A stretch of DNA of 64,000 bases from Octopus sinensis (taxonomy: Eukaryota). Position numbers and translations under genes: made by a program. Below the pieces are notes generated by a model. It searched no databases. It was given only the letters and a program-made list of their open reading frames with translations, and was not told where the DNA came from. The stretch covers positions 148,862,001 to 148,926,000 of the forward strand of contig NC_042998.1 in the NCBI RefSeq assembly GCF_006345805.1. The letters run 5' to 3'. Below, one piece after another: positions 1 through 64,000 of this stretch (positions within the stretch are counted from its first letter, which is position 1; each line of letters begins with the position of its first letter).

Positions 1-419
1 AACAATGGGTAATATTTCATCTGATGACTTATAATAAAAGGTACATGCAATTAGTGCTCAGGTTGATTTTCTACCTAAACTGAACTTAAGCTGGTACTAA
101 AAGTGCAGGGATGTTATAACTACCTAAACGAGGATTGGTTATAGGTAGTGTTTCAATCAATTTGATATATTTATAATAGAAGTACAAACAGCCAAGCAAC
201 TGATATCCGGTCAATTGGTATCAGGGTAGAAATGTATGTTACAGCAGTTGGGGTGGTCTAAACACATGTAACATCTATTTCTACCCTCAAGTATGTCAAT
301 GTATAATTATATAAATGTCATAATCTTCCCTGATAACAGTTGCTTGTCTGGCTTTACTTCTATTCTACCATGTTAATATATGTATAAGGTGGCTAGCGGG
401 CAGAATCGCTAGTTTTATA

Positions 420-625
420 GAAACTTCTTTCCAAATTCCTATTTTGTTTAACATACATTAACATGTGTAAGTTGAACTAAATAAAACTTTTGAGAAAGAA
501 ACCCAGCTGTTTATGACAATAAAAACATTTAAATCAAAATTTTTCACGGACCCTTAAAATTCTACTGCGGATCCCCATTTTACTATTTCGCTAGCGTAGA
601 ACCCCCAAAATATTACACGGACCCT
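420..625 (+). mobile_element. Internal fragment of the hAT-like MITE family also seen at 11017-11351
   Basis: Shares blocks aacatgtgta..agaaagaa..cagctgttt and ttttca..ggacccttaa..tact..ggatcccc with 11130-11290; no termini visible. Confidence 0.45.
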
Positions 626-1269
626 CTGGAAGCATATGAATCTTAGTTGAGAATTATTGCTTTGGAATAAAGCGTTAAGAGAGAAGAGAGCACAATAGGA
701 ATTAATTAGGGAATACTTCCAATGATGGAGTGAGTGCTGATATATAGTTAAAAATTGTTTTATTTCATATATATTGGCTAACACCGATTTTCTCCACGTA
801 CATGCACTTATTGATCACCAAATCCTGGAAACAGGTGCAAAGGATTACCTGTATTCTTTCTCCTTTTATTTGTGCGGTTTGAATATGAACGAATTTCTAC
901 CTAATTATCAAAAACTAATGCGAATGACTACTCGAATTCTCGTTTTCTGTTTTTTATATTTATTTTTATCTATGATGTATATCTATCAGTGAAAAACTAT
1001 AATGAACTTTTACTTTCCTGTTTTTGTTTTTCTACCGAATATATATATATTTTACACTCACTTCCGTATAAATATTTTGTTAGTGATTTGATGTAATTAA
1101 CAACCGCCTTAGCTCGACTGATACGTTGCCTTCGATTGACATTGGGTTTTAGGTATCTGGGTCCGTCTGAGCATTAATTATTTCTATCTATTATACAGCT
1201 CTTGCATATCATTACCCATTATAATACATATGTGTGTGCATATGTACATGTATATATATATATGTATAT

Positions 1270-1311
<42 letters not shown>

Positions 1312-1313
<2 letters not shown>

Positions 1314-1520
1314 GTGATCTCGTGTGTACCGTTGGCGATTTTTTCCCTCTGTCTTCCCTTCTCTGGATCTTTCCTTCTCCTATGTTTCCGACGAAGAGCT
1401 CCGCTCGAAACGTTAAACCCTCCTTCTTTCCTTCTTTCCTGAGCGTCCAATAATACTATATTTGTTCCACATCCTCGCGTTGTTGTGTTTTTTGTGCTTT
1501 CTAGTTTGGATTAACTTTAA
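1312..1520 (+). mobile_element. Short non-autonomous Penelope pLTR/retrozyme-like repeat, family H1, with minimal hammerhead motif
   Basis: GTTT-CCGACGA-A-GAGC-tcc-GCTC-GAAAC-GTT-AAAC at 1384-1418; flanked by (TA)n; homologous copies at 2830, 3050, 28285 and 57480. Confidence 0.65.
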
Positions 1521-2760
<1,240 letters not shown>

Positions 2761-2829
2761 TTCCTTCTCTTGAAAATCTCTTGTTTTTTAAAAATCATGA
2801 TTCGTCTACCTCTCAACTTCTGTCTTTCA

Positions 2830-3035
2830 ACATGTGATCTCTTGAGCACCACAGCAAAAAATTTTTTTCCTCTGTCTTCCCTTCTCGGGATCTTCCTGCT
2901 CCTTGTTCCGACAAGAGCTCCGCTCGAAACGTTAAACCCTCCTTCCCTTCTTTCCTGGGCGTCAAATAATACTTTAATGTTCCACGTCCTCGCGTTGCTG
3001 TGTTTTTTTCTGTGTTTTCTTGTTTGGATTAACTT
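2830..3035 (+). mobile_element. Family H1 copy (degenerate HHR core)
   Basis: Aligns to 1312-1520; core reads CCGAC-AA (G lost) then GAGCtccGCTC GAAACGTTAAAC at about 2905-2937. Confidence 0.6.
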
Positions 3036-3049
3036 TATATATATAAATA

Positions 3050-3240
3050 TAATTTTAATCCAAACGGGAAACAAAAAAACAACAACAATGGAACAATTAC
3101 AGTATTATTATTAATAGGCGCTCAGGAAATGGAAGCAGGGAGGTATGACGTTTCGAGCGGAGCTCTTCGTCGGAAACATAAAGAAGGAAGAGAGAGGAAA
3201 GAAAGATCCCAGAGCGGGCAACAGGGAAAGAGAAAAAAGA
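3050..3240 (-). mobile_element. Family H1 copy, inverted relative to 2830-3035
   Basis: Reverse complement reads gtttCCGACGAaGAGCtccGCTCGAAACGTCatac (3143-3177). Confidence 0.6.
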
Positions 3241-3349
3241 CGACTGGTGTTTACGAGTTGCACATGTGAAAGGCGGATGTTTACGAAAACAGAGCAAAGT
3301 GGGTTTTTAAAGGCAAAGAGTGGAGACAGGTTGGTAACGCAACAGATAT

Positions 3350-6046
3350 GTGTGTATGTGTGAGTGTGTGCGTGTGCGTGTGTGTATGGTGTGTGTGTGA
3401 GGCGAGATGAAAAAAACAAAAAAACATATATGTGTGTGTAGTGTGTGCGTCTGTGTGTAGGCGTGTGTGTGAGTAGGGCGAGACAGTTGTCAGCTTAGCA
3501 GACAAAGGTCAGTAGTAAGAAAAGAAGAGGAAGGAGGAAGGGAGGGAGGGGAAGGGGTGGGGGCGTATGTAGCGTGCCAGCGTGTGTTTTGAGTAGTAGT
3601 GTGGTGTGTGTGTCCAGTGTCGTGGTGGTATAAATGGAGAGTGAGTAAATTGAATGTGTGTAAGAGTAATGTATATATTAAGCAATGTGTGTATATGTGT
3701 GCGCGTGTGTGTAACGAAAAAAAGGGGGGGGTTAAGGAAAAAGGACTCCAGCTGAGGGGAAGATGGAAGAGTGGTCCCGCGGAGGCGGGCGTGGGAAAAC
3801 CCAACGACACGCGACGGTCCAGGAACGGGCGGGAGGGAGGTCTGTCGGTTCCAAGAGCGAGGTGCCTGCGGAGCGTATGCGTGCGCGAACCGGCGCAAGC
3901 GCGTGCGTGCGCGCGCCTGCGAGTATGCGTGCGTAAGTATGTATGTGGTGGATGTGTGAGTGCGTCTGTGTGTATGTCCGGGTGGCAGTGTGTCCGATGA
4001 ATGTATGTGAGAGTATGTGTGTATGTATGTGTGTGCATAGATGTATGTCCGTGTGTGTGTGTGTGTATGTGTGGAGTGTGTATGTATGTACGTGTGGGTG
4101 TGGGGAAGGTGTGTATGTGCATGTGTGTGCGCGTACATACAGGTGTGTGAGTGAGTGTGTGTGTGGTATGTATGTGTGAGTGTGTATGTATGTGTGTGTA
4201 GGATGCATGTATGTGTATGGGTGTATGTATGCGTGTGTGTATGTATGTATGTGTACGTGCGTGTGTGTGTGTGTGTATGCGTGTAGGTGTGGCGCGTGTG
4301 CATGCATGCATGCATGCATGTGCGTATGTGTGTGTGTGTGTGCATGTGTGTGGGTATATATGTATGTGCGTATATGTGTGTGTATGTGCGTACATGTGTG
4401 TGTGTGTGTATGCATGTGTGTGTATGTAGGTGTGTAGGCGCGTGTGTTATAGGTGTATGTATGTAAGTATGTATGGGTGTGTCCGTGTATGTGTGTGTAT
4501 GTATGTGTGTGTATGTAGGTGTGTGGGCGTGTGTATATGTGTGTGTATGTAGGTGTGTGGGCGTGTGTATATAGGTGTATGTGTGTATGTTGGGTGTGTC
4601 CGTGCATGTTTGTGTGTGTGTGTGTATGCATGTGTATGTAGGTGTGTGTGTACGTGTGTAATGTATGTGTGTATGCGTGTGTATGCGTGCGTGTGTGTAT
4701 GTAGGTGCGTGTGTATGTGTGTGGGAGTGTAGGTGTGTGTGTGCGTGTGCGTGTTTATGTTGGTGTGTGCGTATGTGAGTGTGAGTGTATGGGTGTTTGT
4801 CATGCATGTGTGTGCGCGTGCAGGTGAGTGTGTGTGTAAGTATGTGTGTGTGTATGTTTGTGTGTGTATGTATGTGCGTATAGGAGTATGTGGGTATGTG
4901 TGTGTGTATGTATATGGGTGTATGTATGTATGTGTGTGTGTGTGCATGTGTATAAGTATATGTGTGTGTGCGTATGTGTGTATATGTGTATGTGTGTGTG
5001 TTTTGTTTATGTGTGTGTATGTATGTGTGTAGGCGTGTGTGTGTAGATGTATGTAGTATGGGTGTGTGTCCGTGTGTGTGGTGTGTGTGTGTAGGTAGGT
5101 GTGTGTCTGAGTGAGGGTATGGCTGTGTAGGTGTGTGTGTGTATGAATGTAAGTGTGTGTGTATACAAGTGTAATGTATGTATGTAGGTGTGTGTGTGTG
5201 TGTGTGTATGTGTACGTGTGCGTGTGTATGTGTGTTGTGTGTATGCGTGTGAGTGTGAGTGTATGGGTGTATGTCTGTGTGTGTGTATGTCTGAAGTAGG
5301 TATGTATGTGTATGTATGTATGTGTGTGTGTGTGTGCAGGTATGTGTGTGTATGTGTGTGTGAGTAGGTGTGCGTGTATGTATGGGTAGGGATGCATGCG
5401 AGTGTGTGGGTATGTATGCATACATACGCACGCGCACATCCGAAGCAAGCCCACACACACGAAGCGCGCCCACGCACACAACGCACAAGCAGTACAACGC
5501 AAGCCCAAGGGGCCGACCAAGCCCCCAGCGCGCGCCAAGGCCCTCGAACGCCCCGCTACGCGGGAACCGAGGATCCATCAGCCAAAACCGGAAAGCGGAA
5601 AAGAGGGGGGGCTGCCTGGATGCAAAAAGGTGTATGTGTGTGTGCATTCAGTGTAAGGGTGTGCATGTGTAGGTATGTATGTATGTATGTGCCTACATGT
5701 ATGTTTGCATGTGTGGGTGTGAAGTATGTACGTGCGGTGTGGGGTGTTGTGTGAGTGTGTGGTTGTATGTGCGTATGTATGTGTGTGGTATGTGTGGATG
5801 TATGTCTGTGTGTGTGGTGTGTGTAAGTATGAAGTGTGTGCGTATGTAGGTATGTGTGTGTGTATGTGCATGTGGTTTGTATGTTAGTGTGTGTTGTATG
5901 CTGTAAGTGTGTGTGATTAAATGTGTGAATGTGTGTACGTAGAGGGTCTACGTATGTGTGTGTGAACAGCGGCGTGTGGGAGGTAGGTGGGTGGGTGTGT
6001 GCGTGTGGGAGGTAGGGGGGTGGGTGTGTGTGGGTGGTGTGTCCAC

Positions 6047-6078
<32 letters not shown>

Positions 6079-6110
6079 TGCATATATATACATACCTACA
6101 CACACGCACA
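3350..6110. repeat. Degenerate (GT)n/(GTAT)n low-complexity tract, possibly low-quality consensus
   Basis: Irregular GT/GTAT runs with garbled GC-rich interruptions. Confidence 0.85.
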
Positions 6111-6214
6111 CATTATGGAAAATAAGGAGACTGAAGTGAGCGAGTCATTTTACTACTCCAGTTTACAATTGCTTCATATTAATTGAAACAGTCGATCTTA
6201 CATCATTATGTAAT

Positions 6215-6372
6215 AATGCATAGCGGTTCGGCAAAAGAGACCGATAGAATAAGCACTGGGTTTACAAAGAATAAGTCTCGGGATCGTGTTGCTCGATTAA
6301 AGGCGGTGCTCCAGCATGGCAGCAGTCAAATGACTGAAACAAGTAAAAGAGTAAAAGAGAGTAAGAGTAAAT
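6215..6372 (+). mobile_element. 3' portion of SINE family A
   Basis: tagcggttcggcaaaagagaccgatagaataag..aaggcggtgctccagcatggc..tgactgaaacaagtaaaaga(gtaaaaga)n, shared with 26140-26285 and 47100-47230. Confidence 0.8.
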
Positions 6373-7240
6373 ATTGATTACTTTTCATGTGGAATTCAGG
6401 CTAACACCTGTTGAAGAAGACACTTCTGATATGTGCATGAAATAGTAAGCGGAAATTCACTTAAAGGACACTGAATATGTATAATATGCAGGACGTCTAT
6501 TTGTAATGTTTATGTCTATTCAATGATCTTTGAGTAAATTTCAATATATTATTTGATACACAATTCAGAAGAATGTTATTCAGCATGTGGTATTAGTATT
6601 AATCTCAATGGTATATGGAAAGTAACCAACAGTTGCAGGTATTATTATATATTGTTGTAAGATTGATTGTTTGAATTAAGATGAAACAACTGTAATTTGG
6701 GATCTTTTCTATTCTGAAGCCAGTTTTTTCAAATTTTTCCTACTGAACCAAACAATTTGAAACTTCGTATACTGGTAGAATGTGTCAAAAGTAAACTTAA
6801 TTGTAAACCAGAATGAAAACGGAATTGTAACTTCTAAGTTTAACGTTGTTTAATAATTAGAATTTTAACCAATGATATTCCGTCATTCGGCATTATTTTA
6901 TTTACTCCGTCTCGACCACCAATTTCGTGACGTATTAAACAATGTAAACAAGCTATAGTCAGCCACCTTCTAATAACAAAAGTTTGTCTTTGAAGTTACC
7001 GTCTAGGGGAAGCATTGATGTACATGTGTGTGTGTGTGTGTTTGATGGGGTGTGGGAGACAGTATGTTGTGTAAGTGAAGTGCTTCTGTTAGTGTGTGTG
7101 AAGAGACAGAGAGAGTAATGTGTGAAAGAGAGAGATAACTGAAATTTTTTACTCGGTGTATGTGTATACTTACACACACACACACACACACATACATACA
7201 CACACACATACAGACATACATATACACATACACCGAGTAA

Positions 7241-7291
<51 letters not shown>

Positions 7292-7294
7292 TTT

Positions 7295-7562
7295 ATAAAA
7301 ATATGGTAAAGTAAAAAAATTACTTAACCACACACCGAGCTTTTTAGAAATAGCAGCCAAAAATTCTCAACTGCAAGAAAAAGTCTCCCAGACAATGCAT
7401 ACTCAGAAATAATTCACATACGTATAAGAGAAAAACAACGAAAAATCACATGGATTCTCCGATATATGTTATAAAAATATGGATTCTCCGATATAATATA
7501 TAAAAATATGGTAAAGTAAAAAAATTACTTTACCACACACAAAGCTTTTTAGAAATAGCAGA
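7295..7562. repeat. Short direct duplication related to the 557-bp monomer at 52.7-53.9 kb
   Basis: atatggtaaagtaaaaaaattactt..ccacac..gctttttagaaatagcag at about 7301 and 7506; resembles gtaaaataaattactttgccacatactgaactcattagaaatagcag at about 52815. Confidence 0.55.
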
Positions 7563-8243
7563 CGTCACAAAACTGCTTTCAACGTCACACTAACAGATCG
7601 CAGTAACGTTTTAGATATGAAAACAAGCAATCTCATTGGTTAAAATTCGCAGTTTTAATCTACGATTAAAGTCATAAAATAGATTTTTCTCAAATAAACT
7701 AGTTTCAACTGGCGAATAAACTAGTTCCACTCTATGAGTACACAAAGTTTCAAATTATTTAGTTAACTAGAAAGATCTGGAGTCCTGGCCACAAATTTGA
7801 AAAGATCCGTAATTTGTGGTAGTAAAATTACTTGCTTACTCAATTCTTCTTATTTGTGATTTTAAAAATTACCATGGAGAATTGTGGAGTTTCGGGCATA
7901 TATTTGGAAGAAGAAACTACCACTTATTTACAGCTTTCTCTCATTCATATCCCTGGGTGAGCTTAATTCGGTAAACATCAAGGTTAAATATCCCAATGAA
8001 ATTATACATACATACATACATACATACATACATACATACGTACATACATACATACATATGAGTGTGTGTGTGTGTGTATGTGTGCGTCTTATATATATAT
8101 TACATATGTGTGTATGTACAGGCATATATAAGTATATACGTATTTGTGTGTCTGCATGCGTGCACGCGCGTAAAACAAACACACATATATGTTTTGTGTA
8201 TGTCTACGTATTTATAGAAGCACAAACACAATATATATATGTA

Positions 8244-8292
<49 letters not shown>

Positions 8293-9224
8293 TATATATA
8301 TAGGTGAGAGAGTTGGTATATATATATATATATATATACACTTACGTAATCACATATGGACAAACGCACATTCATACGTACAAATACATATACGCTAACA
8401 ACACACACACATACGCAAGACTAATAAACACCTCTTCGTTCACACCTTCTCGTCGTCGTCGTCCTCCTCCTTCTCCTCTACCTCCGCCTCCCTCTCCGCT
8501 TCTTCTCCTCAATGTCTCTTGACACATACAACTGATAGGTTTACGTCTCTTATTTCACGTCATTCCACCGAATATAGCACATAACCATACCCACTCCCCA
8601 ACTATATACCGACACCCCAAACTTTCCCCACCGTGAACTTTGCTCCCTTCCACCTCCCTCTCTATATACCTCTTGCTCTCTTCTTCAATTCCTATTTTCC
8701 CTTCACTCTTCTCATTACTCTCTCAACATCTTTTTGTCTTCTCTTTCCTTCTTTCTTTCCATCTAACTCACTTTTTCTCACGGTCATCTCTCTCTCTCTC
8801 ACACACTCTCTTTCTCTCTCCCTCTCTCTCACACCTACAATCACATACACACATGCACATACATATACACACGTACACTCACGCACGCACATAGAATCAT
8901 ACATACATACGTATATATATATATATATATATACACTTGCTTACATACACACACGCACACATATGTATGTATAAATACACGTCCATATGTATCTGTATGT
9001 ATATTTATAAGCGTGTGCGCGTGTTTTTTCTGTATATTAAGTGTAAGAAGACGCCAATAAATGCGTAGAATGTGTATACATACATACATACAGGCATACA
9101 CATCACACACACATACACACCCACCAATACACATATATACATATATACATATACATACATATATTACATATTATAGATATATACATACATATATACATAC
9201 ATATATACATACATATATATATAT

Positions 9225-9770
9225 GTCCTCACGTGACCAGCCAGCGACTACTGCCTTTTCGCATCCAGCAGTCATTGTGGCAATACGTATTTGTTTGTTC
9301 TCTGTGGCCTTAAGGTACTCTTCTATAGCCAGCTCAAAACTTAACTCGTCCTGTCGAAAAGACGCTTGTCCTGACGTCCTGGTTTTGTTGTTATCCTTAC
9401 CATTATTGTTTTTACGTATTTTGTATTCTTATTCGTGCTATCATTATTGTTTTTACGTATTTTGTATTCTTATTCGTGCTATCATTATTGTTTTTACGTA
9501 TTTTTGTATTTTTATTCGTGTAACATCGTCCGTTTTCCGTCCCTGTGTTTTATACATTCGAGGCTTTCTTCCAAGGAATCTAATGCGCATGGCTTAGATT
9601 TCCCTTGAGGGCTGCCCAGATCGGAGCAATCTCAAGATTAATCAGCCGAAATTGCGAAGATGATCCGGTTCTTGACTGATGATTGAGGGCTTCGAATGTC
9701 CCGTCCGTGTTTTTTGTGTCGTCTTCTAAATGTTTCACGTTCTTGTCCCAGTTTGTATATTTTTTTACTT
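9225..9770 (+). mobile_element. Non-autonomous repeat between TA-rich tracts carrying a candidate permuted hammerhead
   Basis: Internal ~41-bp tandem (cattattgtttttacgtattttgtattcttattcgtgctat) at about 9402-9520; HHR segments at 9626-9691. Confidence 0.5.
9619..9691 (+). ncRNA. Candidate non-circularly permuted hammerhead ribozyme (version 2)
   Basis: GCAA-TC / TCAAGA..AGCC-GAAA-TTGC..TCTTGA-CTGATGA; stem I 6 bp, stem III 5 bp, stem II imperfect. Confidence 0.5.
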
Positions 9771-9867
9771 TTATATATATATATATATGTATAATATGAA
9801 ATATATATATTACATATTATACATATATATATATGTATAATATGAAATATATATATTACATATTATA

Positions 9868-9898
<31 letters not shown>

Positions 9899-11016
9899 TG
9901 TACGGAGCTGACACATTGGTGTGAAATACAATTATACAAAAGAAACTAGCAGACATCCCTATTCGTACAGTGGAATAATATTTGCTAAAATTTGAGTTCG
10001 AATGAATCACTACCTGATGTTTCGTAATCCCGATCCTCAAGCAACTTCTGATGTACGAAGCTTTCTTACACTTTTGTGAGTATGTATGTATGATCAATCA
10101 ATAAAAACAAGAACAAATCATAAGGGGATTGATTTTTTCACAGGGGTGTAATTAATTTCCCGCTTGAAGGGAAAACGGAAGAGACAGCGGTCCTTGACGT
10201 TTTGGATATGGAGTTATTTATCAGAGAAAAAAGACAAAAGATAAGGGTGGTGGAAAGGAGAGAAGAGAGAAAGGAAAAGTCGTTAGGGGCTGAGTGGGGA
10301 TGCAATTTTATGAGAATTTAAGAAAAGAGCAAGAGGCGAGAGGTTGTGGGTATATAAAGGAGATGGGTATAGGCTGGAGAGTATCGGTATGGATTTCAGG
10401 TGGTTAGCTGGGGAGATTGATTTGAGTGGGAAATGAATATGGTATCTTTAAGAGGGGAAACAAAATAAATGAGGGGAACAGTGTATTGAGATAACGAAAG
10501 ATTAACAGAAGGTGGAGGAAAAATTTCAAAGTGGATAAAAGTGGAAGAAAAAGTGGAAATAGAAATTTATAAAAACCAAGTTAAACGTAAGAGAAGGTAA
10601 AAAGGCAGTGAGAAGGAGAAGAGAATGGTTAACAAAAATATGTATAAGACATGTAAGTATTGAAAAGGAGCAGTTGCTAAAAGAAGAGGTAACTGTGAAA
10701 AGGATATACAGAAAGGAACGTGAAGAAAAATGTATTTTAACAAAAAATACGTACAAAGAAAATAATTTTCTTTAAGAGTCAATCTATAAAATGATATAGA
10801 AAATATTATGGTAAAAGCAGAGATGACTGGAAAAGATAGGTTAAAAAACAATAATTATATAAACACCATCTCGAATTTGCGGCAAGAAATCACAAGTGAA
10901 ATAGGAGATGTAAATGGGAAATCACTTTGAAATAATTCATCGGATTTTGAGACGAGAGATTGGCGTTTAAAAAAGATTTAGCTGCTATTTCTAGCTGGTG
11001 GAAGGACTGTGTAAAG

Positions 11017-11351
11017 CAGGGGTTCTCGAACTTTTTTTTTATTTATAGACCCTTTTGATTACTGTTTTTTTTTATTCTAATGCCCCCCTAGCCATTTCGA
11101 TATTTAAAATTTCTATTTTGTTCTGACATTAACATGTGTAGGCTAAACTATGTAAAATGTTAGAGAAAGAATCCTAGCTGTTTCTTGCAATATATACCAA
11201 TTCATATATGTCCAAAGCAAAAGTTTTTCAGGGGCCCTTAATATACTATTGTGAGTCCCCAATTTACTGTTCTGTTGCATGGATCCCCCTCCCAAAAAAG
11301 AATCTTATATGAACCCTCAAGTGCCATATGGACCTCGTTTGAGAACTTCTG
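11017..11351. mobile_element. hAT (Charlie-like) MITE
   Basis: Termini CAGGGGTTCTCGAAC / GTTTGAGAACTTCTG; imperfect 8-bp TSD GTGTAAAG / GTGTAGGG. Confidence 0.7.
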
Positions 11352-11640
11352 GTGTAGGGAGTTGTCTGGTTAGGTTGTGCTGACACACACAAGAATGTAC
11401 ATAATTCTATAGAAAAGCTACATGGTGAGTATATATTCCAATTCTAAGATGTAATCAATTAACCATTGTATGTTAGAGTAAGTAGTATGGTTGTTAACCA
11501 GGTAGAAATATGGTATATCTGGATCTATGGATATGAGGATTGTATCCTTGTGGCTCTGCCGACTATCTTGCAAACTTTGATATCAGGCTCGGCCTGTGGT
11601 TAAAGAGTAGCAACAAAACAGCAAACAGCCTAAATAAGTG

Positions 11641-11856
11641 CGAGGGGTGCTGAAAAGTTCCTGGTTTTTGGTAAAAAAGAATGCAAAAGGATCAGTTAAT
11701 TATGATCTTATTCAACATATTCACCTCTTAGATTCACGCACTTATTGCAGCGGTTCTTCAGTTATTCTAAGCTCTGTAAAAGAACTCGGAACGTTGGACC
11801 TCCAGCCAGGCCTTTCGTGACACCCCTAAAGCCATGAACTTTTCAGCACCACTACG
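11641..11856. mobile_element. mariner-type MITE
   Basis: TIRs CGAGGGGTGCTGAAAAGTTCCTGG / CCATGAACTTTTCAGCACCACTACG followed by TA. Confidence 0.7.
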
Positions 11857-12297
11857 TATATGACCATGACGCAATATTATTAAAACCACCAGTTTAACTA
11901 CAGCGGCTCCATCAAACAGCGTTCCCGTCGCAGTCTTTAAACACCATCACATCACCACCATCTCCACTACAAGTAAATAAAGTTGCGTCTATACTGTCAC
12001 TGAACCGGCTAGAAATAGCAGTCATATACAGATATAAAATATTTCTCTGTCGCTTGATTATGCTAATAATAAAAACCATGGATGGACAGTTTACATAATA
12101 TAGTACGAAATTACTCTACGTCTGAACAGATTGGATGGTCACGTTAGAATAGCGTTCATCTTGTTCCTATTCCACCTGGGCTGAATAATTGGATTGACCA
12201 AATGGGTGAAACAAAACTTACAACTTTTCTATCGTCATCATCATCAGCCTATTTATTTTTACAATCTCCTATCAAATCTCTCTCTCTTTCCCACTCC

Positions 12298-12388
<91 letters not shown>

Positions 12389-12842
12389 GCCAGTAGGCGT
12401 GACACCAGTACAACTATTTTGGATTTCTCTTTTGAAAAGGTCACTCGCTGTTGAAGAGCAAGACCAGTTATTTATGATCCAGTCTTTGCTATGCCCAAAG
12501 CGTGTGGTCATCAGGGGAGATAATCAGAGATAAAGAGAGAATTGGCAGTATCTTTCTCTTACTATCATTCTTATATAGTGAACAATCCCGACATCCGGCA
12601 TATCGAAATTGTTGCATTTGATTAACTGAAACTTAAAAATAAACTTTTAATTCTTCTAAACTGTTTTATTATCAATTTTTCCAAAACATGTTTGTTTTCC
12701 ATAATTACTATAAAAAAACTACATCTGTGCAGAAATATCCAGAAATCGGATCCAGTGTTCCAAACAGAAAAGATCCCTGTTGAGTTGTGTGTTCTTTCCA
12801 TGAAAAAAAAAACCAAAATGGTCACCGCAGGAATGTCTTTAA

Positions 12843-13042
12843 TCCTTTAGCATTCAGATTATTCTGTCAAATGCTATGCATATTTATTCACATTGTTTTG
12901 AATTCATTATGTATTATCTCAAAGCTTTGAGATTTCATAGGATGACATTGAGGAATAAGTGTGAGAGGCCGGATGTGTTTAGCTTGAACATAAAACAGAT
13001 AGAATATTTAAGCCTAATATGGCTGGTTTAAATGCTAAATGG
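12843..13042. mobile_element. piggyBac-like MITE
   Basis: TTAA-TCCTTTAGCATT ... AATGCTAAATGG-TTAA. Confidence 0.7.
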
Positions 13043-13109
13043 TTAATGTACAATAGTTACAGAGGTGTACACAACCAAGGTTGATCTGAGGCTCAAAGAC
13101 AACTAAAAC

Positions 13110-14330
13110 AGCCGTAACAACAACTACAACCGCTTCCATACCATCAAAACTATATTCAGTGTAATACTACCATCAACGCAGCATCATCGCCTTAACACTA
13201 CAACCAACGCAGACGACAGAACACTCCTTTACTGTAACCGAAACCTTACAAAACATATCAACAACCGGTGATATAACCACCACCAACAACAACAACACTG
13301 CCACCAAACCGCCGCCACCACTATGACACAATTTCTTAAGCAAACTATATCACAACCTTCAACATCCATCAGCACCACCATCACCACTACCCCACCACCA
13401 CCTCCGCCGCCGCCGCTACATCCTTATCAGCTTTACCGCGACAGGCACCATGCCACTCTCTTAAATATACTTCTGCCTCTACCACACCCTCCTATCGTAC
13501 TTTGATCGCCACAACACCACTATCGTTGCTTCTACTACTGCTGCTTCTAGCCACACCCTTAGTTTACCCCCTCTTCCTTACAAGCCGTCAACCAGAAGTT
13601 CTATCAGAATAGCTACCACCACCACCACCACCACCACTACCACCACGGCACTCTTACTACTACCACGGCACTCTCACTACCACCACGACGGTTGTTTATC
13701 TGGTACTACCGCCACAGACACTACGACGACGATCACCACCACCACCTAAAACAACAATACCAGCACCACCTGTAACCGCCATCACCAAATGAGTCGTCTG
13801 GTCGACTGTATATCTACAACGACGACACGACAATAACGGCAACACCACCATTACTACTACAACCGCCACAACAGTCACCACAAACACCCTCAAAAAATTA
13901 AGACAGCCTAAAGTAATTAGACTACTACCACCATCACCACTACTACGACAATCAACACCATCACCACTACCACGACCAACACCACCACTACGACCAAAAC
14001 CACCACCACCACCACAGCCACTATCATCACCATCAACTTCACCACCCCCACCGCCAACACTGTCACCAACAAGACCACTACTACCACTACTACAGCGCCC
14101 CCATCACCCCCAAATTACCGCCAGTTCTACCACTCACCGTCACCCACAACTCCACCACTTCAACAGCATCATCCCCACCACACACGCCACCTGCGACTCT
14201 ACCGTCACCATTGTCAACACTAACACCGCCGCCATCATCACCGTATTCTCTAACTCTTTCCTCACCTCCACCACCCCATCGTCGATAACTGCACAAATTA
14301 GCCCTAACATCAACACTTCTATCAAACCTC
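13110..14330. repeat. Degenerate (ACC/ACA/ACT)n trinucleotide low-complexity region
   Basis: Direct inspection. Confidence 0.85.
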
Positions 14331-14489
14331 CCCCCTCTTACACACACACACACACAAACATACACCATTCCATATTTCAAACCCTATCTACCAAAATTCT
14401 ATCTCTCACTGTTACTCCCTTCTTCTTCGACTAATGCATTTATCTCTCTTTCTCTCTTCCTCTCTCTCACACACACACACATACACACT

Positions 14490-15060
14490 ACCTTCCTTCT
14501 TTTAGTAATTCTTCTCTCTCTTACTCTCTCTCTCTCTCTCTCTCTCTTGCTTAGTCTCTTATTTTTTAGTAATGCTTCTCTCCCCCTCTCTTTCTCTCAC
14601 ACACTCCCATACTTCTTTTAGAAATGCTTCTCTCACTCTTTCTCTCTTACTCCCTTACCTCCTTTAGTAATGCTTTCTCTCTTTCGCTCACTCTCTTCCT
14701 CCCTTACTTCTTTTAGTAATGCTTCTCTCTCTCCCCTAATCCCTACTGCTTATCGTAATACTTCTCTCTCAATCTCTCTCTCTCTCTCTTTCCTACTGCC
14801 TTATTTCTTTTAGTAATACTTTACTCTCATATCCCTTCTACCCCCTCTCTCTCTGACTCCCTTACTTCGTCTAGTAATGCTTCTCTTATTTCTTCTTTTA
14901 CTCCCTCACTTTTTGAAGTAATACTTTTTCTCTTTCTCTTTTTCTGTTGCTCCTTTGCTTCCTCTAGTAATGTTTCTCTCTCTCCCGCTCCCTTTCCCAC
15001 CCCCTCTCTCTCTATTACTCCTTCACTTCTATTTCTGTCCCTCATATCGCACTCTTTCAT
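14490..15060. repeat. CT-rich minisatellite with recurring ttttagtaatgcttctctct unit
   Basis: Motif recurs about ten times at roughly 40-60 bp spacing. Confidence 0.8.
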
Positions 15061-15139
15061 TCTCCATTACATCTTTTCTTTCTTAACATTTCCCTCTTTC
15101 GTGTACTCTATTCTTCTGTTTCCTACTCGCTATTTATTC

Positions 15140-15542
15140 TTTACTCTTTTACTTGTTTCAGTCATTTGACTGTAGCCATGCTGGAGCACCGCCTTTAGTC
15201 GAGCAAATCGACCCCAGGACTTATTCTTTGTAAGCTTAGTACTTATTCTATCGGTTTATTTTGCCGAACCGCTAAGTTACGGGAACGTAAACACACCAGC
15301 ATCGATTGTCAAGCGATGTTGGGGGGTGGGGACAAACACACACACATACATATATACGACGGGCTTCTTTCAGTTTCCGTCTACCAAATCCACTCACAAG
15401 GCTTTGGTCGGCCCGAGGCTATAGTACAAGACACTTCCCCAAGGTGCCAAGGATATTCAAAGGTAGTGCAGTACAATCGTTTCATTGAACCCGGAACCAT
15501 GTGGTTAGTAACCAAGCTATTTACCACACTGCCACTCCTGCT
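15140..15542 (-). mobile_element. tRNA-derived SINE family A (CORE-like ccttgg..aagt segment), near full length
   Basis: Reverse complement begins gcaggagtggcagtgtggtaa..ggttccgggttca (Pol III A/B-box-like) and carries the family body and 3' tail. Confidence 0.85.
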
Positions 15543-15767
15543 CCTATATACAGCCACAAATATTTCTTTCACTCTTTCTCTACATTACTTACTCAATCTT
15601 TAATTTTCTTTCTGGCTGTCCTCCGTTTCTTCCTCAATTTCTTTCTCTTTCTTTCTTCCTTCGTTCTCTCTTCCTTAATTCCTTTCTTTCTAGCTGTCTT
15701 CCTTCGTTTCTGACTTTCTCCTCTATTCTTTCTTTTTGTTTTTCGTTCTTCATTCGCAATCTTCATT

Positions 15768-15905
15768 GGCGGCGAGCTGGAAGAAACGTTTGAATGCCGA
15801 CCGACATTTCGTCCATCCTTACGTTCTGAGTTCAAATTCCGCCGAAGTCGACTTTGCTTTCTCCTTTCGGGGTCGATAAAATAATTACTCGCTGAAAACT
15901 GGGCC
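15768..15905 (+). mobile_element. tRNA-derived SINE family B
   Basis: ggcggcgagctgg..gagttcaaattccgccgaagtcgactttgc..ttcggggtcgataaa; B-box GAGTTCAAATTC; many copies in window. Confidence 0.8.
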
Positions 15906-16014
15906 TAGTTCCAGAGTTTTGAAATCATCATTATTTTTTTTTTTTCATTCTTTCAAATCCCATTCCTCTCTTTCTTGCACTCATTCCGAGTCGCTAAGTT
16001 TTCTTACACCCCCG

Positions 16015-16060
<46 letters not shown>

Positions 16061-16122
16061 ACACACACACACACGCACACACAAACACACAAACACACAC
16101 GCACACACACATATAGAAATAT

Positions 16123-16156
<34 letters not shown>

Positions 16157-16841
16157 GCATACATACGCATGCTCATTCACACGCACTACCTCATTCACAG
16201 ATATATTCTTACATCTTTATTTTTACACACCATCATATTTCATCCTCCTAATCTAAATATTTTCCACACTCCGAAACTTCTTCAATCGCCGTCATCACTC
16301 CCCTCCAAACCACAGACGATCACCCCACAAGTTAACTATCTTCTACCCGTTCAACTACTCGGAAAACATTTTTTTCTTTTTATGATCATATTCCGTTTGA
16401 TTTTGGTAAAGTATTAACATTATTTTGCAATTTTCTACAATTTTCTTCTCAAGAGTCTCCGGCATAATTATATTATAATCGTATATATATATTCATGCAT
16501 CATTCGCACCGAAAGCTCATAAAGTTTGTTAACAAAAACAACTACGAACTAATATAGTTCTTAAATTTGACGAAAAGGAGTACGCTGGTTCGCTGGTGTA
16601 ATCGGTAATACTCTTATCCGCGTCAACAAAGGAAGTTGGGCTCGTGTCCCACGCGTACGAGAACGTCTACTTTTTTTTTCTGTCGAGTGCTTATATGCCC
16701 CATTATTAGACTATTTTTCCTTAGTCATTTGCACGGTTATCGCTATAAGCTTTAATTTTATAAAGAATACCATTATCATTATTCACAGATTTGTAAAACT
16801 CGACACCGCTTAACAAAACCATTCGCACCGAATATATATAT

Positions 16842-17280
16842 ATATAATCAAAATAAGCAACAAGGATATCCAATGGTAGTGCAGTATAATCGTTTCATGC
16901 GACTTCATTTAATTAAACAATGCGAGTATTACATCAGTTTTAAAATGTAGAGCAATCTTCTGCTGCATATGGAATTTTTTAGTTAAATTGAAAAGATTCA
17001 TTTTTATACTTATTCATTATAAAAATGAAAAAAAAAGTAAAAATGAATCTTTTCAATTTAACTAAAAAATTCCATATGCAGCTGAAGATTGCTCTACATT
17101 TTAAAACTGATGTAATACTTGCATTGTTTAATTAAATGAAGTCGCATGAAACGATTATACTGCACTACCTTTGGATATCCTTGTTGCTTATTTTGATTAT
17201 AATCACCCCATTTTGATTTATATGGATGATACCATACCAAATTCTAGTACCTTTAACTTAAGTACCATATTCAACTGAAT
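16842..17280 (+). mobile_element. Fold-back Penelope pLTR-like element, family H2, HHR-bearing
   Basis: About 160-bp inverted repeat 16842-17004 / 17039-17202 plus an 80-bp unique tail; TGCAG-CTGAAGA..GAAAC-GATT-ATA-CTGCA at 17077-17164. Confidence 0.7.
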
Positions 17281-17564
17281 ATATATATAGCTAAAACTTT
17301 AGACTGAATTAAATGGAATCAAATGCACTTGTCCTGCATTGCCTATCTGCTTGCTTTTCCTCACTCTTTAACCCATATATATATATATATATTGTATTTT
17401 ATGCATAGTAATCAGAGTAACCTTCATAATTTTATTGAATTTGGTGCATATTTTGCCATAAAAGGAAAATGTTACTATCGATCTGTTTTATTCAGAGTGG
17501 GCGCTGCCTACTTTGTCTCTCCAGGTGGCACGTCCTTGATATATATATATATTATATATATATA

Positions 17565-17600
<36 letters not shown>

Positions 17601-18876
17601 CAGGGGTTGGACAAAATAATGGAAACACCTTAAAATTTCAAACAAATTTATTTTAATATGGTGTAGGACCACATTTGACAGTAATTACAGCTTGAATTCT
17701 ACGAGGTTTGGACTCGTACAAAGTTTGAATTGCTTCCAAAGGAATTTTTATCCATTCTTCAGCTAAAACAGTCTCCAGTTCTTGTAGTGATGATACTGGA
17801 GGATAACGACTCCTTACTTGTTTTTTTCTAAAATGCACTATAAATGTTCAATAATATCGAGATGTGGGGATTGTGGTTGCCAGATAAGATGTTTAACTTG
17901 ATTCACTAGAATTTTTCTCGTGCCATTCAGTAACAAATTTAACTATGTGAATTGGTGCATTATCATCCTGAAAAATTGCGTTTCCCTCTGGAAACAGTTC
18001 TGCAACCATAGGATTAATTTGATCAGATAAAAAGCTTAAATAGTCTTGGCTATTAATTCTGCCATGAAGGGAAACCATTGGGCCGGCGGATTTCCAAGAT
18101 ATAGCCCTTCGCCCTGATCATCACAGATCCTCCTCCATGTTTAACAGTTGGAAGAAGGCAGTCTGGGTCAAATGTTTCTTTTGGCTGTCTCCACACGTAT
18201 ACTCGGCCAGTGGTCGGAAATAAGGTAAAATATGACTCATCCCAGAAAATAACATTCTTCCACTGCTCTGGGAACCAATTCTGTAGGGTTTTACTCCACT
18301 CTAAATTCTTTGCAACGTTTGTTTTTGGAAGTAGTGGTTTTTTTATTGCAGCCTTCCCATGAAATCTGGCTTTGTGCAGCTCCCGGTGAACAGTTTTTGT
18401 GGGAAATGGGTTCTCGAGGTGAACTCTACAGTAATTTTGGGAGCTCTACTTTTGTGATCCTTTCTAACAATTCGCTTAAAATTCCAATGGTCCCTATCTG
18501 AAAGTTTTGCTTTTCTTCCGGAATTTTGTTTCGACGTGGTGGTTTTTCCCTCTTTCTGAAAGGCTGTCATTACTTTGGAGACAATAGTTCTTGATACACT
18601 TAACATTCCGGCTGTTTTCGTTACGCTAGCGCCTGCCATACGAGCACCAATAATTTGACCTTTTTGAAAGTCCGATAGATCTATCATTTTAATGAATTTT
18701 AATTACTTTTTTCTGATGATATCTGAAAAGAAACAGCAATTTTAGCAAAGCATATGAAGCAACACTAATAATAAATAAAAAAACATTAAAATAAATAAGC
18801 TTTTGACGGTTTTATAGATATTTCAAAATTATGATACTATGATGCTACGTGTTTCCATTATTTTGTCCAACCCCTG
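17601..18876 (-). mobile_element. Tc1/mariner DNA transposon, full length (1276 bp)
   Basis: Perfect 28-bp TIRs CAGGGGTTGGACAAAATAATGGAAACAC (17601-17628, 18849-18876) flanked by TA. Confidence 0.95.
17653..18687 (-). pseudogene. Tc1-family DD34E-type transposase, frameshifted
   Basis: ORF pieces DLSDFQKGQIIGARMAGASV (HTH), SGRKAKLSDRD, VIFWDESYF, IFQDDNAPIH, SPHLDIIE, EEWIKIP..PRRIQAVI..GPTPY. Confidence 0.9.
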
Positions 18877-18920
18877 TATATACATACATACATACATACA
18901 TACATACATACATACAGACG

Positions 18921-18951
<31 letters not shown>

Positions 18952-19088
18952 AGAAAGACAGAAAGACAGACATACATGCATATGTATATATACAGACATT
19001 TTTACCTACACATACATATACATATTTTAAGGGACGGTCAGACGTGCTTATATTTACATGCACTGAGATAAAGCCACTCACACAAACT

Positions 19089-19135
<47 letters not shown>

Positions 19136-19716
19136 ACAAACACACACATTCACTCACACAGATCTACAGCTCTTGTATCATATATCGCGTATTGCGTTTG
19201 CAATGGTCTCCAGCACCATATATATATATATATATATAAATATATATATACCAACAAAGAAACACAAATACGCACTTACATACACACATATGTACACGCA
19301 CACACATATACATACATACACACGAGAACTGAGATACCATCATACCAGACAAATCATCGCTTCACACTGTTCTCCACCGTCTATATGAAGATACATATAC
19401 TTTCACAATGAAGTCTCTCTCTCTCTCTCTTTCACACACACATACACACACACAATCTCTCAACAACATATATACAATTACGTTCTACCACCCCATGCGG
19501 CAACACGCCTCGGCCCACCTCCATACGCCTACTTTTTCAAGTCGCCTTATCACTTTCCTGCTGGCGGGTCTTCGTCGCCCCGGAGGAGTACGTACGCCCA
19601 CACAAAGAAAGCAGACGCACTTAGACAAACTATCGCACATGAATACACACATACAAGCACACACACGCGCACGCACGCGCGCGCATGCACGTACACACAT
19701 AACCACATTCACACGG

Positions 19717-19767
<51 letters not shown>

Positions 19768-21654
19768 TATTTATGAATAACCTTTCACATCCCTTATCGT
19801 TGCTTCCATACACGTAAGAGAAATGTCGTTATTCTGTGTGCGCGCGTCAGCCCCACTCACACGCCCGCCCCCAGACCTACCGCTTGCGTGTGTGTGTATG
19901 TATATTAAACAGAAACTAAATGCTATCATACAGCAGCAATACTCTCTTATTGGATATACATATGGAAATTTGTTACTGTACGTAGAATTCATACAAAAAG
20001 GAATCTATAATACAAGCTGGAACGAACAGGCTTTAATTCAAATCACAACAATTGTTTCTGTGCTCTGGTTACTGCTTTTAGTTGCTGAGTGTTTCACATA
20101 TTATACATATTATATAAATATTACTTAAACATGGTCCAGCAATAGTTGTGTAATCCCACGTTATCAGGTGAATGACCTTGAGACCACTGCTGGATCACAT
20201 ATAGTTTCTTATTCTATACCCATATTCTACTTTTAGTATTTACTTGATAAAGAGCAAAATCAACAGAAGTCATAAAGCATAACAAATAATTTAATAGAAA
20301 TAAAAATTGAAAAATCTAAATTATAAAATAAATACACCGAATTAATCAATGGAAATCAAAAATCAAAAGTATTAAGTATAAATTAACAAAACTTCGAATT
20401 CGGTGTCTGACATAAAACATGTCTCGCCTTTTATGACGATATATTATCATTTAACTCCATTTCCAGCTCATGGCTACTAAACTAAAAGTACGTCTTATCT
20501 GCTGCCACGGAAAAGCCCGTGAAGACCCAGTACACACTCACGCACGTCTGTGTGTGTGTTTGTGTGTGTATCGCAGCACAAAAAAAAAAACCATCGAGAG
20601 GTTCTATCGTTAAGCTTCATGCTAGTTCTCATCATGCTAGTTGCTATTTCTAGTGCATGCACTATTATATACATACATACATACATACATACTACATACA
20701 TACATACATACATACATACATACATACATACATACGTACGTACGTACGTACATACCTACGTACGTACAGACATATCTATGTTTGTTCTCTTCCGTGTTCA
20801 ATTATTTCAATCCTTCATCTGAGGAAGAAGTTGGTTTCTACCGAAGATACAAAGCTTTTATCGTAGACTTTTGAAAATCTTGCATAATTTTACTATTCCA
20901 AGTACTGATTGTATTTGTAATGTGCGAATTAATTGGGTTTTTTTTCTTTTTCTACAAACCCTTGTTTATCTAGATTGTCACTTGGGCATTTACTCACAAA
21001 ACCAAGTGAATCAATTATTATTGGTATAAATGAATTTATATTCTGAATATAAAAGTTATTGGTTTCGAAGCAGTTGTCCATAGTTAACCTCTTTCTCTAT
21101 GGTTTTCAAGGAGATATTCACATCAGCAGCACAACTGACCTTTATGGCAGTACGCACTTATTTTGTCTATCCCAAACAACAATATTTGGCTTGTTATGCT
21201 TACACTAGACATGTTTTGATGGGAATGTTCCACCAATATTGCTGGTACTGATATTTGTGTATATATCTAATAAGAAGGGGATTCTCTATATTTATTACGA
21301 GAATTTTTTTTCGAAAGACATGTATATTGTTTTAGCGAAAACGTCGTGTCGCACAGGGAGGGGATACTTTGATGGCATTTTTGGGAAGCTGCTTCCACAG
21401 AAATATGGCATAATCTTCATGCATGCATGTAAGTGTGCATGTCATTATTCAGTTTATTTCAAGATTTCTTGCCAATAGAGGAAGAAGCGGTTTCTAACCT
21501 AGATCAAGGCTCTTTCATTTGAATTTCAACACCAACAGAGTATGTATGTATGTATGTATGTATGTATGTATGTATGTATGTATGTATGTATGTATGTATG
21601 TATGTATGTATGTATGTATGTATGTTTGTATGTATGTATGTATGTGTATATGTA

Positions 21655-22440
21655 TGTGTGCAGATTTGTATGCTTTCTTTTGTGTATGTATTTTCAGGCA
21701 TATAGTTGCATGTCTAGACATGATCATATGTACTTAAATAAGAAACTTCTGGAAAGTTTTACAGATTTTTACAGTTCCAGTGATGGACTGGATTTATAGT
21801 CTTTCAATCAACTTTCTCCTTTTTGACTTTGAGAAGCCTAATTTCTCAAGATTGGTATTTAGGCAGTGTGTTACATATCCCAGGCGCCAATAGTTACAGC
21901 TATAAACCTGAATTTTAATCTGGATAGAGTAGCCGTAGATTCCTCAATAGTTCAGCTTAGGTATTTTCTTTTTCGCTGATATTTAGCTTTATGTCTTTAT
22001 GTGAATATGCTCTGGGAAGCTGATTTCCACAACTGTACACAGTTTCTCTATTCTCTATCCCATATTACTATGTCAGGTCTATGTTGCTTACATTTTATTG
22101 AGGTTTTCACTGGGACATTTCAGCATTACTTCATTTTATTACTTGTAATTATTGCCTGTACCATAGTGCAGGTTCTTATTTCTTAGGCTTCGGTGTTATC
22201 CTTCCGACGGATCTCATTATACAGTGACCCAGCTACATCATGCCTCATCGGTAGATAATACCATGATGACATTTTCGGACGACTGCTTATGATGTGGGTG
22301 ATATCTTCGGTGTTAACTCAACAAAGTCTGCAACGGTTGTCACATTTTACTGCTTTTCCTGCATCCCAATCTCTTTTGTGCATCAGGTATTTGGTTGATA
22401 CTTTTTGTTCCTGGATTGCAAACGCATACCCTTTATACAT
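21655..22440 (-). mobile_element. 5'-truncated R4/Dong-type (RLE) non-LTR retrotransposon fragment
   Basis: Minus-strand translation includes FAIQEQ..TKYL, CRLC..EDITHIIS (CCHC-like), YYLPMRHD, RPDIVIWDRE; 3' end abuts (TATG)n. Confidence 0.75.
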
Positions 22441-23243
22441 TAACTGAAGGAGCATCACAATACAAAGAGAATATAGACAGTAACTGCGAAGTTTCGTCTA
22501 CACAAATTCATTGCACACACACACACACACACACACATACACACACAGCATAAACACCCGAGCTCGATTCTTTCCGATGTTACGTACACACTACGGCCTT
22601 TCAATCACTGTGGTTGTATTACCCGTTCAAATGTCACCCTTATCGGTTTGCGTTCCTTTGTCTGACTTCATTGCCCCCCCCCATACACACAAACAGGTTA
22701 GTGCAACAATATCACACACACACACACAACACACACACACACACACACACACACTTGGGACTGGCCAAGAACATCATCACGCACTCACCACACATTTATG
22801 AAATCACATGGCCGTAACGAAAAATAACGGGAGACATTGTACTTTCATCTACGACTCCACCATCACCAGCACCATCCTCACCAGCAACACCATCACCATC
22901 ACCAACGCCTTCACGAACATTTCCAGCCTTGCCAGCACCACCACCACCACTGACAACAACTACATTCTCGCCGTCATCGTCACCGTCGCCACCGTCGCTG
23001 TCATCGCCGCGGCCATTTGCCACGATGTAAAAACAATCAAGAGCACCGTCGCCAAAGGCAGTCTGAGTGCTTGCTGTAACGCCAGGCTCGGCCCTCAGTG
23101 CGGGCTTTGTGTCAATGCGTGTGGAGTGGATTATTTTGTTGTTTGTGTCGGACAAATATTTTTTGTATCTATACGTAAATACATTCATACAAACATACAT
23201 GTACATTCATAATACATACATACTTAATATAAATCTGTGTATA

Positions 23244-23312
<69 letters not shown>

Positions 23313-23596
23313 GTTGCGTGTGTGTGTGTGTGTGTGTGCGTGTGTTGCGTGTGTGTGTGTGTGTGTAAGCATATACATATATATATGTATACGTATATAT
23401 GAATATATGTGTATGTAAATATATGCATATAAATGTATATATATATACATACATATACATATATATACATGCATATATATAAAACATAAAAACACACACA
23501 GACACACACAGACACACACACACACACACCGGCACAGACCCGCCGATGGCAATCGAACTGCACGACACTATACCAACGTGAAAAGCTTTGGACACT

Positions 23597-23648
<52 letters not shown>

Positions 23649-24129
23649 ATTTCTCTTTCTCCCTCTCCCGCCTTCTCCTCTTCCTTTTTCGCTTGGTTTT
23701 CTTTTAGCAAGATCTTGCCTCTGTTTGCTTATTTATTTTACAGGTGTGGTATGTATGTATGTATGTATGTATGTATGTATGTATGTATGTATGTATGTAT
23801 GTATGTATAATGTAGATATTCATGGACACGTGTGTTGTGTGTGCGTGTTGTATAAAAAATTGTATATGAGCGTGTGCGTCTGGTGTATAGAAAATTAATG
23901 TATATACATATATGTGTGTGTGTGTATATATATATGTATATATATATGTATATCTATGAATATATGTATGTGTGTATATACATATATATATATATACACA
24001 CGCACTCACACACATGCCCAAATCCGTATATATATATATGTATATATATGTGTGTGTGTGTGGATGTGTATATAAATACACTTGAAATTCGAATGCACCT
24101 AATGCCCAACAAGTTTGTGGCCCCAGTCC

Positions 24130-24273
<144 letters not shown>

Positions 24274-24335
24274 AACTGCCTGTTTACGTTTCTTGTCTTT
24301 TTCATTTTCATTTCTTCTTTCTTTCTTCTTTCTTC

Positions 24336-24367
<32 letters not shown>

Positions 24368-25059
24368 TTCTTCTTATCCATTCGCCCCACCCCACACCAC
24401 CACCACCCTCTTTTACCGCCGCTGGCTCTTTTCCTTCTGTGTGACAGACGCACAGACGAGTTCATTTGCACAAGTCTGGGGCACTTTAACCATCAATCAC
24501 AAATCATTCTTGACGATATAAATATATAAAAAAATGGAAGAAAGAGAGAGAAATGTTAAGGCATACATCTCATGTAGGCCCGGCTTCCTTCAACACTCTA
24601 CCATTTACACCATCAGGCGTTTGTTTGTCGTTTTTTTGCAAAAGAAAAAAAATATACAGGAAAAATAGATAAAAAAGAAAACACCCTTTGTAGAATGTTG
24701 TATGTTTATCAGTTATAAAAAGGACACGTGAGTACAAATATATTTTTTTAGGCTTAATTTGTTATTTTTGTTTACCTGATGATTCATACTGTACCGGTAG
24801 AAATAGTTTCACGTTCGTTGGTAACTAACAAAACAAGAATTTTTCGTTCCATCAGGCCCAGGGAGACAAATTTTGGGGGGTAGGTGCTTCACAAAGCAAA
24901 TAAATAAATAACTAAATAAAATGAATGGATAACTAAAAAGAGCAGAAAAATCTCTTGTTGGTGACAAAGTACAAAGAGCTCGGAGTCATCCCAGAGCGTC
25001 GTATACTTTAGGGAAGAAGATGCATCACATCGTTTTGTAGAATTTTTGAAATAACAATG

Positions 25060-25277
25060 GAGAATTCTTTCTATTATAGGTACGAGGTCTGAAATTTGTG
25101 AGCAGAGGTTAATCTATTACATCGTCCCCAGGGCTCAAATGGTACTTATTCTAATGATGCTGAAAAGATGAAATGCAAAGTCGACCTCGGCCAGATTAGA
25201 ACTCAGATTGTGAATCTGAAAGAATTGCCGCTAAGCATTTTGTCTGGCATGATAACGATTCTGCGTGTTTGCCACTT
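25060..25277 (-). mobile_element. SINE family B
   Basis: gcaaagtcgacctcggc..gaactcag..ccgctaagcatttt. Confidence 0.75.
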
Positions 25278-25914
25278 AATTATAAAGGAAAATTAATATA
25301 ATAAGCAAAATTGTTAATTACTATTCGTGCTGTAAAACCTCGGTTTTCGAAATCGGAACATTATTAAACTGAAACCGCCATCTCTGTGAGAAATGGATGC
25401 ATGGCATTAACACACCACAAGAAGGTTGGACTGTGTCTATAGTTCTTGTGAAACACTGCTGCAATCACTGGTTGTCTTGCTCCGATATATATTGCGTTTT
25501 TAACACGTCTATGAAGAGATTTTCATTAAAATCACAGTATCTTACCTTTCAACGGTGCATATGCATTTAGTATGATACACTAATGGTGATTTTCCTTTAA
25601 TGCTGTTTCAGTTGCGTATATAGAATTTTTTATAGACTGGCAAGCTTTCCGCAACAACAGTGAATGTATTATCCCCTGTTTTCTATATATTAAAGCACGA
25701 ATATTTTTCCTACAGAAGTGACAAGCTGGTACAAAACAAGGACGAGCCTTCAGGCAGGGCGAAATGTGTCGGTCGTTCTAATGAGTTACTGCTGCGATAA
25801 TGTTCGTCTCGTTCCGATTTATTTTGTGTCATATCTATGAAGAGATATTTTTCCCAAACAAAAACCACAGCATCATACCTTTCAACAGTGTATGTGTATA
25901 TATATTTACATATG

Positions 25915-26285
25915 CAGGCGTGGCTGTGTGGTAAGAAGTTTCATTTCCACTGCACGTTACCTTGGGCAAGCATCTGCTATTATAGCCTCAGACCGACCAA
26001 GGCTTTATGAGTGGATTTGGTAGACGGAAACTGAAAGAAGCCCGTCGTATATGTGTGTGTGTGTCTGTGTACATGTGCGCGTGTTTGTGCCCCCCCCCAT
26101 TGCTTGGCGACCGATGTTGGTGTGTTTATGTCCCCGTAACTTAGCTGTTCGGCAAAAGACACCGATAGAATAAGTATCAGACTTACAAAGTTCTAGTGTC
26201 GATTTCTTCGACTAAGACTCTTTAAGGCGGTGCTCCGGCATGGCCGCAGTCAAGATGACTGAAACAAGTGAAAAGATAAGAGAAT
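25915..26285 (+). mobile_element. SINE family A
   Basis: gcaggcgtggctgtgtggtaagaag..ccttgggcaag..ggatttggtagacggaaactgaaagaagcccgtcg..tgactgaaacaag. Confidence 0.85.
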
Positions 26286-27482
26286 ATGTATGCATGTATG
26301 TATGTAATACTTAGTACCAGACATAGATGATGATTATATTTCATAAACACTTTCTTCCAATATTTCCAAGTTTTAGTTTTTATATAAACCATAAAAAAAA
26401 AAAAAAAAAAACACTTTCATTATTGCATATCTGCAATGTGGCACAGAAGTATTAAGTCAGGTGAGCGATCTACAAAATATATGCGCAGAAGGAGATGTCA
26501 TACATATATAACATAGTGACTTCGATCAATTGAATTGATTATCCAATCATTTAGCAAATAAATCTTCCTGTTGATCGAAAGTTCTAAAACTCTTTGGAAT
26601 ATAATTGCTAACGACGTCTCCTAAAACCGAAATCTGTCCGTAACTTTCTCCAGTTAACTTTAAAAAACTAGACCCATTCCTGTCACCATCGTCTATAATG
26701 TACAATAACTTTGACTCTTTTTTTTTGTTATTTTTAGATTTTTAATATACTTAGAGAGGGCTTTTTGTATTACTAATTACTTGGATAATCTCAGTTCGTC
26801 GAGATTTATTTTTCAATTCAGTTTAGTATTGCATATGGGAAAGTGTATTATTGTATGGAAGTCCATAATAGACAAAAGTTAAAAATAAATGTGCAAAACA
26901 GATGCTGATTTAAATAGACGACAATTTGAATGAATACCTCGAAGTAAATCTAAATGTATATCACCACAGGCTACTCAATAGGACTGGTCTTCATAAGGTT
27001 ATTGATTCGTCGAGCAAGCTGACTTTCGGCGTGCTAACAAGTATTTTAAAGAGGCTTTACAAGGAGGAAAACCTGTAAACATCCGAATAAAGGTTTCCTT
27101 ACAATTTATTAACAATTCAGAAACACAACTTACCAAGTTCACTTGAACATTTATTGCTTGTAAATATGGTGTCAGAATTTTCGTCGCTCGAAACTGCGAC
27201 TTGGTCTCCGACGACGATCAAGATATATAGAAATGATGTGTTATATTTATATATTATATTCAATCCCCCTGTTATTTTCAAAATACAGGCGGCACCACCA
27301 AGCATGTGACACTGCAGGCAGCTTATAGTTCTAGCATTTTAGAAGCAGCAAAGGAGGATGAGGAGAGGAAAGTAAAAACAGCAAGAGGAATATTAAGAAC
27401 AGAGCCTAAGGTTTCCTGAATAACAAACTAATGGAAATTGCGGTGAAAGCCAAAATTTTGTAATGATTCTTTCTGTTATAGA

Positions 27483-27790
27483 AGGCGTGTGGTTTAGTGG
27501 TTAGGGTATTTGGCACGCGATCGTTAGGTCGTAAGTTCAATTCCTGGCGGTGCGTTGTGTCCTTGCGCAAGACACTTTATTTCCCGCTGCTCTAGTTCAT
27601 TCATCTGGCAAAAACGAATTGTACTTGTCATTCAAAAGAGCCAGTCTTGTCACTCTTTGTGTCCCACTGAATCTCCTTGAGGATACGCATGTTTGTGGAG
27701 TGCTCAGTCACTTGCACGTTACATTCATGAGTAGGCTGTTCCGTTCATCGGATCATCTGAAACAATCGTCGTCGTAAGCGACGGGGTGCT
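27483..27790 (+). mobile_element. tRNA-derived SINE family C
   Basis: A box TGGTTTAGTGG, B box GTTCAATTCC, then CORE/V-like gttgtgtccttgcgcaagacacttt. Confidence 0.75.
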
Positions 27791-28284
27791 TTTTTTTTTT
27801 TCATAAATAGAACAGAAATGAACGACCGAAGAAAGGACTAGAATTTCATGCCTTATATTAGAGAGGACCTTACACCCTTCAAAATGAATGTAAACAAAGC
27901 GCAATTCTTGTGTTATTGTGCATTTAAGGACTGACTGACCGATGTTGTCCCTTGCGTTACTGTGTCTTAGAGGAAGATAAAAGTTTAAACAGAAATACTA
28001 AAAAGCATTAAAAAAAACGGTGATTTATGAAGCTTTGCAAAACTATTATCTTGGTATCAGCAAATAACTTTTAAACTATTTTCAATACCTACAAATGAGA
28101 AAGTTTAGCACTATATATATATATATATATATATCACGTGATCACGTGACCGACCAGACCATCAGATGTTGCTACACATTGCTGGTCACAGTGCATTCGC
28201 ATTGTTTTAGCCTTCGAATGACACCACCCCGCTGGCTAAGCGAGCAGGCCATATATATATATATACATATAATATATATATATG

Positions 28285-28495
28285 TAGCTAATCCAAAACA
28301 TGAACAAACAGAAAACACAACAACGCGAGGACGTGGAACGAGTATAGTGTAATTGGACGCTCAAGAAAGGAAAGAAAGAAAGAAGGAGGATTTAACGTTT
28401 CGAGCGGAGTTCTTCGTCAGAAACATAGAAAAAGGAAAGGTCCAAGGAAGGGAAGACGGAGAAAGAAAATCACCAACGATACACACGCGGTCACA
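28285..28495 (-). mobile_element. Family H1 copy with canonical HHR core
   Basis: Reverse complement GTTT-CTGACGA-A-GAAC-tcc-GCTC-GAAAC-GTT-AAAT at 28390-28424. Confidence 0.65.
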
Positions 28496-28499
28496 TATT

Positions 28500-28785
28500 G
28501 AAATGGTGGTGTCCTTTATATACCTTTGAAACACGCATTGAGTCGAAACAGGGGCAGCTGATGAAGGGGAATATTCCTTGTATTGTTTGTCTTGTACACT
28601 GTTTTTCGTTGTTAAAAAAGTCCGTTTCTTGTTTGATTTTATGTTTTCGTTTCTCGTTGTGTTGTACGTTTATTTGTGGTGTCCGGTACTCATATATATA
28701 TATGCATGTATATATACATATAGATGTAGGTATGTACATATATGTATGTATGTATGTACATGTTTTATTTATTAAATTGTTATTA
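28500..28785 (+). mobile_element. Diverged relative of the 830-bp monomer, with permuted-HHR-like motif (version 3)
   Basis: GTG-TC..CCTTT-GAAA-CAC..CAG-CTGATGA-AGGGG; downstream ggtgtcc.gtac..atgta.gta.gtacatatatgt shared with the tandem unit. Confidence 0.5.
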
Positions 28786-29569
28786 TATATATATATATAT
28801 ATGATATATATATATATATATATATTTTTTTTTTGCTTGTCTTGTCCTTGGTTTGTGTCTATGTTTTTCGTCTCTATGTGTTCGACGTCTTTTGGTGTCC
28901 TGTACACATATATGCGTGTATATGTACATGTAGAGGTAGGTACGTACATATATGTTTATATATATGCATGGTGTTCTATTTTATTAACATATATACGACT
29001 AAACGCACGCACCCTATTAAGTAAGATTGTTCTGTTTATCAAGTTAGCCTTGATATTAACTCTCACGCGACTCTGCATCTTTCTTTCTTTCTCTCCCATT
29101 CCCTTTTTCGTCTTTTTTCCTCAATTAACTTGTCTCTTCCTCTTCTCTCTCCCCCTCACCGTTCTTCATGGTCTCCTCGCACCATTCCCCTTCTTCTCTC
29201 TCTCCTCTTGCTCCTCCTCCCCCATTCCCGTCGTCCATCTGCGACGATACTTCCGTCGTAACTGCTATCCTGTCTTTTCTCGCCCGCCTTCTAAGGCTAC
29301 TGGTCGACATTCTTTCTCTCTCGTCGTCCACTATAATCCAGCGTTTGCAATACTTTTTCGTTTCTGGCGTTAACAGCCCTTCTATCTTGTTCTCCTTGTC
29401 CTGTCTCTCATGTTGTAATATTTATTTTTCCACTGTTTATATATATATTTTTTACTGTTTATATGTTTGTACTGTCGTTAGCGTCTTGCTTTTTTTACCC
29501 CTCTGCGAAAAGATCTCAGAATTTTAATTGATTTGCTTTTCGCAGGAAGGAAGTGTTTCTTCGAAGTAT

Positions 29570-29630
29570 ACGTCTCGCTTTTATCCTTCGAAACGTTTAG
29601 TAGATGAAACTTAGCGACTGAAGAGGGGAT
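29570..29630 (+). ncRNA. Candidate non-circularly permuted hammerhead, copy 1
   Basis: ACG-TC|TCGCT..ATCCTTC-GAAA-CGT..AGCGA-CTGAAGA-GGGGAT. Confidence 0.55.
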
Positions 29631-30393
29631 TCTCGTTGTGCTTATTGTCCTGTATCTCTTTTTTTGCTTGTCTTGTTCCTTGGTTTGTGTCTATGTTTTT
29701 CGTCTCTCTATGTGTTCGACGTCTTTTGGTGTCCTGTACACATATATGCGTGTATATGTACATGTAGAGGTAGGTACGTACATATATGTTTATATATATG
29801 CATATGTATTTATTAACATATTTATCGACTAAACGCACGCACCCTATTAAGTAAGATTGTTCTGTTTATCAAGTTAGCCTTGATATTAACTCTCCGCGAC
29901 TCTGCATCTTTCTTTCTTTCTCTCCCATTCCCTTTTTCGTCTTTTTTCCCTCAATACTTGTCTCTTCCTCTCTCTCTCCCCCTCACCGTTCTTCATGGTC
30001 TCCTCGCACCATTCCCCTTCTCTCCTCTTTCTCTTGCTCCTCCTCCCCCATTCCCGTCGTCCATCTGCGACGATACTTCCGTCGTAACTGCTATCCTGTC
30101 TTTTCTCGCCCGCCTTCTAAGGCTACTGGTCGACATTCTTTCTCTCTCGTCGTCCACTATATCCAGCGTTTGCAATACTTTTTTCGTCTGGCGTTAACAG
30201 CCCTTCTTATCTTGTTCTCCTTGTCCTGTCTCTCACTGTTATATATTTATTTTTCCACTGTTTATATATATATTTTTTACTGTTTATATGTTTGTACTGT
30301 CGTTACCGTCTTGCTTTTTTTACCCCTCTGCGAAAAGATCTCAGAATTTTAATTGATTTGCTTTTCGCAGGAAGGAAGTTTTCTTCGAAGTAT

Positions 30394-30456
30394 ACGTCTC
30401 GCTTTTATCCTTCGAAACGTTTAGTAGATGAAACCTTAGCGACTGAAGAAGGGGAT
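30394..30456 (+). ncRNA. Candidate non-circularly permuted hammerhead, copy 2
   Basis: ACG-TC|TCGCT..ATCCTTC-GAAA-CGT..AGCGA-CTGAAGA-AGGGGAT. Confidence 0.55.
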
Positions 30457-31225
30457 TTCTCGTTGTGCTTATTGTCCTGTATCTCTTTTTTTTGCTTGTC
30501 TTGTTCCTTGGTTTGTGTCTATGTTTTTCGTCTCTCTATGTGTTCGACGTCTTTTGGTGTCCTGTACACATATATGCGTGTATATGTACATGTAGAGGTA
30601 GGTACGTACATATATGTTTATATATATGCATATGTTCTATTTTATTAACATATTATACGACTAAACGCACGCACCCTATTAAGAAGATTGTTCGTTTATC
30701 AAGTTAGCCTTGATATTAACTCTCACGCGACTCTGCATCTTTCTTTCTTTCTCTCCCATTCCCTTTTTCGTCTTTTTTCCCTCACTTAACTTGTCTCTTC
30801 CTCTCTCTCTCCCCCTCACCGTTCTTCATGGTCTCCTGTACCATTCCCCTTCTTCTCTCTTTTCCTCTTGCTCCTCCTCCCCCATTCCCGTCGTCCATCT
30901 GCGACGATACTTCCGTCGTAACTGCTATCCTGTCTTTTCTCGCCCGCCTTCTAAGGCTACTGGTCGACATTCTTTCTCTCTCGTCGTCCACTATAATCCA
31001 GCGGTTGCAATACTTTTTCGTCTGGCGTTAACAGCCCTCTTATCTTGTTCTCCTTGTCCTGTCTCTCACTGTTATATATTTATTTTTCCACTGTTTATAT
31101 ATATTTTTTACTGTTTATGTGTTTGTACTGTCGTTACACGTCTTGCTTTTTTTACCCCTCTGCGAAAAGATCTCAGAATTTTAATTGATTTGCTTTTCGC
31201 AGGAAGGAAGTTTTCTTCGAAGTAT

Positions 31226-31288
31226 ACGTCTCGCTTTTATCCTTCGAAACGTTTAGTAGATGAAACCTTAGCGACTGAAGAAGGGGAT
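31226..31288 (+). ncRNA. Candidate non-circularly permuted hammerhead, copy 3
   Basis: Same motif as copy 2. Confidence 0.55.
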
Positions 31289-31481
31289 TTCTCGTTGTGC
31301 TTATTGTCCTGTATCTCTTTTTTTGCTTGTCTTGTTCCTTGGTTTGTGTCTATGTTTTTCGTCTCTCTATGTGTTCGACGTCTTTTTGGTGTCCTGTACA
31401 CATATATGCGTGTATATGTACATGTAGAGGTAGGTACGTACATATATGTTTATATATATGCATATGTTCTATTTTATTAAC

Positions 31482-31513
<32 letters not shown>

Positions 31514-31991
31514 CATATATATATATGGTCTGAAAGGATTAGAGACAAACACTTTCCTCTCTGGTCAATCTCTCATCAACTTCTTCAAGTATCAATTGAA
31601 AAGTAAAGTGAGAGTAGAGAGGCAAGTTTTGGCTAGCGAATGTTTAAAAAAAATGGGTGCATGTAGCAAGGATGGCACCTATGAATGACGAAGCCACATT
31701 GAGTATAATCCTATGAACCCGGAAAAATTTAAAACAGAGAGTTACTTGCAAATAAATGTGTTAACATGTGACATTAATAACCGAGGTTACCGTGATATTT
31801 TCCGTAGGCTTTTCTTTCGACGGATAAACCTTATCTGCTTCTCCCTTTACACTTTACATCATGACATTTCTGTGATACACGATCCCTATTGATCGAAAAC
31901 CTACCCCACTCCTTTTTTTTTCTCCCCAAAAAGAAAAGCTCTACTTTGTAATTTGTCCCGTCTGTGTCTAGCCCCGCGTGGCTAATAAAGA

Positions 31992-32053
<62 letters not shown>

Positions 32054-32055
<2 letters not shown>

Positions 32056-33368
32056 AAGAGCACCACCATTACCACAGATGCAAATACACGGGGACACATC
32101 AATACCTGACTTTTAAGTTGTGCCATCCACCACATACAAAACGCAACATCCCATACTGCCCACATCCCACTCGCTATGTTGGTGGTTCCTCTAAGGATTA
32201 CTGTAAAGCTGTCAACTTTGTCTCCTCGTGTAAATGTGTTGCGATTGGAATAGTTTTGACTACATTTAAGTTTCTAAACTATAGCTGCCTTATCTCCGCA
32301 ACCTTTTTCGCTTGCGGTACATTTGTATTCTTTTCAAAATTCGGCAGCACACTTGAACTAAATATATAACTAAAAGTATAGAACCTTAAACCTAAAAATA
32401 AAATTATTTTTACTGACTTTTCTCTTGACTTAGCTAGTATTTTCCTGCTATCGTCATCACGAACACCTTTAGTATTGTTGTTGTTAGTGGTCGTAGCAGT
32501 AGAAATAGTATCTCTAAGTATTAGTATTATTTAGCTTGGGTTGGAATTTATTAATATAGTTCTTTTCCCTGATTTTTCTCTCAGTTTCTCGTGGACTGTG
32601 TAGTTTGTAAAATGGAAATATTATAAATATTTTCCGAACATATGTTGCTAGATGGTTACTCAAAGGTATCTGACGGACATCTGGGTCTCTGATTTGCTGT
32701 CGGTGCACGCGCGAACGTTCTGATAGTGCATTTCCAGTCTGACCCACATATGTTCTTCACATTCGGGCATTTGATACATAAATTTCTTCTTTTGCATTTC
32801 ATATTTGGAGTTGTGAATATTTTCTCGGTTTTTGTGTTCATTTGTATGTATGAATTGACATGTGCCACACCGGCTCTCATTGCATTTAGATACAGTGAAT
32901 GATTGGTATTTGTTGCTAAGGTCAAACTTTGCCTTTGTTAATAATTTTTCAAGTTTTTAGGCTGTCTTTTACTAAGAACCATAGCTCGATCTGAGATTAT
33001 ATATTTTAATTCATTACCTTGATCAATGTTGATGATATTCTTGTGACATGCGTTGTATGTCATTATAAATGGTATGACTTGTTCCTGTTCTCCTCTTCTT
33101 TGAATTGTTCACAGTTGTTGTATGGGTATTTTTACAGCCCGCTGCATGCCATTTTCTATAAGTGGAGACGGGTATTTTTGTTTGAGCAAAAATTCTCTTA
33201 CTTCTATTAGGTATTTTGTTCCTGATATTTGCATCTTCTACAATGGTACAAATTCTTCTGGCTAGGCAGTATGGGATGTTGTGTTTTATATGTGGTGGAT
33301 GGCACAACTTAAAAGTCAGGTATTGATGAGTGTCCGTGTGTTTGTATCTGTGGTAATGGTGGTGTACT

Positions 33369-33371
<3 letters not shown>
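32054..33371 (-). mobile_element. Penelope-like element fragment (RT thumb, Cys-rich linker, GIY-YIG), frameshifted
   Basis: TDTHQYLTF..CHPPHIKHNIPYCLARRICTIV; KCNESRCGTC; VGQTGNALSERSRVHRQQIRDP..IFPFYKL..REKNYINKFQPKLN; between (TA)n tracts. Confidence 0.85.
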
Positions 33372-33402
<31 letters not shown>

Positions 33403-33599
33403 ATGCATACATACATATGTGTGTGTGTGTGTGTATGGGTACAGGACATCACAAACCGTAAACAACATGAAATACGAAAACAAATGAGTACGCAAACAAC
33501 GGGAGAAACAATTGGAAAACAAATGGGATTCAGTTGAATTACGTACTTAAGTTGAGGCACCAAGTCGGTCCGGAGGGGGTAACTTGAGGGGAGAAATTG

Positions 33600-33970
33600 A
33601 TTGGGAGACATTTTGTGTCGCTACAGTGGTTGCTTTGGTGTGAAAACTGGGATTTTATTGATTTTTGGGGACACTTGGTGGTCTAGATCGGACACCTTTT
33701 GCCCGATTTCAATCAAATTTTCAACATGGTAAAGTGGAAGCGGATTTGTAATTTAAACGCGGAAATTTAATTTTTTTTATAAATGGCAGAGAGATAGATA
33801 GAGAAAGATAAAGAGAAAGAGAAAGTGAGGGAAAGTCCAAGAGAAAGGAAGAGTAAGAGAGTGGGAAAATGAGAAAGGATAGAGAAACAAAGAGGGAGAA
33901 TGTGGCGATAAGAAACAGAAAGTAACAACCACAACCTCACCTGCGCGTAGAGCGGGTTACCTTAAGCTAG
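33600..33970 (+). mobile_element. Probable Helitron 3' end
   Basis: GC hairpin CCTGCGCGTAGAGCGGG about 10 nt before CTAG|T (33967-33970); 5' end not resolved. Confidence 0.45.
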
Positions 33971-34124
33971 TAGATATATATATATATATACATATACATA
34001 TATTATATATATATGTGTGTGCATATTCGTATATGTCTGTGTTTGTCCCCCCCCCACCACAATCACCTGATATATATATTATGTATGTATGTATGTATAT
34101 ATGTATGTATGTATGTATGTATAA

Positions 34125-34528
34125 GTGCAGATTTGTATGTTTTGCTTTATGTATGTATTCTCATGCATATAATTGCATATCTAGACAAGTTCGTATATAT
34201 TTAAATGATAAACTTCTGGAAAGTTTTACAGATTTTCCCAGTTCCAGGGATGAATTGAATCTGTAGTCTTCGAATTAATGAGAAGCTTAATTTCTCAAGA
34301 TTGGTATTTAGGCAGCGTGTTGCATATCCAAAGACCCCAAAAATTACAGCTATAAACCTGAACTTGCAATCTGGGTAGAGTAACTGCAGATTTCTCAATA
34401 GTTCAGCGTAGGTATTCTCTTTTTCACTGATCTTCAGCTTCATGTTAGCTGCTGGGCAGCTAATTTCCGCAATTGTGCACAGTTTCTCTTCTCTATCCCA
34501 AATCATAATATCAGGTCTGTTATGCTTA
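34125..34528 (-). mobile_element. R4/Dong-type LINE 3' fragment, same family as 21655-22440
   Basis: RPDIMIWDREEKLCTIAEISCP..KISEKENTYAELLRNLQLLYPD (RLE domain); (TATG)n on both flanks. Confidence 0.8.
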
Positions 34529-35071
34529 CTATGTATGTATGTATGTATGTATGTATGTATGTATGTATGTATGTATGTATTTATTTATGTATGTATGTAT
34601 GTATGTATGTATGTATGGATGGATGGATGGATGGATGGATGCATGCATGCATGTATGTATGTATAAACAGATGGTCGAGCCGTCTGGTGATCTGAGGAGC
34701 TAGCTTTCGTTATTTACATTGATGTGTGAGCATACAATTGTTATATAATGCTGAGCAGAGATACATTAATGCACACATTTATGCTTAATTTCTTCCATAC
34801 TGAAGCAAATACTTTATGAAGAAGTTTGCGAAACGGCCGTCAGACTATGAAAGACAAGCGGTTAAATAAATATATATTCACCTTTCATGCCTACTGACTA
34901 GATTTTTACATACTTCACGTGAAATTATTTCATCGCTGGGATTTTTTTTGATTTTCAGTTATATGAATACTCTACATTACACTTCTTCGCAGCAGTTGAA
35001 TGGACCAATAACCGAGTCCTTAGAAGAGCTTTCTGTGATAGCCATACGATTCTCAAAATGAACATCTTTTG

Positions 35072-35109
<38 letters not shown>

Positions 35110-35174
35110 ACACACATACATACACACACAAACACCCACATATATGTGAATGACAAATGAACAGGAGTCACGTA

Positions 35175-35345
35175 ACCAACATTAGTGTCGCTATGCCCTG
35201 TTCGCGTCTACCAAATCCACTCATAAGGCTTTATGAGTCGGTTCAAGCAATAGTAGAGAACACTTACCCAAGGTGCGATGCCATGGGACTGACCCCTGAG
35301 TCATGTGGCTGGAAAGTAAGCTTCTTACCACACACCACGCACGCC
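35175..35345 (-). mobile_element. Degenerate SINE family A 5' part
   Basis: gtctaccaaatccactca..acacttacccaaggtgc..cttcttaccacac. Confidence 0.65.
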
Positions 35346-35875
35346 TACGCCTATATTTATATACATATGTATACAAATATCATCGCAGTAATATATGTAT
35401 GTGCGTGTGTGTTGACTTTTATCGACGCCATGTTGTTAGATTATGTCAACAAAACATGAGAAGAGATATTGATATATTGGAAGTGTTGAGGGTCCCGGGG
35501 AGAAGAGAAACTAATATCGAAGATCAGCGTAAGCAACTGTGTTATTGTATTATCAAAACATTATGATGAAATCGGGAAAAGAGAGAGGGAGAAGGAGAGA
35601 GTGAGAGACAAACTAAGAAAGAGACAGAGATCGAGAGAGGCAGGCAGACGGAAGGCGGGAGGGAGGGAGAGAGAGAGATTTTAGTAAAGGGAGGCTTATC
35701 GAAGCTATTCCAACAAGACTACTTGGAAGTCAGCGTTATGTTGAAAGACTAACATGGCGGTTGTAAAGAATGTTGTTTAGTAACGTGTTGAATGATTTGT
35801 GATGAACATAACTTGGCTATCGGGAATGGTACAAGGCTTGGCAGAAAAAATTCTGGTGAAAATCTCTCTCAGTAG

Positions 35876-35948
<73 letters not shown>

Positions 35949-36333
35949 CTCTCACATTCGTAACTCATACAGATATATACATACACGCGCAAAACCCACA
36001 TACGCACACAGTAAAGATGCATGCATAAAAAAATCAAAATTTTGCAAACACAAAATACATGCATATATAAATACACAGGCACACATGTACACACAAAAAC
36101 ATGTACACACAAAAACATGTACACACAAAAACATGTACACACACATACGCACACATACACACGCATACACACATAGAAACACACTTATACCTTCACATAC
36201 ACACCTCGCATACACACCTCACATACACTCACGCACGCAAATATACACACACATACAACACATACACACAAGGCATATAAACACGAAAGCTCACACACAT
36301 TAACATAATAAAACAGATAAAAGCAATCAACAC

Positions 36334-37324
36334 TGTAACGTACGACTTGAGGGAAATTCCTCTCTCTCTCTCTCTCTCTCTCTCTGTTAATATATACATA
36401 AATATGGACGTAGTAGATAACAGCTAGCCTTCGACCGCCATTTTGGACTCTGTTGTGTCCACTACTCTGATTGGTTAGTATTGGCGCAATTTGTCTCTTG
36501 CTCTATTGCGCGCCAATATGCAACCCAACCAATCGCAGCCTTCTGATAAGGTCATGTGAGACAGTCTCTTCTAAACCTCAGTTTGCGCCGACTGCTCCCT
36601 ATAAAACTTCAGTGACACATCGAGTCGAGGTCTTTCGGTTCCAGACCTTTTAAGGTCTAGCTACTGATCACACAGGACATAGCCAGTTTCAGCGACGACA
36701 CAACAGCAGCCACATGGAGACTTATCAACACTCTTCCAACAGCATACGGCAATCTCTTTCTTCGTCGCCTTCATCTTCTTAACGTCGACAACATCATCTC
36801 TCTGCGTACACAGTAACCAGCAACACTCGCTCAGGTTCTATCTCAACACTGTTCGTGAATCACTTCACCATGGTTAACAACAAACACAACTTGCGAGAAC
36901 CTTCTGTACCAAGTGACCCCGGCGGTAGCATTGTGGCCTCTACTTCTTATACATGTACCTCAACCGGCTCTGCATTACTGCTACAACTTCTTGTTACAGC
37001 ACTTCAACTATCGTACCTTGATTACGAACTGGTATTTATCATCCTTGTGTCTGAACATTCTTCTAACGTCATATTATAGACTCTTTCAATGCTCTGTACT
37101 TAATGTATACAGATACACTTGTATACATGACGGCCTATCTATTATCATGTATATATGACGCATACACTCACATGTTAACATACAAATAAAATCTTCTCTT
37201 AAACATTCTACCCGGTTGTGTCTCTCTTTTCCTTCTAGCACTTTCCTTTTCGTATTTATTGTATCGATCGTGTGGTGTACTAAAGAAGTCATTCTCGTCA
37301 CCTCTCCTCGCACGGTCGTTTACA
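36334..37324 (+). mobile_element. Probable solo LTR
   Basis: TGTAA..TTACA termini, CCAAT/ATTGG boxes at 36470-36535, CTATAAAA at about 36599, AATAAA at about 37184; no TSD found. Confidence 0.5.
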
Positions 37325-37469
37325 ACTTACATATACAAAATTTCACCAATTCTAAGTCTTGAAACCACATCTTATTTAATACCAAGATGGAAAGACTTTC
37401 TAAATGTACGGGACATTTGAACACGCACACACATACACACACGCACACGCACACACACACAATACATTG

Positions 37470-37645
37470 GATTCAAATTTTGGCCCAGGGCCAGCAATTT
37501 AGGGGGAGAGGATAAGTTGATTAAAAGGATCCTAAAGCTCAACTGGTAGTTAGACTTATTTTATCAACTCCGAAAGGATTAAGGGCAATTTGACCCAGCG
37601 TCATTTGAACCCTGAACGTGAAGATAGACGAAATGCCGCTAAGCC
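37470..37645 (-). mobile_element. SINE family B (degenerate)
   Basis: ttttatcaactccgaaaggat..atttgaac..gacgaaatgccgctaagc. Confidence 0.65.
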
Positions 37646-37722
37646 TTATTCTCGGAGTGTTAAATATTCACACACACACATACACACACACACATACACA
37701 CACAAACACACACACAAACATA

Positions 37723-38093
37723 TCTCTATATATGTAAAACAAAGGATTCTGTGTGTATATGTGTGTATCTGAGTGTGTAGTACGTATGCATTTCTACGAT
37801 TCTCAACTGATTTACACCAAACTTTACACATACATTACTTATGTGCCAAGGATGGTCATGGACTATAGCATTTTGCCCAGAGCTCCCGAGTAATATGAGA
37901 AACTGACCGATTGTTTCACATGGGTTTTTCTATGAAAACTGCAGTTTTCAACCGATTCTCTCCTTTCGACTTTTGCAGTTTTAAAGCGATTCTTTCCTTT
38001 TTCTCTATCTGTTTATTCATCTCTTTTCTTTCTCACTTACACCCTCAGCAATACTTCCTCTCTTTAAACCTGTCTGATTTTTCACACATACAC

Positions 38094-38140
<47 letters not shown>

Positions 38141-39919
38141 CCCCCCTCTCTCTCTCTCTCTCTGTCGTGCGTAAATATCTTTGTCTTCAAGCTATTAGTA
38201 CGTTCTCGCTACAACAGTACTTATTCTAAATTTTTTGCACTCCATCTATTTAAATATACTACTTACATTTCTCCCTCTATCGAAAACCGTTGTGATATAA
38301 TCCGATAAGCCTTCATTACAAACCAATGAGACTTCAACTACAACACTGAGCGTTCATGCGTTAGACAAAAATATCCTAAAGTGGCTCAAGTTTTTTCGCT
38401 CAACCTATTTACATCTAGAGCTTTATACGCTGAATTGAGGTTTGTAATTTCTGTCCACGAATTGACATCCTTGTATGATATAATATTGTTTCACTTTTAT
38501 TCTGCCACTTTTCATTCTAATATTGTTTCACTTTGTGTGCGTGTGTTTGCGCGTTCGATACGTACGAGATAGTAAACAACATTTTAAGCCACCACGACGG
38601 CGTCACATATATGAATGTGTATGTGTCTCTGATTGTATGTGTATGGGTGTATGAGTGTGTATGTCTCTCTGACTGTGTGTGTTTCCACATTAGGTACGTT
38701 ATTAAACATACACACACATCTACACATACATATACACATGTGACGACTGACATGCGTGAATGTATGTCTGTATGTGTCTCTCTTACTATAAGTATGTGAC
38801 TGTATGTGAGAGTGTATGTGTGCGTATCGTCACATTTTGTATATTAATGTGTATATATCTGTGAGTGTGTGTGTGTGTTTGCGCGCCCGTTACGTACGTT
38901 ATTAAACACACACATACATCTACACATGCATATGTGACGAGAACGGCTGGAGGTGAAATTCTTGACAAAAAACAATTACGTGGAAGGTTCAAGTTTTATA
39001 AAAATACACATCTACCGTTCAATTAACAGTTCCTAATTTGCAAGGTTGCATGGTATTTATAATTTGCTTATATCTGGTTATTTTACACTGCTAGCAAAAA
39101 TATAGGCATACAACATACAACTGCTTACAAGAATAGAAATTAGTGTATAGCTTTTCTATGTTCATAATTTCTTGTCTAAAATATTGGGGGGGGAAATGAC
39201 ACCAAAGAAAAACGTAATCTCTCCAGAAACACCTATAAAGCAAGGAGTGCAGAATACCGAAGGTGAGAGTCTCAAGACATAAGGGACATGAGACGTTCTC
39301 AATATCAGCAACGGCATCCTGCTGCACGTCAGTCTCAATACAGAAGGGACATGACACTTTCCAAAGATCACCAAACGCATGTTGCCGCACGTCAAATACA
39401 GTATCAAGAGAGAAGGGAGAGGAGACCTTCTCAACATCAGCAAAAGCATGCTGCAGCACATCAGATGGAGTGCCAAGACAGGAGGGAGATGAAACTTTCT
39501 CAAGATCAGCAAAAGCATGCAGCAACACATTAAATGGAGTCTGAAGACAGAAGGGAGATGGGACTTTCCCAAGATCAGCATGCTGCAGTACTTGATGCAG
39601 AATCATTACAACAACATTTAGCACGCCAAATTACGCAGAGGTCCAATAGAATAGCTCTCAGAAACAGACCGAATTCATTTTCCACAACACCTGGATCTGA
39701 TTTCAGATATGATCCATCCAATTCTTATAAAAAAATGATAACTCTGTCCAAATTGATGTGCTAAACTCATATTGTCGTTTATACAAAGCTTTAAATTTTA
39801 CTTCTCAAATGTTTTGTTGTCAATGCTGCACTATGCTGTATCACATGTTTCAACATAACTGTAATACATATACAAAATAAGCAGTTTTAATCCCGAGCAA
39901 CGCCGGGTATTTCTGCTAG
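37723..39919 (+). mobile_element. Non-autonomous Helitron (~2.2 kb) with RepHel N-terminal remnant
   Basis: A|TC 5' end; CCCGAGCAACGCCGGG hairpin (39892-39907) before CTAG|T; internal 23-aa repeats followed by FRYDP..Y and KALNF..CC. Confidence 0.75.
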
Positions 39920-40279
39920 TAATATACAAAATCAAGAAATTAAACAAACGTTGTGAGGACGTCGGATTTTGTTCATAAATTTAATATTGATAATCTCCAA
40001 ATAAACAAGAAATCCCATAGGTAAATAGAAGAAAATTAAAATTATATACATATATATATATATATATACGCGATACACATATATACAGCCATCCATATAT
40101 ATATGTACATACACACACATATATATGCACATATATGTATGTTTATATACGTATATACATATGCATATCCATACATACATACGTGGATATATACATATAT
40201 CTATTAAATACATATGCATATACATACAAACTTACATCCATAAACCTATATGTATGTATTATAGATATATGCGCGCGTG

Positions 40280-40320
<41 letters not shown>

Positions 40321-40865
40321 ACACACACACACATACACACACATGCACACAAACACGACAAACACATGGCCCAAGAGAGACGCCAGTCTTATACAAGCTA
40401 CAGACTCTCTCAGGTGTTTGCCCATTAGAAAACAAATATTCTAGCAGACTTTCACAAAACACACCAACTAAATTCCAATTTATACAACATAGAGCAATTA
40501 GTTGGAATTAACATTAATTACATTTTTCTAATTAATTACCACCAAACTATTGTTAGCGATCACAGCCAGGCATTCAGTGAAAATGAACAACAACAACAAC
40601 AACAACAATCCGAACAGCAGCAATAACAACAACTACAAAAAGGCTCACTTACTACTCTAGATTCCTCCCATGCTGTATTTGTTATTCTGTAGCTATTGGA
40701 ATACGATAAGAGAACTTGCTATATTCTAAGACTTCTGAAATATCTGAATGGTTGATTAAATAAACAGGAGTAGAGTAAACGATGAAAAATGGTCCGATTC
40801 CAAAGTTGACGATGGAATAGTTTGTGGGATCCTTTAGTTGACGGTTTCGATATCGAATTCTCAGG

Positions 40866-41080
40866 AAAGCAGTGAGCTGACAGAATCGTTAGCACACCGG
40901 GCAAAATGCTTAGCGGCATTTCGTCCGTCTTTACATTCTGAATTCAAATTCCGCCGAGGTCGACTGTGCCTTTCATCCCTTGGTGGTCGATAAAATAAGT
41001 ACCTGTTGAGTAGTGGGGTTGATTTAATCGACCTATCTCCTCCCCTGAAATTACTAGCCATGTGCCAAAATTTGAAACCG
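40866..41080 (+). mobile_element. SINE family B
   Basis: gagctgacagaatcgttagcacaccgggcaaaatgcttagcgg..ttcaaattccgccgaggtcgac..cctttcatcc..gtcgataaaataagtacc. Confidence 0.85.
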
Positions 41081-41959
41081 ATTTCTAATTCTCAGAAAGG
41101 TTGACACTCAAATCTATCTCAGTATAATTATATTAAAGGCTTCAGAATGGTGAAAGGCTAACTCAGACTCGGCGGAAGTTGACCAAAAAAAGAGGTAGGG
41201 TGTACTGATTAGATATCGGAATGCGTTAAAACAATGATTTTATGGCCTTATCAAACCCTTCCTAATGAACCTCCCGTTAGTTATGAACATATCTAAACGC
41301 AAGATGGCTGACCGATTCGTTTACGGCATTTTAGATGCTGTTTAAAATATATGTGGCTTTCTAGGAAGCAAGCTTAGATCAGCGTTGCTCAAGGTGGGAC
41401 GCACGCATCACCGGCAGGAAATCTGTTTTCCCAATTAGTTTTGGTAGGTCCTCAATTTCACATCATGTGTCTCTGACGATAACATTAATGCAACTGAGTG
41501 ATTTTCGTCATAGGGCATAGCGATACTGATGTTGGTTACGTGACTCCTGTTCCTTTGTCATTCACATGTATGTGTGTGGGTGTTTTTGTGTGCGGAAGTT
41601 TCCAAAATATAACATCCGATACGGTCATATGTTCGGCACGGTAGCTGTGTCCAGTAAAGACTATCTTGCGTTGAGCAACGGTAGTAGAGAAGTAGAGATG
41701 AAGGCAATACATTCATATATCTCTTTGGTCTTCTGATCACGCCATAGGACTTTTCTATTTTTTTCGACTGCTTATGAAAGCCTGATGTCAAGACAGTGTT
41801 GAAACACCTTCTTCATAGACTAGGTTTCAGTCCCATAAACAAGATGCTTTCTACACGTGCCCTAATGAAGGCAATATTTTGGTAATTATGATTAATTCAA
41901 AGCATCGTGAACCAATAAGCATTACATTTGACAAAGAAATCTGAATGATAAAGCGTTAA

Positions 41960-42112
41960 ACGCATTTCGTCCGTCTTAACGTTCTGAGTTCAAATTCCAC
42001 GGAGGCCGACTTTGCTTTTCATTCTTTCGCGGTCGACAAAATGAATACTAGTTAAATGCAGGTCAACGCAATCGACTTAGCCACTCTCTTGCAATTTCTG
42101 GTCTTGCATCAA
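41960..42112 (+). mobile_element. SINE family B, 5'-truncated
   Basis: gttctgagttcaaattcc..gactttgcttttcattc..gtcgacaaaatgaatac. Confidence 0.7.
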
Positions 42113-42122
42113 AATTATTATT

Positions 42123-43545
42123 ATTTTGCTATACACACAAAAGATTAGACTGTTGAAAAAGAAAAGAATCCTAACACAGGGTTAGATGCCAAGAATCCTC
42201 CTAAGTATCGTAGCTCTCCCTAATAACACTGTTTTCTGGAGCTGTACTAAACTGGATTTTATGCCTATTTCCTCTATCCATCTGTTCAGATCTCTAGGAA
42301 TAGTTCCCAGTGCACCTATAACTACAGGGATACATTTTGCCTGCATTTTCCATAGTCTCTATAATTTAATGGCTAAGTCCTGGTGCTTTACTATTTTTTC
42401 TATACTTCTCATATTGATTTTTTTCATCAAATGGGACTGTAAAGTCAATTATCTGGTACTTTCTATTCTCTTTATCTACTAATGCTAAATCAGGCCTTCT
42501 AGCTTCTATTACTTTGTCGGTCTAAATGTTAAAGTCCCACAACATCTTGTATTTCTTACTTTCTAGTACTTTACTAGTTTCATGTTTATTAGTATGTTCA
42601 AATCTTAACTTTCTACATAACTCCCAGTAGATTACTCTCCCTAGTTGTCATGTCTTGTATTCTTTCTGTGCTAGCATGCTACATTCGCTTACTATATGAG
42701 TGACGCTTTCCTCTTTTGATTTGCATAAACTACACTGGAAATATACTTGGTTTTTGTCTATCTTGGATTTTATCCAATTAGTCCTTAATGCTTGATCTTC
42801 TGCAGCTACTAACAGACTCCCTATCCCCCTTTTCAGCTTTCCTTTCTGCAACCATAACCATGTCTCACTACTACTATTTGCTGCAGTTATCTTTGGGAAT
42901 CTACCATGCAGCGTCTTCTCCTACCAGTCAGATAATTTCTGTTCTTTTTTCTGGTTTTTAACTTCGTTTGGGTTTTTGGTTTCCCTATGTCCTATTGTGA
43001 ATCTAGTAGCTTTTAATAAACTTTCTTCACTATTACTTACATAGGAGTCTATATCTACTCTAGCTAACTCCACGCAGTCTTCTATTGATATTAGCCCTCT
43101 TCCGCCTTCCTTTCTAGGTAAGTATAATCTTGTTCATATTGAATTCCTTTCTAGTTCTGTCTAGCTTTGCTAATTCAGTTTTTGTCCAATCTCCAAAAGC
43201 TGTTGGGTATCTAAGTAATGATACTACCCAAGTATTTACAGTCTTCACTAAATTCGACCATTTAGCTTTGACTTCATGAGCTTCCTCACCTTTCTGATGT
43301 TCTCAATTTTCGTTTTCATTTCTATTCTTTGTTATCTGTCAGATTCTAATACTCCTAGAAACTTATAACCCTCTCCGCTTTTCAATGATTTTAATGTCTG
43401 GCTATCTAGTAACTGGATGCCTTCGCTGTTGACTACCTGCCCTTTTCTGATACTTAATACTGCACGCTTATCTATGCCAAATTCTCATTCTTACTAAAAA
43501 GCTTCAAATCATCCATGTAGAGCGAATGGCTAATTTTTCCTTTAC
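42123..43545 (-). mobile_element. R4/Dong-type non-LTR retrotransposon, 5'-truncated, degraded RT + CCHC + RLE
   Basis: ISHSLYMDDLK; LVAAEDQALRTNWIK..CSLCKSKEESVTHIVSECSMLAQKEYK; LWDFNI..RRPDL; 3' end in (TAA)n. Confidence 0.88.
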
Positions 43546-43646
43546 TATTTCGGAACTGATGCCCTTCCTTTGTCTTCCTTAATTCTAAACTGAGAGGGAT
43601 TAAACATAAGACAAATATTAAAGGGGATTACGAGTTCCCATGGAAA

Positions 43647-43684
<38 letters not shown>

Positions 43685-43707
43685 CATTATTATTATTATT
43701 ATTATTA

Positions 43708-43895
43708 GGGCAGCTGACGAAATACTTAGCGGTATTTCGCCTGTCATTACGTTCTGAATTCAAATTCCGCCGGGTTCGACTTTGCCTTTCATTCTTTCGG
43801 GGTTGATAAAATAAGTACCAGTTGAGCACTGGGGTTGATGTAATCGACTAGTCCTCTTCCCCAAAATTTCAGGCCTTGTGCCAATAGTAGAAAGG
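43708..43895 (+). mobile_element. SINE family B between (TAT)n tracts
   Basis: ttcaaattccgccgggttcgactttgcctttcattctttcggggttgataaaataagtaccag. Confidence 0.85.
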
Positions 43896-43947
<52 letters not shown>

Positions 43948-43983
43948 GAAAACTCACAGCAGACTAAGGTGAAATTTGTTTAC

Positions 43984-44667
43984 TAGAGTGGAGTGAAAAT
44001 AAAAAGTTGTGGAAATTGAAAGTGCCGGAAGGCATTTTCAATTGGCACAATTTTTTATTTTCATTCCACCTTAACACACATGTATGTGTGTGCGAGTATA
44101 TAGACTGTGTAATCTAGGGTGGCGTGAAAATAAAAGAAATTGTGGAAATTAAAATACCTGAAGGCTAAAATGTTGCTAGAAAGAATGTTAAACTTTCGCT
44201 GCGATCAATCAAGGGCATTTACTCCCTCAAGTCCCTAAACTCCGAAAATGGGTGGTTTTAGCAAATCTTTTAGCAATAGTGGAGTTTGCAGGATCTGAGA
44301 GAGTAAATACTAAGCGAAAATTTAGCATTTTCCAAGTAATAATACATAGCAAGATTTTAGGCCTCAGGCATTTTTAATTTCCACAACTTTTTTTATTTTC
44401 ACTACACCCCAGATTACACAATCTATATACCCGCACACACATACATGTATGTTAGGGTATATATATTACTCTCTCAAACACCCAAACTCCGCTATTGTAA
44501 AATATATACAAAAATCACCCATTTTCGGAGTTTAGAGGGCTTGCGGGAGTAAATGCTCTTGATTGATCTCAGCGAAAATTTAGCATTTTTCTAGAAATTA
44601 AATATAGCAATATTTTAGCCATCAGGCATTTTCAATTTCTACAAGTTTTTATTTTCACTCCACTCTA
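43984..44667. mobile_element. Fold-back / MITE-like element with interleaved inverted repeats
   Basis: Terminal agagtggagtgaaaataaaaa / tttttattttcactccactct; internal IR pairs 44070-44180/44345-44455 and 44190-44260/44510-44580. Confidence 0.65.
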
Positions 44668-44679
44668 TTGTTTACTGGT

Positions 44680-44960
44680 CATGTTTCAAGATCCCTGAGA
44701 AGAATTCTTGTAGTTCTAAGCAATGCTGATTTTTGTTGGTGTTCTACCTTCACATTTGCACCTAACTTTTTCAGTCATGTTGGTAGTTGAGTGTTGATAC
44801 TTCCAAGTGCACCAATTACTATTGGTATCACGTCTACTCTCTTCATTGACCACAACCTTCGTATTTCCCACTTCAAATCGTCATAGTTGTTTACTTTTTC
44901 TTCTTTCGCATTGATCATAAAGTCACCAGAGCATGCTATTCCGATTATCATACATGTTCC
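44680..44960 (-). mobile_element. R4/Dong-type RLE C-terminal fragment
   Basis: KEEKVNNYDDLKWEIRRLWSMKRVDVIPIVIGALG; adjoins (TAT)n. Confidence 0.7.
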
Positions 44961-44963
44961 TTC

Positions 44964-45003
<40 letters not shown>

Positions 45004-45011
45004 TATTATTA

Positions 45012-45247
45012 TTACTTTTTTTTTCTTCTTTCAAATTTGCTTCCATTTCTTGCCGAGTGTCTTCCCGACTCCTAGGGCAAAGAAAATCATAGTATACATT
45101 GGTAGGCCATTAAACCAAACTCAGTAGTTCGTTCATTTTTTAAAATTTTTTTTAAGTTAAATTAAAATACATGAGCAGCAACAGTTCTCACATCGACAAT
45201 GCTCTTCTCAATACGTGTGATGTACCAGTTAAGACAATATACGTATA

Positions 45248-45316
<69 letters not shown>

Positions 45317-45549
45317 TTTTTTTTTCTTCTTTCAAATTTGCTTCCATTTCTTGCCGAGTGTCTTCCCGACTCCTAGGGCAAAGAAAATCATAGTATACAT
45401 TGGTAGGCCATTAAACCAAACTCAGTAGTTCGTTCATTTTTTTAAAATTTTTTTTAAGTTAAATTAAAATACATGAGCAGCAACAGTTCTCACATCGACA
45501 ATGCTCTTCTCAATACGTGTGATGTACCAGTTAAGACAATATACGTATA

Positions 45550-45612
<63 letters not shown>
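45012..45612 (-). repeat. Tandem duplication (~300 bp) of a Dong/R4-like extreme 3' end plus (TAA)n
   Basis: Two near-identical units; minus strand VLTGTSHVLRRALSM* then 3' UTR, A-tract and (TAA)n. Confidence 0.75.
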
Positions 45613-45613
<1 letters not shown>

Positions 45614-45619
45614 ATTAAG

Positions 45620-45780
45620 GCAATGAGATAGGAGAAGCGTTAGCGTGTCGGACAAAATGCAAACACTTCTGATATCAACTTTCACCGTCGATAAAATAAA
45701 ATACATACCAGTCGAGTACTGAGGTCGACTAATCGACTATACACCCCCCTTTAAAATTGCTGACCTTGCGCCAAACCTTG
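45620..45780 (+). mobile_element. SINE family B, internally deleted
   Basis: cgttagcgtgtcggacaaaatgc..gtcgataaaata..gtactgaggtcgactaatcgac. Confidence 0.55.
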
Positions 45781-45865
45781 AAGCCATCATCACCATAATC
45801 GTCGTCGTCGTCATCGTCATCGTCGACATCGTCGTCGTCGTCGTCCTCCTCCTCCTCATCATCAT

Positions 45866-45956
<91 letters not shown>

Positions 45957-46699
45957 ATCATCGTCATCATCTACTGAAGCAAACGGACTGTTGCTTGCGT
46001 TAGTATAAAGTTTTGTCTTGACATGTACTTTTGGAAACAAGCCTTATGTATTCTTATTGATGGTGTAAAATAACTGCAGATGAAGCACCATGTGTTATTC
46101 AGCACAGTGGTAGAAATGGTGGTAGCTGAGGTATCAGTAACATAAACAAACTCGTTTCCAAATAGTTGCAAACCAAAATCGGAATTAAAAAAAAAAAAAG
46201 AAAAAGAAATTCGGACATTGAAAATATCAACGAAAAAGACAAAAACAGATGAAGACCAGAGTCCCTACTTGTTATTGAGGCTACTGCTACAGCATGGCCT
46301 GAATCAATTCCTCCAAGTTGTGAGATGACCATTTTGTGTTGAATATATTTTTGGTTACCTCTCATCATGAAGAAATTTAACTAATTGTGTTGACTCAATC
46401 GTTTCACAAAAAGGCACCATTTAAAGGGGATCTATCCCTGATTTAATAGCAAATAACTTAGCTCATGAGTTCCCTGCCCTTTTATATACCATTCTCCATT
46501 TCGATTCTCATAAGCAAAAGCAATAAAAAAACTGCGCCCCACTATAAAGAGACGAATATAGTATATAGCTTATATATAAAGTTTAAATCTACACTTGCAA
46601 ATAATTTACACTCCACTTTACTAACCAATATCCTACGAAAATTTTGGTTTCAAATTTTCACAAACTTTGATGTCAAATATCATGCAAACATCATTACAT

Positions 46700-46885
46700 A
46701 GTGCCAAAAATTTCTTCTCCGCTGTCAAATTACAGGACCAAATATTGCAATATCTTGGAAGTCAAGAACACACAGCTCTTGAACATTCTCCCGAAGGAGA
46801 TGAGAGACATGCATGGTATGCATATAGATGTGGATGTCTTCAAGTCTAAACCGGATCTCCTACTAAGAGCCCCAGGTGAGCGAAT
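46700..46885 (+). mobile_element. CR1/L2-group LINE 3' coding scrap
   Basis: QLLNILPKEMRD..VDVFKSKPDLLL..PGE resembles the conserved RT C-terminal motif of this group. Confidence 0.5.
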
Positions 46886-46896
46886 GCGTTAAAAAG

Positions 46897-47230
46897 GCGC
46901 AGGCATGGCTGTGTGGTAAGAAACTTCCTTCTTACCACATTGAATGTCTTCTAAATCCTTGTGAGTTGATATGGCAGACGGAAACTGAAAGAACCCGGTT
47001 GTATGTATATATACGTATATATCCCCGTGCATCTTTCTGTGTCTGCGTATCCCCCACCTCCGCTTGACAACCGGTGGTGCTGTGTTTACGCCCCCGTAAC
47101 TTACCGGTTCGGCAAAAAAGACAGATAGAATAAGCGGTAAGCTTTGAAAAAATAATTCCTGGGGTTGATTTGTTTGATTAAAACACTTCAGGGCGATGAT
47201 CCAGCATGGCCGCAGTTAAATGACTGAAGA
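46897..47230 (+). mobile_element. SINE family A (internal deletion)
   Basis: gcgcaggcatggctgtgtggtaag..ggcagacggaaactgaaaga..cccgtaacttaccggttcggcaaaa..ccagcatggccgcag. Confidence 0.8.
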
Positions 47231-47280
47231 TCTATAAAAAATTTTATATATATGTGTGTGAGTGTGTGTGTGTGTGTGTG

Positions 47281-47330
<50 letters not shown>

Positions 47331-48148
47331 TTATAACATATATATATATATATATATTTGCATGTATATGTATATATATGCATGCTAATGGAAGGTTATT
47401 ATTTTAACTCTAAAATGTTTGGTTTGCAAGTACATGGCTGCGAGTTCCACTGAGCAACAGTATGAGCAAGTGCCTACAACAATAGTCTTGAGTTCTGTGA
47501 ATGAATTTAGAAAAGCAAAACTGTTTCAAGCGTGTCTCGCGCTTGTCTTTCTGTGTATGTGCGTATATATGTGTGTGTTTATTCGAAATAAAAATCCAGT
47601 ACTGAATATACTCCGATTAAATTTACAATTTAAAAATAGGGTAAAATCTTTATAAGAATTTATCAAGTAGTTAGCGTCAAAAACCTCATAAGAGAAAAAA
47701 CTATCAAATTTTCTCTTAAATATATTTATTTATATTATATAGAGGGCATTACTATACATAAATGCCACACGCTAGACGAGACTCTTAGTACTGCATTTTT
47801 ATTCTGAATAAACACGTTTGTACCAAATGCAATTCGAAAAAGCTCGTCTTTTACATAGATGTATAAAGGTTGAACATTTCTATATGCTACGCTGGATACA
47901 TTGGGTGTTCATCTGGTATGTTGATTTTTGTTCATTCGTTATAATCTTTAAGTACACTCGCACTGACGATTAAAATGTGCATTTCTGCACTAATTATGAA
48001 ATCATATGATTAGCAGCTGAATTCTGTTTTTAGAAGGCTCGCTGCGAGAGTTATATTCCCTCGCATTCAGTATGATGTGATTATTTATTTTGTGGTAGTT
48101 TTGACTTTAAGAGTCCCTTCTAGCGTGTGGCATTTATGTATAGTAATG

Positions 48149-48220
<72 letters not shown>

Positions 48221-48260
48221 AGCCGGTAGAGGAAGTCCCTCAACGAAGAGCGGTGCTTAC

Positions 48261-48303
48261 CATACGTTGAAAAGAGGCAATAACCTCGAAACCGGTCCGT
48301 GTG
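48261..48303 (+). ncRNA. Type I hammerhead ribozyme, U3-A8 variant
   Basis: CATACG-TTGAAAA-GAGG-caataa-CCTC-GAAAC-cg-GTC|CGTGTG. Confidence 0.8.
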
Positions 48304-48620
48304 TAGTATCCGTATCTTCGGGGAGGCTGATCTCCCTTTGCTGGCTGGCAAGGACACCGAGATGGTGTCAGCTCTTCTGGTGACGTCGATGTTCGCCTGG
48401 GGCTAAATGCATCAGTAACACCCCCACCACCCCGCCCTGACCCTAGCCACATTCAGATGGCTGATCCCTCTTATGTTATAGAGCAGTTACTGTTTATATC
48501 TCGCCCAGAGATTTATTATTGTTTTCGAACAGATTTTCTACGCCAGTGACTGTGGTTACTGTGAAAATCTATATATATCCAGCCGGTAGAGGAAGTCCCT
48601 CAACGAAGAGCGGTGCTTAC

Positions 48621-48663
48621 CATACGTTGACAAGAGGCAATAACCTCGAAACCGGTCCGTGTG
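48621..48663 (+). ncRNA. Type I hammerhead ribozyme, U3-A8 variant (second monomer)
   Basis: Same motif with core TTGACAA; differs only at free position 7. Confidence 0.8.
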
Positions 48664-48839
48664 TAGTATCCGTATCTTCGGGGTGGCTGATCTCCCTTTG
48701 CTGGCTGGCAAGGACACCGAGATGGTGTCAGCTCTTCTGGTGACGTCGATGTTCGCCTGGGGCTAAATGCATCAGTAACACCCCCACCACCCCGCCCTGA
48801 CCCTAGCCACATTCAGATGGCTGATCCCTCTTATGTTAT

Positions 48840-48900
<61 letters not shown>

Positions 48901-48903
<3 letters not shown>

Positions 48904-49960
48904 ATCAAAATAAGCAACAAGGATATCCAAAGGTAATGCAGTACGATCGTTTCATGCGACTCCATTTAATTAAGTATTACATCAGTTTTAAAATGTAGAG
49001 CAATCTTCAGCTGCATATAAATATAGAATTTAGTTAAATTGAAAAGATTGAAACGATTCATTTTTATACTCATTCCATTTATACATTCTAAAGTCATTAG
49101 CAAGTAGATAATATATGAAATGTTTAGCATATTCCTTTAATTTAACTCATTAATACCAATAAATTACTATTTACTAATTAACTATAAATTTATATTAATT
49201 TGATTTATATCTATATAAAAATATGAAATCATTTCTATATTCTCCCTCCCTATATTGTATAAGATACTAAAATTATTCGAATTCTTTGAAAAAACTATCT
49301 AAAATATATCTATTTATTTCAAATCACAATTAGGATTATGGCTATTAAATAGTTAGGTATTAGAAGTTTCTATTCTCCCTACCCCACCAGTTTTGGCCTA
49401 CTAATTTTAGCTTGAATATATTCAACTGAACCAAAATTGAGTTCTTCAAAGGGAACTTGATTTATCGCTCTGCCATTTATACTATCTCTCCCTCTATCAA
49501 TAAAAGAAAGATTCTTGTCTCCACTAGACCTGATGGAATAGTATTAAACTCCTTCCCCAATAGTAAATCTAAATAGCTTAGTAAAATCAATGATAAGCAT
49601 TATCTCCGCGAAAAAATATTAATTACTACCATGTTTCTGTTGGTGAAACGTGTTTCGCTGTCTACGTACTTACCCTCTTTGTGATGTTGATAAACGTAAT
49701 AAGTAGCAAAATGAATCTTTTCAATCTTTTCAATTTAACTAAGTTCTATATTTTTTATTCAACTGAAGATTGCTCTACATTTTAAAACTGATGTAATACT
49801 TGCATTGTTTAATTAAATGGAGCCGCATGAAACGATCGTACTGCATTACCTTTGGATATCCTTATTGCTAGTTTTGATTATAATCACCCCATTTTGAATT
49901 ATATGGATAATACCATACCAAATTCTGGTGCCTTTAACTTAAGTACCATATTCAACTGAA
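48901..49960 (+). mobile_element. Family H2 Penelope-like 3' fragment with inverted pLTR and HHR
   Basis: IR about 48901-49070 / 49709-49880 plus the same tail as 17202-17280; best HHR on minus strand at 48937-49015 TGCAG-CTGAAGA..GAAAC-GATC-GTA-CTGCA. Confidence 0.72.
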
Positions 49961-49989
49961 TCTAAATTTTTACTGAACTTATATATATA

Positions 49990-50110
49990 TACTTCTTTCA
50001 GTCTCCGTCGGCCCTGGGCTGTGAAAGAAGACACCTTGCCAAAGTAAAATGTAGAGGGATGGAACCATGTGGTTGGGAGCAAATTTCTTACCGCACAGCC
50101 ATGCATGCGC
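49990..50110 (-). mobile_element. SINE family A 5' fragment
   Basis: ggaaccatgtggttgggagc..ttcttaccgcacagccatgcatgcgc. Confidence 0.65.
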
Positions 50111-50240
50111 CTATAGGGACAAAACACACACATACACACATACACATATATGTGGATAGATCGACGGCCAGATAGATGCACACGTATATACTTATGTATA
50201 ACTATAAATAACTATATATGTACAAAAATACATCCACACA

Positions 50241-50294
<54 letters not shown>

Positions 50295-50683
50295 CTAGCA
50301 GTATCGCCCGGCGTTGCTCGGGTTTGTTTCGACCCGCTGGAACTGGAATTTTTGAAAAGTAAAACTTTTGCATTATGTAGCTTATTATTCTCTTCAAGTG
50401 AACATTTTTCTGGTTGAAATACACCGAAAAGTGGCGACACAGCAGTGAAAAAATCGTAAAAAAATAGGGATTTTCATAGAAAAAAGCACCTTTTTGATGT
50501 AAATAATTTTTGGTATTAACATGGTCCGATTTGAATTTTATCTACTACGGAAGGAAGAGCAACCCTTCTATCATACTCTCAATTTTGGTCAACTTGCGGC
50601 GTAGGGTCTCGGAGAAGATAGTGTTAGTTGAAGGCTACCAAACCTGGCGCACACAGACAACTTCAGCTTTATATAGAGAGAGA
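50295..50683 (-). mobile_element. Short non-autonomous Helitron
   Basis: Minus strand: A|TC..tatataaagctgaag 5' end; CCCGAGCAACGCCGGG hairpin identical to that at 39892, then CTAG|T. Confidence 0.75.
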
Positions 50684-50866
50684 TAACACACACACATTAA
50701 TACACATACATACACACACACATATTTATGTGTGTATGGATGTATGTATGTATATATGTACATCTGTCCACTTCTTCCCATATTTTTATCCTTCACTTCC
50801 TACACACACATACACACACACACACACACACTCTCACACACACACACATACACACACACACACGCG

Positions 50867-50941
<75 letters not shown>

Positions 50942-51272
50942 TAGCTTACAATTTCTTTCTTTCAACAATTGACAACTGAAGTACGCTCGCAAATTAATAC
51001 TACGAAAACTTAGCGACAGAAAGTAAATTAAAAACCAATTTACCTTTTCTGTTGAGTTATCATGGCAATTCGACCGTCTGATTTCCTTAAATCCGTCTCT
51101 TTTCTTCAACTGACTTAGTTCCTATCGTTTATTAAAGTCCTTTGTGAAATCTAGGTGTGTTTTTTTTGTTGTTTCTCGAGAAAGTTTTGTTTCCTCGACA
51201 CTAAAAACTAACGGGAAGTAGACAACAGTCCCAGTACAATTGGTGTAATAGTGTAACTCATAATGTGAGCGG

Positions 51273-52190
51273 CTAGCATCTACTCACCATATGTCAGTGA
51301 ATTGTTGGTGTGTGTTTGCAAATGTGTTCGAATGAGAAAGCAAATTGCGTTTGGCGCCTTTTTTACTAATAACAAACACACACGTGTGTGTGTGTTTGAT
51401 TGTTTGTATGTAGTTGTTTGAAAGGTTTGTGTTTGTCACTGTCATATATTTATATGTTTGCGTGTCTATGTGTGTGTGTGAGGAGTAAATCATTATGTAT
51501 TTATTTGTTTCTGTTTCCTTTGTTTTTTGTTGAGGAGTGGTTTCCATAGAGAAAGTATATGTATATGTTTGCGTGTCTATGTGTGTGTGTGAGGAGTAAA
51601 TCGTTATGTATTAATTTTTGTCTCTGTATTTTTTTGAGTAGTGGTTTAAGGTACACTTGCAAAGAGAAAGTAGGAGAAAGTGTGGTAATAGAAGGAGTAA
51701 AGCATTTGAAATGATAGAGGGAAATCGTAAAATATTGAGTTTTCTCGAATTTTTGCTTAATTGGGGGTCAAATTGAAGAAATTTATATGCCATGACCCAA
51801 TGGAATGTACTTCGAAAAATCATAGGTAAATTCCAATTGAAGAAATTGCGTGAGGAGTAAATCGTTATGTATTTATTTGTTTCTGTTTCCTCTGTGTTTT
51901 TTTGAGTAGTGGTTTAAGGTACACTTGCAAAGAGAAAGTAGGAGAAAGTGTGGTAATAGAAGGAGTGAAGCATTGGAAATGAGAGAGGCAAATCGTAAAA
52001 TATTTAGTTTTCTCGAATTTTTGCTTAATTATTGGGGGTGAAATTGAAAAAAATGTATATGACATGACCCAATCGAATCTACTTCGAAAAATCATAGGTA
52101 AATTCCAACTGAAGAAATTCTATAGTGTACAATTGTATTAAAACGAAACATAGTCACAGGCAGAGAAAATCTGCCTTTTATCATAAGAGA
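51273..52190 (-). mobile_element. Probable Helitron with internal ~260-bp tandem duplication
   Basis: Minus-strand A|TCTC..ataaaaggcagattttctctgcc start; CTAG at 51273; duplicated blocks starting about 51590 and 51851. Confidence 0.5.
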
Positions 52191-52236
52191 TATATATATG
52201 TATAAGGATGAAAAGGAACACACGAGTTGATATATG

Positions 52237-52681
52237 TGAAAATACAAGTCAGGATAGAAAATGCTAAAATAATTTTATAAAGAAAATTTCAGTACCGGTT
52301 TCAGTCATTGAGACCCTTTCAACTGTAACAATTAAATAAGTAAATTTAGAAAAATTAAAAGAACAGTTTTTTTAAAAGAATATTTCGTCTTCTTCCTCCC
52401 CTCCTCCTCATCCCCCTCCTTCTTCTTCTTCCCTACCAAGAATTCACAACGATCTCGAACCCACAAGAGTAAACAAGAGAGACAGAGAAAGGCAGAAACA
52501 AGGAAAATGCCACTTATATTTGAACACTATGCAAATATTCTTTTAAAAAAACTTTTCTTTTAATTTTTCTAAATTTAATTATTTAATTGTTACAGTTGAA
52601 AAGGTCTCAATGACTGAAACCAGTACTGAAATGTTCTTTATATAATTATTTTAGCATTTTCTATCCTGACTTGTTTTTTCA
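52237..52681. mobile_element. Fold-back element with a minimal U3-A8 HHR in each arm
   Basis: IR 52237-52385 / 52533-52681; CAG-TTGAAAA-GGTC-tcaat-GACT-GAAAC-ca-GTA-CTG at 52593-52628. Confidence 0.65.
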
Positions 52682-52695
52682 TATATATATATATA

Positions 52696-54234
52696 TATAA
52701 TTTCAACAATTGAGGGTAAAATTAATTAATTATTAATCAATTTCACCAAGTATTCAGTATGTAAAGGGACCATTATAGGCGAATTCAAAATATTACATTA
52801 TATATAAGGGCTTAGTAAAATAAATTACTTTGCCACATACTGAACTCATTAGAAATAGCAGCTAAAGAAATTTCTTCAGCTATTTCTAATACTTAAAGAA
52901 GATCTCTCTCAGATAGTGTTTGCCTAAACTAACTCACAAAAGTATGGGGGAAAAAACATTAAAAAATCAAGTGCAAAGGTTATTTGAGAACGTACGTTTC
53001 TAGATTAGTCAATTCGACATTTCTTTCTTCAGCTCAGAATTCCTTGAATCGGATTTGGGAACACTGAAAGTCGGGAGCATACCCTTTCGGCTTCTAATCA
53101 CCTCTAGAATTCTGCTCGAACTAAAAGTGCTATCAAATTCGAATATGCAAGCGAAGAATTTCTGCTCTCCCCTTTCCACCAGCGTGGGTTAAAATTGACA
53201 AACACCATGTATTAACGGTGAAAACCGCAGCATTTTACAGAGAAAGATGAATTATAATTTCAACAATTGAGGGTAAAATTAATTAATTATTAATCAATTT
53301 CACCAAGTATTCAGTATGTAAAGGGACCATTATAGGCGAATTCAAAATATTACATTATATATAAGGGCTTAGTAAAATAAATTACTTTGCCACATACTGA
53401 ACTCATTAGAAATAGCAGCTAAAGAAATTTCTTCAGCTATTTCTAATACTTAAAGAAGATCTCTCTCAGATAGTGTTTGCCTAAACTAACTCACAAAAGT
53501 ATGGGGGAAAAAACATTAAAAAATCAAGTGCAAAGGTTATTTGAGAACGTACGTTTCTTGATTAGTCAATTCGACATTTCTTTCTTCAGCTCAGAATTCC
53601 TTGAATCGGATTGGGAACACTGAAAGTCGGGAGCATACCCTTTCGGCTTCTAATCACCTCTAGAATTCTGCTCGAACTAAAAGTGCTATCAAATTCGAAT
53701 ATGCAAGCGAAGAATTTCTGCTCTCCCCTTTCCACCAGCGTCGGTTAAAATTGACAAACACCATGTATTAACGGTGAAAACCGCAGCATTTTACAGAGAA
53801 AGATGAATATAATTTCAACAATTGAGGGTAAAATTAATTAATTATTAATCAATTTCACCAAGTATTCAGTATGTAAAGGACCATTATAGGCGAATTTGAT
53901 AGCACTTTTAGTTCGAGCAGAATTCTAGAGGTGATTAGAAGCCGAAAGGGTATGCTCCCGACTTTCAGTGTTCCCAATCCGATTCAAGGAATTCTGAGCT
54001 GAAGAAAGAAATGTCGAATTGACTAATCTAGAAACGTACGTTCTCAAATAACCTTGGCACTTGATTTTTTAATGTTTTTTCCCCCATACTTTTGTGAGTT
54101 AGTTTAGGCAAACACTATCTGAGAGAGATCTTCTTTAAGTATTAGAAATAGCTGAAGAAATTTCTTTAGCTGCTATTTCTAATGAGTTCAGTATGTGGCA
54201 AAGTAATTTATTTTACTAAGCCCTTATATATAAT
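52696..54234 (-). mobile_element. 557-bp monomer tandem (2 copies plus a partial) joined to an inverted partial copy; one HHR per monomer
   Basis: Starts at 52696, 53253 and 53808; inversion at CGAATT 53891-53896; HHR at 52985-53036(-), 53542-53593(-) and 53995-54046(+). Confidence 0.85.
53995..54046 (+). ncRNA. Type I hammerhead ribozyme motif
   Basis: TGAG-CTGAAGA-aAGAaatGTCgaattGACtaaTCTa-GAAAC-GTAC-GTT|CTCA. Confidence 0.7.
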
Positions 54235-54432
54235 ATATATATATTATATATATGTATATTATGCGCAGGAGTAGCTGTGTGATAAGAAGCTTGCTTCCCA
54301 ACGACATAGTTCCGGGTTCAGTCCCACTGCATGGCACCTTAGACAAGTGATTTCTATTATAGCCTCGGGCTGACCAAAGCCTTGTGAGTGGATTTGGTAA
54401 TCGGAAACTGAAAGAAGTCCCTCGTATATATA

Positions 54433-54466
<34 letters not shown>

Positions 54467-54467
<1 letters not shown>

Positions 54468-55218
54468 GCAATAATAATTCTCTAAATGAGGTATAGACAG
54501 TGACTGCTCCATAATATAAGGGACATTAGCCAACCGAATATGGCTAGGGACAGGGCAGGGTGGTGGGGGTGTCACTGTTGCATTTAGCCCCAGGCGAACA
54601 TCAACGTCACCAGATAGGCCGACGCCATCACGGCGTCCTATATCTTGCAAAGGGAGATCATTCCCCAAGAAGCGGATGCCACACACGGACCTAGGTTTCA
54701 AGGTGTATTGCCTATTATCAACGTGTGGTAGGCACCGCTTCTCGACGAACGACACACCGTGCAAGATATATATAAAGATTTTCAAGTAAATACATTTACT
54801 GATTTCGAGACACCCCCACCACCCTGCCCTGTCCCTAGCCATATTCGGTTGGCTAATGTCCCTTATATTATGGAGCAGTCACTGTCTATACCTCATTTAG
54901 AAAATTATTATTGCTGTCGAACAGATTTTCGAAATCAGTAAATGTATTTACTTGAAAATCTTTTTATATATCTTGCACGGTGTGTCGTTCGTCGAGAAGC
55001 GGTGCCTACCACACGTTGATAATAGGCAATACACCTTGAAACCTAGGTCCGTGTGTGGCATCCGCTTCTTGGGGAATGATCTCCCTTTGCAAGATAAAGG
55101 ACGCCGTGATGGCGTCGGCCTATCTGGTGACGTTGATGTTCGCCTGGGGCTAAATGCAACAGTGACACCCCCACCACCCTGCCCTGTCCCTAGCCATATT
55201 CGGTTGGCTAATGTCCCT

Positions 55219-55223
<5 letters not shown>
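54467..55223 (+). mobile_element. Retrozyme-like element (355-bp monomer) in inverted plus tandem arrangement; sister family of 48211-48840
   Basis: 54467-54808 is the reverse complement of part of 54809-55223; gacaccccc repeats at 54809 and 55164; HHR at 55010-55055(+) and 54682-54727(-). Confidence 0.85.
55010..55055 (+). ncRNA. Type I hammerhead ribozyme, U3-A8 variant
   Basis: CACACG-TTGATAA-tAGG-caataca-CCTt-GAAAC-CTAG-GTC|CGTGTG. Confidence 0.75.
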
Positions 55224-55295
<72 letters not shown>

Positions 55296-55392
55296 TGTAT
55301 ATATATGTATGTATGTATGCGTTTGTTGTTTGTGTCAGTATTTGTTCCCCCAGCTTCGCTTGACAACAAATATTCGTGTATTTACGTCGCCG

Positions 55393-55436
<44 letters not shown>

Positions 55437-55559
55437 TTGAATTTTATACTGTATATATGTATGTTATTATGGTTGGCGTTTTGATAAATAAATATATCAA
55501 CATTTTAATATCCTAAAGCTGATGAACCAACTAATGTGCTTCTCCATTTTCTTATTTGG

Positions 55560-55610
<51 letters not shown>

Positions 55611-55611
<1 letters not shown>

Positions 55612-57226
55612 TGATAAAACGGTAAGATAACAAAAGAAAGAAAGAGACCTCAATATTATGTAAATAGAGGAAATTTATCTATACAATATGTTACATTACT
55701 CGGTAGTCAAGATAAAACTCTGAGTTTCAGATGCCGAAGTGGAAATCCACAACACCATCTCTTCGGTTATCTGGCTATTTGAAAACGTTATGAAAAAATA
55801 CCGTTAAAAATGAAGGGAAATTACTCTGTTATAACTGCTTTGCCTGCGTACTTATACATCGCTCGCATTTTTCGTCATAAAAATTATATAAAAATACATA
55901 AAAATATATAAAAATATATAAAAATATATAAAATCTTCTTGGGACATAACACAGAAAGCATGTTCTATCCGTTTTCTTTAGGGGACCAAAAACGTAACAG
56001 AAATTTAGTCACATGTGGGCATGATCCGAAAAGCTCTGTCCTTGTATTTAGACATGTGGTAGGGTCTAAGCTGCTTTTCCAGATAAGCCATCTCTCCATG
56101 TCGCATAAACCGCACCTTCCGCTGCCGTTAGTGTAGGCTTACATCTGGCCAAAATCTTCCATTGTATGTTATAATCGACACCTTTATCTCTTAAAGACCA
56201 AATATGATTGGATATTGTGTCGCTTTTCTTTTGTTCCAGTGCCTAAAGCTCAAAGTGTGGTTATTGAACCTGGCCTTGAAATTACCCTCTGTCAGGCCCA
56301 CGTATTTCTTCGTCGAAACGGTGTCTTTAGTGGTTATAGAGTTTACGGTAGCTTCATATATGATGGTCTTGGACATGCAAGCTCCATTTAGCGGGCACAA
56401 TTCTTTATTCCTGCATGAACAGCTGTTTTCTTCTTGTGTTTTTTGTATGTTATGATTGATTATGTTTTTAAAATTGGTAGTTGAACTAAAACTAATTTTT
56501 AAATTGTGTCTATTGAAGAGTTTCCTATAAGCATGGTTAACTGGAAAATGTCTATCTATCAGTGCTAGGAAATATTTACCATATTGAAGGCCACCTCGGG
56601 TGAGTAAGGGGGCATAAACCAGATGACCTTCCTATTTCTATTATTCCTTTTCCTTACTGTTGGGCTGGTGATAGGTGTATATTTATTTTTTCGCTAAAAC
56701 CACTATCTTTTAAAGCTTTATTATAAACTGGGGCAACGCTATTGAAGATGTCCTCATTGGATGAGAGGCTAGAAATCCTCTTACTAATATTAACTAAATT
56801 TTTGAATACTATAGGGGGATGGCATGAACCTACATTAATATAACTTAGTCTATCATTGGGCTTCCTATAAGGCTTATAAATATTATTATTAAGATCTAAG
56901 GAAACGTCTAAGAAATTGACAACCGTCAGGTTAGTGTCTATTGTTATACTAAGTCCGAACATGCTTTCTGTGTTATGTCCCAAGAAGATTTTATATATTT
57001 TTATATATTTTTATGTATTTTTATATAATTTTTATGACGAAAAATGCGAGCGATGTATAAGTACGCAGGCAAAGCAGAGTTATAACAGAGTAATTTCCCT
57101 TCATTTTTAACGGTATTTTTTCATAACGTTTTCAAATAGCCAGATAACCGAAGAGATGGTGTTGTGGATTTCCACTTCGGCATCTGAAACTCGGAGTTTT
57201 ATCTTGACTACCGAGTAATGTAACAT

Positions 57227-57233
<7 letters not shown>
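55611..57233 (-). mobile_element. 5'-truncated Penelope-like element with inverted pLTR
   Basis: RT C-terminus VNFLDVSLDL..YKPYRKPND..SCHPP; GIY-YIG CPLNGAC..IIYEATV..YVGLTEGNFKARFNNH; RCGLC..LNTRTEL..CPH; IR 55681-55965 / 56957-57233. Confidence 0.92.
57142..57204 (+). ncRNA. HHR-like motif in the PLE pLTR (also 55710-55772 on the minus strand)
   Basis: AGATAA-CCGAAGA-GATG..CATC-t-GAAA-CTC-g-GAG-TT|TTATCT. Confidence 0.6.
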
Positions 57234-57270
<37 letters not shown>

Positions 57271-57282
57271 ATATATATATAC

Positions 57283-57432
57283 TCTTTTTTTATTCTTTTA
57301 ATTGTTTCAGTCATTTGAGTGCGGCCATGCTGGAGATCCGCCTTTAGTCGAGCAACTCGACCCGGGACTTATTCTTTTTATAAGCCCAGTACTTATTCTC
57401 TCGGTCTCTTTTTGCCGACCGCTAGGTGACGG

Positions 57433-57437
<5 letters not shown>
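57283..57437 (-). mobile_element. SINE family A 3' part
   Basis: tgtttcagtcattt..gccatgctggag..ccgcctttagtcgag..tctttttgccgacc. Confidence 0.75.
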
Positions 57438-57476
<39 letters not shown>

Positions 57477-57477
57477 C

Positions 57478-57660
57478 GGGAAGCTTTATGAAAATAGACA
57501 AAAGACGAAGGCAGGTGGAAAACAAACGAACAATTGTATTAGTATGGCGCTCAGGAAATATAAATAAAACAAGTCTTTAACGTTTCGAGCCTACGCTCTT
57601 CAACAGAAAGATACACAGAGAGAAAAAAACACAGAAAGAAGGAGAGAAAAAAATGCGTGC
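57478..57660 (-). mobile_element. Diverged family H1 copy
   Basis: Reverse complement TCTTT-CTGTTGA-A-GAGC-gtag-GCTC-GAAAC-GTT-AAAGA at 57574-57611. Confidence 0.55.
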
Positions 57661-57843
57661 AGTAGCTAACGAATCAACATGGCGATCTGATTTCGGCCAG
57701 AGGTCAAAGATCAAACATGAGACGCGAGAGCGAAATAAGGGGAGATAATAGGGTTGATAATATGGTTGAAGGACCAGCTAATAGTGCGTAGGAGGGGTCT
57801 GGACGTGTGTATGTATAGGGTTGGTGTATGTATTAGTATGTAT

Positions 57844-57878
<35 letters not shown>

Positions 57879-58436
57879 AGAGAGTATTAGTGCGTAGGAT
57901 TGGTGTGGACGTGCGTATGTATGGGGTTGGTGTATGTATTAGTATGTATTAGTATGTATTAGTACGTATTAGTATGTATACACATATATATATTATATAT
58001 ATACATACACACACACATGGATAATTTAAAGCAAACTGCCAGCACAAATTCAAGACTCGTGCGCGCGCACACACACACACGTACACATGTACATGGGTAA
58101 TTTAACGCAAACTGCCAACAAAAGGAATTCAAGAGTCACACACACGCACACACGTATACACACATACATACACACACAAAACACACAAAATCCAACTTCG
58201 ACAGTAAGTACATTGATAAAGGAAGTCACAACATGAGCGACAATAGGAATGAGGACAAAACAATGACAATAACACAACAACGGAATCAACTAGAAAAACA
58301 ATAAAAATAGTAGTAATAATACAATAATTTCAATACAATAACGAGCATACATACATACATACATACATAAATACATATATATATATATAATATATATATA
58401 TTATAATATATATATATATATGCATGTATGTATATG

Positions 58437-58528
<92 letters not shown>

Positions 58529-58653
58529 GTGTGTATATATATGTATATGTATGTATATTTACATATAAATGTATATGTATATATATAATATATATATATG
58601 CATATTTATATACATATTATATACATATGCATATATATATGTTTATATATATA

Positions 58654-58701
<48 letters not shown>

Positions 58702-58789
58702 GTATGTATGTGTAAATATATGTATCTATCTATCTATCTATCAGCCAATATATGCATATATATACACACTCACACATACAGAAGTTACG

Positions 58790-60635
58790 TCTACAACAAC
58801 GACAGGAATAACATCAAGCAAAACAATAATAATTATTTCAAAAACAATCATAAAAAAGACAAAAGAAAAAGAATCAACGTTGCAAAATTAACATCAACCA
58901 CAACAACAACTGCAACAACAAAAAGTAGAACAACAATAGCAACATCAACAATAAGATCCGACCCTCCATCGCATCCCCTTTTTCCACCGTCAATGGCTGA
59001 CAAGGCCAGCAAACGTCATATTACCAAACACAAGCCGCACGAACGCGGCCATACATCACGCTAACAAATCATAAACAATAATTATTTCACCCACCTCCAG
59101 TACCACCCCGCGCCACTATCGCCACCACTACCGCTGCCACTACCGCCAGCACTATCACTACTGCTGCAACTACAACCAGCGCCCTCTTTGCTAATGCCTT
59201 CACCACTACCACTGCCACCGGTACTACCATAGCCAATGTAACCCGTTCCATCACCACCACCACCACCACCACCACCATTGCCGCTACCCCTATACCGCTA
59301 TCCCCATCACATTGTTTTTCTTTCAGTTGCTGAAATCCAGCGCCAACACCATCTTCATTATGAGCATCACCGGCATCATTATCACCACAAGCCCCACCAA
59401 TATTACCAACATGACTATCACCATCACCATCACCATTGATATCAACACCATTTCCACTGCCATCATTTTTTTATCGCTACCACCACCACCACCACCACCA
59501 TTGTCATTAGCACCAGTATTACCACCATCGCCATCACCACAACCACAACTACAACGACACTACGACGACAACCACCATCATCATCACTATCACCACCACC
59601 ACTACTACTAATAACAATAACAGTAATAAGAACAACATTATAAAATTCACCATCATTTGCATTGACGCAAACAGAAACACCACCACCACCACCACCACCC
59701 ACCACCACCACCACCACCACCACCACCACCACCACCACCACCACCCTTAGCCACGCATCTCCATCTATGAGATATATGTAACGTCTGTGTGTGTAACTTA
59801 GCTCGTGGAACAAAATGCGTAGTGGCATTTCTTCCGGTTTTTTACGGTCTGAGTTCAAATCCTACCGAAGTCAGCTTTGCCTTTCATCTAATACTGCTAC
59901 TATAGCTTGCATGTCACCACCACCACCCCACCCCACCCCACCAAAAACAACAACAACATCAAAAACAATGACATAAACTACAACGATACATTTGCATCAA
60001 CCACCATCCCTGCCACTAGCATTCTGTAACATCCACTATCACTCCCACCACTACCACCAACACCACCACGACTGAGATAATACTACAATACTACAGACAC
60101 CGTCACCACCACCACCACCACTACCAACAACAACAACCAACACCATTTTCTTCATTACTACTACTGCTATCACAACCATCACCGTCACCATCACCTCCCA
60201 GCACCAACGCCACCATAATCTTACTGCTAATGCGTCTACTACTGCCACTACAATTACAACACAGCCAAACAGAACTGGATTAATACCACCACCACTACCA
60301 CCCCAGCCACAACAAGGTGTACCTCCACCATCGCCGCCGCCACCACCACCACCACCACCACCACCACATTCACTTGTCAGATGTACTAATCCCACGGCTG
60401 ACTATTACCATCTCTATCAAAACTGTCATGGTGCCTAATTTAAGCTCCACCACCGCCATTTTGTAGTCGCTCACATACAACAGCAATAACATCACCTCCA
60501 ACACCATAGTCACCATGACCAATACCACCACCACCACCACCACCACCACCACTACCACCACCACCACCACCACCACCACCACCAATACCACTACTGCCGC
60601 CGCTGCCATCATTGTGACCGATTTTAGCACCACCC
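58790..60635. repeat. (ACC/ACA/ACT)n low-complexity region containing a SINE B scrap at about 59800-59890
   Basis: Direct inspection. Confidence 0.85.
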
Positions 60636-61290
60636 TTCCAATTCTATGGTTAAGTCGGTTGTAATATATTTAATGATGTAAGCTAAGATATTTTAATTAC
60701 CATTAGTCCCATGGTGGGGAAGAAAGAGTCATTAAAGTAGTGATTAATTCTCCCTAAAAATGGCATGGTAGATAACCCCGAAATAATTATGGATTCAAAA
60801 GAATTCCCAAGCCATAGAGTGGGAAGTGAATTTGAAGATAACAATGACGGGGAACAACTCCGGGTCTTTTTCTACTCTTCAGCGAATCAATGTCTTGACT
60901 AGTTACTGTCAGACCATGATGACTTGAGATACATGCAACATGTGTGTGTGTGTGTCTGTAGCTTAGGCCAAAATGCGTAGTGATATTTCTTCCGATTCTT
61001 TGCGTTCTGTGTTCAAATCCTGCCGAAGACAGCATTGCCTTCCATCTTTTCAGGGTCGCTAAAATAAAGTACCAGTCATGTAGTATAGTCGATTTGAATA
61101 TTACTATTTTTATTTTTAATTGGCAAAGGTTACAAAGCCGAGAGGTTTGCTTTGTACAGGACTCTCGGCTCTTGAGTCAGATTGTGACTTCTGCCGATTG
61201 AAAACAGGAAAATTTCTATTGCCTTGTTTTCAGTTCTTTATTATTCAGTCGGTACTAGTAAAGACACGTGTACACACACACACACACACA

Positions 61291-61334
<44 letters not shown>

Positions 61335-61939
61335 ATACATACACAATATATATATATTGATTTAAAATTTTGGTACAAAGCCAACTGGTACTTTTTTTAA
61401 AACTTTTTTTTGCGATCCCGAAAGGATGAAAGGTAAAGTTCACCGCAACGGAATTTGAACTCAAAACGTAAAGATGAACGAAATGCTGTTAGACACACTG
61501 TCCACCTCGTGCTAACGATTCTGCTAGGTCACGGCATTCGCACGCGCGCTTGCATACACACACACAAATTCAAAATTAATACTGGACAATGTGATCAATT
61601 AAATGAACAGAGAAACATATTCAGGTACATGCTCTGCATCAATATGATATAGCCAGGCACTACTAAAGTATACAATTTAGTGAAAGGAGACATTTCAATT
61701 TTTTTCTATTGCATCAATAGTGAGGCAAGAATAAATGTCTTATTGAGAAATTCAACTGTAAAAATAGCAGGGGAGACAACCCTTGAAATTTTAATCTATG
61801 TCAACGAAGTGAAATGTAACTGAAAAGAAAAAAAAATCTACTGGTGAAGTATTACCGAGCGTATTGCGTATGTGACTGGCTAGAAGCATGAGCCAATGGG
61901 TGAGCTTGCACGTGATCACATGACCTGTTACAAATATGT

Positions 61940-62145
61940 TTCTTTATTACCCACAAGGGGCTGAACATAGAGGTGACAAACAAGGATAGACAAACGAATT
62001 AAGTTGATTATATCGACTCCAGTGCGTAACTGCTACTTAATTTATCGACCCCGAAAGGATGAAAGGCAAAGTCGACCTCGGCGGAATTTGAACTCAGAAC
62101 GTAACGGCAGATGAAATACGGCTACGCATTTCGCCCGGCGTAGCA
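61940..62145 (-). mobile_element. SINE family B (well preserved); further copies at about 60960-61090(+) and 61365-61525(-)
   Basis: tttatcgaccccgaaaggatgaaaggcaaagtcgacctcggcggaatttgaactcagaacg. Confidence 0.85.
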
Positions 62146-62319
62146 ACCAAATCTTCCTCATTAAATGAATCAACGGAATAAAACATATTAAATATAGTTT
62201 TAGACACCATCTAATAAAATGTTACAGTCACGGTTGGAATGTCTTTGGTGATGAATGCGGCGAAAGACGAAACACAATTGCATTGATCTCAACTTTCACA
62301 GCCATGATGGCTGCTCCAA

Positions 62320-62324
62320 AGTCC

Positions 62325-62355
<31 letters not shown>

Positions 62356-62730
62356 GACACCACTGCTACCGTCATCAACGTTAGAACTGCCATTATCTAC
62401 TGGCATCGCAACTAATACCACTACTATTGCCTGTAACTACCACCAGTACTACCACTGTCACCATCACCCTTATCAGTACTATCACCACAGCGACTGCCAC
62501 CTCTTCTATTACCATCACTAACACTACTACCACCACTACTTTCACAAACACCATACAAACCACCTCAACAACGCCACCATCATTACCAACATCACTATCA
62601 ACGCAACTACATCACCACTACCTCAACTACAACAATCATTAGCACCACCACCAACACCACCAACACCCCTACCACCACCACTAACACCATCGCCACCATC
62701 ATCACCACCTCCACGACGACGACGACGACG

Positions 62731-62762
<32 letters not shown>

Positions 62763-64000
62763 CACCAATACCACAATCAACACCACCATCGTCATCATCA
62801 TCATCACCATCATCATTATCATCAGTAGTAGTACCATTGTCATCATCGTCGCCACAACTACCACTACCATCTTTATCACTCACACCACCTTTCCACCCGG
62901 CTCCCCTCTCCAAAGCCATCCAGCCAACCAGCCAACCAGCCAAACACTGTCGTCACGTCATCACATCTGTCAGAAATGAGGTTTTTGCTTATTTTTTTTT
63001 ACTTCATTTATTTCCTTTCCCCACCCCCTCACATCGCGTCACCTCCACAACACCACTAACTCCACATCCCATCACACTCTTCTCACGTCTCCTTCCTACC
63101 CTTTTACCGTTCTTCAAACCCTCCCCCAATCATTTCCATCTTCACCTCCTTGCACATACCATCCTCCACACCCCCGTAACGTCAAAACCTCTCGAGTAGC
63201 TGCCCCTCACCATTAAAACCCACCACCAACTCCACCAACAATTATTACTGTCTACCGTAAGTCTCCACACCCGTCCTCCCACCGCAATCCGTAACGATGG
63301 TCAGCCCCCCCTTTCCTCATACACTCGTTCCCCCTCCCTCAACATTCTACTAAACTACCTCAACCCTAACCCCGTCACACATCTCTGTACATTCTCCTCT
63401 TGCCCCTATCTATCCTCCATATTACAAAACTCCTTCGTTCTTTTTCGGTTTCTTCTTTATCTTCATCTATCTTTTCTTCCTTTTTGTTCCATCCTTACCA
63501 ATATTTCCACAGTTAGCACCATTTTCTCTACCAGCCTAACTCTACCACCACCACTACCACCGCCATCATCCCCACCATCACCACCATCTCAATGCTACCT
63601 CTACTCTTCCTAAGTCCTCCTACCACTCTTCGCCACAGCACTTACCCCAATCTTTCCGTTTTGGTAACCCCTTCCTCACTCCTTATTCATCCCCACCACC
63701 ATCACCATCCCCACCACCAGTATTTCAGTCTGTCCAGTCCTCCATCATCCTCCACCGCTCCCATTTCTCCATTCTGGTTCTTCTACACCACTCACTCCGC
63801 CACCAATCTTCTTGTTTCCCACCCCTCCTCACAGCCACCGCCTCTACCAGTCGCTGCCAAACACAACTCATTCCACCACCGTTACCCAACTTCCTTTGCG
63901 TCCCGCTCTTCCGTCTGACCCTTCCATTCACATTCACCTCCACCCCCATAACCGCCAAACAACCCACCTCCTTCCTCATCGCCCCCTTTTATGCCGGAAT
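62320..64000. repeat. (ACC)n-rich and C/T-rich low-complexity sequence
   Basis: Direct inspection. Confidence 0.8.

Follow-up and report, generated by a model that had tools for sequence, protein, structure and literature searches.

The copy of a non-coding repeat that lies near one end of the stretch of the Octopus sinensis genome analysed here (assembly GCF_006345805.1, contig NC_042998.1) contains all the core bases of the hammerhead ribozyme, arranged in the order S-G-C. This raises the question of how such a chain would close a hammerhead fold, whether the RNA would cut itself, and what kind of element carries it. In the following, the window denotes the whole 64,000-nucleotide stretch, which is microsatellite-rich DNA, and all positions are counted from its first letter. 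No second copy of the repeat was found within these 64 kb. The features of the copy, henceforth the 9.6-kb copy, are as follows.

9226-9770, forward strand: host repeat copy of about 545 bp, non-coding, bounded by (TA)-rich microsatellites.
9602-9609 with 9683-9689, forward strand: helix IV, its 3' strand directly after A9, two registers possible.
9610-9614/9643-9647, forward strand: stem II, five Watson-Crick pairs, G10.1 being G9610 and C11.1 being C9647.
9615 with 9642, forward strand: sixth pair of stem II, a GU pair in most of the family.
9620-9625/9664-9669, forward strand: helix X, five Watson-Crick pairs and one GU pair.
9626-9630/9651-9655, forward strand: stem III, five Watson-Crick pairs, the 5' strand ending in U16.1.
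9631, forward strand: C17 of the AUC site, with the cut predicted on its 3' side by structural analogy to the hammerhead core.
9632-9637/9670-9675, forward strand: stem I, six Watson-Crick pairs, 9632-9637 being the strand 3' of the cut.
9648-9651, forward strand: GAAA core (G12 to A15.1); 9648-9655 comprises this core and the 3' strand of stem III.
9676-9682, forward strand: CUGAUGA, the CUGAnGA core, with N7 at 9680.

The sequence-only reading from which this analysis started had located stems I and III, the AUC site, GAAA and CUGAUGA, and each of these segments was recovered at its place, the core bases being complete (CUGAnGA at 9676-9682, GAAA at 9648-9651, UH at 9630-9631). When the whole window was scanned on both strands for hammerhead blocks in any order, with at least five Watson-Crick pairs demanded in stem I and at least three in stem III beyond the A-U pair, four matches were obtained, all in the order S-G-C: one at 9626-9683 and three in an unrelated tandem unit of about 830 bp. 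Two hundred block-wise dinucleotide shuffles of the window gave no match in this order and five in any order; the blocks, both stems (I and III) and their arrangement as S-G-C are genuine and far beyond chance. The circular orders of types I, II and III (C-G-S, G-S-C and S-C-G, with nested stems) do not describe the motif. Rfam hammerhead models were absent among the matches listed for the window (150 of 176), and local scans of 9226-9770 and 30250-30540 found none at E<=10.

Hammerheads with non-circular order are known. In the available portions of Eckert et al. (2023; PMC10085705) they are reported to cleave in vitro, and the order S-G-C constitutes type SGC, for which cleavage was validated; the SGC examples came from metatranscriptomes and those of type CSG from two metagenome sequences, the genomes of known organisms being represented there by one GCS candidate only. 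Their six-order scheme assumes that CUGAnGA and the neighbouring stem strands are inseparable beyond 1-2 nt, and the published SGC descriptors permit 0-1 inserted base after CUGAnGA (PMC10085705).

It is stem II that sets the octopus motif apart. The earlier reading had called this stem imperfect and formed it from 9644-9647 and 9688-9691 across a 5-nt insertion. Directly after CUGAUGA no pair is made in direct register with the strand before GAAA, and imperfection is indeed what one sees if a partner is sought only after the core. When partners for the strand that ends at C11.1 were sought as far as 95 nt upstream and 60 nt downstream, the better one that had been missed came to light, 9610-9614 (five Watson-Crick pairs, the first being G:C), ahead of 9688-9691 with four pairs. 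The best partner likewise lies upstream in all four window copies, namely the 9.6-kb copy and the three 830-bp units, and the bases after the core, the supposed 5-nt insertion among them, form helix IV, so that the stem II first assigned is probably wrong. Given the upstream strand, stems I, II and III (six, five and five Watson-Crick pairs) all abut the core, and the pairs G10.1:C11.1 and A15.1:U16.1 are present. Since the stem II strand lies upstream of the cut and helix IV follows CUGAUGA, the opening of the chain falls between A9 and G10.1. This order is outside the six-permutation scheme as set out in the accessible text of Eckert et al. (2023).

Helix IV can be drawn in two registers, 9602-9608/9683-9689 with seven pairs or 9603-9609/9683-9689 with six pairs and one mismatch. 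The pairing 9620-9625/9664-9669, previously regarded as an extension of stem III, does exist; because its two strands come from the segments 3' of the stem II strand and 5' of the stem I strand, this helix X would instead correspond to the helix of stem I-stem II interaction described by Eckert et al. By shuffling the 60 nt upstream of the motif in the 9.6-kb copy, a comparable stem II arose in 14514 of 200000 trials, and stem II together with an abutting helix IV in 1080 of 200000, while the 6-bp stem II of the 830-bp unit arose in 1987 of 200000 trials with shuffled upstream sequence. A descriptor of the opened form, written after the four window matches had been seen, gave these four matches in the window, one in 300 shuffled windows and none in 108 metagenome loci.

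Three other interpretations of the bases around the core were considered and dropped: a post-core register of stem II, 9683-9686/9642-9645, leaving two unpaired bases before GAAA, once the upstream partner had been found; an insertion by decay of the five bases after the core, as no insertion or deletion of at least 3% is listed there in the family data; and a target-site duplication represented by the 9-nt direct repeat 9605-9613/9683-9691, as 9608 differs in about 90% of the family depth. A possible small hairpin at 9687-9702, after helix IV, competes with that helix for 9687-9689; with the family letters at 9690 and 9699 its mismatch could become a pair.

The second family of the window has the same wiring, with different stem letters, in all three of its motif copies, and it is unrelated in sequence to the 9.6-kb repeat. 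Its features are as follows.

28828-31489, forward strand: about 3.2 tandem units, each of about 830 bp and 96% alike, with one motif per unit, the array being flanked by (TA)-rich tracts.
29498-29628, forward strand: motif copy 1, helix IV strand at 29498, 10-bp hairpin V at 29503-29545, 5' strand of stem II at 29546.
29574, 29590 and 29618, forward strand: C17, GAAA and core of copy 1, which has small indels relative to copies 2 and 3.
30323-30454, forward strand: motif copy 2, helix IV 30323-30327/30450-30454, hairpin V 30328-30370, stem II 30371-30376/30408-30413.
30398, 30414 and 30443, forward strand: C17, GAAA and core of copy 2.
31155-31286, forward strand: motif copy 3, built as copy 2, 5' strand of stem II at 31203, C17 at 31230, GAAA at 31246, core at 31275.

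In every unit the upstream partner makes six Watson-Crick pairs in stem II, and the 10-bp hairpin V separates the helix IV strand from G10.1. Helices IV and V appear in the nested minimum-energy fold of copy 2, and the tail after the core has a competing partner at 30374-30384. Counted from the core outward, both sides of the pair differ between the two families at three of five pairs in stem I, three of five in stem II and three of four in stem III, which bears out the earlier suggestion that the permuted architecture is kept in structure and not in sequence. A fragment of the 830-bp unit, 76% alike, lies at 28624-28775.

As for the elements that carry such motifs, the Naiad clade of Penelope-like elements deserves particular attention. 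In the accessible text of Craig et al. (2021; PMC8557442), Naiads are described as preferring (TA)n for insertion and as lacking canonical hammerheads; 17 of 54 Naiad consensi are marked HHR_core or HHR_half_core, with cores that fit no descriptor and with no structure given. The consensi of its File S5, in the form available, were read by eye, with no program or control, at the 62 places where the word CTGAnGA is unsplit by a line break, a reading that misses cores split by line breaks or bearing variant letters. The opened wiring was recognized in nine of the 54 consensi, amounting to six independent sequence types, and all nine show an upstream stem II starting with G, helix X, a hairpin between helix IV and G10.1 like that of the 830-bp unit, and helix IV itself. 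They are Naiad_Amil, Naiad_Aacu, Naiad_Anas, Naiad_Obim, Naiad_Ovul and four further records identified by file part alone (9, 12, 12 and 19), the names resting on the next header and on the order in File S1. Naiad_Aacu has one mismatch each in stems I and II, and helix IV amounts to 4-14 pairs, being weak in the two octopus consensi (three pairs, a mismatch and two GU pairs). Naiad_Bfor shows the same order with just two pairs in stem I. By the same reading of File S5, six consensi of the nematode block (parts 13-16) carry the plain type CSG, two places have the order S-G-C, the tail pairing with the segment ahead of stem I and stem II being weak, and no motif was seen at 39 of the 62 places. 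Five core-bearing Naiad tails (four in parts 17-19, and Naiad-2_Skow), which with the two S-G-C places fall in parts 16-19 and 26, may be further wirings.

The 9.6-kb repeat resembles the Naiads in its (TA)n context, in the position of the motif near the 3' end and in the opened wiring, which by eye it has in common with Naiad_Obim and Naiad_Ovul in the available consensi. The cut after 9631 would fall about 140 nt from the 3' end of the repeat, compared with about 120-130 nt in those Naiads of File S5 whose end is visible. The likeness seen is one of wiring, the stems of the window repeat differing by eye from those of Naiad_Obim and Naiad_Ovul. The (TA)-rich tracts that flank both window repeats are a weak sign of Naiads, such tracts filling the window. 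A Naiad-type open reading frame (N-terminal GIY-YIG, CxC motif, reverse transcriptase) was found neither in nor beside 9226-9770, where the longest frames gave no family. In the 5' half of the repeat, on the opposite strand, an 85-codon open frame at 9171-9428 reads protein-like; its best Atlas score (9174-9428, minus strand) was 0.85, a level that shuffled proteins also reach, with no supported relative. Three 41-nt tandem copies lie inside the repeat at 9398-9520, upstream of the ribozyme motif. The 9.6-kb repeat most likely derives, as a non-autonomous or truncated form, from a Naiad-type Penelope-like retroelement, and we infer that both window repeats are non-autonomous Naiad-type derivatives.

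Hammerheads of other Penelope-like elements provide a second comparison. The accessible text of Cervera and de la Pena (2014; PMC4209133) describes them as often cutting poorly in vitro and proposes that they free unit RNAs from tandem transcripts, and animal retrozymes are held to derive from Penelope-like termini in the portion available of Li, Clavereau and Pollet (2026; 10.64898/2026.07.22.740005). So far as these sources go, the window motifs share with canonical Penelope-like hammerheads and non-LTR retrozymes a terminal, non-coding position, and the 830-bp array is, like the retrozymes, a non-autonomous series of tandem non-coding units with one hammerhead motif each; the single 9.6-kb copy is not tandem. 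They differ in that the canonical forms are type I hammerheads with a very short stem III that act as dimers, whereas neither window motif is type I, both having a full stem III and another connectivity.

Other traces of mobile elements were noted in the window. On the minus strand, 56191-57010 holds a broken Penelope-like open reading frame with a reverse transcriptase-like part followed by a C-terminal GIY-YIG (Pfam E 0.005), not the Naiad layout, and it is flanked by a 98% inverted repeat (55673-55876/57036-57241). A Tc1/Tc3-type transposase remnant in two frames lies at 18053-18702 (minus strand), and a frame at 34201-34584 (minus strand), which has no Pfam match, presumably resembles the restriction-like endonuclease end of a non-LTR element. 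At 52230-55226, direct and inverted duplications of 150-640 bp, 95-99% identical, form a cluster that resembles the way Penelope-like insertions lie in tandem and inverted, or that may be an assembly artefact. Some translations of repeats in the window may resemble those of octopus repeats.

Taken as a whole, we consider it likely that a non-autonomous Naiad-type Penelope-like repeat carries its hammerhead at 9602-9689, with the chain opened between A9 and G10.1 and the cut falling after 9631. Read in the 5' half as helix IV strand, stem II strand, helix X strand, stem III strand, UC with the cut behind it and stem I strand, and in the 3' half as stem II partner, GAAA, stem III partner, helix X partner, stem I partner, CUGAnGA and helix IV partner, the chain could stack helices IV, X and III as a rod, whose top loop would fold back onto both sides of the internal loop and pair there into stems I and II as two pseudoknots. 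Helix IV would keep A9 beside G10.1, substituting for the missing backbone link. In the hammerhead, a metal site is made up of the A9 phosphate and N7 of G10.1, and catalysis falls to the bases G8 and G12. A9, G10.1, G8 and G12 are all kept in the motif, and the opening need not remove the metal-site phosphate, which lies 5' of A9. The analogy with the hammerhead core predicts a cut after C9631, and unit RNAs would thereby be set free from read-through or tandem transcripts, a presumed role in transposition.

Conservation within the family bears on whether the fold cuts at all. The repeat stretch is present in 20 of the 24 sequencing runs listed, and 6271, 4965, 1810 and 2957 contigs matched 9521-9765 in four runs, one per organism label, the family depth peaking over the motif; it is the very many distinct contigs that indicate an abundant family, depth itself not being copy number. 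The family data are shares per place from short contigs, not whole copies, so within-family covariation lies outside them. An alternative letter of at least 3% occurs at none of the ten fixed core places, one of 32 places in stems I-III, six of 17 in the linkers and N7, and 12 of 81 in the flanks (Fisher p 0.0016 against the linkers and 0.013 against linkers and flanks, a test that closely related copies inflate). N7 at 9680 is the sole variable core place, T>A in 62-84% of depth and G in the loose-end subfamily. No family variant of at least 3% is found in 9632-9637 (stem I) or 9642-9647 (stem II), and 9615 C>G, at 82-92% of depth, gives the upstream stem II its sixth pair. One stem III pair is broken by 9654 G>A in 12-18% of depth; no change of the partner was seen, the 5' strands being far shallower in depth.

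In helix X the family letters at 9620, 9622 and 9666 all preserve pairing, and in the second register of helix IV those at 9683, 9687 and 9608 keep pairs and 9607 and 9690G mend them; the minor changes 9684 T>A, 9609 G>T and 9608 A>C break helix IV, and 9687 G>A breaks the other register. Thirteen letter changes on proposed pairs divide into six that keep, three that mend, two that break and two that fall on a mismatch. Not in this count are 9656, at odds with helix X, and a set of minor changes (9609 G>T, 9608 A>C, 9690 C>T, 9656 G>A and 9658 A>C). Among the loose-end rows listed (24 of 498), nine contigs of run X5 join (TA)n to 9639, 7 nt 3' of the predicted cut, a weak hint that was not counted as evidence. 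A metagenome scan with the family pattern gave 108 matches, none with stem I and the core downstream and hence taken as chance, and the viral contigs gave none.

A fold that is real and conserved could also be non-cutting or weakly cutting, a docking or protective structure derived from a hammerhead at the tail of the element and bound by the reverse transcriptase or another protein. This reading gains from helix IV interrupting the block that is taken as uninterruptible beyond 1-2 nt in the available text of Eckert et al. (PMC10085705) and from the poor cutting in vitro of many Penelope-type hammerheads (PMC4209133, as accessible). However, the ten invariant core bases with N7 left free are the pattern expected of catalysis, and G10.1:C11.1 and U16.1-H17 are kept in both window families as well as in the Naiad examples of File S5, so that we regard a non-cutting structure as unlikely, though it is the foremost of the alternatives.

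Folding raises a narrower doubt, that the ribozyme works in the family and the 9.6-kb copy is inert, either untranscribed or misfolded into a competing rod. Without pseudoknots, the minimum-energy fold of this copy is a different structure (-26.5 kcal/mol, z 0.25) with none of the ribozyme helices, and a slightly longer cut of the region gives a competing fold of -27.1 kcal/mol, again without them. The nested part of the model (helices IV, X and III) amounts to -12.7 kcal/mol, to which the stacking of stems I and II adds -9.9 and -10.9 kcal/mol before pseudoknot costs, the folding program being unable to score the two pseudoknots. At several places the copy departs from the letters common in the family, and the competing fold may be peculiar to it: family letters break that fold in eight of ten cases, which makes the misfolding look copy-specific. 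Misfolding of this copy is possible, but the core and stems I-III are perfect in it and the energies compared leave the pseudoknots unscored, and an inert copy seems a distinctly improbable explanation.

The opened hammerhead shares with the published SGC and CSG types, as far as described in the text available, the full core, the pseudoknotted stems and a short link between stems I and II, and with type SGC in particular the reverse cyclic order and a helix that joins the far sides of stems I and II, which we take to be equivalent. Unlike type SGC, it has the stem II strand 5' of the cut site instead of joined to CUGAnGA, and an extra helix closing the ends at A9/G10.1; it also sits in an abundant animal repeat, whereas the SGC and CSG examples are environmental (PMC10085705). 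A plain type SGC, with stem II at 9644-9647/9688-9691 after a 5-nt insertion, has some points in its favour: four Watson-Crick pairs are possible, 9688, 9689 and 9691 have no variant of at least 3%, and SGC-like motifs seem present in two Naiad consensi of File S5. But this stem is shorter and weaker than the upstream one (duplex energies of -4.2 and -6.8 kcal/mol), 9690 C>G breaks it, the tail of the loose-end subfamily lacks the 9688-9691 strand, its insertion exceeds the 0-1 base of the published descriptors, and in the 830-bp unit and the Naiad examples it is an upstream strand that completes stem II; we hold plain SGC to be very improbable. A chance arrangement of short words in a repeat is hardly credible, for although the words are short and the opened-form descriptor was post hoc, the block order appeared in 0 of 200 shuffles, the full descriptor matched once in 300 shuffles against four real matches, and two unrelated families of one window have their wiring in common with several Naiad consensi as available.

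The motif is accordingly a new form of a known ribozyme class, its structure well supported, its activity and Naiad descent presumed. Hammerhead variants with additional helices have been reported (PMC13725137 in its accessible part, citing Weinberg et al. 2015). Their existence may lower the novelty of helix IV itself. The extra-helix variant of Weinberg and colleagues from 2015 is said to be a bacterial or metagenomic type I form and not of non-circular order in a retroelement, and De la Pena and Flores in 2001 reportedly described an extra core nucleotide, between A9 and G10.1. The literature covered, outside of which most subscription papers lie, yielded no hammerhead opened at A9/G10.1 and no permuted hammerheads in Naiads, and no passage on extra helices or opened cores was found in the accessible parts of PMC10162972 (Forgia et al.), PMC3088659, PMC6765202, PMC6155905 and PMC11014351.

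On balance we lean towards a broader view, in which Naiads are not without hammerheads, many of them using non-circularly permuted ones, among these the A9/G10.1-opened form, which would be active and present in thousands of genomic copies. The opened form, CSG and probably SGC would co-occur in this one clade across animal phyla, and since they are circular permutations of each other, tandem Penelope-like copies may be where the wirings interconvert. This offers a candidate answer to the puzzle that Naiads, unlike other animal Penelope-like elements, seemed hammerhead-free despite their visible cores. If true, non-circular hammerheads would move from a few environmental RNAs to animal genomes at high copy number, and an opening point excluded by the published permutation scheme would be added, so that current descriptors and Rfam models would miss a whole class of copies. 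Ribozyme design, too, would gain a new starting point from a hammerhead whose free ends lie at A9/G10.1.

What the first reader, a model, noticed from the sequence alone, without database searches (positions are those of the whole stretch)
28826..31481. ~830-bp tandem repeat carrying an apparently non-circularly permuted hammerhead ribozyme in every full monomer
Seen: all three HHR junction segments lie within about 60 nt, but in a scrambled order. In copy 2, segment A is ACG-UC|UCGCU (30394-30403). Segment C is AUCCUUC-GAAA-CGU (30407-30420). Segment B is AGCGA-CUGAAGA-AGGGGAU (30438-30456). Stem I is UCGCU/AGCGA, stem III is ACGU/ACGU with a GUC site, and stem II is GGGGAU/AUCCUU. Established: types I, II and III are the circular orders BCA, CAB and ABC; ACB is none of these and forces a pseudoknotted fold. 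From memory, rearranged hammerheads of this kind were reported only recently (Xenopus, Penelope-associated); I know of no cephalopod example but cannot search. Inference: cleavage after 29574, 30398 and 31230 would release 824/832-nt monomers, a retrozyme-like unit processed by a permuted ribozyme. Caveat: copies differ mainly by homopolymer indels, so copy number and details may reflect long-read error.
Basis: partly seen in the sequence, partly recalled or inferred. Interest (0 to 1): 0.9.

Follow-up and report, generated by a model that had tools for sequence, protein, structure and literature searches.

The report
Rewired hammerhead ribozyme in animal retroelements
Each unit of this mobile repeat, which has thousands of relatives in a probably octopus genome, carries the parts of a hammerhead self-cutting RNA in a scrambled order, likely wired with the chain opened inside the catalytic core (a layout I could not find described), and it is predicted, not yet shown in a test tube, to cut its own RNA.

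Summary
In detail: three copies of the hammerhead blocks lie in the order site–GAAA–CUGAnGA, with predicted cuts after 29574, 30398 and 31230. That order is the type-SGC order of Eckert 2023, reported only from metatranscriptomes, not from Xenopus.

The array is one insertion of a non-coding Penelope-like/retrozyme element in (TA)n. The genome holds more than 5,000 core-pattern matches in many subfamilies. Stems I and III covary across subfamilies. Copy 5' ends pile up just behind the predicted cut (26 of 140 within 11 nt), an indirect sign of cleavage in vivo.

The strand before GAAA (CCUUC) most likely pairs with GAAGG 27 nt UPSTREAM of the cut, which runs on into a fourth, covarying helix. 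A Naiad-type ribozyme in this genome (328 matches) and published octopus, coral and acanthocephalan Naiad ends show the same layout with compensatory stem II sequences. The chain would thus be opened between A9 and G10.1, outside the published six-permutation scheme, in a retroelement clade reported to lack canonical hammerheads.

Not shown: cleavage, expression, splicing, circles and the mobilising partner. This array's 824/832-nt lengths are probably indel-shortened (family median about 861).

The parts
28826..31481 (+). One insertion of a non-coding Penelope-like/retrozyme element: a 5'-truncated 163-nt piece plus three full periods; unit ends at 28988, 29817, 30649, 31481
   Evidence: the same fixed 3' end about 259 nt behind the cut and variable 5' truncation in 30 other loci
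29546..29624 (+). Ribozyme copy 1 (upstream stem II strand to CUGAAGA); predicted cut after C29574
30371..30449 (+). Ribozyme copy 2; predicted cut after C30398
31203..31281 (+). Ribozyme copy 3; predicted cut after C31230
30371..30376 (+). Copy 2: GAAGGA, proposed 5' strand of stem II (G10.1 = 30371), pairing with UCCUUC 30408-30413
   Evidence: retained in the 14 subfamily representatives compared; compensatory counterpart in Naiad-type copies; inferred
30376..30383 (+). Copy 2: 5' strand of the extra helix P4, pairing with 30430-30437 next to stem I (7 of 8 pairs here)
   Evidence: covariation across subfamilies; same register in Naiad-type copies
30394..30403 (+). Copy 2: block S (stem III 5' strand ACGU, C17, stem I 5' strand UCGCU)
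   Evidence: sequence; covariation
30408..30420 (+). Copy 2: block G (stem II 3' strand, GAAA, stem III 3' strand)
   Evidence: sequence
30438..30449 (+). Copy 2: stem I 3' strand AGCGA and core CUGAAGA
   Evidence: sequence
30450..30464 (+).
   Evidence: hairpin of 4 or more pairs predicted in 183 of 216 distinct copies; energies
29851..30370 (+). Predicted retained intron: donor AA|GTAAGA at 29851, acceptor CAG| at 30370 directly before G10.1 (copy 1: 29021-29545; the donor of copy 3 at 30683 lacks its T)
   Evidence: motifs; no spliced joint listed; inferred by analogy with Penelope
31482..31526 (.). (TA)n target, right flank; (TA)n also lies directly left of 28826
28521..28790 (+). Neighbouring 5'-truncated copy of a sister subfamily (unit about 798 nt) that begins a few nt behind its own predicted cut site

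Best explanation
The array is one insertion of a non-coding Penelope-like retroelement into a (TA)n run, and each unit carries a hammerhead core whose parts are likely wired as [stem II 5' strand + P4] - site - GAAA - [P4'] - CUGAnGA, so that the chain is predicted to enter at G10.1 and leave at A9 and to cut after C17. SHOWN: block order; covariation of stems I, III and P4; thousands of copies; fixed 3' ends; (TA)n flanks; pile-up of 5' ends behind the site; compensatory stem II in the Naiad-type homologue. INFERRED: GAAGG (30371-30375) pairs with CCUUC (30409-30413) as stem II with the canonical G10.1-C11.1 pair, and the same strand runs on into P4 beside stem I, tying stems I and II together as the interaction helix does in type-SGC. 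Topologically this is a further circular opening of the SGC/CSG/GCS class, made inside block C. Tandem transcripts would be cut into about 860-nt monomers. A Penelope-type RT/GIY-YIG protein acting in trans would nick (TA)n and prime at the AU-rich unit end. A cut RNA then yields the roughly 260-nt solo copies that start at the site; uncut tandem RNA or ligated circles yield the partial-tandem arrays such as this one.
For: Stem I pairs hold in 113-119 of 123 distinct copies and stem III pairs 2-4 in 103-123 of 123, with U-A/C-G swaps at 1.1, 1.2, 1.4, 1.5, 16.3 and 16.4; H17 is C, U or A. On 45 less redundant copies 94.2% of cells pair, against 87.1% shuffled and 46-57% slid. P4 positions 7-11 and 15 exceed all 500 shuffles. 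Whole subfamilies change the bases after A9 (C, UU, UA, CC, ACU) while CCUUC shows only scattered single mutants, and GAAGG persists even where the splice AG is lost (L550). Naiad-type copies in this genome pair upstream GACACC with GGUGUC in 23-28 of 28 copies per pair; duplex energy -9.5 upstream against +0.9 downstream. Published Naiad 3' ends from two octopuses, a coral and an acanthocephalan show the same layout with three different stem II sequences (read by eye). 5' ends: 26 of 140 at 0..+10 against 20 at -110..-1 (p 8e-16); replicate 4 against 8 in 60 more loci (p 0.019); in 81 arrays picked by a downstream motif, 10 at 0..+20 against 14 at +21..+150 and 4 at -60..-1. Three of four inverted 5' junctions (of 370 instances) join at the stem I complement.
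Against: No cleavage assay. Inside the window's own lineage stem II cannot covary: CCUUC was fixed by my search patterns and upstream GAAG by my filter, so the 206-215 of 215 paired is not independent. The only free pair (6th) exceeds shuffles among 215 copies but not among 66 non-redundant ones (15 against max 17). A downstream register with one bulged base gives four pairs in about 185-210 of 215 copies and has precedent in Penelope hammerheads. A break between A9 and G10.1 has no structural precedent that I found. Minimum-energy folds do not give the ribozyme (they cannot draw pseudoknots). The downstream-anchored peak is broad (-1..+24) and its window was chosen after seeing the data. The window unit has no BLAST similarity to the Naiad-type 3' regions, so their homology rests on layout. 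No autonomous partner was found.
Confidence: 0.72

Rival explanations
1. It is a plain type-SGC hammerhead. Stem II is formed by the purines after CUGAnGA (best register: 1-3 bulged bases, then G-C, G.U, G.U, G-C). The upstream GAAGG is a competitor that holds the ribozyme off until a strand exchange, possibly by pairing with the downstream UCCUU.
For: Keeps the covalent A9-to-10.1 link of all described hammerheads. [quoted passage not shown] GGGG is kept in most subfamilies. Upstream-to-UCCUU pairing of -3 kcal or better is predicted in 159 of 216 copies. A published horseshoe-crab Naiad end looks like true SGC (by eye).
Against: Weaker than the upstream duplex in 16 of 16 subfamily representatives. 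Reduced to three pairs in subfamilies with three G. No stabilising U-to-C subfamily was found at 11.2. In the Naiad-type copies no downstream register gives more than two consecutive core-proximal pairs.
Confidence: 0.16
2. The fold is real but no longer, or only weakly, catalytic. It is kept as a recognition or packaging structure for the reverse transcriptase, and the 5'-end pile-up reflects stalling inside a stable pseudoknot.
For: The peak in the downstream-anchored sample spreads to about +24. Penelope hammerheads cleave poorly in vitro, and 8 of 9 Xenopus retrozyme dimers showed no cleavage (preprint 10.64898/2026.07.22.740005).
Against: Among copies found by the core pattern, N7 takes all four bases and H17 is C, U or A (the other core bases were fixed by the pattern and H17 by the placing rule). 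The drop in 5' ends falls at the scissile bond, not at the 3' edge of the fold where a stall would be expected, although P4 continues 25 nt further upstream.
Confidence: 0.07
3. The active ribozyme is assembled from neighbouring units or separate molecules, in canonical order or as a dimer like minimal Penelope hammerheads.
For: Tandem context; dimeric action is established for Penelope and amphibian retrozyme hammerheads.
Against: Canonical order would need blocks from three units about 800 nt apart. The short, conserved spacings and P4 are local. Naiad ends carry a single copy.
Confidence: 0.04
4. Chance resemblance or assembly artefact.
For: The window array has excess indels.
Against: Thousands of matches with null controls; covariation; near-identical sequence in 19 public runs of 9 studies and four organism labels.
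Confidence: 0.01

Closest known systems
Type-SGC hammerhead ribozymes (HRIMA-1 and variants; Eckert et al. 2023, PMC10085705; read parts 1-6 of 8 of the text and searched the supplement)
   Same: Order site - GAAA - CUGAnGA; 5-6-bp stem I joined by a short linker to the stem II 3' strand; an extra helix on the segment before the stem I 3' strand; pseudoknotted core.
   Different: Published SGC RNAs come from metatranscriptome contigs that carry hairpin ribozymes, not from an animal genome. There the stem II 5' strand and the interaction strand follow CUGAnGA; here they most likely lie upstream of the site, breaking the paper's assumption that block C cannot be interrupted. The search patterns I saw (CSG and GCS files) require CUGAUGAG or CUGAUGAUG. 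The motif CCUUCGAAAC does not occur in the supplement text held.
Non-LTR retrozymes of animals (Cervera and de la Pena 2020, PMC7229834, passages; Li, Clavereau and Pollet 2026 preprint, parts 1-3 of 5)
   Same: Non-coding tandem units, one hammerhead each, dispersed in thousands of copies, proposed to be non-autonomous Penelope derivatives.
   Different: Defined by type I hammerheads and mostly 150-450 nt (up to 972 in the preprint). Here the unit is 800-870 nt with a non-circular ribozyme and a predicted retained intron; circles are not shown.
Naiad Penelope-like elements (Craig et al. 2021, PMC8557442; passages, metadata sheet, 19 consensus 3' ends)
   Same: (TA)n targeting, partial-tandem insertions, 3' tail extension, inverted 5' pieces; the same ribozyme layout sits at the 3' end of Naiad_Obim, Naiad_Ovul, Naiad_Amil and Naiad_Plae.
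   Different: The paper reports that Naiads lack canonical hammerheads and flags only 'core' or 'half-core' motifs. The window element encodes no protein and has no detectable sequence similarity to the Naiad-type 3' region.
Minimal/variant hammerheads in Penelope pseudo-LTRs (Cervera and de la Pena 2014, PMC4209133, passages)
   Same: Ribozyme near the element end, with an intron 3' end abutting the ribozyme (Drosophila virilis Penelope).
   Different: Those are type I, with short or absent stem III, acting as dimers; this one has a full 4-5-bp stem III and a non-circular order.

Membership tests
Hammerhead ribozyme (class) | Core CUGAnGA, GAAA and UH | tested here: met
   All three window copies; H17 is C, U or A in 123 distinct copies
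Hammerhead ribozyme (class) | Stems I and III with covariation | tested here: met
Hammerhead ribozyme (class) | Stem II closing on G12 and A9 | tested here: inconclusive
   A helix on the strand before GAAA is available; its partner is most likely upstream, downstream not excluded
Hammerhead ribozyme (class) | Site-specific self-cleavage after H17 | not testable with these tools
   Indirect only: 5' ends of genomic copies pile up behind the site
Hammerhead types I, II, III (Rfam models) | Circular block order CGS, GSC or SCG | tested here: not met
   Order is S-G-C; no Rfam hammerhead hit
Type-SGC hammerhead (Eckert 2023) | Block order S, G, C | tested here: met
   against the definitions
Type-SGC hammerhead (Eckert 2023) | Stem II 5' strand directly after CUGAnGA (uninterrupted block C) | tested here: inconclusive
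   Not met in the Naiad-type copies; probably not met in the window family; so not filed as type-SGC
Type-SGC hammerhead (Eckert 2023) | Extra helix linking stems I and II | tested here: met
   P4 covaries, but its second strand lies upstream, not downstream
Non-LTR retrozyme | Non-coding tandem units, each with a hammerhead, dispersed genome-wide | tested here: met
   no Penelope protein similarity inside the units
Non-LTR retrozyme | Type I hammerhead | tested here: not met
Non-LTR retrozyme | Expressed as linear and circular monomers | not testable with these tools
   Only assembled contigs of runs not on record as RNA were available
Non-autonomous Penelope-like element | Fixed 3' end, 5' truncation, partial tandems, tail, inversions, microsatellite target | tested here: met
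   15 of 28 array ends are followed directly by (AT)4, most others by AT-rich runs or a roughly 50-nt tail
Non-autonomous Penelope-like element | Terminal sequence shared with an autonomous partner | tested here: inconclusive
   Not found among the GIY-YIG loci examined or by tblastn over 394 motif loci; only 150 of 5029 GIY-YIG candidates were scored

The most novel reading that the evidence does not exclude
A natural hammerhead whose chain is opened between A9 and G10.1, with stem II supplied by a strand upstream of the cut, is an active ribozyme in thousands of copies in an animal genome. It is the missing hammerhead of Naiad retroelements: coral, acanthocephalan and octopus Naiads use this layout, nematode and spider Naiads use type CSG, a horseshoe-crab Naiad type SGC. 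The six-permutation scheme is then incomplete, and non-circular hammerheads are a regular feature of one large invertebrate retroelement clade.
Probability: 0.6. Interest if true: 0.9.

Novelty: new variant of a known kind. Interest (0 to 1): 0.82.

Why it matters
Non-circular hammerheads were described in 2023 from metatranscriptome and metagenome contigs, with unknown hosts and unknown origin. This puts them in an animal genome in thousands of copies and many subfamilies, so their evolution can be traced. It challenges the stated rule that CUGAnGA and its stem II strand must be contiguous. It offers an answer to why Naiad elements seemed to lack the hammerhead that other Penelope-like elements carry. 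The pile-up of insertion 5' ends at the scissile bond makes the open question of what Penelope hammerheads do directly testable. Circular-order descriptors and Rfam miss all of these, so genome counts of hammerheads are too low.

Tried and rejected
Rfam at gathering score (whole window) and at E up to 5 (28000-32000): no hammerhead; only TA-hairpin miRNA models far below threshold.

Expression: no RNA holder listed. Contigs of 4 of the 23 listed runs were laid on one unit; no splice joint was listed and RNA status is only a guess. This is no evidence either way.

Autonomous partner: 30 GIY-YIG loci and 20 longer stretches include intact RT-GIY-YIG frames of 762-883 aa that end in (TA)n but have other 3' ends and type I-like or degenerate cores. 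The ribozyme hits beside three of them are separate insertions, one (L075) joined directly to a Penelope 3' end. No Naiad reading frame was found within 1.5 kb upstream of 30 Naiad-type copies.

Metagenome scan with the core pattern: 120 stretches, none with the upstream stems; used as a negative control.

A joint MAFFT alignment of window-family and Naiad-type ribozymes misaligned the upstream strands and was not counted. The structure counts used a wrong motif and were redone.

10 of 19 published Naiad 3' ends showed no ribozyme that I could recognise by eye in their last roughly 600 letters.

Literature: 10 searches found no report of a non-circular hammerhead in an animal genome or of a hammerhead opened at A9/G10.1. 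Subscription journals and Repbase reports are not covered.

Full report
1. Observation. A descriptor that allows all six orders finds S-G-C in all three copies; 0 of 2000 dinucleotide shuffles of the unit give any comparable hit. Rfam has no hammerhead match. The array runs from 28826 to 31481 with (TA)n on both sides. Its two site-to-site units differ by 4 substitutions and 21 indels, against 6 and 4 in the only other array with two whole units in hand; 21 other units are 834-880 nt. The local lengths are therefore probably shortened by consensus error.

2. The element. The window lies in a 2.72-Gb genome. I infer an Octopus species from the near identity of one repeat with published octopus Naiad ends. 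A 111-nt ribozyme query gave 1368 candidates, the best 40 at 99-100%. In 30 loci the arrays share a 3' end about 259 nt behind the cut and vary at the 5' end. 15 of 28 array ends are followed directly by (AT)4, most others by AT-rich runs, two by a roughly 50-nt tail into the next unit. Craig 2021 describes this pattern for Penelope-like elements (passages). Exact core patterns give 2610, 1937, 26, 747 and 155 matches, with 0-1 in reversed controls; these are matches, not curated copies. The units show no Penelope protein similarity. A donor-like AA|GTAAG about 30 nt into the unit and an acceptor-like CAG| just before the ribozyme recur across subfamilies, as in Drosophila Penelope. The acceptor is CGG in 56 of 179 distinct copies, and splicing is not shown.

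3. Stems I and III. Of 191 full-length instances, 185 could be placed by sequence alone, 123 of them distinct. Stem I pairs hold in 113-119 of 123 and stem III pairs in 103-123 of 123, with U-A/C-G swaps at six positions. This set includes 26 loci deliberately picked for a changed stem III base. On 45 less redundant copies, 94.2% of cells pair against 87.1% shuffled and 46-57% slid. The copies are related, so the shuffles overstate significance; a tree shows a ladder of subfamilies. None of 120 chance matches to the core pattern in metagenomes has these stems.

4. A genomic footprint of cleavage. In 140 loci picked without regard to upstream sequence, 26 begin at 0..+10 behind the predicted cut (2.4 per nt), against 5 at -11..-1 and 20 at -110..-1 (p 8e-16). 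The pattern hides starts beyond +10. One locus (L362) had only 400 nt of upstream sequence, and two (L365, L406) were scored far upstream although they look truncated at the site. A further 60 loci gave 4 against 8 (p 0.019). In 81 arrays picked by a motif 150 nt downstream (83 fetched, 2 dropped as inner units), 10 start at 0..+20, 14 at +21..+150 and 4 at -60..-1. That peak is broader and its window was set after seeing the data. Four of 370 instances have an inverted 5' piece, three joined at the stem I complement. I infer that reverse transcription often runs off an RNA whose 5' end is the cut.

5. Whole subfamilies have C, UU, UA, CC or ACU after A9, while no subfamily with a changed U11.2 was found, and the purines after A9 are predicted to fold into a local hairpin in 183 of 216 copies. 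Upstream of the cut, GAAGG is complementary to CCUUC, gives the canonical G10.1-C11.1 pair, is the stronger duplex in 16 of 16 representatives, and runs into a helix (P4) with the segment before stem I that covaries. Within this lineage both strands were fixed by my selection, and the one free pair is not significant among 66 non-redundant copies. The deciding evidence came from outside. Craig 2021 says Naiads lack canonical hammerheads but flags 'half cores', among them an octopus Naiad. Its 3' end has the same layout with GACACC upstream and GGUGUC before GAAA. That ribozyme has 328 exact matches here, control 0. In 28 of 30 fetched copies (2 dropped as rearranged or truncated) the upstream strand pairs in 23-28 of 28 per position, stems I and III in 23-28 of 28, and P4 in 19-26 of 28 in the same register as in the window family. 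The best downstream register has a mismatch at its third pair; energies are +0.9 downstream and -9.5 upstream for one copy. By eye, coral Naiad_Amil (GGCUCC/GGAGCC) and acanthocephalan Naiad_Plae (GGCCCC/GGGGCC) repeat the layout, each with a 9-pair P4. Of 19 consensus ends read, 4 have this layout, 4 are type CSG (three nematode, one spider), 1 looks type SGC (horseshoe crab) and 10 showed nothing I could recognise. Record names follow the file order and none of this was computed.

6. How it likely works. The upstream strand forms stem II and P4; the site pairs into stems III and I; CUGAnGA closes the core. The chain enters at G10.1 and leaves at A9 (inferred). SGC, CSG and this form are circular openings of one pseudoknotted class. 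Cut monomers primed at the AU-rich unit end give roughly 260-nt solo copies; uncut tandems or circles give arrays (inferred). The mobilising protein is unknown. Intact RT-GIY-YIG elements that target (TA)n exist here but share no end with the unit; Naiads are reported as remnants in cephalopods; and the unit has no BLAST match to the Naiad-type ends.

7. Against. No cleavage, expression, splicing or circle is shown. A downstream stem II with a bulged base is possible in most window-family copies and has precedent. An A9/G10.1 break has no precedent in the papers I could search. Strand exchange between the two registers may be real.

8. Known and new. [quoted passage not shown] Retrozyme papers require type I. 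Ten searches found no animal non-circular hammerhead; subscription journals, Repbase notes and bioRxiv supplements were not visible. Unchecked notes of this scan mention a rearranged hammerhead in another Penelope-like element and a core-opened hammerhead in phages; they are leads only. Verdict: a new variant of a known kind; interest 0.82.

Noticed in passing
Published Naiad consensus 3' ends (PMC8557442 supplement S5): Naiad_Hpol, Naiad_Parc, Naiad-3_Nbra (nematodes) and Naiad_Smim (spider) look like type-CSG hammerheads with a long interaction helix; Naiad_Lpol (horseshoe crab) looks type SGC. Eckert 2023 had only two CSG examples. Read by eye.
   Followed up: partly
L600-L629 (e.g. G000:C1:145535174-145535212): Naiad-type ribozyme family, 328 exact matches, older (75-92% between copies), GUA site, about 85 nt before a (TA)n-flanked 3' end.
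   Followed up: yes
window 28521-28790: 5'-truncated copy of a sister subfamily inserted in the same TA run, starting just behind its own predicted cut.
   Followed up: yes
window 28280-28495, minus strand: Another repeat with a hammerhead-like core in canonical order (CUGACGA ... GAAAC); no stem I was evident.
   Followed up: no
L061-L069 (e.g. G000:C1:207473500-207481500): Intact RT-GIY-YIG frames of 762-883 aa ending in (TA)n. The 3' untranslated part of one group carries a type I-like core reading UUGAUAA, i.e. a possible U3-A8 swap; several have a second upstream frame of 280-479 aa.
   Followed up: partly
L075 (G000:C18:30838800-30846800, minus strand): A truncated subfamily-1b copy is joined directly to a Penelope-like 3' end about 12 nt short of its usual terminus, with no TA run between: a possible template switch pointing to the partner, or chance insertion.
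   Followed up: partly
window 48900-48990 (minus), 54000-54080 (plus) and about 10950-11040 (minus); L034, L063, L064, L068, L105, L124: Several unrelated canonical type I hammerhead candidates with long stem III, so circular and non-circular forms coexist in this genome.
   Followed up: no
window 56191-56631 (minus) and just beyond 32500: Fragments of Penelope-like reading frames near the array.
   Followed up: no
window 29730-29815 and equivalents: The AT-rich 3' part of each unit can fold as a long hairpin (weak miRNA-model hits far below threshold); possibly a recognition element for the reverse transcriptase.
   Followed up: no

Follow-up and report, generated by a model that had tools for sequence, protein, structure and literature searches.

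Positions 54467-55223 of a 64,000-nt stretch of the Octopus sinensis genome (hereafter the window) consist of an inverted arm and 1.17 copies of a 355-bp non-coding monomer carrying a type I hammerhead motif, and we consider it highly probable that they represent a retrozyme copy inserted in trans by the RT and endonuclease of a Penelope-like element (PLE). The element is a metazoan non-LTR retrozyme, a class that is already known, present here as one young, dispersed, non-coding copy.

The plus-strand run spans 415 nt (54809-55223; period 355) and is made up of a 5'-truncated 3' part of the unit (54809-54869) and a full monomer of subfamily B (54870-55224), which ends at the proximal one of two 3' ends described below and differs from the subfamily majority by 6 substitutions. 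The minus-strand arm (54467-54808) comprises a 5'-truncated monomer body of 298 nt (54511-54808), 99.3% complementary to 54929-55226, and a tail of about 44 nt (54467-54510) that ends at the distal 3' end; the arms meet at a blunt inversion junction, 54808/54809. An Rfam match to MIR2606 was rejected, as it merely reflects this inverted junction. The sequence-only reading had seen here an inverted partial copy followed by tandem monomers, and the order of the parts stands, but the supposedly partial copy amounts to 0.96 unit and carries the tail. Three variants are common to both arms, each of them rare in the family (6/40, 4/40 and 2/40 copies), as expected if both arms were made from one template. 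The element is bordered by (TA)n on both sides (54426-54466 and 55225-55292), and its flanks are the two halves of one plus-strand SINE (54255-54425 and 55296-55397), presumably a tRNA-derived SINE of octopus type. These halves are collinear with one other SINE copy (15550-15356 at 72% for the 5' part and 15325-15275 at 76% for the 3' part, the latter also collinear with 47000-47101), which bears out the proposed insertion into the (TA)n of a SINE. Each strand of the locus carries a single hammerhead (55003-55060 on the plus and 54677-54734 on the minus strand), so that a cut-to-cut monomer cannot be released from it. Two consecutive complete hammerheads, which mark a copy as active in the accessible text of a 2026 preprint (bioRxiv 10.64898/2026.07.22.740005), are absent at this locus and present in the 48-kb sister and at loci such as L008, L046 and L275. 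The locus at 54467-55223 is thus likely to be a dead daughter copy.

The sister insertion, of subfamily A (48207-48840, plus strand), contains 1.76 units of 360 bp in (TA)n, is not inverted and has two hammerheads. Its unit is identical to that of the window copy at 277 of 364 positions in a global alignment, confirming the homology that had been proposed. The neighbourhood holds several further insertions. One at 52696-54245 is two-armed and has a unit of 557 bp; it contains, near 53999-54050, a hammerhead-like motif whose helix III is palindromic, and it probably belongs to an unrelated retrozyme-type family. A short inverted insertion at 52230-52688 is likely a PLE 3' end; its hammerhead, near 52597-52630, is of the minimal U3-A8 form and similar to a motif in L103. 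The inverted insertion at 55673-57241 has a one-ended tail, and CCGAAGA forms the core of its hammerhead-like motif (near 57147-57200); L263 contains a similar end. Farther away, tandem repeats of ~830 and 69 bp occupy 28821-31489 and 39267-39580, respectively.

The layout recurs throughout the genome. After duplicates, edge-cut and unmatched cases were dropped, 143 distinct sites were kept from 180 loci, a sample that leans to the best, near-full-length matches. At 85 of the 143 the copies are inverted with both 3' ends pointing outwards, and the ends fall into 68 pairs of one proximal and one tail end, 3 proximal pairs, 1 tail pair and 13 pairs with an unclassified end. The same two fixed 3' ends, about 45 nt apart, appear at the single-strand sites (n=56), where 28 end at the tail, 25 at the proximal end and 3 elsewhere. 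At 103 of the 143 sites (TA)n lies on at least one side; among the 40 others, 21 share a flank string of 8-14 nt (a count made without a shuffle control), and duplications of 7-12 bp are visible. An inverted truncated arm with a one-ended tail is the published signature of PLEs (PMC8557442), and the available part of PMC11167929 explains the tail by two RT start sites and predicts the protein to be a dimer. The 68 sites with one end of each kind therefore support the suggestion that the inversion points to Penelope-type mobilisation. It could be argued from the several other long inverted repeats in the same part of the window that the inversion is an artefact of assembly or of local fold-back, and that the paired changes between the two units are chance differences between two sequences. 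However, those neighbouring repeats themselves carry hammerhead-like motifs, the layout recurs with differing break points and flank duplications, the two arms differ at 2 of 298 positions, and the covariation described below lies above all 100 simulations, so that we regard an artefact as vanishingly improbable.

Genome-wide, the superfamily comprises at least eight subfamilies (A, B, B2, C, C2, D, E1 and E2), of which B2, C, C2, D, E1 and E2 were reached by following weaker matches. A first look at the genome gave 1540 candidates for B and 1852 for A, with 40 of each scored, and a 24-mer from the conserved block discussed below has 759 exact genome matches, whereas its reversed control has 0. 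Subfamilies A, B, B2, C and D are 57-88% identical to one another, and copies diverge from their majority sequence by 1.5-2% in A, B, B2 and C and by 8% in D. The units of all subfamilies are about 350-360 nt and non-coding, the longest ATG reading frame of the end-trimmed majority sequences being 36-88 aa, and arrays of 2-4 units occur at L008, L046, L262 and L275. More distant 360-nt hammerhead units at L131 (5700-6300), L172 and L133 have a similar multi-hairpin plan and tail hairpin and little sequence identity.

The hammerhead core, its three helices and the GUC site are present in 8 of 8 subfamilies. Rfam returned no hammerhead match in the window at gathering or E-value thresholds; hits at E up to 5 were limited to noise from fold-backs or repeats, and it is by the anatomy of the motif that we call it a ribozyme. 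In the window copy, the plus-strand motif at 55003-55060 has a U3-A8 core (55016-55022), a stem II with U-U at its base (55023-55037), a palindromic helix III and a predicted cut after 55049. Positions 3 and 8 of the core covary, being U3-A8 in four subfamilies, U3-G8 in one and C3-G8 in three; U3-A8 cores are known from PLE hammerheads (PMC4209133). The two palindromic loops of the sequence-only reading, CTAG and CG, were both found, whereas the conservation that it claimed holds only in part: the UUGANAA core is present in both units of the window but in only 4 of 8 subfamilies, and the loop II CAAUA, also present, in only 6 of 8. A perfectly palindromic helix III occurs in 7 of 8 subfamilies, as would be expected from the dimeric cutting described in PMC4209133. 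The U-U at the base of stem II, shared by subfamilies B and B2, may slow cutting in both. According to the accessible portions of the reports, 8 of 9 dimers tested in the 2026 preprint showed no cleavage, and insertion in vitro was independent of cleavage (PMC11167929).

The constraint on the RNA extends well beyond the hammerhead. The window monomer folds with a z of -4.58 (against 100 shuffles), and the circular folds of five subfamilies give z of -3.2 to -7.4 (25 shuffles each) with ~61-67% of bases paired and a common plan of P0, P1, P2, a long rod tipped by the hammerhead, P4, P5 and P6. On the plus strand of the window copy, the tail segment (54872-54915) includes one side of the predicted helix P0 (54878-54885 with 55159-55166) and hairpin P1 (54892-54902, with a rare G>A in this copy). 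Hairpin P2 follows at 54926-54958, with changes on both sides in 4 of 6 inner pairs, and then the long rod (54969-55096), which is predicted in each subfamily fold and whose arms are not alignable across clades. Beyond it lie hairpin P4 (55100-55116; both-side changes in 2 of 6 pairs), helix P5 with its conserved internal loop (55117-55151), and hairpin P6 (55192-55209), 13-19 nt before the proximal 3' end. A C-rich linker is unpaired; subfamilies C, D and E have it in a form shorter by 8 nt. Covariation was assessed with RNAalifold rather than R-scape on a sequence-only alignment of eight subfamily sequences, an effective sample of eight, and 17 of the 60 predicted pairs had clean double changes. 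In 100 alignments simulated along the ML tree and refolded, there were 2.3+-1.6 such pairs (maximum 8), and the covariance term was 0.95+-1.1 (maximum 4.5), compared with 5.2 in the real alignment. Among natural copies (n=11), 44 named pairs, from which P5 and the long rod were omitted because MAFFT misaligned them, were paired in 94.0% of cases versus 86.6+-0.8 in shuffles, with 17 double-changed pairs versus 8.4+-1.9, a number reached by 0 of 500 shuffles. In the same 11 copies, further pair types did not beat the shuffles (114 of 500), and the tail hairpin P1 and helix III showed no double change. By consensus energy the minus strand folds equally well (-49.6 versus -47.5 for the plus strand), with fewer double changes, 12 versus 17.

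All five helix pairs quoted in the sequence-only reading are present in the sequence, and the covariation that it proposed from two units persists in the larger alignment, with hammerhead stems I and II among the covarying helices. Its extension to the entire RNA goes too far, given the unpaired linker and the lack of double changes in P1 and helix III; taken with the core changes and the palindrome, the covariation places most, but not all, of the unit under structural constraint, which acts on the source copies. In all probability, what is selected is how well the element can be copied, rather than any function for the host. Within the rod, an invariant CCCTT (55081-55085) is partly bulged in several folds, and RNAalifold pairs it with the invariant G-run of P5 (55143-55151); these nearly invariant positions could form a tertiary contact.

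A conserved block, most of which lies in P5 (block 55124-55179), had been read as invariant and as a possible RT-recognition or promoter element. It is identical at 52 of 55 positions between the window unit and the 48-kb unit, and the probability of at least 51/55 identity is 0.001-0.014 at a background of 76-81%, for a segment chosen post hoc. The invariance holds in the A/B clade, but across the eight subfamilies only CTGG, CCTGGGGCT and CAGTRRCA persist. The first two bracket helix P5 with its internal loop; for CAGTRRCA, pairing in P0 with the first part of the tail is predicted, with 2 double-changed pairs. With regard to a promoter, consensus searches of both strands in the eight subfamilies gave no match to a Pol III A or B box or to a tRNA-like head, and no tRNA. 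A role in RT recognition plausibly fits a larger module that includes the tail, rather than the block alone. P1 starts exactly 38 nt after P6 in 7 of 7 measurable groups (from A, B, B2, C and E1; run-on copies were too few in an eighth, which was left out), and the insertion break points lie 13-19 or 59-63 nt after P6, a spread that is largely TA ambiguity. From this fixed geometry of the 3' end we infer that the RT reads the module as a whole, and the succession P6, proximal end, P0, P1 and distal end would likely be its docking signal.

If the unit were the pLTR of a coding PLE that we did not see, and its copies the 5'-truncated remains of that element, no independent amplification would be needed. 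Such a relationship has precedent in Xenopus, where 24 of 57 retrozyme families are homologous to annotated TEs, 21 of 22 of them PLEs (bioRxiv 10.64898/2026.07.22.740005, in the part available), and the scope of our search, 150 of 5029 GIY-YIG endonuclease candidates scored and ~50 loci read, also leaves this reading some room. The copies speak against it: those that run past the tail mostly enter the next monomer, and arrays of 2-4 units exist. A tblastn search of 230 loci led to 10 element loci, 7 of which (read or overlapping) have (TA)n or other sequence between them and the PLE fragment; another 40 loci included 2 near a piece of PLE reading frame and 0 fused to it; and among 100 listed of the 759 block matches, none formed a same-strand pair at a spacing of 2-6 kb. 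None of the copies examined serves as pLTR to a coding PLE, in keeping with the independent amplification that had been proposed, and we judge a pLTR origin very unlikely. In L263, a PLE frame of 493 aa lies upstream of the element; it was rejected as a partner, being an independent neighbour.

The retrozyme would depend on a helper, and the genome contains young, intact PLEs with RT and GIY-YIG domains, whose 781-aa reading frames are 98.8-99.6% identical. The reading frames of 781 and 775 aa are Neptune-type, a clade assignment made from linker cysteines and not from a tree, while a young family of 842 aa (L313-L323), with a 4.4-kb unit, a long-stem hammerhead and an exceptionally long tail of ~73 nt, possibly belongs to the Hydra clade. 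The pLTRs of the intact PLEs carry hammerheads of their own, and none in the four autonomous families examined is homologous to the retrozyme unit. Tail lengths, judged by eye, are ~33-36 nt in PLE family P1 (40 by BLAST ends), 41 in family P4, 30-37 in family P5 and 73 in the 842-aa family, compared with 44-46 nt in the retrozyme, and do not single out a helper among the four. The tail of the 781-aa family has a small hairpin and an AT-rich end in common with that of the retrozyme. A tail motif, defined after both tails had been seen, matches masked loci totalling 2.2 Mb at 4 places, of which 3 are P1-type tails; the commonest tail variant of PLE family P1 (12 copies) is one base off the motif, so that the match is a lead only, and the Neptune-type family a weak lead for the helper. 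In Neptune-type elements (L121 1174-4874, L123, L124 and L127), a long reading frame, of 479 aa in L121, lies upstream and overlaps the start of the RT frame in a different frame, and a decayed, partly inverted Neptune-type coding fragment lies between (TA)n runs at 32082-33346 of the window. More speculatively, the module may be portable and of fixed length, docking a dimeric Penelope-type RT and setting both starts by its spacing, independent of homology to the helper's pLTR, with the tail hairpin motif naming a Neptune-type helper (L095, L119, L129 and L138); this we put forward tentatively and with considerable doubt.

With these elements, insertion in trans by a PLE could be envisioned as a series of steps. 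Tandem source copies would be transcribed, their hammerheads would cut as dimers via the palindromic helix III, and the monomers would probably be circularised. The PLE protein, probably as a dimer, would then nick both strands and use a single template to prime a pair of cDNAs. One of these would begin 13-19 nt beyond P6 and its partner 10-14 nt beyond P1, and their 5' ends would be joined to each other. Contigs from eight runs, seven of them guessed to be RNA, hold pieces across most of the monomer, with head-to-tail joints in three; tandem DNA also gives such joints, and these contigs are therefore uninformative on expression or circles. An A>G cluster was rejected as editing, as it occurs in a single low-depth contig of run X9 and is absent in X10 and X14.

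The same footprint could come from linear read-through multimers, the element being a non-autonomous PLE whose hammerhead is kept for another step, such as 5' processing, with no circle. Linear multimers would leave an identical tandem arrangement, helix P0 can also bridge the junction between linear units, uncut RNA served as the principal substrate and none of the reads stopped at the cut site (PMC11167929), and non-autonomous Chlamys elements form pLTRs and head-to-tail arrays (PMC8557442), as far as the accessible sections of both go. On the other hand, stems I and II covary, the palindrome of helix III has been kept through several sequences, and repeats of 330-390 nt in mussel and axolotl accumulate as circles, as given in part of PMC7229834. 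We find linear multimers possible, though rather unlikely. They differ from the cut and circularised monomer only in the template, and the PLE step is common to both.

The likeness to known systems, as far as the available portions of the cited texts go, is close on two sides. The metazoan retrozymes of PMC7229834, among them mussel units of 350-390 bp, share non-coding units of 350-360 bp with GC <50% and a highly self-paired fold, a canonical-size type I hammerhead with a short palindromic helix III, duplications of >4 bp and, in HHR_Amex2 of axolotl Rtz_353, the U-U at the base of helix II. In contrast to them, the octopus copies are mostly short two-armed inverted insertions and not arrays, the core is often U3-A8, and circles, demonstrated there, are a prediction here. 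The words inverted, microsatellite and cephalopod have 0 occurrences in the text of PMC7229834 at hand. The EN+ PLEs (PMC11167929, PMC8557442 and PMC4209133) share partial tandems, an inverted 5'-truncated arm, a tail at one end, (TA)n or AT-rich targets and the U3-A8 core variant, but they differ in having an ORF, a tail reported as 30-40 nt rather than ~44-46, and a minimal rather than canonical hammerhead. Non-autonomous PLEs are known from Chlamydomonas, and the non-autonomous Chlamys elements such as MRC1 (PMC8557442) are likewise non-coding, PLE-mobilised and found in head-to-tail copies; their 3' ends are generally similar to those of the autonomous partner, and Chlamys-type elements lack canonical hammerheads.

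PLEs were proposed as helpers of retrozymes in 2020 (PMC7229834), and the 2026 preprint (bioRxiv 10.64898/2026.07.22.740005) reaches the same conclusion as we do, that PLE machinery mobilises animal retrozymes. In its available text, that conclusion rests on co-occurrence and pLTR homology in vertebrates, and local amplification is also entertained, whereas ours comes from the insertion footprint of a unit without pLTR homology to the autonomous families seen. Titles and abstract beginnings, in a search largely outside subscription journals, revealed neither a cephalopod retrozyme nor a retrozyme with this tail-and-inversion footprint. The class being known, the gain is a sharper test and not a new kind of system. 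The findings touch two open questions, how animal retrozymes return to DNA and what the RT of a PLE recognises on its template; a pair of internal start sites has been demonstrated in vitro for a single autonomous element (PMC11167929, 2024). Fold, ends and an indel-free end module are common to eight diverged subfamilies, which narrows the recognition signal to ~100 nt, and it is the combination of their covariation with this fixed module that makes the recognition question testable; intact candidate enzymes are present in the same genome. If the reading of the module as portable is true, it would provide a defined 355-nt substrate and enzyme pair for the two-ended insertion of any RNA.
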